DNA of 64,000 bases from Chloroflexota bacterium (lineage in GTDB: Bacteria > Chloroflexota > UBA11872 > VXOZ01), in the NCBI GenBank assembly GCA_965221905.1, contig OZ244922.1, positions 3,072,001-3,136,000 on the forward strand, written 5' to 3'. The position numbers were made by a program, and so were the translations under genes. Shown here piece by piece: positions 1-64,000 of this stretch (position 1 is the first letter of the stretch; each line of letters starts with the position of its first letter). Below the pieces are notes generated by a model that was given only the letters and a program-made list of their open reading frames with translations, did not search any database and was not told where the DNA came from.

Positions 1-264
1 ATCGGCATCCTGTATGACAACTACGTCGCCCGTTGCGGTCGCCAAGGCGGTGCGAATAGCAGCGCCTTTTCCTCTGTTTTCAGGGTGGTAGACGATATGG
101 AAACGCTCATCCTCTAGGGCTTCAAGCACTCCGGTTGTGCCGTCCGATGAACCGTCGTCAACAACGACGATCTCTTTTTCCATAGACACGGCTGCCACGC
201 GCTCCAGAACCGCGCGCACTGTTTCGCACTCGTTATAAACCGGAATCAGAACGGAGAGCTTCAT
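1..264 (-). CDS. GT2 family glycosyltransferase (DPM1/polyprenol-phosphate glycosyltransferase-like), 3' part runs off the window
   Basis: Manual translation from ATG at 264: MKLSVLIPVYNE...EIVVVDDGSSDGT...NRGKGAAIRTAL...VVIQDAD, the canonical GT2 motifs. Not in the ORF track because truncated. Confidence 0.9.
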   Translation of the reverse strand, partial: MKLSVLIPVYNECETVRAVLERVAAVSMEKEIVVVDDGSSDGTTGVLEALEDERFHIVYHPENRGKGAAIRTALATATGDVVVIQDAD

Positions 265-555
265 TGTGGTCGCTACTTCAGTCTCAAGGGTAGACAAATC
301 GGTTGCATCAAGATTTGCGGTAGAGTTCAGAAGGCACAGTGAGGGCAATAGTCATGAGTGAATCCGCAAATCCAACGAAATCTTGAATGGGTTGGTTTAG
401 AGGCGTCCCTACTATATCATTGGGTCTGAAGCCAAGTAAATACCTACTACGCCACCGCTCGCCAGTGACAGCCCGTTCTATAAACGCGATACATGCGAGC
501 AAGAATTGCCCAGTGCCAAAACCCGCACCCTCTCTTCAGCGCCAAGGAGCACACC

Positions 556-2268
556 ATGGCCACGCCGCCGTTTACCGTAAGTATGGATCGCAATGTCGCC
601 GTGCCCATGCGTGACGGCGTTACTCTCCGCGCCGATGTGTACCGACCGCAGGCGGAAGGACCGTTTCCGGTCATTCTCACGCGCACGCCTTACAACAAGG
701 GCGCTCTGGATGGCGGCCCTTCACCGACGTACGAAGCCCTAGCCGCGGCGGGATACGTGGTAGTGGCACAGGACGTGCGCGGGCGCTACGCCTCCGACGG
801 TGAGTTCACACCGCTCTTTGCTTTTGGCTATCCGGACATCGAAGACGGCTACGATTCGGTTGAGTGGTGCGCGCAGTTAGCGGATTCGAATGGCGACGTT
901 GGCATCTTTGGCAACTCCTACGGGGGCTTCACCTCATACTGCGCCGCATTCAGCCAAGCCCCCAGCCTCCGCTGCGTCTTCGCCGAGGGCATGACTCAGC
1001 GGCTAACCGACTTTGAACCCCTCTTCCGTCCCGGCCGGCGCTTCGCCTGGTCTATGGGCACCATCGCGCCTGATATTCGCCTTAAGAAGGGCCTTCCCGG
1101 ACCGCACGCCAAGGATGCAGCCGATCAGCTCTGGGAGCGCGAACGCCACAAGTGGCTCTGGTACTTACCGCGCAAGGACATTCCCGACGACCGTTATGGC
1201 GGCTCCGTACAGGCCCGCTACTATCGCACGCTGATGACGGAAGCCGGCGTCGACACATTTCAATGGCAAGAACGCCACCAGGACGTCCGCGTACCTGTTT
1301 ACCACCGCACCGGCTGGTACGACCGGTTCGTGCGCGCAATCGATGGCTATACGCTAATGGCACAAAAGGCCGCTACGCCGGAAGCTCGCGCCGGGCAACG
1401 AGCTATGATCGGGCCGTGGGGTCACACCAGCGCTTTGCACGCCTACGAAGGCGAGTTGGATTTTGGGCCGGATGGTCTCGTGGAGCACGCCGACCTCCTG
1501 CTCCGCTGGTTCGACTATTGGCTCAAGGGCCGCGATACGGGCATCATGGACGAGGGGCCGATTAGTCTCTACATCCTGGGCGATAACACTTGGCGCAACG
1601 AGAATGAATGGCCGCTGGCGCGCACCGAGTATACCGACTACCACCTGCATAGCGACGGCAACGCCCAGACGCCCCACGGCGACGGCAGCCTTTCTCCCGC
1701 TCGGTCGGCTGAAGGAACGCCCGATCAATTCGTCTACGATCCCCGCGATCCGGTGCCCTCTTGTCATCTCATGCACGACCAAGACGGCGTCTTCGATCAG
1801 CGCGTTTTGGATTCACGCCATGACGTGCTCGTCTACCAGACTGAGCCCTTGACCGAGCCGCTGGAGGTGACCGGCGAACCGACCCTCAGACTCTACGCGG
1901 CCTCCAGCGCTGTTGACACCGACTTCACGGCCAAATTGGTAGACGTCCACCCAGACGGATTTGCGCAGAACCTTTGCTACGGGATCGTGCGCGCCCGTTA
2001 CCGCAACGGCTATACAGCGCCGCAATTGCTCACGCCGGGGCAGGTCTACGAGTTTACCGTCTCGCTCAACCCTATCGCCAATGTCTTTCAACCCGGCCAC
2101 CGCCTGCGCCTGGACATCTCCAGCAGCGATTTTCCCAATTGGGACCGCAACCTGAATACCGGCAGCGACGGCTACGCGGACGCCACAATGGTCAGCGCCC
2201 GCCAGACCGTGCTCCACGATGCAAGTCACCCGTCACGCATCACTCTGCCGGTGATCCCAAGAAAGTAA
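556..2268 (+). CDS. CocE/NonD family hydrolase (peptidase S15-like serine esterase/acylase)
   Basis: VPMRDGVTLRADVYRP, RTPYNK, QDVRGRYASDG, nucleophile GNSYGG, GPWGH, C-terminal RLDISSSDFP. ATG at 556 follows AAGGAG. Confidence 0.9.
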   Translation: MATPPFTVSMDRNVAVPMRDGVTLRADVYRPQAEGPFPVILTRTPYNKGALDGGPSPTYEALAAAGYVVVAQDVRGRYASDGEFTPLFAFGYPDIEDGYDSVEWCAQLADSNGDVGIFGNSYGGFTSYCAAFSQAPSLRCVFAEGMTQRLTDFEPLFRPGRRFAWSMGTIAPDIRLKKGLPGPHAKDAADQLWERERHKWLWYLPRKDIPDDRYGGSVQARYYRTLMTEAGVDTFQWQERHQDVRVPVYHRTGWYDRFVRAIDGYTLMAQKAATPEARAGQRAMIGPWGHTSALHAYEGELDFGPDGLVEHADLLLRWFDYWLKGRDTGIMDEGPISLYILGDNTWRNENEWPLARTEYTDYHLHSDGNAQTPHGDGSLSPARSAEGTPDQFVYDPRDPVPSCHLMHDQDGVFDQRVLDSRHDVLVYQTEPLTEPLEVTGEPTLRLYAASSAVDTDFTAKLVDVHPDGFAQNLCYGIVRARYRNGYTAPQLLTPGQVYEFTVSLNPIANVFQPGHRLRLDISSSDFPNWDRNLNTGSDGYADATMVSARQTVLHDASHPSRITLPVIPRK

Positions 2269-2288
2269 TCAGGAGGATTTATCAATGG

Positions 2289-2312
2289 GCGCAGGTTTGA
2301 AACCTACGCTAC
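2289..2312 (-). repeat. GTAG-type REP-like hairpin
   Basis: Reverse complement is GTAGCGTAGGTTTCAAACCTGCGC, nearly identical to the copy at 12029-12052. Confidence 0.65.
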
Positions 2313-2415
2313 CGTTCCGGTAAGGACTTCGCCGGAACGACATAAAAGGAGACACAGTCGAGGCACGCCTAAGAGAGGCGCGGTTAAGAACAGGATTCTG
2401 TTTACGACCGGGCTA

Positions 2416-2820
2416 TTATGTCGGCGCAACTCGGGTAAGACCCTCGATCTTGTCAAAATCCGTATCCCAGCTATAGATCTCAGTAATTTCGCGGGCATTA
2501 ATGTGCGCCACCGTATAGGCATCGGCAAAAGAGACGCGGTACTGGACAAACAGCTCAAGTGCCTTAAGACACAGTCGCTTCTCAGCGAACTGGATGCCCG
2601 GCAAGGAGATTATGTCACCTACCATTGCATGTACTTCCTCTCTGGACACGCCATACGTGCGCTGGAGCGTAAAGACAGTTTCGAAGACAACCAGCGCTGA
2701 GGTGACAACTTTCTCCTCGCCTCGCTCTATTGCCGCCAGCAGCCGCCGCGCCGCCTCCGCCATTTCCGGTTCGCTGCCCGTGAAATAGCGTAGCAGGACA
2801 TTTGTATCAAGAAAGCGCAT
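2416..2820 (-). CDS. vapC: PIN-domain toxin (VapC-like)
   Basis: MRFLDTNVLLRY, VVFETVFTL, SFADAY, YSWDTDFDKI: PIN acidic residues present. Overlaps the upstream antitoxin gene. Confidence 0.9.
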   Translation of the reverse strand: MRFLDTNVLLRYFTGSEPEMAEAARRLLAAIERGEEKVVTSALVVFETVFTLQRTYGVSREEVHAMVGDIISLPGIQFAEKRLCLKALELFVQYRVSFADAYTVAHINAREITEIYSWDTDFDKIEGLTRVAPT

Positions 2821-3088
2821 CGTCTGCCCGTTGCACGTTAGTCTCTGAGTCTTTTGCTACGCCTTCCTCAAAGGCGGCGCGCTCTTCTTGCCGGGAGAGA
2901 GCCGCTTGCGACTTTGCCGCCCCGCCAAAATGCCTCTCCACCCTGGACGGGACCGGCAGCAGGCGAACACCATCCGGCGTGGACTCGAACCTGACTAAGT
3001 CTCGCGGCTTGATGCCTAGCTTCTCTCGTATCTCAGCCGGAACGGTCACCTGACCCTTCTGCGTTACTCGAGTTTCGTAAATTCGCAC
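2807..3088 (-). CDS. AbrB/MazE/SpoVT-family antitoxin (VapB-like)
   Basis: RVTQKGQVTVPAEIREKLGIKPRDLVRF is the AbrB signature; directly upstream of the PIN gene. Confidence 0.9.
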   Translation of the reverse strand: MRIYETRVTQKGQVTVPAEIREKLGIKPRDLVRFESTPDGVRLLPVPSRVERHFGGAAKSQAALSRQEERAAFEEGVAKDSETNVQRADDALS

Positions 3089-3110
3089 GGTAATACTCCT
3101 ACACTCATTC

Positions 3111-3129
3111 TTACTAGTTGCTAAAGTAA
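3111..3129. promoter_or_regulatory. Candidate autoregulatory operator of the TA operon
   Basis: Inverted repeat TTACT-N9-AGTAA in the AT-rich stretch just upstream of the antitoxin start. Confidence 0.35.
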
Positions 3130-3366
3130 TACTATATTAAGAGTAGTACCATTGCCAAGGGTGCAACGACCGAGAGTCTGCTGGATTCAACGGCGAACGA
3201 CTGCAACTACGCTCATTCCTACGCGCCTGTGCACACACTTTGCTCTAACGCATATTGCGAAGTTGCGCTCTGCCGAATCCCTCTGCATTCGGTACAATAG
3301 ACGTTACTACCCTAAACTCGCTGCTCTATGGCGAATCCCGGACCGTTTGCGAGGCAAGATTACACC

Positions 3367-6042
3367 ATGCGCACTGACGAAATACGCCAAAGATTCCTCG
3401 ATTTCTTTGAGGAAAAAAGCCATCTTGTCATGCCCGGCTCATCGCTTGTGCCTCAGGGCGATCCCAGCGTGTTGCTGACCTCCGCAGGCATGCAACAGTT
3501 CAAGGACTATTACCTTGCGCTTGCCGATCCGCCCCGGCCTCGCATCGCCACCGTGCAGAAGTGCCTGCGCACCGATGACATTGACGAGGTGGGCGACCAA
3601 TCCCACCTCACCTTCTTCGAGATGCTGGGGAACTTCGCCTTTGGCGACTACTTCAAAGAAGAGGCCATTGCCTTCGCCTGGGAACTCGTGACAGAACGAT
3701 TCCCCTTTAAGAAGGACCAGATTTGGGCGACCGTATTCGGCGGTGAAGATGATGTCGGGCCCGATGAAGACGCCGAGCGCGCCTGGCTGGCGGTGGGCGT
3801 ACCGCCGGAGCGCATCGTGCGTTATTCGGGTTGGAAAGAAAACTGGTGGGGCCCTACCGGCGACTCCGGCCCCTGCGGCCCGTGTTCGGAAATCCACCTT
3901 GAGCTGGCGCCGAATACCGATGGCCACGACTGTCTCGGCCCGGCCTGCCCCTGCGGCCGTTTTCTCGAAATCTGGAACCTCGTCTTTAATCAATACTACT
4001 CGAGTATCAGCAACAGCCAACTGCATGCCGGCGCGCTCACGCCACTAGAAAAGGTTGGCGTGGATACCGGCGCCGGTCTGGAACGCTGGGCAGTAGTGCT
4101 CCAGGGCGTTGCCACGCCTTACGAAACAGATCTATTCAAGCCTGTCGTGCAGGGAGCCGCAGAGATGCTGGGCTGCTCGTACGGCGAAAATTCAGATCAG
4201 GACGTTAGTATCCGCATTATCTGCGAGCACGCCCGCGCCGCTGTCTTTCTCATTAGCGACGGCGTCTCGCCGGGTAACGTAGGGCGCAGCTATGTGCTGC
4301 GGCGCTTGATACGCCGTGCCATGCGCTACGCCTACCTACTCGGCCGCCGCGAACCCATGCTAGCCGGCCTGGGCCAGACTGTCATCGCGCTCATGGGGGC
4401 AGCTTATCCCGACATCCTTGCGCGCAAAGACTTCATCCTGCGCACGATTACGCAGGAAGAAGAGCGCTTCTTGCGCAACGTGAGCCAAGGTCTGCCTACT
4501 CTCAACGCGATGCTCGATAACGTGGCGTCTTTGGCGAAGTCAGCGCAAGCAGGCGGCGGAACCCTACCCGGTGCGGACGCGTTCCTGCTCCACGACTCGT
4601 ACGGCTTCCCCATCGAACTCACCAGAGAGGTCGCCGCCACGCGCGGCATTGCGGTGGATGAGGAAGCTTACCAGGCCGCGCTCCGCGAGCAGCAAGAGCG
4701 CAGCCGCCAGAGCGCCCAGTTCGAAATCGTCCAGAACCTCCCCTCGGACTTCCAAGGCGTAGATTTCACCGGCTATGAAACGACCGCCGATACCGGCATC
4801 GTCGTCGGCATTCAGCAAGGAGATGAGCGCGTCGGCAGGTTAGAGAACGGAGAACAGGGATTCATCGTCCTTGACCGCACGCCCTTCTATGCGGAAGGCG
4901 GCGGCCAAGTGGGTGATGTCGGCCGCATTGCAAGCGCCGACGGCGTATTTTGCGTCGATAACACCTACTCCCCGCAACCCGGCCTCATCATCCACCGAGG
5001 CAGCGTCGCGGAAGGCGCCATTGTTGCCGATTCTCCAGTGACGGCAACGGTAGACGATGAACGCCGCGCCAATACTGCCCGCAACCATACGACTACCCAC
5101 CTCTTGCATGCCAGCCTCCGTAGCCTGCTTGGTGACCACGTCCGGCAATCAGGTTCGCTGGTCGCGCCGGACCACCTGCGCTTTGACTTTGCCCATCCCG
5201 AGGCCCTCTCGCGTCAGGAGATCGAGGAAATCGAACGCCGCATAAACGCTCACGTCCGGTCGAATTTGCAACTTAAGACTCAGCACTTGGAAACGTCGGA
5301 AGCGGTTGCCGCCGGCGCCCAAGCGCTCTTTGGCGAAAAATACGGCGAAACCGTGCGCGTCGTCAGCATCGATGACGTGAGCAATGAGCTCTGCGGCGGC
5401 ACCCATGTGCCGGCCACCGGCACTATCGGCCTCTTCGTCATTCAGAGCGAGTCGAGCATTGGCGCCGGTCTGCGGCGCATTGAGGCGCTCACCGGCCCCG
5501 CCGCAATCCGCCACGTCCAACAACAGCATGCGCTCTTACTCGACCTTGCGAACACCTTGGAAACACCGCCCCAGGGACTTGCCGACCGTACCGCCGCCTT
5601 GCGTGAGGAACTCGCTCAACAACGGCGGCAGATCGCGCGCCTGGAGCGCGGCCAAGCGGGGCAGCAGGTGGAGCAACTCATCGCCGCTGCCTTGGACGTA
5701 GAAGGCATGAAACTCGTCGTAGGCCGTGTGGACATTCCCAACGTTGAAACCTTCCGCGAGCTTGGCGACAGAGTGAAGGATCGCCTCGGCGGCTCCGGCG
5801 CGCTGCTGCTGGGCACTGTCCTCAACGACCGCCCGCAGTTTCTCATTATGACAACCAAGGACGTGTCAAAACAGGGAGTCCATGCCGGCAATCTCGTGCG
5901 CGCGGTGGGCAAAGTGGCAGGCGGCGGCGGCGGCGGGAGTCCAGAAACGGCCCAAGCCGGCGGCCGCGACCCCGGAAAACTGGACGAGGCCCTGCAGAAG
6001 GGCGCACAGCTCATCAAAGATGCTATGACCAACATGCAGTAG
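3367..6042 (+). CDS. alaS: Alanine--tRNA ligase
   Basis: SAGMQQFK, HLTFFEMLGNF, GPCGPCSEI, EIWNLVF, TPFYAEGGGQVGD, NHTTTHLLH, ELCGGTHV, GGGGGG C-terminus. Confidence 0.98.
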   Translation: MRTDEIRQRFLDFFEEKSHLVMPGSSLVPQGDPSVLLTSAGMQQFKDYYLALADPPRPRIATVQKCLRTDDIDEVGDQSHLTFFEMLGNFAFGDYFKEEAIAFAWELVTERFPFKKDQIWATVFGGEDDVGPDEDAERAWLAVGVPPERIVRYSGWKENWWGPTGDSGPCGPCSEIHLELAPNTDGHDCLGPACPCGRFLEIWNLVFNQYYSSISNSQLHAGALTPLEKVGVDTGAGLERWAVVLQGVATPYETDLFKPVVQGAAEMLGCSYGENSDQDVSIRIICEHARAAVFLISDGVSPGNVGRSYVLRRLIRRAMRYAYLLGRREPMLAGLGQTVIALMGAAYPDILARKDFILRTITQEEERFLRNVSQGLPTLNAMLDNVASLAKSAQAGGGTLPGADAFLLHDSYGFPIELTREVAATRGIAVDEEAYQAALREQQERSRQSAQFEIVQNLPSDFQGVDFTGYETTADTGIVVGIQQGDERVGRLENGEQGFIVLDRTPFYAEGGGQVGDVGRIASADGVFCVDNTYSPQPGLIIHRGSVAEGAIVADSPVTATVDDERRANTARNHTTTHLLHASLRSLLGDHVRQSGSLVAPDHLRFDFAHPEALSRQEIEEIERRINAHVRSNLQLKTQHLETSEAVAAGAQALFGEKYGETVRVVSIDDVSNELCGGTHVPATGTIGLFVIQSESSIGAGLRRIEALTGPAAIRHVQQQHALLLDLANTLETPPQGLADRTAALREELAQQRRQIARLERGQAGQQVEQLIAAALDVEGMKLVVGRVDIPNVETFRELGDRVKDRLGGSGALLLGTVLNDRPQFLIMTTKDVSKQGVHAGNLVRAVGKVAGGGGGGSPETAQAGGRDPGKLDEALQKGAQLIKDAMTNMQ

Positions 6043-6303
6043 GCAGCGGGTACGCAAAGTCTACCAGCCTCAGTGTGTCGCGCTGCCATCCGAGCCGGGA
6101 GACTCGTGCCGCCGCGAACGATTGCTATAGAAGTCTCCGAGGTATTGTCGGCAAACCATGGCACACACATCCACCAGCGCGGCACAATGGAACAAAGGCA
6201 CGAGCATCCAATCGACACGAGGTTTCTTGTCAAAACCTCCCCCTTTCAGGCATCGTATAGAGTAAGTTGAGTGAGCAGCACTTCGTTTACAAGGAGTAAC
6301 AGC

Positions 6304-7524
6304 ATGGCACTGTCTGCAGAAGAGCAAGCGTTGTTGAATGGCGAAAAGCGCAATCTTCCCTTCCTACCCGCCCTTGGCGGCTGGTACAACGAGGAAGAAG
6401 TGGAAGCGCTGACCCAAGCGCTACGGGAGAGCATGGAATGGCGGGTGGGCTTTACCGGCAACGACATTGCGGAATTCGAGCGGGAATTCGCCGAGTATTG
6501 CGACGTCAAGTACGCATTCGCGGTCAATTCTTGCGGTACCGGCCTCGATGGGGCGATGCAAGCGCTGAATCTCGGTCCTGAAGACGAGGTCATTTTGCCT
6601 GCCATCACGTATATTGCAACCGCCCAGGCAGTCGTGGGCGTGGGCGCAAAGATCGTGCTTGCCGAGTGCCACCCCGATACCTTCAACATCGACCCTGCCG
6701 ACGTGGAGCGCCGCATGACGGCGAATACACGCGCCATTATGCCAGTGCACAACAACGGGCTCTCCGCCGACATGGACGCCCTAGCCGACATTGCCGAGCG
6801 GCATCCGCACGCAGTTCACGGCCCGGCACCGGTAGTTGGCGACGCCGCCCGCGCCGCTGGCGGCGGTTACAAGGGCACGCGCGTGGGCAAGAGAGGCGCG
6901 ATGAACATCTTCAGCTTCCAGACCACCAAGAATATGACCACCCTCGGCGAAGGCGGCATGGTAACAACGGATGACGACGACTATGCCGCCTACATCAACA
7001 GCAGCCGTTCCTTCGGCTGGGGGCTGAAAGGCTGGGGCAGCAATTACCGCCTGACGAAGCTGCAGGCCGTCGCCGGTAGGATCCAGCTTGCACGGCTCGA
7101 TGAAATGAACGACTTGCGCCGCGACCGCGCGCTGCTGCTTTCAGCGTGTTTGGCTGACGCGCCCGGCGTGATTGTTCCCCAGACCCCAGCGGGCTACGAC
7201 CACGTGTGGTACGGCTATACGGTCATGCTGGAATCAGAGTGGGCCGGTGAGCCGCGCGATAGGGTTACAGAACACATGCAGTCCGAGTACGGCGTCGGCG
7301 GCGGCGTCATGAATGCCGCGCTTCCCGACTACGACTCTATTCTTAACAAGCTCGGCCATACGCCGGAGGACGTTCCGGTCTCTACCGATATTGGTCGCCG
7401 GCTCTTCTGCCCCTCGCTCCATCCCTTGATGAGCGACGACGACGTGCGCTACGTCGCCGCATCTATCAAGGCAAGCATGCAGGAAGTCTCGGCAACCGTC
7501 GGTGTAGCAGCCGCTGCCGGGTAG
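6304..7524 (+). CDS. DegT/DnrJ/EryC1/StrS family PLP-dependent aminotransferase
   Basis: AVNSCGTGL, GPEDEVILPAITYIAT, IMPVH, SFQTTKNMTTLGEGGMV (PLP lysine), SNYRL. AAGGAG upstream. Confidence 0.9.
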   Translation: MALSAEEQALLNGEKRNLPFLPALGGWYNEEEVEALTQALRESMEWRVGFTGNDIAEFEREFAEYCDVKYAFAVNSCGTGLDGAMQALNLGPEDEVILPAITYIATAQAVVGVGAKIVLAECHPDTFNIDPADVERRMTANTRAIMPVHNNGLSADMDALADIAERHPHAVHGPAPVVGDAARAAGGGYKGTRVGKRGAMNIFSFQTTKNMTTLGEGGMVTTDDDDYAAYINSSRSFGWGLKGWGSNYRLTKLQAVAGRIQLARLDEMNDLRRDRALLLSACLADAPGVIVPQTPAGYDHVWYGYTVMLESEWAGEPRDRVTEHMQSEYGVGGGVMNAALPDYDSILNKLGHTPEDVPVSTDIGRRLFCPSLHPLMSDDDVRYVAASIKASMQEVSATVGVAAAAG

Positions 7525-7827
7525 AACACTATTCGCGGCGTCGCGCGAATCGACAACGGGAAGAACGTTCAATACATGGCTGGGTGGGATGCGCTTAGTG
7601 TTGCGCACACCACCCAGCCCTTGTTTCCCTACGTTATCCTGCCTTAAGAACCCTCGGCGACCGTGCCCGCGCCCCCTCCCGCAGTTGCGTCCATGTTCCG
7701 ATTGCTCTACATTTGGAGAAAAGAGTGAATCTCCCCACATAGTCTTTTGTGTGCGGTTCGGGAAGCAGCATGGCAATAGTCTCGTCTAACCGCCGCATTC
7801 AAGCCTTAGTCAGGATGGCATAGCTCG

Positions 7828-8589
7828 GTGTTGCTCGTTTTCAATGTCTGGCGCAGAGCGCTTGGCATGCATTACTATGACTTCTTCACCATCATCAGAG
7901 GCAACATTCTCTGGGCGCTGCTCTGTTTGCCATACGCGCTCTATACCTACGTTGCCCTTGTGCCGATTATTACGGACTCCGCTGAGACTGCGCGGGACAC
8001 GTCACCGATCTTCCTGGGTATCTCCTATTTGATCGCCTCGCTCGTACTGCTTGCACTCGCCGGACCGGCCACTGCGGCCCTCTATGATTACGCCGCTAGG
8101 TCACTCGCCAGCGAGGCCGTGGACATGCGGACGTACGTGCAGAGCCTCCGCACGCACTTCATCAAAGGGTACCTGCTCGCAGCGCTCGACCTCTTGATCC
8201 TCGCTGCGCTCGTGCTCAACACCTGGTTCTATCTGACGGCGGACATTCCCCAGCTCATGCGCGCACTTAGCATAATCTTCTTCTGGGGCATTGTGTTCTG
8301 GGTCGCAATTCAACCGTATCTCTTCTCCGTAATGATTAGGCTCGACACCTCCGTGCTGCAGACGTTTCGCAACGCCGTCTTGTTGGCGCTCGACAATCTC
8401 GGCGTTACTATCGGCCTTATCGGCGTGCAACTCGTGATGCTTTTCTTCTTCGTCCCGCTCTTCGCCATTGCGTATCCGGTTTTGGGCGGCTCTATCTTTG
8501 CCCATACCCACGTGGGGGTGCTGAACGAGCTCCTTGACCAATACGAGGAAAAGCGCGGCGGCGCAAATCCAGTGCAAAGAGACTCTTGA
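7828..8589 (+). CDS. Integral membrane protein, DUF624/YesL-like
   Basis: About 6 hydrophobic segments and a GPATAALY motif; directly upstream of a sugar-ABC ATPase. Confidence 0.6.
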   Translation: MLLVFNVWRRALGMHYYDFFTIIRGNILWALLCLPYALYTYVALVPIITDSAETARDTSPIFLGISYLIASLVLLALAGPATAALYDYAARSLASEAVDMRTYVQSLRTHFIKGYLLAALDLLILAALVLNTWFYLTADIPQLMRALSIIFFWGIVFWVAIQPYLFSVMIRLDTSVLQTFRNAVLLALDNLGVTIGLIGVQLVMLFFFVPLFAIAYPVLGGSIFAHTHVGVLNELLDQYEEKRGGANPVQRDS

Positions 8590-8599
8590 GGAGGAACGG

Positions 8600-9772
8600 A
8601 TGGCAAACCTCACTCTTGAAGGAGCGACCAAATCGTACAAGAGGCCAAAACCTCAATCTTGGAGGAACATATTCTCGCGAATCCGCGGTGGAGAAGCGTC
8701 CGACGTAGCGGTCGCTGACACTGCTGATACTGAAGAAGACCTGATCTACGCACTCAACGGGCTCGATCTCCAAATCGATGACGGAGAGTCGGTGAGTGTG
8801 CTGGGACCGTCGGGCTGCGGCAAGACTGCTCTGCTACGAATCCTGGCCGGTCTGGAATACTTGGATGGGGGCAAGGTCTTCTTCGATGGGGAAGATATGA
8901 CGACTGTGAGCCCCCAAGACCGCAATGTCGCCATGGTTTTCCAGGACTACGCCCTATACCCCCATTGGGCCGCGCAGGATAACCTGGGATTCTTCTATAA
9001 AACACACCAACGCAAGGACGAGATTCCCGAGCGTGTGCGCTTGACCGCACGGGTCATGGGGCTTGGATTTGAAACGCTCCTCAGCCAGAAGCCGCCCAAA
9101 CTCTCCGGCGGCCAACAGCAGCGTGTGGCTATCGCGCGCGCGATCATTCGCGATCCGCGTGCATTCCTTTTCGATGAACCGCTTTCGAACCTGGACGCAA
9201 CAGTACGCGCGCGTACCCGCGTCGAGATCAAGCGTCTCATCCAGCGATTCGGCATTACCTCGGTCTATGTGACCCACGATCAGGCCGAAGCCTTTACCAT
9301 GGGCGACCGCATCGCCGTGATGCATAAAGGCCGGATTTTGCAGGTAGATAGTCGCAGCCAACTCATCGAACGTCCGCTCAGCCTCTTCGTCGCCGACTTC
9401 ATCACAGTGCCGTCCATGAACTTGCTGCCCGGCGTCGTGTACAGAGAGTACGTGGATACACACGACCGCAAGGTGATACCGCCGCCAATTGTGCTGCATC
9501 AGCATCAGGCCGAGAGAGTAACTATTGGCATTCGCCCTATGGACGTGGTGCTGCGCCCCGAGAACGAAGAGGACACGATTCCCGCCAAGATCGAGACTGT
9601 GGAACCGCTGATGAGCGACCGCGCGGTGCTACTTACGGTGCGCGTTGGGCGCTACACCTACCGTATCCAGCGCCCGCAGACCGAGCATCACGAGCCCGAC
9701 TCGCTCATCTTCATGGAGATCCCCGCCCACTGCCAGCACGTCTTCGATAGCCAGGGACGACGGGTGAATTAG
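8600..9772 (+). CDS. Carbohydrate ABC transporter ATP-binding protein (MalK/MsiK-like)
   Basis: Walker A GPSGCGKT, VAMVFQDYALYPH, LSGGQQQRVAIARA, FLFDEPLSNLD, YVTHDQAEA. Confidence 0.92.
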   Translation: MANLTLEGATKSYKRPKPQSWRNIFSRIRGGEASDVAVADTADTEEDLIYALNGLDLQIDDGESVSVLGPSGCGKTALLRILAGLEYLDGGKVFFDGEDMTTVSPQDRNVAMVFQDYALYPHWAAQDNLGFFYKTHQRKDEIPERVRLTARVMGLGFETLLSQKPPKLSGGQQQRVAIARAIIRDPRAFLFDEPLSNLDATVRARTRVEIKRLIQRFGITSVYVTHDQAEAFTMGDRIAVMHKGRILQVDSRSQLIERPLSLFVADFITVPSMNLLPGVVYREYVDTHDRKVIPPPIVLHQHQAERVTIGIRPMDVVLRPENEEDTIPAKIETVEPLMSDRAVLLTVRVGRYTYRIQRPQTEHHEPDSLIFMEIPAHCQHVFDSQGRRVN

Positions 9773-9872
9773 CGCTCTTGCCATTTAAGGCTGTTGCGTA
9801 AGCCTGATTGAGCACAAGAGTTCCCTCTGACTGCGAAGTGGGATCGATTCTCTTCCTCAGAAGTACTTGGGT

Positions 9873-9900
9873 GTAGGGGCACGACATGTCGTGCCCCTAC
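9873..9900. repeat. Perfect 28-bp palindrome, GTAG-type REP
   Basis: GTAGGGGCACGACATGTCGTGCCCCTAC is its own reverse complement; lies between convergent genes. Confidence 0.8.
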
Positions 9901-10095
9901 CGTTCAACCCTTTCCTCCAAAGGACACCACCGCGCGAGGGTGAAACCTCGAGTATCACAGCCAATGTCGCTTGCTGGGCGGAGATGTGCGGGCCTCCACT
10001 GGAGATGCGCTCGCTCAATCTACTTAGGCGAACTCCCGTTGAATAAGCCCAAGGGAGCTAACGCATTTGCGAGATTAGCGAAAAACCCACGCACA

Positions 10096-11082
10096 TTACT
10101 GATACTCCAAGAGCACGCCGAGGTACTCATCTTTGCGGTCGCGCAGGCCCTCGTACGCCGTTTGTCCCTCGGTGTACGGCAGTACGTGTGTGATGAGCGG
10201 CTCCACGTTGATGCGGGCCTTCGCCAGCAACGACCACAGGAGCGGTATGTCACGTTCACGCGTAGCGGCGTCCACCGTACCGGCATGGGCTCCAATGAGG
10301 TGCACGCCCGTGCGGTGAATGTCGAAGTAGGGATCGAGTTCCAACTTATCCCGTGGACTCCCCAGCAGCACGACGCGCCCGTGGTCCGCTGCCGCTTTGA
10401 TAGCTAAGTCAATCGTCGGCCCGCTCCCCACGGCCTCAACCACGAAATTCGCACCGCGCGGGCCGAGTTCCGGCAGCCATTCAGCCAGCGGCTTTTCGCT
10501 CAAGTTGAACGCCAAGTCCACGCCGCACGCCTGCGCTTGCGCCAGACGAGGCACCGCGAGATCCGCAACGGCTACCTGGCCTGCTCCCGCCAAAGCGCAG
10601 AGCTGCGCACAGAGATTCCCCACCAGACCCATTCCAATCACGAGCGCGTTTTCGCCAAAGTAGACCGGCGCTTGGCGGATTGCCGACAACGCAATTTGCA
10701 ACATCGCAATAAATGGCACGTGTGAATCGGGCACACCCTCCGGCACCGGCAGCAGGACATCGCGACTGTGGAGCGCGTGCGTTGCATGGCGGCCACGGTG
10801 GAAAACGCGAACACCGGGCACCAGGTCAGTGACGCCGTCGCCAACCGCCAGCACCTCGCCAACCGCCGCGTAGCCGGGATAGAACGGATACTTGGCATAG
10901 GAAAATTCAGGTTCATCGAAGCCGCGATGCGTGCGCGTGAACATGGCTAGCTCAGTTCCCGCGCTGATCAACGAGAGCCGATTCTCAATTAGCGCCTCAC
11001 CGGGCCCAGGCACAGCCGGTAGAGTGAGAGACTCTGTAACGCACCGGTCTTTGCCCGGGAAAACCAGACGTTGAATTTCCAT
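10096..11082 (-). CDS. Medium-chain dehydrogenase/reductase (zinc-binding alcohol dehydrogenase superfamily)
   Basis: SLISAGTEL, YPFYPGYAAVGEV, Rossmann GMGLVG, VVEAVGS. Start MEIQRL at 11082 preferred over 11259. Confidence 0.85.
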   Translation of the reverse strand: MEIQRLVFPGKDRCVTESLTLPAVPGPGEALIENRLSLISAGTELAMFTRTHRGFDEPEFSYAKYPFYPGYAAVGEVLAVGDGVTDLVPGVRVFHRGRHATHALHSRDVLLPVPEGVPDSHVPFIAMLQIALSAIRQAPVYFGENALVIGMGLVGNLCAQLCALAGAGQVAVADLAVPRLAQAQACGVDLAFNLSEKPLAEWLPELGPRGANFVVEAVGSGPTIDLAIKAAADHGRVVLLGSPRDKLELDPYFDIHRTGVHLIGAHAGTVDAATRERDIPLLWSLLAKARINVEPLITHVLPYTEGQTAYEGLRDRKDEYLGVLLEYQ

Positions 11083-11298
11083 AGCGCATGCAGCCTCCCC
11101 TTCCTGCAGCCGCGCGTTCTCCAATGCCGCTATCGCTCCCATTATCGACCCAACGGCGCTCGTGCACAACACGCCGCCGGGCCGCCAGCTACCAGCGTCA
11201 GCGGCTATGAGGAAACCGGAATCCACGTGTCTGCCGGGCGTTATCGCGGTTTCCGCCAAGGAAATATGACAAGTTCACATTTCCTTGCACTTTAAACC

Positions 11299-11326
11299 TT
11301 GACAAACTGAAATGCTGTGCAATACT
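11299..11326 (+). promoter_or_regulatory. sigma70-type promoter for the mauE/mauD/Cys-rich peptide cassette
   Basis: TTGACA (11299-11304), 16-nt spacer, TG-n-AATACT (11318-11326). Confidence 0.5.
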
Positions 11327-11413
11327 AAAGGCAATGACACGGAGTACGGGTTGGGTAAGGGTAAGTGAAGGTGCTCTCGGAAGAGCCTTCACAGTGAGGT
11401 GGAGGGTAGCCCA

Positions 11414-11957
11414 GTGCTTGAAAATAGCGTTCTTTTCCTCCAACTGCTGGTAGGCGGCGTTTTTCTCCTGGCTGCCGCCGCCAAGTTGCTGCACTTGTCC
11501 GAGTTCAAAGCGGCGGTGCGGGGATTTGGTCTCGTGCCGGCGCCCGCGCTCCAGCCGGTGAGTGGCGCAATCCCTCTGTTTAGAACTCCTCTGTGGCACA
11601 TTGCTCATCACGGGCATTGCCGTGGCATGGGCCGTGTGGTTGTCCATCGGCTTGGTAACCGTCTTCATCGTCGCTTCCTCCGTTGCCTTGGCTCAGGGCC
11701 GGGGCGGGATCGACTGCTACTGCTTTGGCGCGGGCGGCCAACCGCTGGGCACGGCCACCATCATCAAGCAGGTCATTATCCTCGCATTGCTCACACTCCT
11801 GGCGCCCACTGCCGGTTCCACCTGGTTCCTGGATAGCGGATCTACCGCCAACGTAAGCGGCGCGCTCGGGGCCGTCGTGTTTGTAATCGGCGCTTGGGCT
11901 ATTGCCTTTGTGGCCGCTGAACTGCTGCGGCTGCGCACTATTTCACAATCAAACTGA
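11414..11957 (+). pseudogene. mauE: MauE/DoxX family membrane protein interrupted by a +1 frameshift (or sequencing error)
   Basis: First frame: LLVGGVFLLAAAAKL..F..AVRGFGLVP...AIPL. Second frame: LELLCGTLLI...GIDCYCFG (MauE-type CxCFG). Removing one T from TTT at 11579-11581 gives one 180-aa ORF. GGAGG precedes GTG 11414. Confidence 0.8.
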
Positions 11958-11991
11958 GGGAGAGAAACGCGCCCTGAGATGGCGAAACGAT

Positions 11992-12020
11992 CCGTCATTC
12001 CGACGCAAGCCGGAATCCAG
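11992..12020 (+). repeat. GTCATTCC-N-GGAATCCA REP-like hairpin
   Basis: CCGTCATTCCGACGCAAGCCGGAATCCAG; relatives at 17381, 19481, 36088, 37665. Confidence 0.7.
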
Positions 12021-12028
12021 AGAAACCG

Positions 12029-12052
12029 GTAGCGTAGGTTTGCAACCTGCGC
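12029..12052 (+). repeat. GTAG-type REP-like hairpin
   Basis: GTAGCGTAGGTTTGCAACCTGCGC, matches 2289-2312 in opposite orientation. Confidence 0.65.
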
Positions 12053-12086
12053 GCGGTCTCCGGTGAGCGTAGGAGGCACAAGAGGC

Positions 12087-12659
12087 ATGGAAGGCATCTG
12101 GCTGGCATCGTACCTGTTGCAATGGGTCCTCATTGGGCTGCTCGCCTTCGTCGTCATCGGCCTCATGCGGCAGATCGGGGAGTTGCGCCTGCGCGTGGGG
12201 GAGGAGCGTGAGAACGGTATCGCGGTCGGTGACAAAGCGCCGCTCTTCCAGGGAGAGGGTCTCAATGGGGCGGTTGACTTGGAGACCATGGCTGGCGAAC
12301 GGCTGCTGGTGCTCTTCGTCCATCCCACCTGCCCGCCCTGCAAGGAACTCTTCAAAAGCCTCAACGGAGAGCCGGAGCACATAGAACAACAAGGCGTGAG
12401 GATGGTGCTCGTAAGCGGCGGCAGCCGTGAGCAGAACCGGGAGATGATTGCAGAATTCAAGCTCTCGTGTCCGCTGGTGATCCAGCAGGAGCATGAGATA
12501 GCCGACCTGTACGGCAGTAGTTGGACGCCGTACGGCTTCGTGGTCGATGCCGATGGCAAAGTCTCTGGAAAGGGGGTGGTAAACGATGTGCATGTGCTAG
12601 GCGAGCTGCTCGCTACTGATGTGACGACCGGCAGCTTGCCAAAGAATGAGAGCGTGTGA
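12087..12659 (+). CDS. mauD: MauD-like membrane-anchored thioredoxin-fold protein
   Basis: N-terminal TM (SYLLQWVLIGLLAFVVIGLMRQIG), GDKAPLF, FVHPTCPPCKEL, cis-Pro TPYGFVVDADGKV..KGVVN: MauD-type architecture, next to a mauE-like gene. Confidence 0.8.
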   Translation: MEGIWLASYLLQWVLIGLLAFVVIGLMRQIGELRLRVGEERENGIAVGDKAPLFQGEGLNGAVDLETMAGERLLVLFVHPTCPPCKELFKSLNGEPEHIEQQGVRMVLVSGGSREQNREMIAEFKLSCPLVIQQEHEIADLYGSSWTPYGFVVDADGKVSGKGVVNDVHVLGELLATDVTTGSLPKNESV

Positions 12660-12762
12660 CATCCGCGCACAGAGCGTGGAGCCCGAACACCAAGTGTAAA
12701 GATGTCCCACGCGATAGTCGCATCACAGACGCAATGCATGCAAAGCATGGGAGGTAAAACCC

Positions 12763-13107
12763 ATGGACAAGCTTATTGCGAACGCGAGTGTTGGCCTAGC
12801 AAGAGCCAGCATGAACCGGCGTGGTTTTTTGGGCAGGCTGGCCCGAGCAACAGGTGGCGCTGCCGTTCTTACCGGTCTCGCTGCCGTAACGGTGTCTGCC
12901 AGCAGTCACTGTTGGGGGCCTTACTTCTGCGAGACGCATTCCGACAATTACTGTGGGGCGTGTGGCGAGAATTGCTCCCCTAGCAGCAGGCCGTATGTCC
13001 GGAGGCACCACGGCGTACATTGTCTCTCGGGAGAGAGGTGCCCATCATGGACCTCTTACGAGGGCTGTGGCTGCACTATTCCCAACCATCCTTGCCCTGG
13101 TGAATAG
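12763..13107 (+). CDS. Twin-arginine-exported cysteine-rich mini-protein (MauA-like leader, unrecognised mature domain)
   Basis: GGAGG RBS; NRRGFLG Tat motif, hydrophobic stretch, VSA cleavage site; ~68-aa mature part with 10 Cys and 2 Trp. Confidence 0.8.
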   Translation: MDKLIANASVGLARASMNRRGFLGRLARATGGAAVLTGLAAVTVSASSHCWGPYFCETHSDNYCGACGENCSPSSRPYVRRHHGVHCLSGERCPSWTSYEGCGCTIPNHPCPGE

Positions 13108-13267
13108 GGTTTCTTGGTGTTGACCGCACAACCGCAAGCCGGGTAAGCGATATGCAGAGCGCCTTCGGAGAGGAAACCTTCTACTGTCTGGGGCGCTCTG
13201 CGGTATCCAATCGGTTTGAGTGTGTTTAGGCGATTGTCGCGAGAACCGATACGAATGGAGTAGTGCG

Positions 13268-14515
13268 ATGCTTTCACGCCGAACGTTGATTGTAGGAACA
13301 GCGGCAATAACGGCGGGGTGTGGCTTTCTCAAGTCTCCGCTTACAGCGCCGGGGTCACCACAGCCCACTGCATTGAACTGGGTGTCGGGCGCGCATCTCG
13401 GTCTCAGTGACAGACTTGGAACATTACGCCCTAAGGAGATACTCCAACAGTCTATAACTGCCCTACAAGATGACGAAGAAAATCCGCATGGCCCCAAACG
13501 CGGGCGATACGAATTAACCCTGCGTTACGTAGAGTATTCAGCGATCCCGAACGACTATCCGGCGTGGCTCAATGAGATCGAAGCCGACCTTGTCACCGTC
13601 CATGCCGGAAACGCGAAGGCGCTGGCGGAAAGCGGCCTCTGGCTGCCCTTGGACCAGTTCCTAGGCGCGGCTGACCCGGAGCTTGAGGCGGCATTCTTTC
13701 CAGGCGCGGTCGAGCAGTTCCGGCACGGGGCGCTCTACGCTCTGCCGGTGGATGCCCGTCCGCTGATGCTCTACTACGACGCTGAGCACTTTGCTCGGGA
13801 GCAAGTCCCTCCTCCGACTGACGGTAGCTGGAACTGGGACGACTTAGTAGAGAATGCAGTGAAGTTGACAAGGCGACGGGAGGACGGGACCCCGGCCCGC
13901 TGGGGCTTAGGTGCACACAGCAATCAAGTCTGGTGGGCGCTGTGGCAAAACCAGGCGGAGGCGGTAGATCCGGACACCTTGCAGTGCCGGTTGCAGGAAC
14001 CGGAGGCGATTGAAGCCTTGCAGTTCATTCACGGGTTGATACACTCGCACCGCGTCTCGCCGCCAAAGGTGAATTGGGCGTCGCCGCCGGCAATGGTATA
14101 TGGGGTACCCCCGGCGCGCCCAAATTACGGCGACTATCGGTTGGCGGCGCTGCCTCGCGGCAAGGTGCAGGCTGTGCCCGTGTTCGGCGACATGGGAATT
14201 GCGATTGCCGCCCGGACGGAGAATGCGGAAACGGCGTACACGGCGCTAAAAGGACTGGTGCACGCCCTGCAACCCCGCGTGGGCGTGCCAGCAGAGAGGG
14301 AGGCAGTGGCGCGGCTTGGGGAATATCGGACCGACCTCCGACCCGAAGAGATCGCGGCGCTCCAGCGTTCAATGGAACATGGGCGCGGCATGCCGCAGAA
14401 TGTGCCGGCGTTGTTCGCCATGCAAAGTGTCGTCGAGGGTCTCGTGCGCGGTGACGACGTGGCAACCGTGGTCAACGAGGCCTGTTCCGTTGTTCGTGAG
14501 TACCAGCAGGCCTAA
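13268..14515 (+). CDS. Extracellular solute-binding lipoprotein (SBP family 1-like), paralogue 1
   Basis: SRRTL Tat-like motif and TAGC lipobox; LPLDQF, GALYALP, MLYYD, WNWDDLVENAVKLT typical of sugar-binding proteins. Confidence 0.8.
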   Translation: MLSRRTLIVGTAAITAGCGFLKSPLTAPGSPQPTALNWVSGAHLGLSDRLGTLRPKEILQQSITALQDDEENPHGPKRGRYELTLRYVEYSAIPNDYPAWLNEIEADLVTVHAGNAKALAESGLWLPLDQFLGAADPELEAAFFPGAVEQFRHGALYALPVDARPLMLYYDAEHFAREQVPPPTDGSWNWDDLVENAVKLTRRREDGTPARWGLGAHSNQVWWALWQNQAEAVDPDTLQCRLQEPEAIEALQFIHGLIHSHRVSPPKVNWASPPAMVYGVPPARPNYGDYRLAALPRGKVQAVPVFGDMGIAIAARTENAETAYTALKGLVHALQPRVGVPAEREAVARLGEYRTDLRPEEIAALQRSMEHGRGMPQNVPALFAMQSVVEGLVRGDDVATVVNEACSVVREYQQA

Positions 14516-14588
14516 GAGCCGGCACGGGAGTAGACGTGAATCCTTGGCTAATTCTGATTGTCGACACAATCCCGCCATTTCACCAATC

Positions 14589-14612
14589 GTAGCGCGGGGG
14601 CTTTCCCCCCGC
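14589..14612 (+). repeat. GTAG-type REP-like hairpin
   Basis: GTAGCGCGGGGGCTTTCCCCCCGC between SBP paralogues 1 and 2. Confidence 0.55.
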
Positions 14613-14729
14613 TTCCTCGCGCAAGCAGCGTAAACCCACTGGAAAAGCTGTTGAGAGGTGAACTGGTTATTGGTCTAGGGAGCACGCTGCAGACTTGAGA
14701 ATGTAGGATTCACGGCAAGGAAGGAAGTC

Positions 14730-15985
14730 ATGCTTTCACGCCGAGCGTTGACAGTCAGCGCGGCAGCCCTATGTGCCGTTGGCTGCGGTCAGCTTGAGTC
14801 GCTAGTGTCCGGACCGGTCACGCTCCACGAGACTGAGCTCGTGTGGGTCTGGAGGCCATTCCTCGGCATTGGCAATCAGCAGCAAATAGTCGACGCCCTA
14901 AATGAAGACCCAGCGAATCCGCTTGGCCCGCCGGGCGGGCGTTACCGTCTCCAAGTTCGCGCTATACAGCAGGCGCCCCGCTGGGACGACGTGGATGCAT
15001 GGCACGAGCTCAAGGCGGACCTGCTCACAGTGTCCGTGGAGGAGGCAAGGTTACTGGGGAAATGGGGGTGTTGCATGCTCTGGATCGGTTCAGCGACGCC
15101 AATGAAAGTGCGCTCAACGCGGTGTTCTTTCCGGGGGTACTGAATCAGTTTCGGGCGCAAGGGGCGCTCTATGCGCTGCCGGTTAGCGCCTTGCCCGTGA
15201 TGGTCTATTACGACAGAGTGTATTTCGCACAGCGGGGAGTGCCGCCGGTTGACAGCAGTTGGGGCTAGGACGAACTGGCAGAAAATGCGGCGAAGCTAAC
15301 TAATCGCGGGCAAGACGGCGTAGTGCGGCGTTGGGGATTGCGGGCGCATAGTAAGCTCTGGTGGGCGCTGTGGCAAAACGATGCGGACGTAGCGGACCCG
15401 GCAGCGTTGCAGTGTCGTTTGCAGGAACCGGCCGCAATCGAAGCGCTGCAATTTGTGTGGAAACTCCTGCACACCTTGCAGGTGTCGCCACTTGCTCTCG
15501 GCATGGATTTGATGAAGGTGACCCCGCCACCGGCTATGGTCTACAATAACCCGCCGCTGCGCCCGAGTTTTGGCTCGTACGGTTTGGCTCAGATTCCCCA
15601 AGGCAAGACGCAGGCCGTGCCGGTGAGGGCAGGCGTTGGGCTTGCTATCGCCGCGGGAACACAAAGTCCTGAGACGGCCTATACGGCCCTCCAGGGTCTG
15701 GTGCACGCCATGCAGCGGCATGCCACCGTGCCCGCAACCAGGGACGGAATCGAACGGCTCGGAGAATTTCAGCCCGGCATCCGCTCCGACGAAATCCAGG
15801 CAATTCAGCGTTCCATGGCGGCTGAACGGGAGATGCCGCGACTGCCGCAAGGCAAGCCGGAGTTGTACGCCATGAGTGCGATAGCAGAGGGTCTGGTACG
15901 GGGCGAAGACGTTTCAACCGTGGTCAACCAGGCCTGTTCCGTTTTGCGGGAGTACCAGCAAACAGGTGGTCCATCGGGTGGGTGA
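14730..15985 (+). pseudogene. Solute-binding lipoprotein paralogue 2, disrupted
   Basis: Starts MLSRRAL...AVGC. One G missing in the run at 15056-15059 (restores LLGEMGVLHALDRF). In-frame TAG at 15266-15268 where paralogues have TGG (WxWD). Homology continues to 15985. Confidence 0.85.
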
Positions 15986-17319
15986 CTATGGAACTTCGCC
16001 GGAGAATCAGGCTAACACGCCGAACGCTGATAGCAAGCACAGCGGTGCTTGCGGCCGGGTGTGGCGGGCTGGATATTCCATTTCCGGTGCTGGGCGCTCC
16101 GAAGATTACCCCATTGACCTGGGTTTCGCACATAATAACCGGTCTCGTTCCTGGGCACCTTGTGGCGTCGCCTGAGGAAAAACTCCGGCGGATAGAGCGA
16201 GAACTGGCGGAAGACAGTGACAGCGCCTTCGGTCCCACGCGCGGGCGCTACAGCCTGACGCTGCAATACTTTGAGCGCTACGCGGGCCCCTACTCGGATC
16301 GCGATGCTGAGGAGTACCTCAAGCCGGAGTACTTGGCGTCGTGGCTAATGGAAATTGGCGCGGACCTCGTAACCGTCTGGCCTCAGGAGGCGCGCGCATT
16401 AGGGGAGCGGGGCATATTGCTGCCTCTGGACCGGTTCAGCGGCGATGGGTCTGGGCTCAGCGGCGAATACTATTCGTCTGTGCTCGACAATTATCGAGAG
16501 AAGGGCGCGCTCTACGCGCTGCCGGTAGGCGCGGACCCGCTGATGCTCTCTTACGATGCGGACTACTTTGCAAGCATGGGGCTGGCGCCGCCAAACTCTA
16601 CGTGGGACTGGGATATCCTGGTGGAGAACGCCCTGAAGCTGACGCAGCGGGAGGAGGACGGCACGGTATCGCGCTGGGGGTTGATAGCGCACAATAGTTC
16701 TATTTGGTGGGCTTTGTGGCAAAATGAAGCGGAGCTAGCCGACGCGCTCACGGCGCAATGCCGCTTGCAGGAACCGGCCGCCGTCAAAGCGCTAGAGTAC
16801 ATTTGGGATTTGATGCACACCCATGGCGTCTCGCCCGCGGCCGCCGGAAATGATCTGGATAGGTTTGTCTATGGTGAAGTGGACTCCCCGCCGGCTATGA
16901 TATATTTCCCTGTGCTCTACCTCTCGGGGGGCGCCAAATATCGTAGAGCAGAGCTGCCCCGGGGCAAGGTGCCGAGCACGCAGGTCAATCCCTACCCGGG
17001 GATTGCGATTGCCGCGCGAACCGCCAATCCCGAGGCAGCCTACACCGCGCTCAGGGGACTCGTGAAAACTATGCAACCGCATGTCAGAGTGCCTACCGAG
17101 CGAGAGGCGGTGGCGCGTCTTGGGGAATTCCGGTGGGACCTCCAACCGGAGGAAGTTATCGCGATACAACAGTCTATGGAATACGGACGCGTGAGGCCGC
17201 AGGATGAGGCCCAAGTTCGCGCCATGTTCCGCTTGGTAGAGGCGCTCGCACGCGGCGACGACGTGACCTCCGCGGTCAATCAAGGCTGCTCAGTCCTCTA
17301 CGAGAACCAGCGGACGTGA
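15982..17319 (+). CDS. Extracellular solute-binding lipoprotein, paralogue 3
   Basis: TRRTL and AAGC lipobox; shares GRYxL, GALYALPV, WWALWQN, QCRLQEP, AYTAL.GLV, RGDDV..VN..CSV with paralogues 1 and 2. Confidence 0.8.
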   Translation: MTMELRRRIRLTRRTLIASTAVLAAGCGGLDIPFPVLGAPKITPLTWVSHIITGLVPGHLVASPEEKLRRIERELAEDSDSAFGPTRGRYSLTLQYFERYAGPYSDRDAEEYLKPEYLASWLMEIGADLVTVWPQEARALGERGILLPLDRFSGDGSGLSGEYYSSVLDNYREKGALYALPVGADPLMLSYDADYFASMGLAPPNSTWDWDILVENALKLTQREEDGTVSRWGLIAHNSSIWWALWQNEAELADALTAQCRLQEPAAVKALEYIWDLMHTHGVSPAAAGNDLDRFVYGEVDSPPAMIYFPVLYLSGGAKYRRAELPRGKVPSTQVNPYPGIAIAARTANPEAAYTALRGLVKTMQPHVRVPTEREAVARLGEFRWDLQPEEVIAIQQSMEYGRVRPQDEAQVRAMFRLVEALARGDDVTSAVNQGCSVLYENQRT

Positions 17320-17380
17320 GGGTCTGTCCGCGCTACGGTGTTACTGCATTCGTTCCACTTTTGCAGCAATAAAGCAGAGG

Positions 17381-17409
17381 ATGGATTCCCGCTTGCGCGG
17401 GATTGACGG
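17381..17409 (-). repeat. GTCATTCC-N-GGAATCCA REP-like hairpin
   Basis: ATGGATTCCCGCTTGCGCGGGATTGACGG. Confidence 0.7.
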
Positions 17410-17592
17410 CTAGTGATCTGCCCTACTATGGTAGTGATGGGCTGTGGTTCCTGCCCCATGCGTGGGACAAGCTACGGTGCTACGCTGCTCCGTCTACTTT
17501 CATAGCCATGAAGACCGCTACGCCTGCCCGCGTGGAGCAGCGGTCTTTCCTCCACCGCCGGGCCGCGCTTGCCCGCACAGAGCAACACGCAC

Positions 17593-19398
17593 CTAGTGCA
17601 CCACACTCTCCATATACTCCAAGGACTGGTGCCTAAAGTACGTGTCGTAGAGTGCTGCGTAGTGGCCGCCTGCGGCCAGCAGCGACCGGTGGGTGCCTTC
17701 TTCCAGGATGCGGCCGCTGTCCAGCACCAGAATGCGGTCGGCTTGCTGCACGGTATAGAGGCGGTGCGCGATCACTATTGAGGTGCGGTTGCGCATGATG
17801 GCTTCCACACCGTCTTGAATTTGCACCTCGGTAAAGGGGTCAACGCTCGCCGTTGCTTCGTCCAAGATGAATACCGCCGGATCGTGCAGCATCACGCGTG
17901 CCAGGGCCACAAGTTGACGCTGACCCATAGAAAGCCGTCCGCCGCGCTCGCCGACGTCGGTATCCAGCCCGTTGGGCAAGTCGGCAAGCCAATTGCCCCC
18001 CGCAATGTGTTCCACTGCACGCAGTACGTCTTCCTCAGTGGCTTCCGGCTTGCCGTACCGGATATTCTCGCCCACGGTGCCGCTAAAGAGAAATGGCGAC
18101 TGCGGCACGATGCCAATCTGACGGCGGTACGAAGCCAGCTCAAAAGTGCGGATATCGCGCCCGTCCACGAGCAATTGTCCCTCTTGATACTCGTAGAATC
18201 GCGCTACAAGCCGTACGATGCTCGTCTTGCCGGAGCCCGTATGTCCAACCAGCGCGATGGATTCGCCCGGTTGAATCTCTAGGTCAAAATCCGGCAACAC
18301 AATCTCACTGGGCTGGTAGCTGAAGCGCACCTTCCGAAACTCGAACCCTCCTTGCAGGTCGTCGGCAGGAACATCACCGGTCTGCACGACGCGGGGCTCA
18401 GCGTCGATCAGCCCAAACACCCGCTCACTGGCGGCGAGCCCATTTTGAAACTGACTCCAAAACGAAGCGATCTGCGTGAGCGGAAACCAGAAGAACATGA
18501 GCGCTTGAATGAAGAGATACCAATCGCCCACGCTCATAGCGCCGGAGGCTGTTTTCAGACCGCCGAAATAGACGACGACTGCGGCGCCAAGACCGGCTGT
18601 GGCGTTGAACACCGGGAAGAAAGTATTGAGCACGATCCCTTGCCGGAAGTTTACACGGTACGCTTGCTGGTTGATGCGAACGAAGTCATCATGCACCGCC
18701 TTCTCTTGGCGGAATACCTTAGCTACGGCGATACCGCTAATCGACTCCTCGATGTGGGCGTTGACCTGCGCCATGATGCGCCGCGAATGCAGCGAGGTCT
18801 CACGGGCAATGCGTCGGAACAGGAGCGAAATAGCTGCTATAAACGGCGCCATCGCCACCGTAATCAACCCCAGTTGCAGATTGATAACGAGCAACACGCC
18901 TCCCATCAGCAGCACCAGCATCACCTGACTGATCAAATTCATCGTAAGAGAGACCGTCTCAGCGAATCCATCCGTGTCCGAGGAAACACGGCTGACGAGT
19001 TTGCCGGTCGGCTGATCGTCGAAGAACGAGAGGTCGTGCCCCATGGTTGCATTGAACGCGTCCTCCCGAATCTTCAGAATAACGTTGCCAATCGCGACGG
19101 CGCCGAGCCATTGACGGAGAAAATTGAGGCCCCATGAGACGCTGCTCAAGAGCAGGATAAAAATTATGAGGAGCACCATCGTCTGCGCGACGGGATTGTC
19201 GACGACCTGGTCAATGCCGCGGGAGATGAGGATCGGCACCGCCGTATCGGTCAGCGAACCGACAAAGACAGCGCCTGCCACCAATAGCATTGGACGCAAT
19301 TGCGGACGGAAGTATTTCACAATACGACTTAGGAGCGCCCGATCGCTGTACTCGCGGTCGTACGCGTCTGCGTCCAGGCCGTCCATCACAAAACCCAT
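17593..19398 (-). CDS. Heterodimeric ABC exporter subunit (TMD+NBD)
   Basis: Six-TM domain, GHTGSGKT, LSMGQRQL, ILDEATASVD, IAHRL. Confidence 0.92.
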   Translation of the reverse strand: MGFVMDGLDADAYDREYSDRALLSRIVKYFRPQLRPMLLVAGAVFVGSLTDTAVPILISRGIDQVVDNPVAQTMVLLIIFILLLSSVSWGLNFLRQWLGAVAIGNVILKIREDAFNATMGHDLSFFDDQPTGKLVSRVSSDTDGFAETVSLTMNLISQVMLVLLMGGVLLVINLQLGLITVAMAPFIAAISLLFRRIARETSLHSRRIMAQVNAHIEESISGIAVAKVFRQEKAVHDDFVRINQQAYRVNFRQGIVLNTFFPVFNATAGLGAAVVVYFGGLKTASGAMSVGDWYLFIQALMFFWFPLTQIASFWSQFQNGLAASERVFGLIDAEPRVVQTGDVPADDLQGGFEFRKVRFSYQPSEIVLPDFDLEIQPGESIALVGHTGSGKTSIVRLVARFYEYQEGQLLVDGRDIRTFELASYRRQIGIVPQSPFLFSGTVGENIRYGKPEATEEDVLRAVEHIAGGNWLADLPNGLDTDVGERGGRLSMGQRQLVALARVMLHDPAVFILDEATASVDPFTEVQIQDGVEAIMRNRTSIVIAHRLYTVQQADRILVLDSGRILEEGTHRSLLAAGGHYAALYDTYFRHQSLEYMESVVH

Positions 19399-19480
19399 TG
19401 GCCGGACCTCATTTGCGGTGCAGAACGGTAGTTTCCGCGTTCACAGCCCCCGCTCCTTCTGCCGTGCTTGTGACAAATTG

Positions 19481-19514
19481 AAGATGGATTCCCGCTTTCG
19501 CGGGAATGACGGAT
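19481..19514 (-). repeat. GTCATTCC-N-GGAATCCA REP-like hairpin
   Basis: AAGATGGATTCCCGCTTTCGCGGGAATGACGGAT, exact reverse complement of 36088-36121. Confidence 0.85.
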
Positions 19515-19576
19515 TGCTAATCCGCTTCTCTTCATTGCAAGAGTCCTGTCTTACATGCTGCAAGGGTCACTGTCCA

Positions 19577-21379
19577 CTACTCTCCAACCACCGTCGCAGG
19601 CATTGCGGCAGCGTAGCGTTCGTCCCGGTGGGCAAAGATATTGCGGTAGGCCGGACTGCGAGCCATCAATTCCTCGTGCGTACCTTGATCCTCTAAAGCC
19701 CCGCCGCGCAGCACAAGAATGCGGTCGGCCCAGCGAATCTGCGATAGGCGGTGCGTTATTATGAATGTCGTCCGCCCGTGCAGGATGTTGCGCAGAGCGC
19801 GTTGAATCTGGTCTTCAGTCGCGCTATCGATTGCACTGGTCGAATCATCGAGCACCAGAATACGCGGGTCGGCCAGGAACGCGCGCGCAATGGCGATGCG
19901 TTGACGTTGTCCGCCGGAGAGCGTCACGCCGCGTTCACCCACCACCGTGTCGTACCCATCCTTAAAGCTCGTGATAAAGTCATGGGCTTGGGCCTGCTTT
20001 GCTACCGCTTCAATTTCCTCGCGGGTGACCGGTCGGCGCACCCCGAAGGCGATATTTTCCGCCAGCGTGCGCGAAAAGAGGAAGACATCCTGATCGATGG
20101 TGGCAATCTGCGAGCGCAGCGACTCCATCGACCATACGCGCACGTCCACGCCGTCGATCAACACGCGCCCTCCCGAGACCTCGTAGATGCGGTTGATGAG
20201 ACGGGTGAGCGTAGACTTGCCGGAACCGGTCTGTCCCACAATCGCTATCGTCTCACCCGGCTTAGCGCGAAAACTAATGTCCTTGAGTGTATTGGAGTCG
20301 TGGTAGGCAAATGAAACGTTGTCGAACTCCACCTCACCGTCAATCGGCTTCTCAATGCCGGCCCGGTTCTCGTCTATCTCCGTCTCTGCGTTAAGTATGG
20401 CAAGGATGCGTTCCGATCCTGCCGTGCCGAGTTTGACGAGAGAGAACGCAAAAATGGAAACGAATGTTGGAAATCGCAGCATGCCGAGCAAGCCCATGAA
20501 TGTAATAACCTGGGCGATTGACAGAGCGTCATTTGTAAAGAGATAGAGCGCGTGCGCGAGGCCGAGCGCCAACGTAAAGGAAAACATGAGCAGCGGCAGG
20601 TAGAGTGCCTGGATCTTGCCCTGTTTGACGAAGAGATCGCGGTAGTTTTCCGCCTTGACACGAAAACGGCCGTATTCCTGCTTTTCCTGGGCGTTTGACT
20701 TTACCACTTCAATGCCGGCAATCGACTCTGTGAGTGTAGCGTTCATCACGCCAAACTGCGCCCGCAGCCCGCCGGCAACCGGGGTGAGCCGTCGCAAGTA
20801 CCCACGCAAGGCAATGAGAAAGAGAAGGAGGAATAGTATCGGAATGGGCAAGAGTGCTGTATGCACGATTAGGCCGATAGCAACAATGGGAGCCACCATG
20901 TTGACGAGCCACTCCGATAGCAAGAGGAGGCCGGGATTGACCATATAGTTGAGTTGCCGCACGTCGTTGGTAGCACGCGCCATGATGTCGCCAACACGCT
21001 GTCGTCCGTGATAGGTCTGACTTTTGCCCAGCAAGTTTACGTAGAGTTCGTCGCGTACATCCCGTTCGATACGCAGCGCAACTATCTCAGCCGTATAGTT
21101 CGCGAAGAGCTGCATTACGCCTCTGAGCAGACTGATGCCGACAATAGCCAGGGCGAAGCCAAGCAGCTCGCTGACCTGGGCATCTGCCTGCGCGACGGCA
21201 CCGAAGGCATTCCCCATTAAGATCGGCACCTGCACTGCGGCGACCACGACTCCCGCGCGTAAGACGGTACCTACCACCACGTGCACCGGGTAACGCTTGG
21301 CATGACTGACGAGCCAACGCAGAACGGAAGAGCGATCATACGTATGTTCGGTATCAGGCGTAAACTCGCGATTCTTCAC
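19577..21379 (-). CDS. Heterodimeric ABC exporter subunit (TMD+NBD, degenerate Walker B)
   Basis: GQTGSGKS, LSGGQRQRIAIARA, LVLDDSTSAID (D replaces catalytic E as in TM287-type heterodimers). Confidence 0.92.
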   Translation of the reverse strand: MKNREFTPDTEHTYDRSSVLRWLVSHAKRYPVHVVVGTVLRAGVVVAAVQVPILMGNAFGAVAQADAQVSELLGFALAIVGISLLRGVMQLFANYTAEIVALRIERDVRDELYVNLLGKSQTYHGRQRVGDIMARATNDVRQLNYMVNPGLLLLSEWLVNMVAPIVAIGLIVHTALLPIPILFLLLFLIALRGYLRRLTPVAGGLRAQFGVMNATLTESIAGIEVVKSNAQEKQEYGRFRVKAENYRDLFVKQGKIQALYLPLLMFSFTLALGLAHALYLFTNDALSIAQVITFMGLLGMLRFPTFVSIFAFSLVKLGTAGSERILAILNAETEIDENRAGIEKPIDGEVEFDNVSFAYHDSNTLKDISFRAKPGETIAIVGQTGSGKSTLTRLINRIYEVSGGRVLIDGVDVRVWSMESLRSQIATIDQDVFLFSRTLAENIAFGVRRPVTREEIEAVAKQAQAHDFITSFKDGYDTVVGERGVTLSGGQRQRIAIARAFLADPRILVLDDSTSAIDSATEDQIQRALRNILHGRTTFIITHRLSQIRWADRILVLRGGALEDQGTHEELMARSPAYRNIFAHRDERYAAAMPATVVGE

Positions 21380-21615
21380 CTAAGTCTCCTGGATACCCTA
21401 ATCATTGCCGTCATTTCACTATAGCATCCTGCATTAAATGTGATGGTCTTCAACTGCTGAGCAGTGAGAAGCATCTTGGCAGTACAAGCGTTTTCTCACG
21501 ATCGAGGCACAATGCCGCCGCAAATCGCTTGTTCTATTGCATAGATACTAGGTACATTAGACAGTAAGAAGACAAAAAACATGTTACGTGCAAAATATGG
21601 GGAACGGGGTGAACA

Positions 21616-22191
21616 GTGATAGGATCGGACGTGAGACTCTACTGGCTGCAGTCGTGGCAACTCTTTGTAATTGTAGCCCTCGGCGTCCTCTGCTTGAGCG
21701 GGTGCATCGCGCAGCCGCAAGGTGTGATTATCAACACGAAGCCAACCCCCACACCCACGCCAGTCGTCGGTAACCCCAATGACCCCAAGATTATCGAGGT
21801 CACACTATCGGATAACACAGTGCCGCCTTCCGGTGTCGGCATCATCTGGGTCAATCGGAGTGTGGGCTGGGCGCCGTATGAGAGTCCGGGAGACGGTCGC
21901 TTGCCTCCCGATGAGTACGGCGTGCAGGTTTACATCGACGACGAGCGCATCGGCGTCTTTTGGCCCGACGAGACCGGCGGCATGGGCCCCCGGCCCCTCG
22001 CCATACCCCAGAACGTGTGGGGGTTTGGACTGGGTGAGCACACCTTGAAATTCGTGCAGCAGGGACCTGAGGTCTGGCGGGAGTCGACCCCAGTCATCAT
22101 CGTGGTAACGCAAGAATTCAAGCCCACACCCACTGTTCCTCCCAGCCCCACACCGCTGCCGCCACCGACTCCTTCTCCCCGGCCCGCGTAG
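21616..22191 (+). CDS. Putative lipoprotein with Pro/Thr-rich linkers
   Basis: Hydrophobic signal with LSGC lipobox; PTPTPTP and PTPTVPPSPTPLPPPTP flank a beta-rich domain. Confidence 0.65.
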   Translation: MIGSDVRLYWLQSWQLFVIVALGVLCLSGCIAQPQGVIINTKPTPTPTPVVGNPNDPKIIEVTLSDNTVPPSGVGIIWVNRSVGWAPYESPGDGRLPPDEYGVQVYIDDERIGVFWPDETGGMGPRPLAIPQNVWGFGLGEHTLKFVQQGPEVWRESTPVIIVVTQEFKPTPTVPPSPTPLPPPTPSPRPA

Positions 22192-22194
22192 TCC

Positions 22195-23478
22195 ATGCCA
22201 GTTTCCCATCACGATGGCATCGGCATAGTGCTGCTCGCTGCGGGAGAGTCGCGGCGCATGGCGACTTCGTTAGAGACGGAGATTTCGTCGCAGGCGACCC
22301 CCAAAGCGCTGCTGCCGTGGCTTGGACGACCGCTAATCCAGTACCAGCTTGAGCAGATCACGGCGCTCGGTGCAGCGCAGGGCGCAACACACGTCGTCGT
22401 CGTCACCGGGTTTCATGCCAAGCGCCTCGCGCCCTACATTGAGTCTTTCGCGGGCGTACGCATTGTGGAAAATCCCGACCCCGCGCGAGGCAGAGCTTCT
22501 TCAATCGTGCACGGCGTGAGTGCTCTGCCGGAGACGCTGACGGCCCTTGCTGTAATCAACGTCGACCAGCCCTGTGCCGCACCGATTCTCAAACAACTCG
22601 TGGCGGCGCAGTCTACGGGAGACAAGCTCATCACTATTCCCCGGTATAAGGGGGTGCGAGGTCACCCGCCGCTCTTCTCGGGCAGGCTACGGCGGAAACT
22701 GCTGCAAGTACGTGAGGAGACCCAGGGCTTGAAGGCCGTCACCCGCGCCCACCGGGCCGATACAAAGTATCTGGACGTTGACGACCCCGGTGTCATATTG
22801 AACCTCAATACGCCGACTGACTATCAGCGGGCCCAGCAACAGCACGTCCTGCTTGCCACTACTAACCCGGCCAAGGCCGCGCATCTCGCTTGGCTGCTGG
22901 CGGGCATACCGCTGCGGCGCGTAACGCTGGCAGAGGCGAATCTGCCCCAAGCGTCTGCCCCACCGGAAACTGAATCGACATTGGAAGCGATCGCCGCGAA
23001 CAAGGCGATTGCCTGGTCGCGGGCATTTGGCGGTTTGGCGATCGCATCAGACGGCGGCATTGCTATCCCGGCGTTAGGCGACCGTTGGGAGGAGCGGCTG
23101 ACTGCGCGCTTTGCGGGGAGTCATGCCACCGACGAGCAGCGCGTCCGGGCGCTGCTGGCGCTACTGCAGCCTTATCGGGGGGAAGACCGCCGGGCCTTCT
23201 TTCGCGAGAGTGTGGCGCTCGCTAACAACGGCACGCTGTTGCAGACGTGGAGCGCGCAAAGTACGCCGGGCTCGATCGCCGATTCCTACCACCCCGATCA
23301 GCTAGTCCCAGGATTCTGGCTGCTAACACTGTGGTGCGATCTGAATACCGGCGAGCGCGTCGGCGCGCGTACGCCCGAAGACCCCGCCTATCCGGACGGT
23401 GCTTGGGCGCGCATGAGGCCCTGGGTCCAAGAGTATGTGGCAGCCTACTATGCGCGTTGCCTTACTCCGGCAATGTGA
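22195..23478 (+). CDS. Fusion of MocA/MobA-like nucleotidyltransferase and Ham1/ITPase-like domain
   Basis: N-terminal LLAAGESRRM, PKALLPW, NVDQP, GHPPLF, NLNTPTDY; C-terminal LLATTNPAK, ETESTLEAIAANKA, IASDGGIAIPALG, ARFAG, RRAFF. Confidence 0.75.
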   Translation: MPVSHHDGIGIVLLAAGESRRMATSLETEISSQATPKALLPWLGRPLIQYQLEQITALGAAQGATHVVVVTGFHAKRLAPYIESFAGVRIVENPDPARGRASSIVHGVSALPETLTALAVINVDQPCAAPILKQLVAAQSTGDKLITIPRYKGVRGHPPLFSGRLRRKLLQVREETQGLKAVTRAHRADTKYLDVDDPGVILNLNTPTDYQRAQQQHVLLATTNPAKAAHLAWLLAGIPLRRVTLAEANLPQASAPPETESTLEAIAANKAIAWSRAFGGLAIASDGGIAIPALGDRWEERLTARFAGSHATDEQRVRALLALLQPYRGEDRRAFFRESVALANNGTLLQTWSAQSTPGSIADSYHPDQLVPGFWLLTLWCDLNTGERVGARTPEDPAYPDGAWARMRPWVQEYVAAYYARCLTPAM

Positions 23479-24457
23479 GCACTGCTCCGGACCGATCACT
23501 CCAATCGCCCTTGATGATTACGAGGCCGTCGCGCTCCAAGTCCTGCGCCAGTTCCCACACCCGCGCTGCCGGTAACTCTGCGGCAGTCTGGTCTTGCACG
23601 CAGCTTACCAACACGGCGAATGGCAGCGCGCTGCCCGGCGGCCGCTCCCGCAACGCGGCGATGATGCGCCCGCGATAGTAGCGTCGAGAGCCGCTGAACT
23701 TCCCCTGGCCCTTCGGACGCAGCGAAGGTAAGTCTTGGACTGCTCCTGCCCGTCCCGCTTGGCACCACGTGAGGAGCGGACAATGCGGACAATCCGGCCG
23801 ACGGGAGGTGCAGACCGAAGACCCCAGGTCCATCAACGCCTGATTCCAACGCGCGGATTGCTCACTGGGAACGAGACTGTCGGCCAGTCCCTGAAATTGC
23901 CGTTCCGTCGGCCCCTCGATTCCAAAGACTGCGGCAAGATCGCGTTGGTAGACCCGACCCAGCACCCGCCGCACGTTTGTATCTACCACGGCAACCGGCG
24001 CATTGCTGACAAAGCTTAAAATCGCCCGCGCCGTGTAGGCCCCGATACCGGAAAGGCCGAGCAGCGCCTGCAAAGTCATGGGAAACGTGCCGCCGTGTTC
24101 CTGCACAACCGCCTGCGCCGCGCGGTGGAGATGCACGGCCCGCCGGTTATAGCCAAGTCCGGCCCAAAGGCGGATAACCTCTGCCAACGGCGCTGCTGCC
24201 AGTTGCCAAACTGTGGGAAAGCGGGCAAGGAAGTCTTGGTACTTCGGAATTACGCGCTCTACCTGAGTCTGCTGCAGCATCATCTCGGCAAGAAAAATGC
24301 GATAGGGACTCTTCGTCTTGCGCCACGGCAAGGCCCGCCGGTGCGCGCGGTACCATCCCAGCAGCGCAACCTGAATGCGCTGCACGGTCTCATCAGTCTG
24401 CACGTGCAGCGTACCGTCATCCGCAACCGAGAAATACTCGCTACGCTGTTTTTCCAT
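23462..24457 (-). CDS. mutY: A/G-specific adenine glycosylase (short MutY)
   Basis: RALPWR, AEMMLQQTQV, WAGLGYNRRA, HhH GIGAYTA, VDTNVRRV, Fe-S motif CTSRRPDCPHCPLLTWC. Confidence 0.93.
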   Translation of the reverse strand: MEKQRSEYFSVADDGTLHVQTDETVQRIQVALLGWYRAHRRALPWRKTKSPYRIFLAEMMLQQTQVERVIPKYQDFLARFPTVWQLAAAPLAEVIRLWAGLGYNRRAVHLHRAAQAVVQEHGGTFPMTLQALLGLSGIGAYTARAILSFVSNAPVAVVDTNVRRVLGRVYQRDLAAVFGIEGPTERQFQGLADSLVPSEQSARWNQALMDLGSSVCTSRRPDCPHCPLLTWCQAGRAGAVQDLPSLRPKGQGKFSGSRRYYRGRIIAALRERPPGSALPFAVLVSCVQDQTAAELPAARVWELAQDLERDGLVIIKGDWSDRSGAVLTLPE

Positions 24458-24595
24458 ATTGACGTTGGGTTTGCATGTGCGAGATGAATTGTTCTTTTTA
24501 GTGGGTCGGTCGCAACCATGCCGGATGTGCAGGGCCGCCCCCATTCCTCAAGCGCGCTTGAGGAAAGTCGCAAGCAGCATCGCTTAGGAACGAGT

Positions 24596-25492
24596 ATGCC
24601 ACAGGCGCTCTATGAAGAAGTACACTGCAAGACCGCACTCACGCGAGTGCAGGGCATGGCGTTTGGCTGGAGCCTCAATCCCTATCGGGGGTGCACCCAT
24701 GGCTGCCACTACTGTTTCGCCCGCAGTACGCACTTCTACTACGATCTGAACGCGGACGATGAGTTTTCTTCCATAATCTTTGTCAAGACAAACATCGCCG
24801 ATGTTCTGCGCATGGAGCTCTCGTCGCCACGATGGCAGCGCCCGCGCGTCGTGATCGGTACGGCCACCGACCCTTACCAACCGATTGAGGGTAAGTACCG
24901 GCTGACCCGCGCCGTGCTTGAAGCCTTCCTCGCCTTCCGCACGCCGGTCTCCATCATCACAAAGTCATCTCTTGTAATCCGTGATGTGGATCTCCTGGCC
25001 GAAATAGCGCTACGCCTTGGGTGCACGGTGAATTTCAGCATTACTACCCTTGACCGTTCGCTGTGGAGGCAACTTGAACCCGGCACGGCCCCGCCTCTGC
25101 AGCGGCTTCGTGCCATGCAACGGCTCGCAGCCGCCGGTGTGCATGCCGGCGTGCTGCTTGCCCCTATCATACCGGGCCTAACGGCGACGAAAGACAACCT
25201 CGAAGATGTCGCGCGCGCCGCTGCGGAACACAATGCTTCCTTCCTGGCTGCGAACGTGCTCAACCTGGGCGTCGGCGTCAAGGAACACTTCTTGGAGTAT
25301 CTCAGGAGCGAGTTTCCTTGGCTCCTCGGCACGTATCGCCAGCTCTATCCGGGCCGGTATGCGCCGGAAAGATTCGCAGAGCCGATTTATGATTATGTAA
25401 ACATACTGCAGCAGCGGTACGCCTTGGATAATAGAGAGCCCTCACACTCACCCGAGCCCGAACCGACGCAACTCTCTCTCAACATCATTTAG
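24596..25492 (+). CDS. Radical SAM protein, SplB/Rv2578c-like DNA-repair family
   Basis: SLNPYRGCTHGCHYCFAR, GTATDPYQPIE, ITKS, LEPGT, APIIPGL. Confidence 0.88.
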   Translation: MPQALYEEVHCKTALTRVQGMAFGWSLNPYRGCTHGCHYCFARSTHFYYDLNADDEFSSIIFVKTNIADVLRMELSSPRWQRPRVVIGTATDPYQPIEGKYRLTRAVLEAFLAFRTPVSIITKSSLVIRDVDLLAEIALRLGCTVNFSITTLDRSLWRQLEPGTAPPLQRLRAMQRLAAAGVHAGVLLAPIIPGLTATKDNLEDVARAAAEHNASFLAANVLNLGVGVKEHFLEYLRSEFPWLLGTYRQLYPGRYAPERFAEPIYDYVNILQQRYALDNREPSHSPEPEPTQLSLNII

Positions 25493-25591
25493 TACGCCAG
25501 GCCGGTCAATCTGATTCTCTTCGCGTTGCGCGAGACTATCAGTTCAGAGTTGGACAAGCCTGCTTTGACCGCCACTGGGTGAAGAGTTGTA

Positions 25592-25830
25592 CGGAATTAG
25601 TAGTTCTAAGCTTAGGCTATGCGACATGTGAGATGTAGCGAGCAGCCAACGGAGTGTACCCCTCTTGTCATTTCGAACGGAGCGCAGCGTAGTGTCGAAC
25701 CTTGTTCGCGGAATCTAAAGTGCTGAGCCTATTGGACTGCGCACGGCATGGACCCTAGATTCCTCGCTGCGCTCGGAATGACAGGCACTTCAGCGCAACG
25801 AAGCAGGTAAGCCCAAATCTACTAATTCCG
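25592..25830. mobile_element. MITE-like non-autonomous element, 239 bp
   Basis: Terminal inverted repeats CGGAATTAGTAG / CTACTAATTCCG (12 bp perfect, extending imperfectly to ~23 bp); exact 8-bp flanking duplication GAGTTGTA at 25584-25591 and 25831-25838; no ORF. Confidence 0.8.
25666..25783. repeat. REP doublet inside the MITE
   Basis: TGTCATTTCGAACGGAGCGCAGCG...GGAATCTA and inverted partner TAGATTCCTCGCTGCGCTCGGAATGACA. Confidence 0.7.
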
Positions 25831-25833
25831 GAG

Positions 25834-25862
25834 TTGTATGCATACGACAAGGCTGCTATAAT
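25834..25862 (+). promoter_or_regulatory. sigma70-type promoter of the argF operon
   Basis: TTGTAT (25834-25839), 17-nt spacer, TG-C-TATAAT (25854-25862). Confidence 0.7.
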
Positions 25863-25948
25863 ATGTCTACTAATACTCCTCCCCGCGCATTCTTTACTGA
25901 GTCCCCTAGTCCCGCTTTCCCTCCCGCAGATGAAAGAAGCAACCAGCC

Positions 25949-26911
25949 TTGAAGGGTCGAGACCTCCTTACGCTTGCTGACCTCTCCGCGTCTGAAGTCC
26001 ACCAAATACTTGAAACCGCTAAGACTCTGAAGTCTGCCGGAAGCGAGCTATCGGATTCTACCGGCAGGGCCGACTATAGTCCGCTGGCGGGGTATACGCT
26101 CGCCATGATCTTCGAGAAGCCTTCCCTGCGCACCCGTGCCACTTTTGCCATCGGCATGCAGCAATTGGGCGGTCAGGTGGTGGACCTGGCGGCGGAGCAC
26201 TTGCAGATGGGAGTGCGTGAAACGGTCCCGGACGTTGCCCGGAATTTGGAACGCTGGGTAGACGTCATCATGGCGCGGGTATTCGCGCATTCCACCCTGG
26301 AAAACCTGGCAGAGCACGCCGGCATTCCCATAATCAACGGTCTTTCCGATTACAGCCATCCGTGCCAGATCTTGGCCGATCTCCTTACCATGCAGGAACA
26401 CAAAGGAGACCTTGCCACACGCAAGATCGCCTACGTCGGCGATGGGTACAATGTAGCCAACTCCCTCCTCTTTGCCGCCGGCAAACTTGGCTACCACCTC
26501 GCCGTAGGCTCTCCGAAAGGGTATCTGCCGCCTGACGACGTCAGCGAGCGCGCGCGCAACCTGGCTGTAGAATCAGGCGCCACGCTTGAGCTTTGCACGG
26601 ATCCGATAGCTACCGTTCAAGACGCAGATGTTATCTATACAGACTCCTGGATTAGCATGGGCCTAGAGGCAGAAGCAGCCGACCGCGAACGAGTATTCCC
26701 ACCGTACCAGATAAATGCAGATCTCTTGCGTCATGCGCGACCCGATGCAATCGTTATGCACTGCCTTCCTGCGCACCGCGGCATGGAAATCACCGACGAG
26801 GTGATGGACGGCCCGCAGTCGGTCGTATTCGATCAAGCCGAGAATCGCCTCCACGCCCAAAAGGCCGTGTTACTGGAACTGCTGGTTGGTGGGAGCCTCC
26901 AATCTCACTAG
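25949..26911 (+). CDS. argF: Ornithine carbamoyltransferase
   Basis: FEKPSLRTR, INGLSDYSHPCQILAD, YTDSWISMG, MHCLPAHRG, DQAENRLH. Confidence 0.96.
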   Translation: MKGRDLLTLADLSASEVHQILETAKTLKSAGSELSDSTGRADYSPLAGYTLAMIFEKPSLRTRATFAIGMQQLGGQVVDLAAEHLQMGVRETVPDVARNLERWVDVIMARVFAHSTLENLAEHAGIPIINGLSDYSHPCQILADLLTMQEHKGDLATRKIAYVGDGYNVANSLLFAAGKLGYHLAVGSPKGYLPPDDVSERARNLAVESGATLELCTDPIATVQDADVIYTDSWISMGLEAEAADRERVFPPYQINADLLRHARPDAIVMHCLPAHRGMEITDEVMDGPQSVVFDQAENRLHAQKAVLLELLVGGSLQSH

Positions 26912-26999
26912 CGAGAGTTTCCTCCTGCGGCCTCGGCCAGCCATCACCACAGCGCGAACAGGGATCCGACACATAGACACGTTGTCTTAGAGGTGACGC

Positions 27000-27857
27000 G
27001 TGGTAAACGACCTCCGTTGGCTCCTTTCCCAGATAGACTTTAGTGCGGCGTTCGATATTCTTCTCGTCGCCAGCATCATTCACATCATCTTCACCATCGT
27101 GCGTGGGACTCTTGCGGACCAATTGGTGCGCGGGATTGCCGTTCTGCTCGTCTTCGCGTTCATCATTGGCAACACATTGCAGCTCCTGGTCTTCGATTGG
27201 TTGCTGCGAAGCGTCTTGTCCGCGCTGGTAATCGCTATTCCCATCATCTTTCAGCCGGAGCTCCGGCGCTTCCTGGAGCAGGTCGGCCGCCAAGGCACCC
27301 ACCCGCTTGCCCGCTATATACCCATAAGTGAAGGCGTCTCACGCGCCCTCGAAGTGGTCGCCCACGCTGCCGGCCGTCTCTCGCAGAATCGCTGGGGCGG
27401 CCTCATTGTAATCGAGCGCGAAACCGGCTTGGAAGACTTCGTTGAAACAGGCCACCGCATCGACGGTCAAGTGAGCGAAGACTTGCTGCTGACCATCTTC
27501 TATCCAAACTCCCCGCTGCATGACAAGGCCGTAATCATACGCGGGGGACGCATCATCGCCGCTTCCTGCATGCTGCCGCTATCTGAAAACGTGCCCCAAG
27601 GTGAAGGCCTTGGCACTCGCCACGCGGCAGCCGTGGGCGTGAGCGAAGTTACCGACGCCATCTGCATCGCGGTCTCAGAGGAAAGCGGCATCATCTCGGT
27701 TGCGCGGGGCGGAACGCTTCTGCGGCACTTGGACGAGGGAAAGTTACACACGTATCTCCAAAGCCTTTTTCGCGAAGAACGTGGATCGAGCATGCTGCCT
27801 TGGTTGACGTTCCCCACCCTTTCACGTAGCCGCCGCCGGCGCAAAGTCTTGAAATAA
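27000..27857 (+). CDS. cdaA: Diadenylate cyclase CdaA/DacA
   Basis: Three TM helices, IIFQPELRR, IFYPNSPLHDKA, GTRHAAA, VSEESG. Confidence 0.9.
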   Translation: MVNDLRWLLSQIDFSAAFDILLVASIIHIIFTIVRGTLADQLVRGIAVLLVFAFIIGNTLQLLVFDWLLRSVLSALVIAIPIIFQPELRRFLEQVGRQGTHPLARYIPISEGVSRALEVVAHAAGRLSQNRWGGLIVIERETGLEDFVETGHRIDGQVSEDLLLTIFYPNSPLHDKAVIIRGGRIIAASCMLPLSENVPQGEGLGTRHAAAVGVSEVTDAICIAVSEESGIISVARGGTLLRHLDEGKLHTYLQSLFREERGSSMLPWLTFPTLSRSRRRRKVLK

Positions 27858-27865
27858 TCTTCCGT

Positions 27866-29173
27866 ATGAATAGAATTCGCTCGCTCATTCCCCTCCTCGG
27901 GCACTTCATTACCCATACGCTGGGTGTGCGTTTTCTCTTTGCCTTGGCGATTTCCGTCATCTTGTGGGTTATATTCACTGCGGAAGAAAACCCCGTACGC
28001 GAGGACTTCTTTGGCGCGGAGATCCCGGTTGAAACGAGCCGACTTGGCGACGGCTTGGTAGTTAGCCGCACGTCGCCGAGCACGGTACGCTTGCGGATTG
28101 CGGCACCGCGGGATACGTGGGACTCACTTAGCACCGACAACTTTCGCGTGGTAGTGGACCTCTTTGCAGTGGGCGTCGGCTTGCATGAACTTCCCATTAC
28201 CGCCATAAGATCAGACTCCAGCGTTCGCATCCTCGCTACGGACCCGGAATCCGTGACCGTAGCACTGGAAGAGCGCAAGGAAAAGGAGGTGCCGGTGCGC
28301 GTAAACCTGGCAGGGTCCCCACCGCAAGGCTATGAATATCAACCGCCCAAGTTCCTGCCGGACATCGTGACAGTGATAGGTCCCGCCTCCAAAGTGGAAC
28401 TCGTCGATGCGGCCTGGATCGACGTGGAAGTGGATGATGCTCGGAGTACCATGAATCTCACGCAAAGGGCAGTCCCCCGCGACGCCCAGGGTCAAGACGT
28501 AAGCGGCGTTCAGCTCGATCCCGCCGTCGTTCAGGTTACGGTGCCGGTAGAACAAGAGATTTCCTACAAGGACGTGCCCGTTCGCGTAAGCATCGAGGGC
28601 CAGCCCGCAGCGGGCTATTGGATCGCGCGGTACCTTGCTTCACCTCCCTCGGCAACACTCGTCGGCTCGCCCGAGGAACTCAAAGGGATGGAATTTGTAT
28701 TCACCGAAACTGTCCCCGTAGATGGAGCCACGCAGACGTTTACGACGACTGTAGAGCTAGAGAGACCGCCGGACATTGGCATCACCGGCTCCGATCAGGT
28801 TGAAGTCACCGTGGAAGTCCTGCCAATTCAGTCAAGTGCGGAAACTCGGGTCGTTGTAACGTACGTCAACCTGCAACCGGGGATGGAGGCTTTGGTGGAA
28901 CCCACCACGGTTCTTGTCTTGCTCAGCGGCCCGGCGCCGGTGCTGCGAGCTTTACAAGCAGGTAGCGTGATTGTCTCGCTAAACTTGAGCGGGGTGGGCG
29001 CTGGTTCATACGCGTTGACTCCGAATACTAGTGCGCCGCCACAAGTTAAGGTGGAGCGCGTCAATCCACCGCAATTGCAGGTTGTCGTGAGCGTCCGGCC
29101 CACGCCAGAGCCTACGGCAACCCCAACGCCGACAGAAGATACGCTCCCCGCTTCGCCGACACCGCTTCCCTAG
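27866..29173 (+). CDS. cdaR: CdaR/YbbR-repeat regulator of diadenylate cyclase
   Basis: N-terminal TM, repeated beta-rich YbbR-like units (VTVIGPAS, ATLVGSPE, LLSGPAP), directly after cdaA. Confidence 0.85.
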   Translation: MNRIRSLIPLLGHFITHTLGVRFLFALAISVILWVIFTAEENPVREDFFGAEIPVETSRLGDGLVVSRTSPSTVRLRIAAPRDTWDSLSTDNFRVVVDLFAVGVGLHELPITAIRSDSSVRILATDPESVTVALEERKEKEVPVRVNLAGSPPQGYEYQPPKFLPDIVTVIGPASKVELVDAAWIDVEVDDARSTMNLTQRAVPRDAQGQDVSGVQLDPAVVQVTVPVEQEISYKDVPVRVSIEGQPAAGYWIARYLASPPSATLVGSPEELKGMEFVFTETVPVDGATQTFTTTVELERPPDIGITGSDQVEVTVEVLPIQSSAETRVVVTYVNLQPGMEALVEPTTVLVLLSGPAPVLRALQAGSVIVSLNLSGVGAGSYALTPNTSAPPQVKVERVNPPQLQVVVSVRPTPEPTATPTPTEDTLPASPTPLP

Positions 29174-29213
29174 AAGACCTTCGCTGCAAATCTAAAGGAA
29201 CTGCAACCTCACC

Positions 29214-30689
29214 GTGGTCAAGTGGTCATACACGCCCCAGGTACAGATCGTCGGGCGGGCGGCAAGAAATCCTGAAGCCATAACGGCTGGCATGGCGCGC
29301 ATCAGTCGCGACCCCACGCCCCTGCCGCAACTCATCAAGGAAGTACGCGACAATACCGCCCTGGCGCGTCAGCGCAACCAGCGGGTTGTCTATGAATACG
29401 GCCACAATAGCGTCGCGGAGCACGGCTGCTTCAGTGCCGCAATCTGGGACATTCCCCGTCTGCTTTCGTTGGAAATCGTGCGGCATCGTCTGGCGGCCTA
29501 TACCCAGCACAGCGGGCGATACATTCCTTTCGAAGAAGTGACGCGCCAGTTCTACTTGCCAAGAGCGTATCGCCGCGGCAAGGCCCGGCGCCTGGTTGAG
29601 GAGGCGGTAGGCGAAAGCTACGACGCGTACCGCACCATGTACGCGGGCTGCACCGCCTATCTTCTCGACAAATTTCCGCGCATGCGCGCTTCTTCTGCCG
29701 AACGCCGCGCCACCGAGGATGCACGCTACGTCTTGCCGCTGGCACAGACCACCCAGGTGGGTGTGACCACGAACGCCCGGGAATTCGCCCTTATGATGAC
29801 CCGGCTGCTCTCCTCACCGCTACCGGAATTTCGAGAAACCGGTGAGAAACTCTTTGCGCAGCTCCATCCCATCGCGCCCTCGCTCTTTCCGGAGAAGTAT
29901 ATCCACGCGCTACCGTTTCCCCAGAGCGGGTTGGATGCGGTTCATGCTACAGCCGCTGCGCTTGAAATTGGCTCGGCACAAACAGACCGCAACACATTAG
30001 ACGGCAGCCGATCGTCTGGAGCGAATGCGAGTGAAGCGGTGCAGCTCGTGCGCTTCGACCCGGACGGCGAGCGTCACCTGGCAGCGGCCCTGCTTTTTCG
30101 CTGCTCTCAGATGACGCTTACCGCTGCGCAACAAGCCGTGGCACGTCTGGATACCGACCAGGTAGGCCGACTAATTCGGTCCGCCTACCGTGGCTTGCAC
30201 GCTCACGACACGCTGCTGCGCGAGTTCGAACTCCTGCATTACCAGTTCGAATTGGTCATGTCAGAAGCCGCCTATCACCAATTCATACGCCATCGGATGA
30301 AATCCGAGGTCGCACAGGCTCACAGCCCCGCGCATGGGCGCACGCTGCCGCCGCTCGTCCGGAATGCCGGATTTTCGGACCTGTATCATCACACGCTTGA
30401 TCTCCTAGAGGAGACCTACAACGCCCTCGGCGGCAATGCCCGCGCCGAAATCCTGCTCGCCAACGGGCACAATCTCCGTATCCTGGCCGATCTCAATGCG
30501 CGCGAAATCGTGGAATTTTCACGTATTCGCAGCGACGGTCATGCGCAGTGGGACATTCGCAACATCTCCGACGCCATTGTCGCCGCGGTGACGCGCGTCC
30601 ATCCGCACGTCGGCTTGGCATGCGGCGGTCGCGACACCTTCAAGGACGGCACGGCCGCAGTACTGCCGGATATTGATTTTCCAACGTAG
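29214..30689 (+). CDS. thyX: FAD-dependent thymidylate synthase, tandem two-domain form
   Basis: GHNSVAEH, RHRLAAYTQHSGRY, EDARYVLP, NARE; a second copy with RHRM, NARE and HAQWDIR. Confidence 0.85.
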   Translation: MVKWSYTPQVQIVGRAARNPEAITAGMARISRDPTPLPQLIKEVRDNTALARQRNQRVVYEYGHNSVAEHGCFSAAIWDIPRLLSLEIVRHRLAAYTQHSGRYIPFEEVTRQFYLPRAYRRGKARRLVEEAVGESYDAYRTMYAGCTAYLLDKFPRMRASSAERRATEDARYVLPLAQTTQVGVTTNAREFALMMTRLLSSPLPEFRETGEKLFAQLHPIAPSLFPEKYIHALPFPQSGLDAVHATAAALEIGSAQTDRNTLDGSRSSGANASEAVQLVRFDPDGERHLAAALLFRCSQMTLTAAQQAVARLDTDQVGRLIRSAYRGLHAHDTLLREFELLHYQFELVMSEAAYHQFIRHRMKSEVAQAHSPAHGRTLPPLVRNAGFSDLYHHTLDLLEETYNALGGNARAEILLANGHNLRILADLNAREIVEFSRIRSDGHAQWDIRNISDAIVAAVTRVHPHVGLACGGRDTFKDGTAAVLPDIDFPT

Positions 30690-30878
30690 GCGCAACAACG
30701 ACCTCGAGGCCCGGAGATAAACTCTCAGGCCGCGCCAATCGGCAGTCGTACCTGCGCGCTCCCTGCAAGTTCCAATTAGGCTTCATTACCGCATTTGCCT
30801 ATAATGGAGGATACGGAATTATAACTACACGAGAGAGAAATCACCGGACCCCACAAACCAAGGAGTGGGCACACTACC

Positions 30879-31964
30879 ATGGCTACGCGAGCAAAGAAAT
30901 CCGAAGAGAACAGTGTAGAAGGACGCACTCAGGCATTGCAGGCCGCCATCGGCCAGATTGAGCGCCGCTATGGCAAGGGCTCAATCATGCGCATGGGCGA
31001 AGAAGTCGCGGTGCCTGTCGCCGTCGTTCCCACGGGTTCGCTCTCGCTAGACCTAGCATTGGGAGTGGGCGGCTTGCCCCGGGGTCGCGTCGTCGAAATC
31101 TACGGTAACGAGGGCAGTGGCAAGACAACCCTTGCCCAGCACGTAGTGGCTGAGGCACAGAAAGCCGGAGGAACCGCTGCTTTTGTGGATGCTGAGCACG
31201 CGTTTGACCCCACATATGGCGCCAAGTGCGGCTTGAACATAGAGGACTTGCTCGTTTCGCAGCCGGATAACGGCGAACAAGCGTTGGAAATCGCCGAAAT
31301 GCTGGTGCGCAGCAATGCCGTAGACGTAATCGTGATCGATTCCGTGGCCGCCTTGGTGCCGAAAGCCGAAATCGAAGGCGAGATGGGCGATGCCCACATG
31401 GGATTGCAGGCCCGGCTCATGTCCCAAGCGCTGCGCAAGCTCACGGCCGCCATCAGCCGCTCCCGCTGCGTCATCATCTTCATCAACCAAGTGCGCGAGA
31501 AGATTGGCGTGGTGTTTGGGAATCCGGAGACCACGCCGGGAGGCCGGGCACTCCGCTTCTACTGCTCGGTACGCATTGACGTGCGTCGGGTTGACTATGT
31601 GAAAATTGGGCAAGAACAGGTTGGCATTCGCGTACGCGCCAAGGTTGTCAAGAATAAAGTTGCGCCGCCCTTCAAGACCTGCGAATTCGACATCCTCTTT
31701 GACGAAGGCATCTCTAAGCTGGGCGACCTCATCGACCTCTCCACGGAATTCGGCATCGTGCGCAAGGCCGGCGCGCACTACTCCTATGGCGACACGCGCC
31801 TCGGCCTAGGACGCGAAAACGTCCGCAAGTTCCTCAAGGAAAATACCGACATCGCGGAGGAAATTGAGTTAGCCGTGCGTACCCACGCACAGGCAACTCT
31901 TGATGCCACCCCCGCAGGCGAAGTAGTCGAAGCGATGGCTGGGGCTGACACCGGAAAACCATGA
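30879..31964 (+). CDS. recA: Recombinase RecA
   Basis: [55 protein letters not shown]. Confidence 0.99.
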
Positions 31965-33346
31965 ATCGACGCTACTTCATCACACTGGCAGTCATCGTTG
32001 TCTTCGTCGTATTTTCCGGTTATGTCAATTGGCCTGACAATCCCGGGCTAAATCTCGGCTTTGGCAATACACGTCTTGTGCGCGAACTCCGCTACCACCT
32101 GGGGTTGGATCTCCGGGGCGGCCTTCACGTGGTGCTGCGCGCCACCCCCGGGGAAGACCAAGAGATCACGTCCGATCACATGGAAGCCACACGCGACATC
32201 ATCGCTGAGCGCGTGAATGCCCTGGGCGTTTCGGAGCCCATCGTGCAACTGGAAGGTACGGACCGTATCATCGTGGAGCTACCCGGAGTCGAGAATCCGG
32301 ATGAAGCCATCGCGCTCTTTCGCGAAACCGGTGAGCTTGCCTTCGTCGACCTCGGTGCGAGTTCCGTGCCGCCGGTACCGGTCGGCGGGCTCGTGGAAGG
32401 CGAACAGTACCGCAGGCTCTTCACTGGCGCCATGGTCAAGTCCGCCGAAGTCGGCTTCGATGAGCGCAGCCTGCCGCAGATCACTTTCGAACTCAAGGAC
32501 GAAGGCGCGGTAGTTTTCGAAGAGTTTACGTCCCAGAACATCTGTGTGCGTATCGACGGCGCGCCGTGCACCTGGCTGGGCATCACCCTCGATGATATCC
32601 TGATTTCTGCCGCCACGATTTCGAGCACGATCTCTAACCGCGGCCGGATTACGGGAAGCTTTACGCTGGAAGAGGTCCGGGAAATCGTCATCAAGCTCAA
32701 GTATGGTGCGTTGCCTGTGCCGTTGGAAATTGCGCAAAACCGCACCGTTGGCCCCACGTTGGGTAAAGATTCAGTCGACCGCAGCCTGCGGGCCGGTATT
32801 ATCGGCCTGGCCCTCGTTGCCGTTTTCATGCTCATCTACTATCGGCTGCCCGGTGTGGTTGCAACCGTGGCTTTGATAATCTACGCGCTCCTGGTACTTG
32901 GCATCTTCAAGCTGTGGCCGGTGGTGCTTACACTGGCGGGCATTGCCGGCTTCATTCTCTCCGTGGGCATGGCCGTGGATGCGAATATCTTGATTTTCGA
33001 ACGCCTAAAGGAAGAATTGCGCCGGGGCCGGACTCTGCGTTCCGCCTTGGACGTCGGGTTCGAGCGCGCGTGGACCTCGATTCGCGATTCCAACATTTCC
33101 ACCTTGATCACTTGCGCAGTGCTGTTCTATTTCGGTTCGGGCATTGTGCGCGGTTTTGCCATAACACTTGCAATAGGCGTCATCATTAGCATGTTCACGG
33201 CGATTACGGTTACGCGCACGTTCCTCTACTTCGTGGTGCGCCTCCCGAAATTGCGTGAACATCAGTGGCTCTATGGTGTAGGGCAGCCACAGGAAGAAAA
33301 CGCTACGCCTCGCCAAACGCCGCCGCAGCAAGCAACGGAGCCATAA
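31961..33346 (+). CDS. secD: Protein translocase subunit SecD
   Basis: [43 protein letters not shown]. Confidence 0.97.
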
Positions 33347-33360
33347 GTAGTGACTTCGAC

Positions 33361-34848
33361 ATGCCGCTAGAAACCCGTCCTGTCGACTCCGTTCGCGGAA
33401 TGCTGGACCTTAACGCCGGGCAGGCCCACGCGCAGGCTCAGCTACGCCAGTCCCTGCTTGACACATTTCAGCTTGCGAGCTATATCCCAATTGACGTGCC
33501 GCTCGTCGAGCAGGCCGACCTCTACTTACGCAAATCAGGCGCCGAGATTATCTCGAAGATGTATACATTCGAGGACTTCGGCGGGCGTCGTCTTGCATTG
33601 CGTCCGGAATTCACGGCCTCCATCGTCCGCTACTATCTGAGCAACGACCAGAATGCGCCGTTTCCGCTGCGCTATGCCTACGCCGGGCCGGTCTTCCGCT
33701 ATGAGAAGCCGCAGCGCGGCCGCTTTCGGCAGTTTTCAATGGCCGGCGTAGAGTTGCTCGGCAGCGACGGACCGTCCGCAGACGCTGAAGTGATTGCACT
33801 AGCGTGTTGGACGCTCAAACGGCTGGGGATCGACCGCTACCGGCTCGTCATTGGGCACGTTGGCATCCTCTTGGAATTGCTCGGCAGCCTGGGACTCTCA
33901 ACACGCCTGCGGCACTTCTTGCTCGACAGCATGGAAGACGTAGGCAGACCGGGACGCGGTCTATCGTACGTGCGCAAACGGCTGGCAGAAATACACCCCA
34001 CCCAACACGCCGACACTCCACCCATAGACGACCTGCCGGGCTCCGAGGCGCAAGCACGCGCTTCGCTGCGGGCTTCATTGCGGGAGATGGGCATCGAGTT
34101 GCACGGCAGCCGCACGGAAGAGGCTATTATAGGCCGCATGTTTCGGAAGCAGCGTGCCTCCGATGAAGACGAGCGGGTGGAACGAGCCTTCGCGTTTATC
34201 CACGGCCTGCACGGCCTGACGGGAGCGCCGCTGGAGGTGCTGGAACGCGCGCGCACGTTCCTAGCGGAGTACGGCCTGGGCGATCAGCCCCTCAGCCGCC
34301 TCGCTGAGGTGGTGGCGGCGCTTGACGCCTATGGCATCGCAGAATCGCAGGTGCAAGTACAGCTCGCCCTCGGACGCGGTCTCCACTATTACACCGACGT
34401 GGTTTTCGAGCTGTACGATGAAGTCGGGCAGAGCCAGTTGTGCGGCGGCGGCCGCTATAACGAATTGGTGCAGTCGCTCGGCGGGCGCACCTCCGTGCCG
34501 GCAGTGGGCTTTGCTATTGGGCTGGAGCGCATTCGTTTGGCGTTAGAGCATCAAGGGGCCGCACTGCCTGCCCCGCCACAGCCACAGGTGCTCGTGGCGG
34601 CAGCATCGCCAGATGCCGCACACGCCAGTATGCGGACCGCGCAGAAGCTCCGCGAGCACGGCATCCGAGCGGAATACGATCTGCGGCAACGCTCCGCGCG
34701 CGCGCAAGTCGGCTACGCCAGCCGGAGAGAGATTCCTTACCTCTTGCTGGTTGAAGACCGCACTGAGAATTTACTCTTCCACAATCTGGCAGAGGGCACC
34801 GCAGAGTCATTGTCTCTAAGCGAAGTGGTGCAGGTGCTCAATGGCTGA
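33361..34848 (+). CDS. hisS: Histidine--tRNA ligase or HisZ-like paralogue
   Basis: LRPEFTAS, FRYEKPQRGRFRQF, RGLHYY, GGGRYNEL, GFAIGLERI and a C-terminal anticodon-binding-like domain; overlaps hisG start, so a HisZ role is possible. Confidence 0.65.
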   Translation: MPLETRPVDSVRGMLDLNAGQAHAQAQLRQSLLDTFQLASYIPIDVPLVEQADLYLRKSGAEIISKMYTFEDFGGRRLALRPEFTASIVRYYLSNDQNAPFPLRYAYAGPVFRYEKPQRGRFRQFSMAGVELLGSDGPSADAEVIALACWTLKRLGIDRYRLVIGHVGILLELLGSLGLSTRLRHFLLDSMEDVGRPGRGLSYVRKRLAEIHPTQHADTPPIDDLPGSEAQARASLRASLREMGIELHGSRTEEAIIGRMFRKQRASDEDERVERAFAFIHGLHGLTGAPLEVLERARTFLAEYGLGDQPLSRLAEVVAALDAYGIAESQVQVQLALGRGLHYYTDVVFELYDEVGQSQLCGGGRYNELVQSLGGRTSVPAVGFAIGLERIRLALEHQGAALPAPPQPQVLVAAASPDAAHASMRTAQKLREHGIRAEYDLRQRSARAQVGYASRREIPYLLLVEDRTENLLFHNLAEGTAESLSLSEVVQVLNG

Positions 34849-35857
34849 AGCGCTGCGTTTCCTCGTGCCAAGCAAGGGCCGCATCGGGGAGCAGACCCTC
34901 AATTTCCTTAACGAGTGCGGCCTTCGCGTCGCGCGCCCTAATTCACGCGCTTACCAGGCCACCCTCCCGGCCATACCCAATGTCACCGTACTGTTTCAGC
35001 GCGCGTGGCAAATGGTCGAGCAAATACGCAACGGCGATGCCGACGCCGGCATTACAGGCTTTGACATTCTGTCTGAAATGCGACAGGAAGGTGACAATCT
35101 CGTCGTCGTGGCAGAGGATCTCGGCTACTCCCAAGGACGGCTCGCCATCGCTGTGCCCGAGGAGTGGATTGATGTCCGTACGCTGACCGACCTTGCCGAA
35201 GTGGCGCTTGAATTCCGGGAAAGAGGGCGCGTGCTGCGCATTGCTACCACGTTTCCTGCACTGACTCGCCAATTCCTCTTTCAGCAAGGTATTACCTACT
35301 TCCAAGTCGTGCAGGCCGAGGGCGGTCTGGAGGCAGCGCCCACGCTGGGCTACGCCGACATTATTGTCGACTTGGTTTCCACCGGCGCGACTCTCAAAGA
35401 CAACCGGCTCAAGATGATCGAATACGGTGTCATCCTGCGCACCCAGGCGTGCTTGATCGGCAATCGCGAGCGGCTGCGCGCGAGTGGGGACAAACGGCGG
35501 GCACTTCAGCAAATCCTGGAATTCATTGAGGCATCCCAACACGCCGCGCCGTATTCCACGCTAACCGCAAACATGCAAGGAGAGTCCGCAGAAGAGATCG
35601 TCACCACGCTGGCGGCATATCCGGAAGTAGGCGGCTTACTCGGCCCAACCGTGGCGCGTGTGTTCGCAAGAGATGAGCAGGAAGGCTCGTACTTCGCCGT
35701 AACCGTACAGGTAAAGTCGCAAGACTTGCTCTCCGCAGTGGCGAGCTTCCGGCGGGCAGGCTGTCTCAGTGTCTCTGTTACGGCGCCGCGCTATATTTTT
35801 GCGCGAGAATGCAGCCTCTACCGCCAGCTCCTCAAGACCCTGAAACTTGAAGAATAG
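34841..35857 (+). CDS. hisG: ATP phosphoribosyltransferase, long form
   Basis: VPSKGR, DAGITGFD, RIATTFP, EAAPTLGYADIIVDLVSTGATLKDNRL, C-terminal domain with GPTV. Confidence 0.95.
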   Translation: MAEALRFLVPSKGRIGEQTLNFLNECGLRVARPNSRAYQATLPAIPNVTVLFQRAWQMVEQIRNGDADAGITGFDILSEMRQEGDNLVVVAEDLGYSQGRLAIAVPEEWIDVRTLTDLAEVALEFRERGRVLRIATTFPALTRQFLFQQGITYFQVVQAEGGLEAAPTLGYADIIVDLVSTGATLKDNRLKMIEYGVILRTQACLIGNRERLRASGDKRRALQQILEFIEASQHAAPYSTLTANMQGESAEEIVTTLAAYPEVGGLLGPTVARVFARDEQEGSYFAVTVQVKSQDLLSAVASFRRAGCLSVSVTAPRYIFARECSLYRQLLKTLKLEE

Positions 35858-36087
35858 GTGTTAAATCGGTTCTTGGAATGCGAATATGAGTATGCTAATC
35901 GTTTCGAACAACAGCTATGAATGCGAAAGCGTTGTGCAAGAATTACGCGGGAAATGCGCAATCAAGTTGGCAGTTGCCAATAGTAAGCGCGGAGCGAAAT
36001 CAGTCATTCCCGCAAAAGCAGCGTGTGAAATCAAGACGGACAATGGGGTTTTCGGTAGGTAATTACTATGAGTGAGCGCGACAGGAT

Positions 36088-36121
36088 ATCCGTCATTCCC
36101 GCGAAAGCGGGAATCCATCTT
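36088..36121 (+). repeat. GTCATTCC-N-GGAATCCA REP-like hairpin (partial copy also at ~36003)
   Basis: ATCCGTCATTCCCGCGAAAGCGGGAATCCATCTT. Confidence 0.85.
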
Positions 36122-36253
36122 CGACGTAGCCGCCCTACGCCCGCCTTTACGGTTGTTAAGGCGGGAAGACCAACTGTTCCGATTGGCGTCATTTCCCCGC
36201 CTGTACGTGACCTAGCAACGATTTTGTTCATGCAAATGAGGTAGTCGCACTCC

Positions 36254-37147
36254 ATGTTTAACATTGTTGGTCGCAGAAAGTGGGCCTATATAGCTTCGGC
36301 CGTGATACTGGTGCCGAGCATTCTTTCGCTCCTCATCTTCCAGTTGCAGCTAGGCATAGACTTTTCGGGCGGTACGATTTATGAACTGCGCTTCGATGCC
36401 ACGCCGCCCACGGAGGAAATCAAGCTCACTTACCTGAATCTCGACCTTGGCGAACCGCTGGTGCAGGCGACGGGGGAGGGTTCGGTCATCATCCGCTCGA
36501 AGGAGCTTGCGCTAGAGAACAAGCAAGCGGTGCGCGCTGCGCTGGAGGAAGCCCACGGCCAAGCTGAGGAGCTTCGCTTTGAAGCAGTGGGGCCGGTAAT
36601 CGCTCGCGAGCTAACGCAGAGAGCAATTCTTGCAGTGTTAGTAGCGTCCGTCGCCATCCTCATATACATCACGTGGGCGTTCCGCCACGTACCGCAGCCC
36701 TTCCGCTACGGGGTCTGTGCGATTTGCGCGCTTGTGCACGACGTATTGGTCGTGCTGGGTGTCTTTTCCGTGCTCGGCGTGTTGGTTGACAAAGAAATCG
36801 ATTCCATGTTCATTACGGCGATTCTCACCGCAATCGGCTACTCGGTTCACGATACTATCGTGGTCTTCGACCGCGTGCGTGAGAATCGTTCAAAATACTC
36901 CCACGCGCCGCTTCCCATAGTCGTGAATTTCAGCGTCAACCAGACGATTGACCGCTCCCTCAATACGTCTATTACGTTGCTGATAACGCTCTTTGCCCTC
37001 TATCTCTTTGGCGGCCTGGCAATCAAGGACTTCGTCCTGGCGCTCTTGATCGGCGCGGCGACCGGCACCTATTCCTCGATCTTCATCGCCTCGAGCCTGT
37101 TGGTCGATTGGGATGTCTTTTCTCGACGCCGGGTTGAGGCGTCGTAA
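36254..37147 (+). CDS. secF: Protein translocase subunit SecF
   Basis: LGIDFSGGT, VGPVI, ALVHDV, IGYSVHDTIVVFDRVREN, GTYSSIFIA. Confidence 0.97.
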   Translation: MFNIVGRRKWAYIASAVILVPSILSLLIFQLQLGIDFSGGTIYELRFDATPPTEEIKLTYLNLDLGEPLVQATGEGSVIIRSKELALENKQAVRAALEEAHGQAEELRFEAVGPVIARELTQRAILAVLVASVAILIYITWAFRHVPQPFRYGVCAICALVHDVLVVLGVFSVLGVLVDKEIDSMFITAILTAIGYSVHDTIVVFDRVRENRSKYSHAPLPIVVNFSVNQTIDRSLNTSITLLITLFALYLFGGLAIKDFVLALLIGAATGTYSSIFIASSLLVDWDVFSRRRVEAS

Positions 37148-37265
37148 GCAGGGCAAGCCTTTCTCATTTCGCTGGCGGCGGTTGACCACAAGCGCGGCCA
37201 TGCGCCCCCTTTTGGGAGGCACTTGCAGGACCTGGTGGGAGGTGCAGAATCCCCTCTCCATTGAG

Positions 37266-37484
37266 AAGACCTTTGCATAGCCCTTGCCAAGGCGAGAAAG
37301 TCCCCTCTCCCGGCGGGAGAGGGTTAGGGTGAGGGGGATTCCCAGCAATCCGGGCCATTTTTACCGATTTTGCACACTTACGTATAGGTCTTAGAGGTAG
37401 AAAGGACAGAATAAGCAGGAATCCCCTCACCCCATGGAGAGGGGATAATTCTTGCGCCGCTGGCCGAAGTTACGCAAAGGTCTC
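37266..37484. mobile_element. MITE-like element, 219 bp, inserted in the loop of a REP hairpin
   Basis: Ends AAGACCTTTGCATAGC / GTTACGCAAAGGTCTC; exact 6-bp duplication ATTGAG at 37260-37265 and 37485-37490; flanks CCCTCTCC and GGAGAGGG re-form a hairpin when it is removed. Confidence 0.75.
37301..37336 (+). repeat. CCCTCTCC-N-GGAGAGGG REP-like hairpin inside the MITE
   Basis: TCCCCTCTCCCGGCGGGAGAGGGTTAGGGTGAGGGG. Confidence 0.7.
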
Positions 37485-37664
37485 ATTGAGGGAGAGGGCC
37501 GGAGCCTGCCCCGTACTTGATACGGGGGCGACGGTGAATACTAACCAATACAGCCCAATGCCGGTTCCCCTAGCGAGTTACACGGAAGTCTCCTTGAACG
37601 ATGAAGCTTGGGATGAGAGTGATAAAGGCTTGACGGCGAGCTAAGGAAAATTGCCCTTACACCT

Positions 37665-37693
37665 CTGGATTCCGGCTTTCGCCGGAATGACGG
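37665..37693 (-). repeat. GTCATTCC-N-GGAATCCA REP-like hairpin
   Basis: CTGGATTCCGGCTTTCGCCGGAATGACGG. Confidence 0.75.
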
Positions 37694-37739
37694 AGTCATT
37701 CCGATATCTGCAAAAGGGGAGACTGTCTTAACACTGCCG

Positions 37740-38870
37740 CTAGGGTACTGCTATTCGCGGCAGCGCCGGGTTGATGCGGCTCACGATTTCGTAGTTGATG
37801 GTGCCGACGTGGGTGGCAATGTGCTCCGCCGGCATTTCGGTCCCAAGCAACGTCACCTCGTATCCCACCTGGACTCCCGGGATATCGGTCACGTCAATCA
37901 TTGTCATATTCATCATTACGCGACCGACGATGGGGGCGTGTCTGTGGCGAATCACGACTTCTCCCTGGTTTGAGAGCTTGCGATCATAGCCGTCTGAATA
38001 TCCAATCGGGATAACTGCTATCACGGAGTCTCGCCGCGTGCGATGGGTACGACCGTATCCCACTGTCTCGCCCCGGGCAACGTGCTGCACGTGCACGATG
38101 CGAGTCTTCCATTGCATGACCGGTCGGAGCGTAAGCGGGCGCTCGGCGCGTTCAGTCATTGCGATTTGCGTATCCAGCGAAGGCCACAGCCCGTAGAGGC
38201 CGATGCCGAAGCGCACCAAGCTGCCATGAGCGGCGGGTGCCACCATCGCCGCCGCCGTTGCCGCCATGTGCTGGTACGGCACGTCCATTCCGGCTCGTTC
38301 TAGAGCGGCCTGCACTTCCGCGAACCGGCTGCGTTGCAATTGAAAATACGAATCATCAACCGTATCCTCCGCCGTGGCAAAGTGGGTGTATATGCCTTCA
38401 ACTTGAAGGTGCGGCAACGACCCTGCGTATCGCAGAAATGCCATTGCCTCCCGATACGCTACCCCAAGCCGGTACGTACCCGTTTCGATCTTAACATGTA
38501 TGACGGCGGTGGCGTTCTGCGCCGCCGCTTGCCTTGCCAGGCACTCGGCGGACGCCTGATCGTACACTACTTGCCGAAACCCGTGCCGCACCACCTCATC
38601 GGCACGGCTATGGGGGGTGAAGCCCATAATCAGGATCGGCAGCGTAATGCCGTCGGTGTACAGCGCCAACGCTTCATCCAGCGTATTGACGCCGAGCCAA
38701 TCGACGTGATCGGCGATGCTGCGAGCCACCACGTGCAGACCATGGCCGTATGCGTTTGCCTTGACGACCGCCAGCAGGGAAGTTCCCGGCGCTAGTCGCT
38801 CTTTGAGAATGGCGATGTTGTGTTGCAGCGCGCCCCGGCTAATCTCGATCCAGGATACGGCATCCTTCAT
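37740..38870 (-). CDS. alr: Alanine racemase
   Basis: AVVKANAYGHG, HVKIETG, GIYTHFA, VRFGIGLYG, IGYSDGY, GTINYEI. Confidence 0.97.
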   Translation of the reverse strand: MKDAVSWIEISRGALQHNIAILKERLAPGTSLLAVVKANAYGHGLHVVARSIADHVDWLGVNTLDEALALYTDGITLPILIMGFTPHSRADEVVRHGFRQVVYDQASAECLARQAAAQNATAVIHVKIETGTYRLGVAYREAMAFLRYAGSLPHLQVEGIYTHFATAEDTVDDSYFQLQRSRFAEVQAALERAGMDVPYQHMAATAAAMVAPAAHGSLVRFGIGLYGLWPSLDTQIAMTERAERPLTLRPVMQWKTRIVHVQHVARGETVGYGRTHRTRRDSVIAVIPIGYSDGYDRKLSNQGEVVIRHRHAPIVGRVMMNMTMIDVTDIPGVQVGYEVTLLGTEMPAEHIATHVGTINYEIVSRINPALPRIAVP

Positions 38871-38885
38871 GTGTCCGAAGCGCCT

Positions 38886-39674
38886 TTAGGCTCGTACGCC
38901 GCTGAGCACAATCTCATGGCGGGTTAAGTGCAGGTCATCGCCCACCGGCGTTGCGGAAAGTCCGCCCCGGTCGTCCTCAACCGATTCCCAGAGCATTTTC
39001 CTGACGATCTCGCGGTTCTCATCTGAGGTATTGGCCGTTTCGAGCCACTCGCTGGCCATCACTTCCCGTTCTAAGAGACGCCCGTCATCCACAGGACAGC
39101 CAATGTCCGCCATCATTTGGCGCAACTGACTTTCACTGAACGCCTGCACGTGCGAGTGTCCGCGCAATCGCTCCATGCGATTGAAGTATGCCGCCTTCCG
39201 GGCATCCTCCGGCATCCCGAACTCGCCGATAATCAGCCGTCCGCCCGGCGCAAGCACACGCCCCATTTCTTGCATAGCGGGAATGGCGTGCGTAAAATGA
39301 TGGACGCTAAAACGGCAGGTTACGATGCTGAACATACCGTCGGGAAACGGCAATTGTGAGGCATCAGCGGCAGCCAAAGCGATCTGCCCTCCGTTGGTCT
39401 CCGCACCGTCGGCCTCTCTCTGCTCCACAGCACGGGCGAGCATGGCGGCTGTGAAATCCACGCCAATGACGAAACCGCTTCCTGTGATTTCCGCGGCCAG
39501 TGCAAATGCCACCAGACCGGTGCCGGTTGCGACGTCGAGCGCCTTCGCATTTGGGCCGGGAGCGGCCATGGCTACCATCGCCTCCACCGTATCGCCCTGC
39601 CCGCCTGTGTAACTTGCCGCGCGCTCCGTGAAATGCTGCCGTACATCCTGGTCCGACGGTGCTTGCTCGCTCAT
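38886..39674 (-). CDS. Class I SAM-dependent methyltransferase (UbiE-like)
   Basis: ALDVATGTG, GVDFTAAML, LPFPDGMF, RVLAPGG; AAGGAG before ATG 39674. Confidence 0.88.
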   Translation of the reverse strand: MSEQAPSDQDVRQHFTERAASYTGGQGDTVEAMVAMAAPGPNAKALDVATGTGLVAFALAAEITGSGFVIGVDFTAAMLARAVEQREADGAETNGGQIALAAADASQLPFPDGMFSIVTCRFSVHHFTHAIPAMQEMGRVLAPGGRLIIGEFGMPEDARKAAYFNRMERLRGHSHVQAFSESQLRQMMADIGCPVDDGRLLEREVMASEWLETANTSDENREIVRKMLWESVEDDRGGLSATPVGDDLHLTRHEIVLSGVRA

Positions 39675-39927
39675 GTGTGGTCTCCTTTTGCTTGGTCTCA
39701 AAGTCTAGTAACGTCGCGGGAGTATGGAATTCAATCTGCTCGATTACCGTAGAGTCGGGCTCGGTACCTGCGGTGTCACCGGCCTTGGCTGAGATCTCTG
39801 CTGATAGTCTCTACCTTATCATGGCCCCAAAGGCACGTCAGCCAATGGTAGACGCCCGGAACGCACGCCGTCGGTATCAAAACATGCTACGCCTGACGAG
39901 AGTGAGCGGGCTGCTGTGAGTACGGTG

Positions 39928-40815
39928 CTATTTGGGTTTTTGCGCGAGGATGAAGAGGCCGCCGCCTTCTTCCGTGGGCAGCAGTGGACTATCAAGCAAG
40001 TGACGGTAACGATGATACCAAAACCAAACGAATAAGCTTCTCGGTACCAAGCGGCGCGCCACCAGACGGCGATAAAGATCGATGGGACGCCGCCCGCGCC
40101 AGATTCTGCGCGTGAGCGCCACGTCCAACTGCTCCCACGCCGCCATGAATGAAGCCGGAGCAAAGTACTGGACCTCACGCACCGCTAAATTCGCGGCAGC
40201 CAGCTTCTCCTGCCACTGCTCCGGGGAGTAGTAGTGGTAGTGGCCGAGCCGGGCGTTCGTCTTCTCCGCGTAGGCTTCAGCTTCTGCAAGACGGCCGGTA
40301 GCACGGAATCGTCCGATGGGGCCCAGCATTTCAAGAAAGCGATGGCTAACCGTTGTAAAGGCGAAGACGCCGCCCGGGCGCAGGCTGCTGCTCACTGCAT
40401 GCAGCACTTGGTCCAGACGCGGGATGTGTTCCACGACGCAGTTGCTGAACACGCTCCCAAAGCATTCGTCACCAAAAGGCATAGCTCCGCCCTCGCTTTG
40501 CACGACACCGCGATATGTCGCCAATTGCCGCGCCACCCGCAACTCGGAGAACACCATGTCCAGTCCCACGGCCTGCCGGTCAGGCGGCAGTACCAACGAC
40601 GCTACATATCCATTGCCACAGCCCACATCCAACACCGGCTGTGGTAATTCACGTTCCTGCCACATCTCCAATTCCAAGCTCCGCCACAATGCAATGGCGG
40701 GCTGATAGTAGTGACTCTCCAAGACAAGCCGAAACCATTGGCGCGCTGTCCGCCGCTGATCCACGTGTGCAGACCGCGTAGAGTCTTCAATGGGAACAGA
40801 GTCTATGTTTGGCAT
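39928..40815 (-). CDS. Class I SAM-dependent methyltransferase (glycan cluster)
   Basis: VLDVGCGNG, MPFGDECF, NCVVEHIP, LRPGG. Confidence 0.85.
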   Translation of the reverse strand: MPNIDSVPIEDSTRSAHVDQRRTARQWFRLVLESHYYQPAIALWRSLELEMWQERELPQPVLDVGCGNGYVASLVLPPDRQAVGLDMVFSELRVARQLATYRGVVQSEGGAMPFGDECFGSVFSNCVVEHIPRLDQVLHAVSSSLRPGGVFAFTTVSHRFLEMLGPIGRFRATGRLAEAEAYAEKTNARLGHYHYYSPEQWQEKLAAANLAVREVQYFAPASFMAAWEQLDVALTRRIWRGRRPIDLYRRLVARRLVPRSLFVWFWYHRYRHLLDSPLLPTEEGGGLFILAQKPK

Positions 40816-40884
40816 GAGTTTCTATCCACGGCCGTGAAGCAAGCGGCCGTTGTTGATCGTCCCCGTCGTGATGCGTGCATTTGC

Positions 40885-41955
40885 TCAGTTATGTCCAATG
40901 CCATACTGCAGCAACGACTTCATCCGATGCGCGTACGTGTGCTCATCCAGCACGCGCTCCCGGCCGCGTCCCGCAATTGCCGCGCGCTCGTCAGCGTGCG
41001 CCAGGTAGTGGCGAATCTTCCCCTGCAAGTCATCAACGTCGCGGTAAACTGCGATATCCTCTCCTGGAGTGAACAATGTGCCGAGTTCCGAACGGTCGTC
41101 CACCAGCGCAAATGCACCACAGGCGGGGGCTTCGAACGTACGTTGGTTGCACCCCTGGGGCAACTGCGGATGGTGGACGTTTAGGACAACCTGCGCAGCG
41201 CGATAGCTTCGTGCCACCCGCTCGGCCGGGAGCAAGGAGCGACCCCGAACGCAACCTTTGACCGTGTATTGGTCCGGCAGTGACTCCCAGCCCTTGCCGT
41301 ATACGCGCAGCGCCACACCCAGGCTTGACACTGCTTCAACCGTATCGACGCGATGCCAGTTTTCCGGCAGGTGCCCCATGACGTGCCGCGAGTCTCCAAC
41401 GAATATGACGTCGCAGGCCAGTTCCTGCTCCTCTGCGTGCGTGAGGGGGTATGGTTGGTATGTCTCCGGATCTGCTGCATGCGGCAGGTAGAGCGGGTCC
41501 TTGGCGCCCATTTGGCGTGCCACTGGCAGGTAAAATGGGTCTACGATAAAGAATCGCGTGTAAAGACGCAGACCTCCAAGAATATTGGGGAACCACGTCG
41601 GATCGTCGCCGCACCAGTTGAGCACTGAGGCACCGAGGGAGTCTGTGAGGTAATGAATAGTCTCGGGAAGATAGACGTCCCCGCGAATCAACAGCACAAC
41701 GTCCGGCCGCTGTTGCGTGCAGAGCCTCACAAGGTCCAGGTTATCCTGCCGGTTTGCTGCGAGCAGACGCTCAAGGTTGAACTGATGGGGTCCAACGTGT
41801 CTGCGTCGTAGTCTTTGGCGCAGGCTAGGCTTTTCGCCGACACGCCGGCCAAACTCTATTCGTGTCACAGTATGGCCGAGCTCGGTAAGCGCCCGGTGGC
41901 AGTAGAATCCCCATTGCCCCGTTTCCCAGTGAGGCGCGGCCAGGACTATGTTCAT
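40885..41955 (-). CDS. CgeB/Glyco_trans_1_2-like glycosyltransferase
   Basis: WCGDDP, YLPHAADP, DVIFVG, LNVH, NQRTFEAPACG, HTYAHR. Confidence 0.85.
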   Translation of the reverse strand: MNIVLAAPHWETGQWGFYCHRALTELGHTVTRIEFGRRVGEKPSLRQRLRRRHVGPHQFNLERLLAANRQDNLDLVRLCTQQRPDVVLLIRGDVYLPETIHYLTDSLGASVLNWCGDDPTWFPNILGGLRLYTRFFIVDPFYLPVARQMGAKDPLYLPHAADPETYQPYPLTHAEEQELACDVIFVGDSRHVMGHLPENWHRVDTVEAVSSLGVALRVYGKGWESLPDQYTVKGCVRGRSLLPAERVARSYRAAQVVLNVHHPQLPQGCNQRTFEAPACGAFALVDDRSELGTLFTPGEDIAVYRDVDDLQGKIRHYLAHADERAAIAGRGRERVLDEHTYAHRMKSLLQYGIGHN

Positions 41956-42002
41956 GGTTCTTCACTTGAAATCAATGACCGCAGCAGGCTGGACTTGCGT
42001 GC

Positions 42003-43178
42003 CTATGCCGCGGCAGCTTTGCGCATACTGGCGAGCACCGCCGCCGCCGCGCGTTCCCACGAGAACTGCGTTGACCGCGCGAGCGCGCGGGCGCCAAGTT
42101 GCTCCCGCAGCGCCGGATCTTCCCCCAGTTGCAGCAGCGCCTCGGCAATAGCTTCCACATTTAGCGGATCTACCAGCAATCCTGCATCGCCGATTACTTC
42201 CGGCAGCCCGCCGCTGTCGCCTCCCAACACCGGCACGCCGCATGCCATGGCCTCGAGCGCGGGGATTCCAAATCCCTCGCGGATAGACGGTATTGCGAAG
42301 AAATCAGCGCCATTCATCAGCACTGGCACGTCCGCCATCGGAATGCTGCCGAGAAAGTGCACGTCTTCCGCCAGGCCTAGGGCTTCCACCTGCGCAAAGA
42401 CACTTGCGCTAGACCACCCTTCCTTACCGGCCACCAACAGGGATTGTTGCAGTCCACGCTGCTTTGCCGCATGCCATGCTTGCACCAGCCGCTCAAGGTT
42501 CTTTCGCGGCTGAATGCGGCCTACGAAAAGAGCGTAGGGTCTCCTCACCTGCGGATACTGCTCTTGCAGGCGTTGCCGCGCCTCCTCCCGGTCAACGGGA
42601 TGAAAGCGTTCTGCATCGAATCCATGCTGCGCCACGTCAATGCGATCCGCGGGTAATCCGTAATGCGCCACAATGTCGGCCTTGCACGCATGAGAGACTG
42701 CGACGACACGCGCGGCCCGGCGGATCGCGGTGTCGGTCAAGTGCTCCAAGCGTCGCCGCAACGGCGGCTCGAAAAAGGCGTCGGCATCGGGTAACCGAAA
42801 TGCAATGTCATGAATCAGAAGCACACTCGGACACGGCAGATGACCGGGCAACGGCTCTTGCCCCACTTGAAAATACACGGTCGGCCGCCGTTGCCAAAGC
42901 TCTAGTTGCATCCGAAGCTGATACCACGGTTCTACGTCCAACCGGCGCAAGACCCGGTTGACGCCGGGCAACGGCCGTAGCGCCACTGCCTGACGGCGGG
43001 ATTGCGACTGAAAGAATCCGAACTTCGGCGCACTATCCAGGTAGTAGCAGACCTGCTCGTCCGGATCGAGACTCGCTATGCCCTGCGCGAGCCCCTGCAA
43101 GGCCATTGCATTGCCATCGTAGGCAACTTGGTTGCCGGAACGCACGTTGAACCCAAATGTCGTAGTAGAATTGTCCAC
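42003..43178 (-). CDS. GT4 glycosyltransferase (mannosyltransferase-like)
   Basis: IHDIAF, FVGRIQPRKN, EGFGIPALEAMACGVPV, FSWERAA. Confidence 0.9.
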   Translation of the reverse strand: MDNSTTTFGFNVRSGNQVAYDGNAMALQGLAQGIASLDPDEQVCYYLDSAPKFGFFQSQSRRQAVALRPLPGVNRVLRRLDVEPWYQLRMQLELWQRRPTVYFQVGQEPLPGHLPCPSVLLIHDIAFRLPDADAFFEPPLRRRLEHLTDTAIRRAARVVAVSHACKADIVAHYGLPADRIDVAQHGFDAERFHPVDREEARQRLQEQYPQVRRPYALFVGRIQPRKNLERLVQAWHAAKQRGLQQSLLVAGKEGWSSASVFAQVEALGLAEDVHFLGSIPMADVPVLMNGADFFAIPSIREGFGIPALEAMACGVPVLGGDSGGLPEVIGDAGLLVDPLNVEAIAEALLQLGEDPALREQLGARALARSTQFSWERAAAAVLASMRKAAAA

Positions 43179-43273
43179 CGGGAGAATTGTGTTTGTAACG
43201 ACCCTAACCTACAGAAAGTCCAGCTACTGCTTCTGCTGCTCGCCGGAGAAGCCTTGCTCATTGAAAGTCTCGC

Positions 43274-44428
43274 TCAGTTGGCGACAGTCGACCGCCGCGG
43301 TCCCAGCCAGTCACGGTAGAGTGCCACTTGCGACTGAGCAAGTTTCTCGGCATCCCAGCGTTCGGCCACTACTTGCCTTGCCGTTTGACCCAGCGCCGAT
43401 CCATACTCCGCATCAGTGAGAACGCGCGTTAGCGCGCTTGCAAGCGCTTCACTGTCACCTGCCGGCACCAGCAGGCCGGTTACCCCATCTTCAACAATAT
43501 CAAGCAGACCACCAACCGCCGACGCCACAGGCGGCACTCCCGCAGCCATTGCCTCCAATGCTACCAGTCCGAACCCCTCGTCAAACGACGGTACCGCCAG
43601 GACATCACTAGCCGCAATATAGTTAGGCACGTGCGCGAGCGGCACCTGGCCGACAAAGCGACAATACGCGGAAACACCATGTTGCTCCGCGTATTGTTGA
43701 AATTCCGCAGCCTTTGGGCCACCCCCAATAATCAGCACACACAAATCCGGCACCGTTCGCAAGACTTCACTCACGGCCTGTAGGAGAATGCAATGGCCCT
43801 TGCGCTCGTCAATGAGATTTCCCACTATGCTGACAACCGACGTAGTTGCCTCAATCCCTAGGGCGGCTTTGGCCACCCTCTTATCCGGGGCACAACCAAA
43901 GGCCGCGCGATCGACGCCCAAGTGTAATACGGATACACGCGATGGCGCGATACCAAAGTTCTCCTCTAAGTATTGCGCACTGTAGTCGGTGACTGCGAGA
44001 AACCGATGCACCACACGCTGCATCAGCTTGCGCCCAAGTCGCTGCTTCCACGTCCAATGCTCTGGCCGGATTGCCATCGGGAGATGCTCATGGGCCACCA
44101 CCAAGGGTATCCCAGCCCACCTCGCGCCGATTGCAGGCCACATTCCGGTAGTAGGATCGGGTAAGTGAACATGCGCCACGTCGAAGTGCCTCGCCCGGAG
44201 TGCCTGCAGATACGCCCACCAGCCGCCGAGACGACGTTGGAACTTCAGATCTAAGGGCATCACTGCCACACCGGCTTGCTCTAGAGCCAGCACTTCCTGG
44301 TCGAGTGAATGCCGACGCGGCAACACGAGAGTCACCTCTTCCCACTGTTGTTGGAGCCGCGCGAGCGTTATAGCTGCCGTAGCCGCTCCGCCGTGCATCC
44401 CGGTGGCGAGAAGATGGAGAATTCGCAT
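43274..44428 (-). CDS. GT4 glycosyltransferase
   Basis: MRILHL..GGA, RKGH, EGFGLVALEAMAAGVPPV, TGLLVP. Confidence 0.9.
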   Translation of the reverse strand: MRILHLLATGMHGGAATAAITLARLQQQWEEVTLVLPRRHSLDQEVLALEQAGVAVMPLDLKFQRRLGGWWAYLQALRARHFDVAHVHLPDPTTGMWPAIGARWAGIPLVVAHEHLPMAIRPEHWTWKQRLGRKLMQRVVHRFLAVTDYSAQYLEENFGIAPSRVSVLHLGVDRAAFGCAPDKRVAKAALGIEATTSVVSIVGNLIDERKGHCILLQAVSEVLRTVPDLCVLIIGGGPKAAEFQQYAEQHGVSAYCRFVGQVPLAHVPNYIAASDVLAVPSFDEGFGLVALEAMAAGVPPVASAVGGLLDIVEDGVTGLLVPAGDSEALASALTRVLTDAEYGSALGQTARQVVAERWDAEKLAQSQVALYRDWLGPRRSTVAN

Positions 44429-44629
44429 ACGTTTCTTGCCCTCGTGAGCGAGAGAGGAAGGCGCGTTTTCTATCCGCTTGAGCCCGGCGACCTCTTTGGG
44501 GATCAACCTATCCGGGCCCCGACAGATGACAGGCGTTCACCCTCTATAGTAACGCACCCTCGCCCAGCCTGAACGGTGCAGACACTGCCGCACGGTGGGG
44601 CGCGAGCCCACCACTTCCTAGGGATACCC

Positions 44630-45769
44630 TCACTCTCGCAGGGCTTGATAGATGCGGTGTGTCCGTTCTGCGATGGTTTGATTGCTGAAGTGTGCTCGTG
44701 CGCGCTCCCATCCTGCTTTGGCAAGTGACTGGCGTCTTTCCGGTTCCAATCGCAATGCTTCTAATGCCGATGTGAGCGCATCGTGGTCTCGCTCCGGGAA
44801 TACAAGACCCGCATCACCAATCACTTCCGGGATGGCGCCGGAGGACGAGCCGATCACGGGTATGCCACAGGCCATGGCTTCGATAAGTACCCGGCCGAAT
44901 TGCTCCTTCCATCCCTTGTGCGTCTCCGATGCAAGTACAAAGGCATCGAGTACCCCATAATACCGTGGCAGTACTTCCGGTGGGACACGGTCCACCCAAC
45001 GAATCCGTTCGCTGATGCCGAGATGCGCAGCATAGTTAGGTAATTCACTGCGCAAAGGCCCGGCACCCACCATAAGCAGGCTCCAGGAGGCTTTCCATGC
45101 AGCGAGCGCGCGAAAGAGTGTATGAAGCCCCTTGCCTTTTTCGAAGCGACCGAAGTAACCCACGACAAAGCCGTCCAGACCCATTTCCCCACGCAGCGCA
45201 GACCGGTCGCCGGACTGAATTGCATTCGGATGAAACCGATCGGTGTCCACGCCCATCTGCGGCAACACGGTGATAGGCCGCCCGTAGCCTTTGCGCTGCA
45301 GGACGTCAGCAGCTTCTGTATTGCCCGCGATAGCGGCGCCTGCTCGCCCGAAATTAAATCGCTCGAACCAACGATACGGACGCGGGTACTCCTTGTAGAT
45401 GTTTTCCCAGGTGAAGAAGACCAATTTCCGCCGCGGCATGAGGGCTTTGAGCAAAGCAGCTTGGAACAATGATATGCTCCACGGCTCCTGCTCGACGTGG
45501 AGAATGTGCGGACGAAAGGCCAGAATGGCGGCGAACAACTCTACCGGATTGTAGAAGAAGCTCCACACATTGTTGCCGTGATGGGTACGCACGGGAAATA
45601 CCCGAAACGTCGCCCCCGGCAACACCTGATACTTCCCCTGGTGCAGTGTTTCCCCCCAGTGCCGGGGCACGACAAGACCCATCTCGACGTCCGGATACGC
45701 ATCGAGCAATTGGATCTTGTGCTGGAAAACCGCCGTGCCGTAAGCATGGCAGATCAGGAGAACACGCAC
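44630..45769 (-). CDS. GT4 glycosyltransferase
   Basis: GYFGRFEKGKG, WKEQFGRVLIEAMACGIPV. Confidence 0.9.
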   Translation of the reverse strand: MRVLLICHAYGTAVFQHKIQLLDAYPDVEMGLVVPRHWGETLHQGKYQVLPGATFRVFPVRTHHGNNVWSFFYNPVELFAAILAFRPHILHVEQEPWSISLFQAALLKALMPRRKLVFFTWENIYKEYPRPYRWFERFNFGRAGAAIAGNTEAADVLQRKGYGRPITVLPQMGVDTDRFHPNAIQSGDRSALRGEMGLDGFVVGYFGRFEKGKGLHTLFRALAAWKASWSLLMVGAGPLRSELPNYAAHLGISERIRWVDRVPPEVLPRYYGVLDAFVLASETHKGWKEQFGRVLIEAMACGIPVIGSSSGAIPEVIGDAGLVFPERDHDALTSALEALRLEPERRQSLAKAGWERARAHFSNQTIAERTHRIYQALRE

Positions 45770-45902
45770 AATCGACTTTCGTTGACTGTAAATTTCAACA
45801 ACTGCGGTCGAGAATCACCGACAATAGCAGGACGGGCAGCCCGCCCAACTCTTCAGATCTCCGGCCCTATTTTACGTGCAGAATTCTGCACACAGCCCGT
45901 TG

Positions 45903-46781
<879 letters not shown>

Positions 46782-46955
46782 GAGACGCTCCTCATCTACC
46801 AATCGCTATTCACTATCAAGGTACACCCAATCGCAGCCGGTCCGCTACCGCCGGGTTTACTGTAGCTTTCCCAGAGCTTTACCAAATGTATCTATTGTTT
46901 CTTCCCTTGCCCTCCGCAGTTCTCTGCCGCCCAATTTACCTGCAAGGATAAGCGA

Positions 46956-48569
46956 TCATATCTGCCGCAAGGTCTGCCGCACCGTGCGCAGCTCAGTCAG
47001 CAGCGCTTTCCCTTCCAGCAGCACGAGCACTGCCAGGTACGTGACGCCCATGAGCACACCATGGGTCGCCAACAACACCACATCTTGCAGCGGCGGCAAT
47101 TGCGTGTGCACTGCTACGGTTACTACGCCTGCCACCACCGCACCAACAAGAGGCGGGCCGTACGTCTGCAAGCTGCTCACGTCCACAAAGCGGCGTAGGA
47201 AATACATCCCCATACCTAATCCAATTATCTGTACCGCCCCGATGGCAATTGCCGCGCCCAGCACACCGAATACCGTTGCTTCTAAGGGAGCGTACACAGA
47301 TTCCATGTGCATAGAACCTATCTCAATTGCGTCACTCCATTCATGGTAGATGGATAATTCCAATGGTGTGCGAATCCATGCGATCAGCCAAGGCGGCAAC
47401 TGCGCAAAGATTGCCGGAGCAGTTATGACAAGCAAAGGCGCGATGATCAGCATCGTAGCCGCCATGGTCACCTGCGTTCGATTTACCAATCTCAGTTCGC
47501 CAACGGCAGTGAGCAGCAGCTTGATGTCGTCAAAAAGGGGCCGCGTAAACATGTAGACGGCAAACAACTGGAAAATCGGTGCAACCGGCAGCCATCTTTC
47601 GCCAATCAGGAAGCGTGTGCCGTACGGAATGATCAAAACCAAGTAAACTGCTAGCGGAAAGGACAATCGCGCCACCGCACGCTGTACGAGACTGAAGGCA
47701 AAAGAGAGTCGCTCTCGTTCGTCCTGGAGCTTTGCGTACACCGGAAAGGCCGTGCCGGAGATAATGTGCGTCACGCGTTGGGTCGGCAAGTCCGCCCAAC
47801 CGTAGGCCCGGCTCATGAAACCCACCGCGGAAAACCCTACAAGACTTCCCACGAGAAAATTGTGGACCTGTTCGACGATTAGCGTAGCAAAACCACTCAC
47901 GACCGACAGCCAGTACGGCCCGAATCGGAAATACCATTTCGCCATGTCCCAATCGAGTTTGATACGGGGACGCAATGGCGCCCAACGCCACGTTGCGGCC
48001 ACCGCCCATATGCGCGTCGGCACACCGCCGAATACCAGCGCCCAAAGTCCCCAGCCCAGAAAGGCGAGCGACAATTGGGATGCGGCAGCTAGCAGATTTC
48101 CCACTATGCCAATTATTGCAACTTTTCCAAAACGCATCTCTTTGTCGAGCAAGCGGCTGCACGTCATGCTGGGGCTGCCTAGCAAGAAAATGACCGCGTT
48201 CGCAAGCACAATCCAGCCGACCGTCGTGTTATGAAAGAACACCAGGATTGGGAAGATTAGGGCGGCAACAAGCACAATCAATGCGGAGATACTAACGTGC
48301 AACACCAGGTGTGTATTCGCAGCCGTCTGGACGTCATCTGCCCGATGTATCAGTGCGCCATCGAACCCATGGTCCTTGAGTCGGGCAATGAGTGAGTAGA
48401 AGAAGTTTGCGAAGACGACAATGCCAAAGTCTTCCGGATCCAGGATGCGCGCCAGAACGATGCCGCTAGCAAACGTAATCGCCAGGATCACATAGCTGGC
48501 AATGCCGAGTTGGAAAGCACCATGGAGTGCACGTCTTCCGATTGACTCCTGGCGAGATTCGGCGGTCAT
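46956..48569 (-). CDS. Oligosaccharide flippase (Wzx/PST family)
   Basis: IVLARILDPEDFG, many TM helices, GWGLWALV, AFPVYAKLQD. Confidence 0.88.
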   Translation of the reverse strand: MTAESRQESIGRRALHGAFQLGIASYVILAITFASGIVLARILDPEDFGIVVFANFFYSLIARLKDHGFDGALIHRADDVQTAANTHLVLHVSISALIVLVAALIFPILVFFHNTTVGWIVLANAVIFLLGSPSMTCSRLLDKEMRFGKVAIIGIVGNLLAAASQLSLAFLGWGLWALVFGGVPTRIWAVAATWRWAPLRPRIKLDWDMAKWYFRFGPYWLSVVSGFATLIVEQVHNFLVGSLVGFSAVGFMSRAYGWADLPTQRVTHIISGTAFPVYAKLQDERERLSFAFSLVQRAVARLSFPLAVYLVLIIPYGTRFLIGERWLPVAPIFQLFAVYMFTRPLFDDIKLLLTAVGELRLVNRTQVTMAATMLIIAPLLVITAPAIFAQLPPWLIAWIRTPLELSIYHEWSDAIEIGSMHMESVYAPLEATVFGVLGAAIAIGAVQIIGLGMGMYFLRRFVDVSSLQTYGPPLVGAVVAGVVTVAVHTQLPPLQDVVLLATHGVLMGVTYLAVLVLLEGKALLTELRTVRQTLRQI

Positions 48570-49723
48570 GTGTTGGGTCTCACCTGCTCTGAAGCCACAC
48601 GGATGGGAGCCCGTACACCCAATATCCGTGCGTAGAGCGCGATGAGTTGGTCCACGGTATGCTGCCAGGTCATCTGTTGCGCGCGCGCGCGGCCGCTGGC
48701 ACCCATGCGCTGCACTAAGTTGGCATCGGCGAGCAATCGCCCGATCGCCTCAGCCAATGCTCCGGGGTCATTCTGCGGCACCAGGAAGCCGTTCTCACCG
48801 TTAACGATGACCTCTTCCGCCCCACTATCCCAGGTGCCGATTGCCGGAGTACCGCAGGCGTTCGCCTCCAGGTGCACCAAACCGAATCCCTCGAATTGAT
48901 CGCCGACGGAGAGGGATGGCATCACGAAAGCGGTCGCGCGATGGTACCACGCAACCAACTCCTGCTCGGAGACCTCGCCCAAGAACGTCACGTGCGACTG
49001 GAGACGGAGTTCATCTACAAGGCGCTGCAACCGGGCAAAGTATGCACTGCGCTCCTGCGGTCCAACGATGTAGTAATGCGCACTGGAATATCGCTGCACC
49101 AACGTGGCGAAAGCCTGTAGAGCAAGATGAATCCCCTTGCGTTCCTTGATCATTCCCACGGACAGCAGCACCGGCGCAGCATTCTCCGGCTGCGGACGCA
49201 TCGCTGCAAAGGTATCTAGGTCCACGCCCAGCGGTACAACCTGCGTGTTCTCTAGAGGTATTCGTGCGGTGAGGCGCCGCTCGGTATACGCGCTAATGCA
49301 CGCCACAGCCTGGGCATTTTGAAACGCCCGCCGGTGCAGCCAACCGTGCACGCGCGATCCCAGCGGCTGGATGGCAAACGTGCCCACGGCGGAGAGCACG
49401 TAGGGCTTTCCCCGCGCAGCCGACCACGTTAGCGGCGCATAGGGTTCCGTCAGACAATGAATGAGATCGCACTCGTTGAGCAATCCGCGCGTTCGCACGT
49501 AATTCGACGCAAGGAGTCGCGCAAAGTGACGTGATTCTTCCATATATGAGGTGATTGCATGGTGGTCGCTGTGCGCGGAGAGCTCAGGATACGCGCACCA
49601 CTCCCGTGGCGAGAGAATGCGGCAGTCTATACCAGCCGCCAGGAGACCCTTGATGATCTCGGCCGCATAACGCCCCCAGCCGGTTTGCGGACTGAGCACG
49701 TCGGTGATAAGGCAAACTTTCAT
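48566..49723 (-). CDS. GT4 glycosyltransferase
   Basis: LSVGMIKERKG, EGFGLVHLEANACGTP, NGFLVP. Confidence 0.9.
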   Translation of the reverse strand: MKVCLITDVLSPQTGWGRYAAEIIKGLLAAGIDCRILSPREWCAYPELSAHSDHHAITSYMEESRHFARLLASNYVRTRGLLNECDLIHCLTEPYAPLTWSAARGKPYVLSAVGTFAIQPLGSRVHGWLHRRAFQNAQAVACISAYTERRLTARIPLENTQVVPLGVDLDTFAAMRPQPENAAPVLLSVGMIKERKGIHLALQAFATLVQRYSSAHYYIVGPQERSAYFARLQRLVDELRLQSHVTFLGEVSEQELVAWYHRATAFVMPSLSVGDQFEGFGLVHLEANACGTPAIGTWDSGAEEVIVNGENGFLVPQNDPGALAEAIGRLLADANLVQRMGASGRARAQQMTWQHTVDQLIALYARILGVRAPIRVASEQVRPNT

Positions 49724-49798
49724 GGAATGACCTACCCAAACACCCGCTCTCGTCGGCTTACGGTTGAACGTGCCGCGTACGGGCACCACCTCATTCCA

Positions 49799-50440
49799 TT
49801 ATGGCTTGCGTACACGCGCATGAAAAGACGTTGCATACTGATTGCAGCCGGCAGAGCGCGCAAGCTCCGCGAGTAGCCGGGAAACGGCCTTGACCGGCAG
49901 CAGGACCAACGCCATCGGACTGCGTCGCCGCGCCGCATCCCGAAACCGATGCCAAATGAGGTAGTCCAACACCAGAAAGAAGCCGCCGTTCGGTACCATT
50001 TGCTCTATCGCAAAGTCATGGCCCGCCAGCAAGCGCTCGAATCCCTGGCGCGTCCATCGAACGTAATCCTGGGCGGCGTGGTGCATCTGCAAGAACGGCA
50101 CCGCAACGTAGCCCAAGCCGCCGGGCTTGAGCACGCGCCGGGCTTCGGCCAGAACACGGTCCGGATCGTCCACGTGCTCCAACACACCGACGAGCAGTAC
50201 GCAGTCAACGGAATCATTGGCGAATGGCAGCCTATGCGCATCAGCCCGCACGTCGCGGGCGCGGTCCGATATGTCCAAGCCGACATATGTTACATCGGAT
50301 CCAAAGGGAAATTTAGCCGAAAAGAACCCGCAGCCGACGTCGAGGAGTGTCCCGCGCATCTCTTCCATGCAAATGCGGTTCGCTTCATCCGATCGGCGGT
50401 ATTGGCGGGGTTCGAGGAGGCGCAAGAGTGCACGACGCAT
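49799..50440 (-). CDS. Class I SAM-dependent methyltransferase, first gene of glycan cluster
   Basis: LLDVGCG, DAHRLPFANDSVD, VLEHVDDP, RVLKPGG, HAAQDYVRW. Confidence 0.88.
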   Translation of the reverse strand: MRRALLRLLEPRQYRRSDEANRICMEEMRGTLLDVGCGFFSAKFPFGSDVTYVGLDISDRARDVRADAHRLPFANDSVDCVLLVGVLEHVDDPDRVLAEARRVLKPGGLGYVAVPFLQMHHAAQDYVRWTRQGFERLLAGHDFAIEQMVPNGGFFLVLDYLIWHRFRDAARRRSPMALVLLPVKAVSRLLAELARSAGCNQYATSFHARVRKP

Positions 50441-50451
50441 AGTAAGGTTAA

Positions 50452-50490
50452 TATAGCAGTCTGCTATAGCAATCTGCTATGGCAGTTGGC
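50452..50490. repeat. Three tandem 13-bp repeats overlapping the glycan-operon promoter
   Basis: TATAGCAGTCTGC / TATAGCAATCTGC / TATGGCAGTTGGC; the minus strand reads TG-C-TATATT 9 nt before ATG 50440. Confidence 0.7.
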
Positions 50491-50737
50491 CGAGGCGGTT
50501 CGCAGACCCGGCCTCACCATTCATTGACATCGTGACGCTTTGCCGCCAGAATCAGTGCAAATGCTTGTGCCTATGCTTGGCAAACACAGATTCTTCCGCA
50601 CTTAATCGACAGTATTAGACCGTTCTAGGCCCAGCGCCAGCGGCGCACCACGGAATGTCCTTCACCGGCAGCAGTCCTGTGGAAACCGCCGCGTGCGATT
50701 GGAATACAAACGGCAGCAGCCGCAAAGGAGCGCAGTC

Positions 50738-52354
50738 TTGGCATCTTCACCCGCAGTGGCAGATGTGTTGATCATCGGCGCCGGCGCGTCCGGCGCGGCA
50801 GCAGCCTGGTCGTTAACGTCCGCCGGACTCGACGTGGTCTGCCTGGAGCAAGGAGACTGGGTCGATCCCACTGACTATCCCCATAGTAGCCCCGATTGGG
50901 AACTGCATCGGCAGACTGACTTTGCTAAGGACCCCAACGTGCGGCAGCGACCGGAGGACTACCCACTCAATAACGACGCTACACCCATTACGCCGCTTAT
51001 GTTCAATGCCGTGGGCGGCAGCACCATCCACTGGAGCGGCCACTTTCCGCGCTTTCGACCGTCCGACTTCCGCGTAAGAACACTGGACGGCGTCGCCGAC
51101 GATTGGCCTATTTCGTATTGGGACCTGGCGCCCTACTATGAGGAGAACGACGCGAACATCGGTGTCTCCGGACTCAACGGCGATCCCGGTAGCCCGCCCC
51201 GTACACCCCGACAAACGCCGCCGCTGGGCTTGGATGCCGCTTCCCACACCTACATTCGCGGCTTAGAAAAGCTGGGCTGGCATTGGTGGCCGTCTGATAA
51301 CGCCCTCATCACAACACCATTCGGGGAAGGGCGGCAGGTATGCAACTACTGCGGCCCGTGTGACATGGGCTGTCCGCGCGGCGCTATGTCTAGCGCGCAC
51401 GTGACCTACTGGCCGATCGCGTTGGCGCAAGGGGCGCGCCTGATTGCGCGCGCCCGCGTGCGCGAAATCACGGTAGACCGACGCGGCCGTGCCAACGGCG
51501 CCGTCTATTACACTGCTGACGGCGGCGTCGAGCAGCAACGCGCGCGGGTCGTAGTTGTCGCTTGCAACGGTATTGGCACGCCGCGTCTCCTGCTCAACTC
51601 CGTTTCGAGCCACTTTCCCCACGGCCTGGCCAACTCAAACGGGGTCGTGGGCACGCATCTCATGTTTCATCCCGTAGCGTTCGTCACCGGCATGTTCCCC
51701 GAGCCCGTGCTCGGGCATCAAGGACCGGTCGGCCTGCTGCTTCACTGTCAGGAGTTCTATGAGACCGACATAGAGCGGGGCTTTGTGCGCGGCTTCCAAC
51801 TGCAGCTCTGCCGCGACAGCGGGCCGCTCTCAACTGCTCTCGGCAGTTTCCCTGGAGAAGGAGTGCCATGGGGTGCAGACCACCATCGCGTGCAGCGCCT
51901 GCGCAGCGACCACATGCTAACCGTCGGCCTCATGATTGAAGACCTGCCGGAGGCGCACAATACGGTTGATCTCGATCCCATACTGACAGACGACAACGGC
52001 ATTCCAGCGCCGCGAGTCTCGTATACCGTCAGCGAAAATAGCCGCAAGTCCCTCGACTATGGCATTGTCCGGGCGCGAGAGTTACTGGACGCCGCGGGCG
52101 CCCACACGGTACTGAACCCAACGCTTACACAAGAGGCTGGCTGGCATCTCATGGGCACAGCCCGCATGGGCGATGATCCCCGCAGCTCCGTGGTAGATCG
52201 CCACGGACGCGCCCACGATGTTCCTAACCTTTTCATCGTGGACGGGAGTCTCTTTGCCACGTCCGCTGCCGTGAACCCCACCAGCACCATCCAGGCCCTC
52301 GCGCTCTACGTCTCCCATTGGCTAAAGCAGAATTTCCAGGAGGTCGCTTCATGA
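50738..52354 (+). CDS. GMC family FAD oxidoreductase
   Basis: IIGAGASG, VGGSTIHW, CNYCGPCDMGC, GIGTPRLLLNS, HLMGTARMG, VNPTSTIQALA; TTG 50738 follows AAGGAG. Confidence 0.92.
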   Translation: MASSPAVADVLIIGAGASGAAAAWSLTSAGLDVVCLEQGDWVDPTDYPHSSPDWELHRQTDFAKDPNVRQRPEDYPLNNDATPITPLMFNAVGGSTIHWSGHFPRFRPSDFRVRTLDGVADDWPISYWDLAPYYEENDANIGVSGLNGDPGSPPRTPRQTPPLGLDAASHTYIRGLEKLGWHWWPSDNALITTPFGEGRQVCNYCGPCDMGCPRGAMSSAHVTYWPIALAQGARLIARARVREITVDRRGRANGAVYYTADGGVEQQRARVVVVACNGIGTPRLLLNSVSSHFPHGLANSNGVVGTHLMFHPVAFVTGMFPEPVLGHQGPVGLLLHCQEFYETDIERGFVRGFQLQLCRDSGPLSTALGSFPGEGVPWGADHHRVQRLRSDHMLTVGLMIEDLPEAHNTVDLDPILTDDNGIPAPRVSYTVSENSRKSLDYGIVRARELLDAAGAHTVLNPTLTQEAGWHLMGTARMGDDPRSSVVDRHGRAHDVPNLFIVDGSLFATSAAVNPTSTIQALALYVSHWLKQNFQEVAS

Positions 52355-52857
52355 CCGAGCAGCAAGAGAACGGCACCATTCTCACCACTGAGCAACTAGC
52401 CCTGCTGGAAGCAATTCAAAACAGGCTGATTCCTGCCCAAGACGGCATGCCGGCTGCAGGCGACGCCGGGTGTCCTATGACGATCGATCGCTTCCTCAGC
52501 GAGCGCCCTGCCCTGCGCCGCTCCGTGATCGCCGCCCTGAATGCTGTCGAGGCCACGTCCGCTAGTGCGGCGTCCGAGGCAACAGCAACGACAATGGCGG
52601 GGTCTACTCACATTGCTTTCTTGTTGCTCACCGATGCGGCGCGCGACGAAGTGCTTAGAGGCGTAGAGGCAGCCCACCCGGAGCTATTCAAAACGCTGCT
52701 AAATCAAACCTACACAGCCTACTATACGAATCCGGCTGTGCTGCTCATCCTTGGCTGGAACCCACCGCAACCGGAGGGCTTTCCCACCCCGCCACCATTT
52801 AACGAGGCACTCCTCGCCAATGTGAAGCAGCGCGGCAAGATCTGGCGGGACGCCTAG
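52351..52857 (+). CDS. Gluconate 2-dehydrogenase subunit 3-like partner protein
   Basis: RLIPAQDGMPAAGD, YTAYYTNP, PPQPEGF; overlaps the GMC stop codon. Confidence 0.7.
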   Translation: MTEQQENGTILTTEQLALLEAIQNRLIPAQDGMPAAGDAGCPMTIDRFLSERPALRRSVIAALNAVEATSASAASEATATTMAGSTHIAFLLLTDAARDEVLRGVEAAHPELFKTLLNQTYTAYYTNPAVLLILGWNPPQPEGFPTPPPFNEALLANVKQRGKIWRDA

Positions 52858-53039
52858 CCGCCAATTCGGCTTGGGAAACCGGTAGGCAGGCGATAAGGAC
52901 GACCGCAAAAGGGCAACTCTCTGAAGCGGCACGTATCTATCCCTATCTTGCCGGCGCAGCCCTTAGCTATCTTCATGCGACGACCGCCTCGCAGGCGGTG
53001 GGTTTGGCGTGCCCTGAAGTGCATTTGCCTACGCCAACA

Positions 53040-54752
53040 TCATCTCTGCGGATTTTCCCAATGTCGGTAGAATGCGGATCGGCGCTCGCCGACCAGATGC
53101 TCCAATTCCTCTCCGTGTATCTCGTACCTTTGGAAGACGTGCTGGATCACCTCCACACCCGCCTCGAACTCCGGCTGCACGACGTCGGAAGCGCCGGCAT
53201 CGCGCAGCTTCTGGATTGACTCACGACTACCCGCCCGCGCGATGATATCGAGCGTAGAATTAATCGCGCGTGCGTGGCGCACCGCAATCTCCGCTGCCAC
53301 GTCATCGTGAACGAGCACCGCCAAGAGCGACGCCTGCTCAAGTTGCGCGTGCCCAAGCACCGCCCGATTGCCCGCGTCACCATAGACCACCGGTATGCCG
53401 CTCTCTCTGAGTTCGCGAACCGTTAGCGGATTGTATTCCACGACAACATAGTGAATATTCTGGAAGTCAAGAGCATCGGCCAACTCTCGTCCGACGCGCC
53501 CGAAGCCGCAGATTACTGCATGGCCTCGATACAACCCCATCCAAGATGGAGCCGTGTCAGGTTCTGCAAATCGTACACCAATGACCGGCAAGGCCCGCAA
53601 TATGCGGGTAATCTGAGGCTCGAGCAGCAAGAGAAACGGCGTCAGAATGATGCTGATCAGCGCCGTGCTTATGGCCAGGTTGAAGATACCGGTGGGCAGA
53701 GCGCCTGCGCCGACACTAATCTGCGCCAGCACAAAAGAGAACTCGCCCACCTGCCCCAAGCTCAGCGCGGCACGTACTGCAGCGTGTGCCGGAACGCGCA
53801 GCATCAGGAGCAGTACCATCAGAATAGCTATTTTGCCGAAAACAGCCGCAGCCAGCGCAATACCGACCGGGCCTAGATTACTAATCAACCAAACCGGGTC
53901 AAGCAACATCCCAATCGATACGAAGAAGAGTGACGCAAATAAGTCGCGCATTGGTACGATCTCCGCCACGACTTGCGTGCGAAACTCCGACTCCGCCACC
54001 ACAAGCCCGGCGAGAAAAGCGCCGAAAGCGAGCGAAAGACCGACGAATTGGGTAACGAAGGCGGTGCCGAGGGCGAGAGCAACCACCGCGAGGATCAGCA
54101 ACTCCCGCGACTTGCCTTGGGCAATATGTGTCAATAACCAGTGCGCCGCGCGCGCGCCAATGAAGTACGCGCCGATACACACCGCCGCCGCTTTTCCGGC
54201 CAGGAAAAGCAAGTCGACCACCACGTTCTCGCCGCCTGCCGCCAATGCCGGCAGAATGACGACCATCGGTACTACTGCAATGTCCTGCAGTATCAAGATT
54301 CCCAACGCGATGCGGCCGTGCAGCGCCTGCAACTCGCCGCGCGTCATGAGCACCTTGATTACCACGACAGTGCTCGAAAGGGCGATAACAGCGCCGAGCA
54401 AGATGCCCTGCGTGAGCGAAAGCCCGAGCATTCGCCCCATCAGCGGGCCGAGACTCATCGTCAGGATAATCTGCCCTACACCCCCAACGATCACGATGCG
54501 ACCGAGATGACACAACTCGCGTAGGGAAAACTCAGCGCCTACGGCAAAGAGCAAGAACATCACACCAATCTCCGCCAGCACTTGGACGTCGTGCTGGTCG
54601 GCGCGCAGCAGGGGGCTGAACGGCCCAATGGCAATTCCGGCAAGCAAGTACCCCAGAATCACCGGCAGACCCAGCCGCTGGGCAACCAACCCAAAAAGGA
54701 AAGCGGCGAGAACAGCGACGGAGAGGTTTAGCGCTAACGAAACGTCAGGCAC
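53040..54752 (-). CDS. CPA2 cation:proton antiporter with TrkA-N/RCK domain (YbaL/Kef-like)
   Basis: GYLLAGIAIGP, ALSSTVVV, ILILQDI, FFVSIGM, QVGEFSF, ICGFGRVG, YGDA. Confidence 0.92.
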   Translation of the reverse strand: MPDVSLALNLSVAVLAAFLFGLVAQRLGLPVILGYLLAGIAIGPFSPLLRADQHDVQVLAEIGVMFLLFAVGAEFSLRELCHLGRIVIVGGVGQIILTMSLGPLMGRMLGLSLTQGILLGAVIALSSTVVVIKVLMTRGELQALHGRIALGILILQDIAVVPMVVILPALAAGGENVVVDLLFLAGKAAAVCIGAYFIGARAAHWLLTHIAQGKSRELLILAVVALALGTAFVTQFVGLSLAFGAFLAGLVVAESEFRTQVVAEIVPMRDLFASLFFVSIGMLLDPVWLISNLGPVGIALAAAVFGKIAILMVLLLMLRVPAHAAVRAALSLGQVGEFSFVLAQISVGAGALPTGIFNLAISTALISIILTPFLLLLEPQITRILRALPVIGVRFAEPDTAPSWMGLYRGHAVICGFGRVGRELADALDFQNIHYVVVEYNPLTVRELRESGIPVVYGDAGNRAVLGHAQLEQASLLAVLVHDDVAAEIAVRHARAINSTLDIIARAGSRESIQKLRDAGASDVVQPEFEAGVEVIQHVFQRYEIHGEELEHLVGERRSAFYRHWENPQR

Positions 54753-54974
54753 GGCATTTCTCCCACACTTCCCTCAAAGCGTGCTCAAGTGCAGCGGGCT
54801 CATTGGTGCTCCCCGCAGACTTGGGAGGAATAATCGTTGCGTTCGTCCAACCCATAGTATCAGACGGTCCTCGTGTCAAATGCCCTAACCGACAGACCTT
54901 GTCAGAATCTTTCAGCCACTCAGACCCAGGAAACAAGGAGGGATTCGCACACTCATTCGAATGCAAGACCGGCA

Positions 54975-55003
54975 TTGCCAACCAATCGAGAAGCTGCTAT
55001 ACT
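54975..55003 (+). promoter_or_regulatory. sigma70-type promoter of the LysM gene
   Basis: TTGCCA, 17-nt spacer, TG-C-TATACT. Confidence 0.6.
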
Positions 55004-55061
55004 CTCTTGCGGACGACGAAGTCTGGGGCTAGGAGTTCTTGAACAGAGATTGGAGTGAGCA

Positions 55062-55286
55062 ATGGGCTTCCTGGATGCATTGTTTGGCAAGAAGAAGTCA
55101 AGTGGCAGCGTCCGCACTACAGTCAAGGTCGGCCCGGGGGAAACCCTTCAAGACATTGCACAGCGCGAGTACGGCGATGCCGGCAAATGGGATGTTATTT
55201 TTCAGAAGAATAAGTGGCGCTTCGAAGAAGGAGACCCAAAGACTATCTATCCCGGCATGGATTTAGACATTCCCGAAATAAACTAG
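55062..55286 (+). CDS. Small LysM-domain protein
   Basis: VKVGPGETLQDIAQREYGDAGKWDVIFQKN...IYPGMDLDIP; GGAG RBS; flanked by promoter and terminator. Confidence 0.85.
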   Translation: MGFLDALFGKKKSSGSVRTTVKVGPGETLQDIAQREYGDAGKWDVIFQKNKWRFEEGDPKTIYPGMDLDIPEIN

Positions 55287-55324
55287 GAATAGCCGCGCTT
55301 CGTCTCTACCACACTAGCTTGAAT

Positions 55325-55357
55325 AAAAGGCATCGACGCAAAACGTCGATGCCTTTT
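55325..55357. terminator. Bidirectional intrinsic terminator
   Basis: AAAAGGCATCGACG-CAAAA-CGTCGATGCCTTTT, perfect 14-bp stem between convergent genes. Confidence 0.85.
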
Positions 55358-55362
55358 GCTTC

Positions 55363-56214
55363 TCATGCGCTCGCAGCCGTCAGCATCTCCCGCAGCGCTT
55401 TGGCAGATTCGATTGCCGCGGCCTCCGGCGGGCCGCCTTCCACCTGGTAATGCATCTCTAGCGTATACACGCCATCGTAGCCGTCATTAGCCAGCGCGCG
55501 AAACTGACCTTCGTAGTCGGTATTGCCCTTGCCTACGCGGCACGCCTCGACCTCACCATTCACGCGCCGCGCGTCTTTCACGTGCATGTGCGCAAGATGT
55601 GGCTTGATGGCAGCATAGTGCTTCGGGTAGGGGTCTTCATCCGCCCAGAGGCAGTTGCCCGGGTCCCAGATTGCCTTCAAATGCGGTGAACCGACCGCCT
55701 CGATCAAGCGCTGCGACTCTTCACCCACGCCCGCATAGCACGACGGCTCGTTCTCCATACAGAGATCGAAACCGTGCTTGGCAGCAATGTCGAGCGCCGG
55801 ACCGAAGCGCTCCACAACCTTAGTGAACACTTCTTCCGGATCGTCATCTCTCCAGAAAGAGAAGCAGCGTACCACACGCGTGCCGAAACGCTCGGCCAAA
55901 GCAAAACAGTGCGGCAAGAGCGCCAGATGCTCTTCGTAGGTCATTTCCTGCGCGCCAAAGGTGTCGCCTTCGATCTTTCGCTCCCGGCCTTCCAGTGGGC
56001 ACTTGAAAATCGGTGTACCGAGTGCGCTCACCTGGATGCCGTTCTGCTTGAGGAGACGTTCCACATCATCCAGTCCGTCCGGGGAAAGGTCCATCAAGTT
56101 CGTGCCGTTGACGGTGCGCAGCTCCGCATACATGATGCCGTGCTCGCGCATCACGCCCAGCCCCGTGGCAAAGTCCGGATGCACCTCGTCAGTGAAAATT
56201 CCAATTTTCATCAT
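55363..56214 (-). CDS. Sugar phosphate isomerase/epimerase (xylose isomerase-like TIM barrel)
   Basis: FTDE, LCMENE, WDPGN, HMHVKD, YTLEMH. Confidence 0.88.
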   Translation of the reverse strand: MMKIGIFTDEVHPDFATGLGVMREHGIMYAELRTVNGTNLMDLSPDGLDDVERLLKQNGIQVSALGTPIFKCPLEGRERKIEGDTFGAQEMTYEEHLALLPHCFALAERFGTRVVRCFSFWRDDDPEEVFTKVVERFGPALDIAAKHGFDLCMENEPSCYAGVGEESQRLIEAVGSPHLKAIWDPGNCLWADEDPYPKHYAAIKPHLAHMHVKDARRVNGEVEACRVGKGNTDYEGQFRALANDGYDGVYTLEMHYQVEGGPPEAAAIESAKALREMLTAASA

Positions 56215-56365
56215 CGTGCCCTTCTCTGAGTCTTGCGAATTGCCCCTTGCGCATTATACAAGAAGCCATGCCCCATCGCCTTGATTTGCGGCAATACGCC
56301 CACGCCACCGTGCCGCATTGCACGCAATGAGCACTCCGACCGCAAACACACTATGGCCGTTCCAA

Positions 56366-57664
56366 CTACGCGCCGTCCGCTTCCGATGCCGCCGTCGCCT
56401 CGGACAAGTCCAGTCGCGGCCGAGCGAATCTGCGCAGCGCGGCCGCGGCGAGTACGGTTGCTGCAAGAGCAGCCGTAAGGGCCGCGCCAAAGAGTGCCTC
56501 GAAGGATATGAGATCAGCGAGAAGCCCACCCACCGGGGTTAAGAAGATCAGGACTCCAATCAGCGTGTTCGTGAAGCCCATGTAGATGATGCGATCTTCA
56601 ACCGGTGAGACCTCGATTGCGAGAACTGAGAACGTGATTTCCTGCCCGCCGGTTGCCATGCCGAGGAAGACGAAGAGGGCAAGAAAGACCCAAGTGATCA
56701 GAGAAGGCGCAGCCTGAGAAACTGAGAGAACGTGCGCCGTAAGCGCCAGCACCGGGGGCAGCACGCTGATCAATGTCGTCGCCACCAGCAGCAGCCAACC
56801 GCCGCCGCGCGCGCCCAGCCAACCCCAGACGACGTTGCTGCCAATCACGCCGCCCATGAGCGCAATCGCAGACGAGCCCACCACAGATGCCGGTAGCTGC
56901 AACACATTGCCGCCATACACAACATAGAAAGGCACTGCGATAAAGGTAGCCATGGCCAAGACACGAATGATGACGTACGTGCGAAACGGCGGGTCGCGCA
57001 GGACAATCTCCCGGATGCGGCCCAAGTCTTGACGCATGGTGCGATTTGGGAGAATTGAGGGTCCCGCGGGCTCCCTCACGCAGCTAAACGACAAGTACCC
57101 AATTGTAGTAAAGACCCACGTCAGCATAAAAAGCAGCCAAACGTGTTCGAGACTTCCTTCCGAACGTTCGAGTACCTGGCGCACGACGAGACCGGCGACC
57201 AGAGCGCCAATGCCGCCAAAGAAGTTACGCAGCGAAAAGAACGTCGAAAGCCGTCGGCGCGGCACGATGCGCCCGACCACGTCGAAGAACGCCAACCCCG
57301 TAAAGCCGCCCGAAAGAGAAGCGATCGCCGTGAGCAGAATCAGTGCAGGCAGCACGATGTCTGCCTGATCCGGCACGATAAGCACTGTGGCCGCCAGGAG
57401 CGCCCAACAGGTGCTGCGTACTACCGCGCTGCGCTGATAATACTTGAGCTTGTACCGTTGGCGTTGCATGTAGTTGATCAACAACAACTGGGGCAACGCC
57501 CAACCCCCCATCTGCATGGCGGGCAGGATGCCAATGAGCACGTTGGACTGCGTAAGCTGGCTCACGTACCAAGGCAGCACCACGGTTGCACTCGTAAAGG
57601 CCATACCGGTGCTGTAGCTGACGCCATTGAGGACACCGAGGATGAAGTTCCGGCGGCTAGACAA
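56366..57664 (-). CDS. MFS transporter
   Basis: About 12 hydrophobic helices in two halves; VLPWYV, LPQL, GLLAD. Confidence 0.8.
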   Translation of the reverse strand: MSSRRNFILGVLNGVSYSTGMAFTSATVVLPWYVSQLTQSNVLIGILPAMQMGGWALPQLLLINYMQRQRYKLKYYQRSAVVRSTCWALLAATVLIVPDQADIVLPALILLTAIASLSGGFTGLAFFDVVGRIVPRRRLSTFFSLRNFFGGIGALVAGLVVRQVLERSEGSLEHVWLLFMLTWVFTTIGYLSFSCVREPAGPSILPNRTMRQDLGRIREIVLRDPPFRTYVIIRVLAMATFIAVPFYVVYGGNVLQLPASVVGSSAIALMGGVIGSNVVWGWLGARGGGWLLLVATTLISVLPPVLALTAHVLSVSQAAPSLITWVFLALFVFLGMATGGQEITFSVLAIEVSPVEDRIIYMGFTNTLIGVLIFLTPVGGLLADLISFEALFGAALTAALAATVLAAAALRRFARPRLDLSEATAASEADGA

Positions 57665-57742
57665 GAGATGGTCTACCTTCGCAGACTACGTGGATAAAGC
57701 AACGCCGAGGAAGCTGTACATTCAGGATACAGAACGTGGCAG

Positions 57743-58633
57743 TCATGCATGGCGCACGATGGCATCAGTCATACGGCACACGCGCACCAAAGCTCCTACA
57801 TCATGGACCCGCACCAGATCAACACCTTGCGCGATTGCCAGCGCCACCGTTGCCGCGGTGCCTTCCAACCGCTCTTCCGGGGGGAGATCGAGCGCTAGCC
57901 CGATGAATGACTTGCGTGAGGTGCCGATCAATATCGGCTGCCCCAAACTCTGGAGCACGCCGAGGTTGCGCATGAGTTCAATGTTCTGTTGCGGTGTTTT
58001 GCCGAAGCCGATCCCAGGATCGACAATTATGTGCTCAGTCGCGATTCCGCAGGCAGTTGCCCGCGACACTATCTCTGCGAGTTCTCTTGTCACGTCTTCT
58101 GCTACATTGCCGTACGAGACCTTTCCATAAAATCCGCCAAGCGCCGACTGCTGCGAATTGGAACGACGATTGTGCATTAGCACCACTGGCACGTTCAGGG
58201 CCGCAACCGTTGCTCCCATGGCCGGATCGCCGCCTAAACCCCAGACGTCGTTGACCATTGCTGCTCCGGCATGTACCGCTTCACGTGCCACGTCTGCTTT
58301 GTACGTGTCGATCGAGAGCGGCGCCTCTACCTCGCGATGGATCGCCTCGATTGCAGGCAACACACGGTCAAGTTCTTCTTGCAACGAGACTGTGTTCGCG
58401 CCGGGGCGGGTCGACTCACCCCCGATGTCGAGAATATCCGCACCTTGTTCCACAAAGCGCGCGGCCTGGGCAATGGCGCGCTGCACGTCTCCCCCAATTC
58501 CATCACCGGAGAAGGAATCCGGCGTCATATTGAGAATACCGACCACGTAGGTGCGGGAGGCCCAACGCAAAGTGCGGTTGCCGCAACGTGTTTCTTGCGG
58601 TCTTGATACATGAGCCGGCGGCGGCAAGCTCAT
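57743..58633 (-). CDS. folP: Dihydropteroate synthase
   Basis: GILNMTPDSFSGDG, DIGGESTRPG, SIDTYK, DPGIGFGK, GTSRKSF, VRVHDV. Confidence 0.97.
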   Translation of the reverse strand: MSLPPPAHVSRPQETRCGNRTLRWASRTYVVGILNMTPDSFSGDGIGGDVQRAIAQAARFVEQGADILDIGGESTRPGANTVSLQEELDRVLPAIEAIHREVEAPLSIDTYKADVAREAVHAGAAMVNDVWGLGGDPAMGATVAALNVPVVLMHNRRSNSQQSALGGFYGKVSYGNVAEDVTRELAEIVSRATACGIATEHIIVDPGIGFGKTPQQNIELMRNLGVLQSLGQPILIGTSRKSFIGLALDLPPEERLEGTAATVALAIAQGVDLVRVHDVGALVRVCRMTDAIVRHA

Positions 58634-60213
58634 GCATCTCCCTCTGGCGATGGCCGGACGGAGGCATACTGGTACCCGTGTATTAGCGTATCGCCGGGCC
58701 TAACGTTCGCCACATACAGGCTTACCCCCGGCCCCAGGCCCACTTGCACGATCTGTTCTGTCCGATCACTGGTATTCCTTCCCAAGTCCGGCAAGATAAC
58801 CCGCGTGACCCCCTCCGGAATGATGAATTCCTGGCGAGTTTCCCAGTATTGGGGATCACCGGGATCGAAGAGCAAGCGGAAAGAGTAGTCCTGCAGATAG
58901 TACTCAAGTTGATGGGAACGGTCGAAAGCCACGATCAGCGTCTGCTCCGGTGCGTGGTTCAACGTAATGTACCGCACCTGCTTGGTGAGTATCTCGTCGA
59001 TGTGACGGATCTCCTGATAGCGTCCTTCACCGGCAGCGAAGAAAAAGAGCAAGGTATTGGAGATAGCTATGACAGCAACCAGCACGGTCGTGATGCCAAT
59101 AGAAACTCGATGCGGTGTCAGGGCGGTCGTTACCATACCGCGCTGCGTCATCAGAAACCGGTACGCCTGCTCAAAATCGCGCGCAAAGCCGCGCATGGCT
59201 AACGCGGCATAGATGAGGAGTCCGGGCAGAAAAGAGAGCACGTAGCCCGGATTCCCAATGTGGGCGAGCATATAGAATACGAAAGGTACGATCATCCACA
59301 GCAGAATGATGCGCGTGCGCGCATCGCGCACGACCTGCTGCGGTGAAAAATATCGCCCCAAGAAGTAGATGATCGGCAGAAGAGCCAGACCAACCCCATT
59401 GTAAATCACTGCCGCAAGCGTACGTCCATTGTCGAGTATACTCTTGAGGTACGTCACGAGACCGGTAGACTGCCCGACCCAGAAGCCGTAATGCTCGCCC
59501 GACGCCCTCGCGTACGCCTCCCAGCCGCCGGAGAGCTGCACCGTTGGCACTCCCCACGCCAGCACTACCAGGAGCATTACCCCAATGCCGACGACGAGAC
59601 TCCGCAAACTCCTCCCCCACCAAGCGTAAACCCACACGGGCAAGAGGAATAGCAACAGATCCGGACGGAATCCCGCGCCAAGGCCCAACACAAACGCAGC
59701 AGGGACGATCAAGTTGTGCGACCCGAATTTCGTCTCGGTCAAGAGCAGCAACACCAGCGTGCTAAACAAGGCGAGAAAAGCGTAGGGATACGCCACCTCG
59801 CCGTGGGTCCAGAAAAGACTGCTCGTCCCTAGCAACAGGGCGCTAACAACCCCTGTCTGCAACCCGTAGAGCCGCCAGCCGAGAATGAACAGACACCACA
59901 CCGCCAGACTGCTTGCAGCCAGCGATAAGAGCACGTAGCTCGTGTTGGCGTCCAAGCCGAGACTGTACAAGAGCTTGGCACTGGCTACGTATAGCGGGTA
60001 TCCGGGAGGTTGCGGCTGATGAAAGGCCACGTTGTATTCTTCGAGAGCATAGGCAAAATTGGCGGAATCCCATGCGAAGAGTGACTCGCTGCGAAAGGGG
60101 ATGCGGCTGACTAACGTAACAAGGAAGAAAACACCGCTGAGAAACCACCCCAGCCGAGTCCATGCCGCAAGACCGGAAAGCAATCCACCCGTTATTCGTG
60201 CTGTCTGTTCCAT
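58630..60213 (-). CDS. Polytopic membrane protein, GT-C (PMT/ArnT/DUF2723-like) glycosyltransferase
   Basis: WDSANF, HQPQPPGYPLY, GFRP and about 11 TM helices. Confidence 0.65.
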   Translation of the reverse strand: MEQTARITGGLLSGLAAWTRLGWFLSGVFFLVTLVSRIPFRSESLFAWDSANFAYALEEYNVAFHQPQPPGYPLYVASAKLLYSLGLDANTSYVLLSLAASSLAVWCLFILGWRLYGLQTGVVSALLLGTSSLFWTHGEVAYPYAFLALFSTLVLLLLTETKFGSHNLIVPAAFVLGLGAGFRPDLLLFLLPVWVYAWWGRSLRSLVVGIGVMLLVVLAWGVPTVQLSGGWEAYARASGEHYGFWVGQSTGLVTYLKSILDNGRTLAAVIYNGVGLALLPIIYFLGRYFSPQQVVRDARTRIILLWMIVPFVFYMLAHIGNPGYVLSFLPGLLIYAALAMRGFARDFEQAYRFLMTQRGMVTTALTPHRVSIGITTVLVAVIAISNTLLFFFAAGEGRYQEIRHIDEILTKQVRYITLNHAPEQTLIVAFDRSHQLEYYLQDYSFRLLFDPGDPQYWETRQEFIIPEGVTRVILPDLGRNTSDRTEQIVQVGLGPGVSLYVANVRPGDTLIHGYQYASVRPSPEGDA

Positions 60214-60539
60214 GAGCGCAATTGGCTAGCGTTTGTGTCGGTTAGAGAAGTTTACATGGCGGTGTGCAAGAAACACCAATGTCTAATTCTAGCGGTGCCG
60301 TAATCTACGGCGCAAGCGCCGAAGTCTGCGGCGTAAGCAAAAGGGCTTAGGGAGTCTGCAGAAAACGGCTTGACTTGCTCTTGGACTCCTTGCTATGTTC
60401 CCCTCTGTACTGCTTAGTTGTGTGTAGTAGATTTAGGGGCACAGTTTTCTAGGCATTTGGTGATTCTCTTCTCGCGGCTCATCGCTTTGCTGGACTGCGG
60501 GGCTTGTATCAAGAGAAAGCGTCACTAGGAGGTGGCCAT

Positions 60540-61151
60540 ATGGATCAAGTTCCAGTCGATAACTTTGGCATAGAGCGGGTGGATGCCGACCAAGACAAGG
60601 CAGTCTTGAAGCAGGTCGCAAGCGAAGTCAGCGAGATACTCACACCGAATGAGAACATCCTGTACATCGCGCATCAAGGATGGACTATGCTCGGGCAGAA
60701 GCTTGACGCTGCAGTAGCCACTAACAACCGCATGATCATCTTCAATCGGCATCGGTTCAGGGGATTCTCGTTCACCGACTTCCTTTGGGAAGACGTGCAA
60801 GACGTGAAGATTCGCGAGGGCATGTTAGCGTCATACCTTGAATGTAAGCTGACCAACAAAGAACGTCACTACATAAAGGGATTAATTAAGAAGCAAACCC
60901 GCATCCTTTACAGCATTTGCCAGCAGAAAGAGCAGGAGTGGAGGGAGCGTCGCCGCGTGCGAAAGATGGAAGAGGAGCGTGCCCGTGCTGGCGGCACTCA
61001 GATCTCCATGCCTGCGCAGGAACTAACTGGATCTACAAGTGCTGAAGATCCAGTGGCTAAGCTGGCAAAGGCTAAGGAGATGTTCGATCGCGAATTGATC
61101 TCGGAAGCCGAGTACGAAACACTCAAGGCTGAAATCCTGCGGAAGATGTAG
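60540..61151 (+). CDS. Bacterial PH-domain protein with C-terminal SHOCT domain
   Basis: ILTPNENILY, VATNNRMIIF, coiled segment, DPVAKLAKAKEMFDRELISEAEYETLKAEIL; AGGAGG RBS. Confidence 0.8.
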   Translation: MDQVPVDNFGIERVDADQDKAVLKQVASEVSEILTPNENILYIAHQGWTMLGQKLDAAVATNNRMIIFNRHRFRGFSFTDFLWEDVQDVKIREGMLASYLECKLTNKERHYIKGLIKKQTRILYSICQQKEQEWRERRRVRKMEEERARAGGTQISMPAQELTGSTSAEDPVAKLAKAKEMFDRELISEAEYETLKAEILRKM

Positions 61152-61571
61152 GATGCTAGCCGACGCTTTCTCTCTCGCATAACAGGTATTGACTTGTAGA
61201 CTAAAGTGGCGAAATCGCTCAATAGCCGGTAGGTCTCAATTATCCCAGGGACAGAGAACATTCAATATGCAGGCGCAACGTGAAGTCTCTTGGATTGGTG
61301 ATGGTGCCGTTAGAGGTGTTTGTTACAAGCCCGTGCGTGCGGAACCATTTCCCTGTCTCTACTACGCTCACTTCAACACTGCCCAGATTCTTGGTTGAAG
61401 AATGTCAGGATGATTTCAAGCAAGATCTAATCGTTTCTACTAGGTCTGCATTTCAAGATCTGGCAACAAGCGCTCCGTCTCTCGTCCGCTCGTCACTACT
61501 TGCGCATCCTTCAGCGAATATGCTTAGCTAAGGGCAATACTCAAGTAACATCAACATCCAGGCTCAGTGCT

Positions 61572-63035
61572 ATGAACGTCGTTGTTATCTGCCTCGATAC
61601 CATGCGCTCCGACATGGTGCATTCGTTTGGCGCCGATTTCATCCGTACTCCCGTGCTCGACAATCTAGCAGCCGAGAGCGTGGCCTTCACCGAGGCGTAT
61701 GGCTGTGCCTATCCTACCATTCCCGCCCGCCGCGCACTCTTCACCGGCATGAACAGCTTTCCTTGGCAATATGGTTTCGATACCCTTGGCTCCAGTCCCT
61801 CGCCGCGCGGCTGGCACAAGATTCCCCCGGAACACACACCTGTGGCGGAACGCCTCGTAGAAGCGGGCATCAACACCGGCTTCATTGCCGATACGTACCA
61901 CATGTTCAAAGCAACGATGAATTTTACGCGCGGCTTTTGCTCCTGGGACTTTGTGCGGGGTCAAGAGTTCGACCACTGGAAGACCCTGCCGCCCGGCGCT
62001 GTCGACCCAACCAAGTATACCGACGCTGAGCCGGATTCGCCCCGCATGACGGGTATGCTGCAATACCTGTGGAACCAAGGTGAGCGCCCTCGCGAGGACG
62101 ACTTTCAGGCGGCGCGCGTCTTCTTGAGCGCCATGGACTGGGTAGAGAACAACGCCGCCTACGGGCCGTTCTACCTGTATATTGACTCGTTCGACCCTCA
62201 CGAACCGTGGGACCCGCCGCTCCACTACGCAGACGCATACTACAAAGACGACTCAGTGAAAGATTACATCTGGCCGGTGGGCACTGAGGTGGAAGGCGAG
62301 GCGGCCAGAGAGCGCACCAAGGCGCTCTACTATGGTGAAGTGACGTTCGTGGATACGTGGATTGGCCACTTCTTAGACAAGCTGGAAACACTCCACCTTC
62401 TCGAAGATACGGTCATTGTCTTCACATCCGATCACGGCACTGAGCTCCTGGACCGCGACCGCTTTGGGAAATCTGAAGACCACCTTCAGTGGTTCAATAC
62501 GCGCATTAACATGTTCATCCGCCATCCCGACAAGCAGCACGCGGGCAAACGCCTCGACGCTTTCGTCCAACATCAGGACGTGCCGCCCACCGTGCTCGAT
62601 TTGTTTGGCGTGCCGCACCAAGGGCTGGACGGCCTATCCATGTGGCCGCTCGTAACCGGTGAGCGCGAGAAGAACCGCGACTTTGTCATCGCCGGTTGGG
62701 GACAACACGCCACCGTGCGCGATCACGAGCACAACTATGTGGTGGACTTCGAGCAAGGACCGCGCAAGACCGATAGCGGCGGATTCACGGTTACACAAGA
62801 GACCGCCGCCCTGCATGTACAAGAGGAACTCTATAACCTGAGCAATGACCCGCTGGAGACGACAAACGTGCTCGAGAGTGAGCCCGATGCGGCGCTAAAG
62901 CAACGCGCGCGCTTGGAAGGCTTCTTGGAACAGCAGTTGCCTGCGCATCTCGACGACCGCGTGTGGACATACGAATATCCGCGGCGCGTCCACGCCAAGA
63001 CGAGCCCGATCATGAAGAAGATCGTCTCTCCTTAG
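61572..63035 (+). CDS. Sulfatase-like hydrolase (alkaline phosphatase superfamily) with Thr at the nucleophile position
   Basis: ICLDTMRSD, TIPARRALFTG, FDPHEPW, FTSDHG, QDVPPT, ELYNL..DPLE..N. Confidence 0.85.
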   Translation: MNVVVICLDTMRSDMVHSFGADFIRTPVLDNLAAESVAFTEAYGCAYPTIPARRALFTGMNSFPWQYGFDTLGSSPSPRGWHKIPPEHTPVAERLVEAGINTGFIADTYHMFKATMNFTRGFCSWDFVRGQEFDHWKTLPPGAVDPTKYTDAEPDSPRMTGMLQYLWNQGERPREDDFQAARVFLSAMDWVENNAAYGPFYLYIDSFDPHEPWDPPLHYADAYYKDDSVKDYIWPVGTEVEGEAARERTKALYYGEVTFVDTWIGHFLDKLETLHLLEDTVIVFTSDHGTELLDRDRFGKSEDHLQWFNTRINMFIRHPDKQHAGKRLDAFVQHQDVPPTVLDLFGVPHQGLDGLSMWPLVTGEREKNRDFVIAGWGQHATVRDHEHNYVVDFEQGPRKTDSGGFTVTQETAALHVQEELYNLSNDPLETTNVLESEPDAALKQRARLEGFLEQQLPAHLDDRVWTYEYPRRVHAKTSPIMKKIVSP

Positions 63036-63312
63036 TCCTTTCGGCGCTTGCCGCTCCAAAGGCGGGCCGACACTGCCAACACAGTTCCACCACGTCCTAG
63101 CCGGTGCCTTGTGCAAGACGCTCCGATCGAAGCACTATGGTGGGAACAGTTCATCGGTAAAGACGGTTCTAGGTCTACCGACACTCAATTCTGCCCGCCC
63201 TAGCGCACGCGCACCTTCTCTTACTCAACGTGCGGCATGTGGGTGGCGTGACTGCAAGCAACCGACCCTCTCTGCTGGAAGCAGATTCGCCGCACGACTA
63301 AAGGCGAAAAGC

Positions 63313-64000
63313 ATGGCGGAGGAACACAAATTGGCCGACGCGGCGATACCGATTTCCGTAATTCTGCCTGTCCTGAACGATGAGCCACAGATTTGTGAAA
63401 CTTTGGAGCAGGCAGCTTCCGTCCTAGCCGCCAGCGGGCTCACGTACGAAATCATCGTCGTAGCCGCCGATCTCCAGCATGCAGCCGTACCGGACGCAGC
63501 AGGTCTCTCCTCGGTGCGGTTAGTCTCTCAAGAACACGGCTCCGGTTGGGGTGACGCCATCCTGACCGCCAGCGCACTGGCGCAGCACGACCTCATATGC
63601 ACCATCGATCTACATACTCTCTACGCCGTGGCCGAAATCCCCCGCTTGCTGCACGCACTAGAAGAACACGATGCTGCCATGGTTGTCGGCGCGCGCATCG
63701 GCATACAGAAACCCATCTCCGCGCGGCGCCGAATCCTGCCGTGGATTCTCGACATGTTGGCATCCGACGCCCTGGGAAGACCGATCCTCGACCTCAACTC
63801 CGGCTTACGCCTTCTTCGCCGTACCACATTGCATGAATTCGCCGACCGCCCTTCAGGCCCCGCCACGCTACCCGCCATGTTGACACTCCTGATGACGGCT
63901 GCTGACGCTCCCGTCTTGTATTTGCCTCTTGATGATGAACCACGGGCACGGTCATTCAGGCTCCGCACGGCGCGTGAGACCCTCCGCCTCATTGGTCTCA
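63313..64000 (+). CDS. GT2-like glycosyltransferase domain with degenerate motifs, runs off the window
   Basis: Manual translation: ISVILPVLND...EIIVVAAD...GWGDAI...ICTIDLH...MVVGAR...DLNSGLRL. Confidence 0.7.
   Translation, partial: MAEEHKLADAAIPISVILPVLNDEPQICETLEQAASVLAASGLTYEIIVVAADLQHAAVPDAAGLSSVRLVSQEHGSGWGDAILTASALAQHDLICTIDLHTLYAVAEIPRLLHALEEHDAAMVVGARIGIQKPISARRRILPWILDMLASDALGRPILDLNSGLRLLRRTTLHEFADRPSGPATLPAMLTLLMTAADAPVLYLPLDDEPRARSFRLRTARETLRLIGL

What the first reader, a model, noticed from the sequence alone, without database searches (positions are those of the whole stretch)
11299..13107. mauE-mauD cassette serving a novel Tat-exported 10-cysteine mini-protein instead of an amine dehydrogenase
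Seen: promoter, mauE-like, mauD-like (CPPC), then a 114-aa ORF with a ~46-aa Tat leader (MDKLIANASVGLARASMNRRGFLGRL...) and a ~68-aa core holding 10 Cys, 5 His and 2 Trp. Established: in methylamine dehydrogenase clusters the order is mauB-E-D-A; MauE/MauD mature the disulfide-rich MauA, whose TTQ cofactor needs MauG. Here the core is about half the length of MauA, I see no MauA motifs in it, and no beta-propeller large subunit or di-heme MauG is in the window. Inference: the MauDE disulfide machinery has been repurposed to fold and export a small disulfide-rich peptide (toxin-, defensin- or metal-binding-like), a RiPP-like system I cannot match to a described pathway.
Basis: partly seen in the sequence, partly recalled or inferred. 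Interest (0 to 1): 0.85.

Follow-up and report, generated by a model that had tools for sequence, protein, structure and literature searches.

The report
Disulfide cassette for secreted cysteine-rich mini-protein
A small gene cassette in a Chloroflexota genome pairs a disulfide-forming enzyme couple with an exported, highly variable cysteine-rich mini-protein that has nothing to do with methylamine metabolism and may dock into the neighbouring binding lipoprotein.

Summary
The observation mostly holds. A promoter-like site, a MauE-like gene, a MauD-like CPPC gene and a 114-aa twin-arginine ORF with a 10-Cys core are there. But this mauE copy is frameshifted, and the core has 6 His, not 5.

The 99.6%-complete genome has no MauA, MauB or MauG (controls 86, 87). 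It does have DsbB and TatC.

The mini-protein family is confined to one genus.
- The leader is near-invariant and the core hypervariable, with 8 or 10 Cys.
- The core folds confidently into a three-stranded sheet with no clear PDB match.
- MauE never occurs in the genus without it.
- Its leader resembles the MauA leader.

All 24 copies are followed by an orphan sugar-type binding lipoprotein. Arrays repeat the unit [mauD 3' remnant–mini-protein–SBP]. A co-fold supports binding: 0.86 against a best control of 0.00. A control weakens the supporting variability argument.

Published work already shows MauE as a general DsbB-like enzyme and mauE/mauD beside ≥8-Cys precursors. I call this a new variant of a known kind.

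The parts
11299..11326 (+). promoter-like site TTGACA-16-AATACT (TG before the -10)
   Evidence: 10 of 12 matches; 1 site found against 0.6 +/- 0.8 in 50 shuffles. This is a consensus match only.
11399..11580 (+). mauE-like gene, 5' piece (frame 1), up to the frameshift; carries the TM1 Lys (AAAAKLLHL)
   Evidence: PF07291 positions 5-55, 30.4 bits; one extra base relative to the paralogues (CTGTTTAGAA against GTA-TTGGAA); reproduced in an X2 contig.
11562..11957 (+). mauE-like gene, 3' piece (frame 2), with the TM2 Glu (LELLCG) and the CXC-F-G motif (DCYCFG)
   Evidence: PF07291 positions 54-126, 39.9 bits. The motif was read and compared with the active-site description in the preprint.
11988..12024 (+). 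short repeat element with a hairpin (TTCCGAC-GCAA-GCCGGAA) in the mauE-mauD spacer
   Evidence: contig depth 6,000-33,000 over 11940-12087 in three runs, with many different flanks; 8 copies at up to 6 mismatches in the own genome.
12087..12659 (+). mauD-like membrane-anchored thioredoxin-fold protein with a CPPC motif (alternative GTG start at 12063)
   Evidence: AhpC-TSA and Redoxin. TIGR02661 MauD 65.8 bits (cut-off 188.6); best plasmid hits are annotated mauD. RNA-library contigs of a relative cover 12086-12370 and 12405-12538.
12763..12900 (+). leader of the mini-protein precursor: 18-residue n-region, RRGFLGRL, h-region, VSA cleavage-type site
   Evidence: near-invariant across 35 sequences. 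TIGR01409 16.3 bits (cut-off 16.7); aligns to MauA leaders including the n-region.
12901..13107 (+). core of the mini-protein (68 aa, 10 Cys) plus stop codon
   Evidence: hypervariable with a conserved Cys frame and even Cys counts; pLDDT of 90 or more, three strands; no clear PDB fold match.
13094..13120 (+). weak terminator-like hairpin at the end of the mini-protein gene
   Evidence: 3 such sites in the region against 2.0 +/- 1.4 in shuffles, so not above chance.
13268..14515 (+). first downstream binding lipoprotein (SBP_bac_1; RR plus lipobox signal), the predicted partner of the core
   Evidence: PF01547; distant to sugar SBPs; an SBP follows 24 of 24 mini-protein genes; co-fold 0.86 against 0.00.
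14730..15985 (+). SBP paralogue broken into two frames (14730-15143 and 15323-15985)
   Evidence: the same N-piece and C-piece split is seen in the paralogous array near 2.71 Mb.
15988..17319 (+). further SBP paralogue of the array

Best explanation
This is one of three paralogous copies of an accessory oxidative-folding cassette.

Proposed mechanism:
1. The third gene makes a precursor with a MauA-type twin-arginine leader.
2. The precursor is exported by Tat and cut after VSA. This step is inferred.
3. Its roughly 68-residue core is locked by five disulfides. The membrane-anchored MauD-like CPPC protein introduces them, and the DsbB-like MauE (CXC motif, quinone-linked) re-oxidises MauD. This is inferred from published work on MauE.
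4. The product is a three-stranded beta mini-protein with a conserved Cys frame and hypervariable loops.

In this copy mauE is frameshifted. The intact paralogue at about 2.716 Mb would have to act in trans.

The variable core travels together with the binding-lipoprotein gene that follows it, behind a constant segment made of the mauD 3' end and the leader. The core most likely docks into that lipoprotein's cleft as a cognate pair. Whether the pair is toxin and immunity, signal and receptor, or a stable subunit pair is open.
For: Families and motifs. MauE as a DsbB substitute with a CXC-F-G site: preprint 10.64898/2026.03.05.709764, Results read in full. The window has DCYCFG.

Not methylamine dehydrogenase: with positive controls.

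Accessory and dedicated:
- DsbB is present.
- Among 17 genus genomes, MauE is in 10 and the mini-protein in 12. MauE never occurs without it, and 5 genomes lack both.
- All MauE copies in this genome sit in the three cassettes.

Disulfides: 8 or 10 Cys in 32 of 35 sequences. The 3 odd counts are in frameshifted or truncated entries.

Fold: core pLDDT of 90 or more.

Leader and core:
- The own-genome paralogues are 90-98% identical in DNA over mauE, mauD and the leader, and about 45% over the core.
- Leader pN 0.16 and pS 0.53; core pN 0.45.
- The leader matches MauA leaders: hhalign probability 91.7%, 30 columns, and 0 of 200 n-region shuffles reach the score.

Same triad elsewhere in the phylum.

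SBP link:
- 24 of 24 copies are followed by an SBP, and 23 of 24 are preceded by at least the mauD 3' end.
- Core distances track SBP distances (r = 0.84-0.85). Leader distances do not (r = 0.27-0.52).
- Co-fold runs scored 0.90, 0.01 and 0.86, median 0.86, against a best control of 0.00. In the tool's calibration 58 of 80 solved complexes and 2 of 110 mismatched pairs reached the mark. Partner pLDDT was at least 63 and run agreement at least 3% of contacts. My own alignments were used.

TatC is present. A precedent for a bacteriocin operon with its own BdbA/BdbB is sublancin (PMC6391423, passages).
Against: - No experiment supports any step.
- mauE is broken in this copy, and a second copy has an in-frame TAA.
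- The Tat assignment rests on the motif. TIGR01409 scores 16.3, just under its 16.7 cut-off.
- Disulfide pairing was not read from the model.

Against the SBP pairing:
- One of three co-fold runs gave 0.01.
- The variability of the contact positions (entropy 2.09 against 1.06) is not specific. Eight SBP paralogues with no mini-protein gene show the same cleft-to-rest ratio, 1.67 against 1.75.
- The core-SBP distance correlation is as strong for non-contact positions, so plain linkage can explain it.
- The SBP family is present in 17 of 17 genus genomes, including the 5 without the mini-protein.
- The sister-genus triad has no SBP downstream.
- The SBPs resemble sugar binders.
Confidence: 0.6

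Rival explanations
1. MauE and MauD here are a general extracytoplasmic disulfide system, for example for the many binding lipoproteins that carry two invariant Cys. The mini-protein is merely one neighbouring substrate or a hitch-hiker.
For: - The preprint argues that MauE is a generalist.
- The SBPs have invariant C240 and C406 and always lie downstream.
- MauE occurs in 89 of 401 sampled genomes of the phylum. That tally includes two unpublished genomes, G145 and G227.
Against: - The genome has DsbB.
- Five genus genomes keep the SBP family but lack MauE.
- MauE is never found without the mini-protein gene, in 10 of 10 genomes.
- The triad recurs without SBPs in a sister genus.
Confidence: 0.15
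2. The core is a metal- or cluster-binding small protein (Cys/His-rich, HiPIP- or copper-site-like) that is loaded in the cytoplasm. That would explain the Tat route.
For: - It has a Tat-type leader, 8-10 Cys and 2-9 His per core.
- A His precedes the first Cys in at least 90% of sequences, 1-3 residues after the predicted cleavage site.
Against: - Cys counts are always even and change in pairs.
- A disulfide-forming pair is genetically tied to it.
- I saw no CxxCxxC-type cluster motif when reading the alignment.
- The His is replaced by Tyr in 2 of 35 sequences.
Confidence: 0.1
3. This particular copy is a decaying relic. With mauE frameshifted, the window cassette is no longer functional as a unit.
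For: - The frameshift is reproduced in an X2 contig.
- A second copy has a TAA in mauE.
- Other loci show truncated or interrupted mauD.
- A broken SBP lies in the same array.
Against: - mauD and the mini-protein ORF are intact, with Shine-Dalgarno-like GGAGG/GGGAGG upstream.
- One intact mauE remains in the genome.
- In arrays of relatives, one mauE-mauD pair heads three or four mini-protein genes, so action in trans is the norm.
Confidence: 0.12
4. The ORF is a miniaturised MauA, that is, a quinoprotein small subunit.
For: It has the same gene position after mauE-mauD and a MauA-like leader.
Against: - No PF02975 match (control).
- Only the RR stretch aligns.
- Trp is not conserved.
- There is no MauB or MauG.
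Confidence: 0.02

Closest known systems
mauE-mauD-mauA of methylamine dehydrogenase clusters (Paracoccus denitrificans NC_008688.1; Cupriavidus NZ_CP080768.1)
   Same: Same gene order: MauE, MauD, then a small disulfide-rich exported protein. MauD is the best match for the window's thioredoxin-fold gene. The leaders are similar, including the n-region.
   Different: The mature part is unrelated to MauA. It is half the size, has no conserved Trp pair, and the genome has no MauB, MauG or amicyanin context.
MauE as a generalist DsbB-like disulfide-forming enzyme (Gonzalez et al., bioRxiv 10.64898/2026.03.05.709764)
   Same: The CXC motif followed by F-G, plus a Lys and a Glu in the first two helices, are present here. 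MauE occurs without MauA.
   Different: In this genus MauE is not the general pathway. DsbB is present, and MauE is strictly tied to one small-protein family. The paper's main text does not mention substrates, neighbouring genes or Chloroflexota. I could not see its supplements.
decRiPPter candidate RiPP families with mauE/mauD in Streptomyces (Kloosterman et al. 2020, PMC7794033)
   Same: mauE, and once mauD, lie beside a predicted precursor with at least 8 Cys, with no other mau genes (passages).
   Different: Those are in a different phylum and remain uncharacterised. I could not compare their precursor sequences, which are in S2 Table; supplements are closed. Tat leaders, arrays and SBP partners are not described in the passages I read.
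Sublancin operon sunA-sunT-bdbA-sunS-bdbB of Bacillus subtilis SPbeta
   Same: It is a secreted disulfide-containing antimicrobial peptide encoded with its own thioredoxin-like and DsbB-like oxidoreductases (PMC6391423, passages).
   Different: It has a Sec/ABC-type leader and an S-glycosylation. It uses the DsbB family rather than MauE, has two disulfides, and its immunity protein SunI is not an SBP.
Polymorphic toxin-immunity arrays (CDI/Rhs orphan modules; recalled, not tested)
   Same: A constant 5' part, a swapped variable 3' part together with the next gene, and arrays of extra units each keeping a stub of upstream homology.
   Different: No toxicity is shown. Each unit is a complete small gene, the partner has a solute-binding fold, and the 'stub' belongs to mauD.

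Membership tests
MADH/AADH light chain (MauA, PF02975) | significant match to the light-chain profile | tested here: not met
   No PF02975 hit at E up to 1. Six-frame genome search: 0 matches among 18 scored candidates. The profile gives 181 bits on the Paracoccus plasmid. hhalign to two MauA proteins aligns only 20-21 columns of the RR stretch, with probability 1% and 21%.
MADH/AADH light chain (MauA, PF02975) | two conserved Trp that form TTQ | tested here: not met
   No Trp column is conserved in 35 sequences. Cores hold 0-3 Trp.
MADH/AADH light chain (MauA, PF02975) | large beta-propeller subunit and MauG in the genome | tested here: not met
   PF06433 gave 0 matches (control 702 bits). 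PF03150 gave 0 matches, with controls ringing in 4 genomes.
MADH/AADH light chain (MauA, PF02975) | long Tat leader of MauA type, gene placed after mauE-mauD | tested here: met
   Gene order. Leader profile against 2 MauA leaders: probability 91.7%, P 7.8e-7, and 0 of 200 n-region shuffles reach the score.
MauE (PF07291), DsbB-like | profile match above the cut-off and a CXC-F-G loop | tested here: met
   30.4 and 39.9 bits against a cut-off of 27. DCYCFG was read. The motif is as described.
MauE (PF07291), DsbB-like | one intact reading frame | tested here: not met
   The gene is split over two frames by one extra base. An intact paralogue lies at G000:C1:2716030-2716620.
MauD (TIGR02661 equivalog) | score over the equivalog cut-off | tested here: not met
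   65.8 bits against 188.6. It is MauD-like: the best tblastn hits in plasmids are annotated mauD at 28-33% identity over 87-95% of the query.
MauD (TIGR02661 equivalog) | thioredoxin fold with CxxC and an N-terminal membrane anchor | tested here: met
   AhpC-TSA and Redoxin hits. CPPC and the hydrophobic stretch IWLASYLLQWVLIGLLAFVVIGL were read.
Tat substrate | twin-arginine signal and a Tat machine in the genome | tested here: inconclusive
   The NRRGFLGRL motif is present. TIGR01409 scores 16.3 bits against a cut-off of 16.7. TatC scores 209 bits. Export was not tested.
RiPP | conserved leader with a variable core | tested here: met
RiPP | leader-dependent modifying enzyme that makes a non-proteinogenic structure | tested here: inconclusive
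   Only the disulfide-forming pair is conserved beside it. I found no other enzyme gene shared by the loci, and the flanks differ. Chemistry is not testable here.
Polymorphic toxin-immunity module | variable part and the adjacent gene swapped as a unit, and arrays with homology stubs | tested here: met
Polymorphic toxin-immunity module | toxicity, and neutralisation by the cognate partner | not testable with these tools
   There is only a co-fold in support of binding.

The most novel reading that the evidence does not exclude
The genus carries a polymorphic two-partner system. The first partner is a hypervariable, five-disulfide mini-protein, exported behind a MauA-type leader and oxidised by its own MauD/MauE. 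The second is a cognate surface lipoprotein of solute-binding fold that takes the whole mini-protein into its cleft. Units of core plus SBP are shuffled behind a constant leader. The roughly ten SBP paralogues without a mini-protein gene would then be orphan partners. In this reading a sugar-type binding protein has been recruited as an immunity protein or receptor for a secreted protein toxin or kin signal.
Probability: 0.3. Interest if true: 0.85.

Novelty: new variant of a known kind. Interest (0 to 1): 0.62.

Why it matters
- It gives the newly recognised MauE pathway a concrete, genetically dedicated natural substrate class outside methylamine metabolism.
- The MauA-type leader has been kept while the cargo was exchanged. 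That makes the role of this unusually long leader testable.
- The mini-proteins are a compact disulfide scaffold with no clear PDB match and naturally hypervariable loops.
- If the predicted docking into the neighbouring binding lipoproteins is real, it would be an unusual use of the solute-binding fold, as a protein-recognition partner in a shuffled, polymorphic system.

Tried and rejected
- **PDB by sequence (profile):** only Tat-leader-like hits with E above 1.
- **Fold searches:** Foldseek against PDB gave a best E of 0.2. VIA-align wide gave a best Z of 3.4. Laterosporulin scored Z 2.8 and Foldseek E 1.8, too weak to claim.
- **ESM Atlas:** no usable hit.
- **Pfam on the core:** only Anti-LPS-SCYG at E 0.3, which I dismissed.
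- **dN/dS on the core:** synonymous sites are saturated (pS 0.79). Only 3 close pairs exist, with omega undefined, 0.99 and 0.17, so there is no verdict on positive selection.
- **Expression:**
  - The one RNA-library run (X1) has contigs only over mauD-like sequence of a relative.
  - It has none over the mini-protein gene. DNA in the library cannot be excluded, and a part without cover proves nothing.
- **Contact-position variability as support for co-diversification:** rejected as specific evidence after the control with non-linked SBPs.
- **Partial Mantel test:**
  - Core against contact positions given the rest gives r = 0.44, p = 0.0002.
  - The reverse partial is equally high at 0.50, so there is no interface-specific signal.
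- **Permeases:** none of the 18 BPD_transp_1 matches lies beside an SBP array.
- **VKOR:** none found.
- **Earlier notes of this scan:** the single hit, a BubE protease elsewhere in the genome, is unrelated.
- **Papers pairing SBP, immunity protein, bacteriocin, lipoprotein and disulfide:** 0 papers.
- **Papers with MauE, twin-arginine and disulfide-rich:** nothing relevant among the 15 listed of 38.
- **Papers with MauE and Chloroflex\*:** only decRiPPter was relevant among the 15 listed of 33.
Full report
**What is in the window**

- Between 11299 and 13107 on the + strand lie four features:
  - a promoter-like site;
  - a MauE-family gene;
  - a MauD-like thioredoxin-fold gene with a CPPC motif;
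  - a 114-codon ORF.
- The ORF's product starts MDKLIANASVGLARASMNRRGFLGRL, has a VSA|SS cleavage-type site, and ends in a 68-residue core with 10 Cys, 6 His and 2 Trp.
- The mauE-like gene is not intact.
  - Pfam positions 5-55 and 54-126 lie in different frames.
  - Against its two paralogues, the window has one extra base near 11575-11580.
  - A contig of run X2 reproduces the stretch without any difference at depth about 97. That run may be the window's own source sample. Relatives in run X6 lack the extra base.

**Not methylamine dehydrogenase**

- The genome is a single 3.52-Mb contig, 99.64% complete. It has no match to the light-chain, heavy-chain or MauG/CCP profiles.
- The built-in controls were silent for the first two profiles, so I ran them on the Paracoccus denitrificans mau plasmid. 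They gave 181 and 702 bits.
- Profile comparison of the mini-protein family with two real MauA proteins aligns only the twin-arginine stretch.
- No Trp is conserved.

**The mini-protein family**

- A search of 5.8 billion protein clusters gave 37 homologues, none carrying a functional name.
- A profile search of 1.84 billion cluster representatives gave only 12.
- I aligned the window protein with 34 of the 37. I left out P0011, P0031 and P0036, which are partial or from very short contigs.
  - The leader is almost invariant.
  - The core is hypervariable around about eight fixed Cys.
  - Cys counts are 8 or 10 in 32 of 35 sequences. The three odd counts are in frameshifted or truncated entries, and extra Cys appear in pairs. 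This argues for four or five disulfides rather than metal ligands.
- AlphaFold2 models the core at pLDDT of 90 or more as three long strands and leaves the leader disordered.
- Neither Foldseek (best E 0.2) nor VIA-align (best Z 3.4) finds a clear PDB fold match.

**Distribution and linkage**

- Among 401 sampled genomes of the phylum, the family was found only in the window's genus. There was one weak leader-only hit elsewhere. The one named homologue says the phylum is Chloroflexota.
- In the 17 genus genomes, MauE is in 10 and the mini-protein in 12. Five have neither, and none has MauE alone.
- The own genome also has DsbB, no VKOR, and TatC. MauE/MauD therefore looks like an accessory module tied to this protein, not the cell's general pathway.
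- The genome holds three paralogous cassettes.
  - Only one has an intact mauE. Besides the window's frameshift, a second copy has an in-frame TAA.
  - Their DNA is 90-98% identical over mauE, mauD, the spacer and the leader, and about 45% over the core.
- Across 20 genes, the leader has pN 0.16 and pS 0.53, so it is conserved at the protein level. The core has pN 0.45.
- Identical cores occur behind diverged leaders, which indicates mosaic recombination.

**Relation to MauA and to other genomes**

- The same triad of MauE (CXC-F-G), a CxxC thioredoxin-fold gene and a small RR-leader ORF with many Cys recurs with unrelated cores elsewhere in the phylum.
  - It occurs in a sister genus.
  - One 19.5-kb stretch of another family holds two mauE genes and five such ORFs.
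  - In all, I counted such ORFs in 7 of 31 MauE loci inspected within 1.5 kb on each side, not counting one hit I judged spurious.
- A profile of 13 of these leaders aligns to two MauA leaders over 30 columns, including the n-region (probability 91.7%, P 7.8e-7).
- Shuffling the MauA n-region columns gives a score of 16.5 +/- 1.6 against the observed 28.8. None of 200 shuffles reaches it.
- So the cassette looks like mauE-mauD-mauA with the leader kept and the cargo replaced. Only two MauA sequences were used.

**The neighbouring binding lipoproteins**

- All 24 mini-protein genes examined are followed within a few hundred bases by a paralogue of one SBP_bac_1 lipoprotein family. These proteins carry an RR motif plus a lipobox signal.
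- Of the 24, 23 are preceded by at least the 3' end of mauD.
- In two relatives, one mauE-mauD pair heads arrays of the repeating unit [last 30-40 codons of mauD, mini-protein gene, one or two SBP genes].
- The family has 22 matches in this genome. None lies next to an ABC permease gene.
- It is distantly related to sugar binders (E 1.7e-18 to an arabino-oligosaccharide binder).
- Over 18 units, core distances track those of the adjacent SBP (r = 0.84-0.85). Leader distances do not (r = 0.27-0.52). Core and SBP therefore move as one unit behind a constant leader.
- A co-fold of the core with its SBP scored 0.90, 0.01 and 0.86 in three runs.
  - The median is 0.86 and the best of three controls is 0.00.
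  - In the tool's calibration the mark was reached by 58 of 80 solved complexes and 2 of 110 mismatched pairs.
  - Partner pLDDT was at least 63 and run agreement at least 3% of contacts. My own alignments were used.
  - There were 114-118 contacts drawn from both lobes, which I read as the ligand cleft.

**What weakens the pairing**

- The contact positions are twice as variable as the rest of the SBP. But eight paralogues with no mini-protein gene show the same ratio, so this is a property of the family's cleft.
- The distance correlation is no stronger for contact positions than for the rest.
- The SBP family exists in all 17 genus genomes, including the five without the mini-protein.
- The sister-genus triad has no SBP downstream.
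- I therefore hold the pairing at roughly one in three to two in five.

**Literature**

- Gonzalez et al. (bioRxiv 10.64898/2026.03.05.709764; abstract and Results read in full, supplements not seen) report three things:
  - MauE replaces DsbB in E. coli;
  - it needs its CXC motif;
  - it co-occurs with MauA in only 10.2% of MauE species.
- Their main text does not mention substrates, neighbouring genes or Chloroflexota.
- Kloosterman et al. (PMC7794033, passages only) list three Streptomyces candidate RiPP families with mauE, one also with mauD. Each has a precursor with at least 8 Cys and no other mau genes. Their S2 Table could not be read.
- The sublancin operon is a characterised precedent for a secreted peptide encoded with its own BdbA/BdbB (PMC6391423, passages).
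- I found no paper on a mini-protein and SBP pair of this kind in the searches.

**Verdict**

- The reading 'MauD/MauE serve a novel Cys-rich exported mini-protein, not an amine dehydrogenase' is well supported.
- The general idea is already in print, so this is a new variant of a known kind.
- The new elements are:
  - the MauA-type leader on foreign cargo;
  - the genus-specific polymorphic family with a scaffold that has no clear PDB match;
  - the shuffled core-plus-SBP units with a predicted complex.

Noticed in passing
window 11988-12024 (mauE-mauD spacer): A roughly 37-nt element with a hairpin (TTCCGAC-GCAA-GCCGGAA) is covered at depth 6,000-33,000 by contigs with many different flanks in three runs, including an RNA library. 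The own genome has only 8 copies at up to 6 mismatches. The two sister cassettes carry a related element in the same spacer.
   Followed up: partly
window 14730-15985; also G000:C1:2710472-2711721: An SBP paralogue is split into an N-terminal piece of about 117 aa and a C-terminal piece of about 311 aa in different frames. The same split is present in the paralogous array at 2.71 Mb, so the break predates the duplication of the arrays, or is tolerated.
   Followed up: partly
own genome, e.g. G000:C1:943605-947992, 1095974-1103270, 1565358-1566677, 3500911-3502239: An expanded family of RR-plus-lipobox SBP_bac_1 lipoproteins gives 22 matches in this genome and 2-25 in each of the 17 genus genomes. 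None lies beside an ABC permease gene, and the cleft positions are hypervariable.
   Followed up: partly
L027 (G406:C1:2998000-3013500), L028 (G406:C1:1988500-2005500), L029 (G405:C1:642000-654500): These are arrays of up to four mini-protein genes. Each is preceded by a 29-41-codon remnant of the mauD 3' end and followed by one or two SBP genes, all behind a single full mauE-mauD pair.
   Followed up: yes
L025 (G197:C1:294000-307000) about 7509-8680: mauD is interrupted by an insert of about 1.1 kb between its N- and C-terminal halves. I did not examine the insert.
   Followed up: no
L067 (G027:C2:91000-110500): In another family of the phylum, two mauE genes and five RR-leader ORFs of 90-138 aa with very Cys-dense cores lie within 19.5 kb. 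Several of the leaders carry an FDRL(T/I)K motif like the FDDMVEK of Paracoccus MauA.
   Followed up: partly
window 17593-21379 (- strand): Two adjacent ABC exporter genes (ABC_membrane plus ABC_tran, 600-601 aa each) lie just beyond the SBP array. I did not test for any link to the cassette.
   Followed up: no
window 7828-9772: A multi-pass membrane protein with no Pfam hit at E up to 1e-5 overlaps the start of a MalK-type ABC ATPase gene. There is no permease gene beside them.
   Followed up: no
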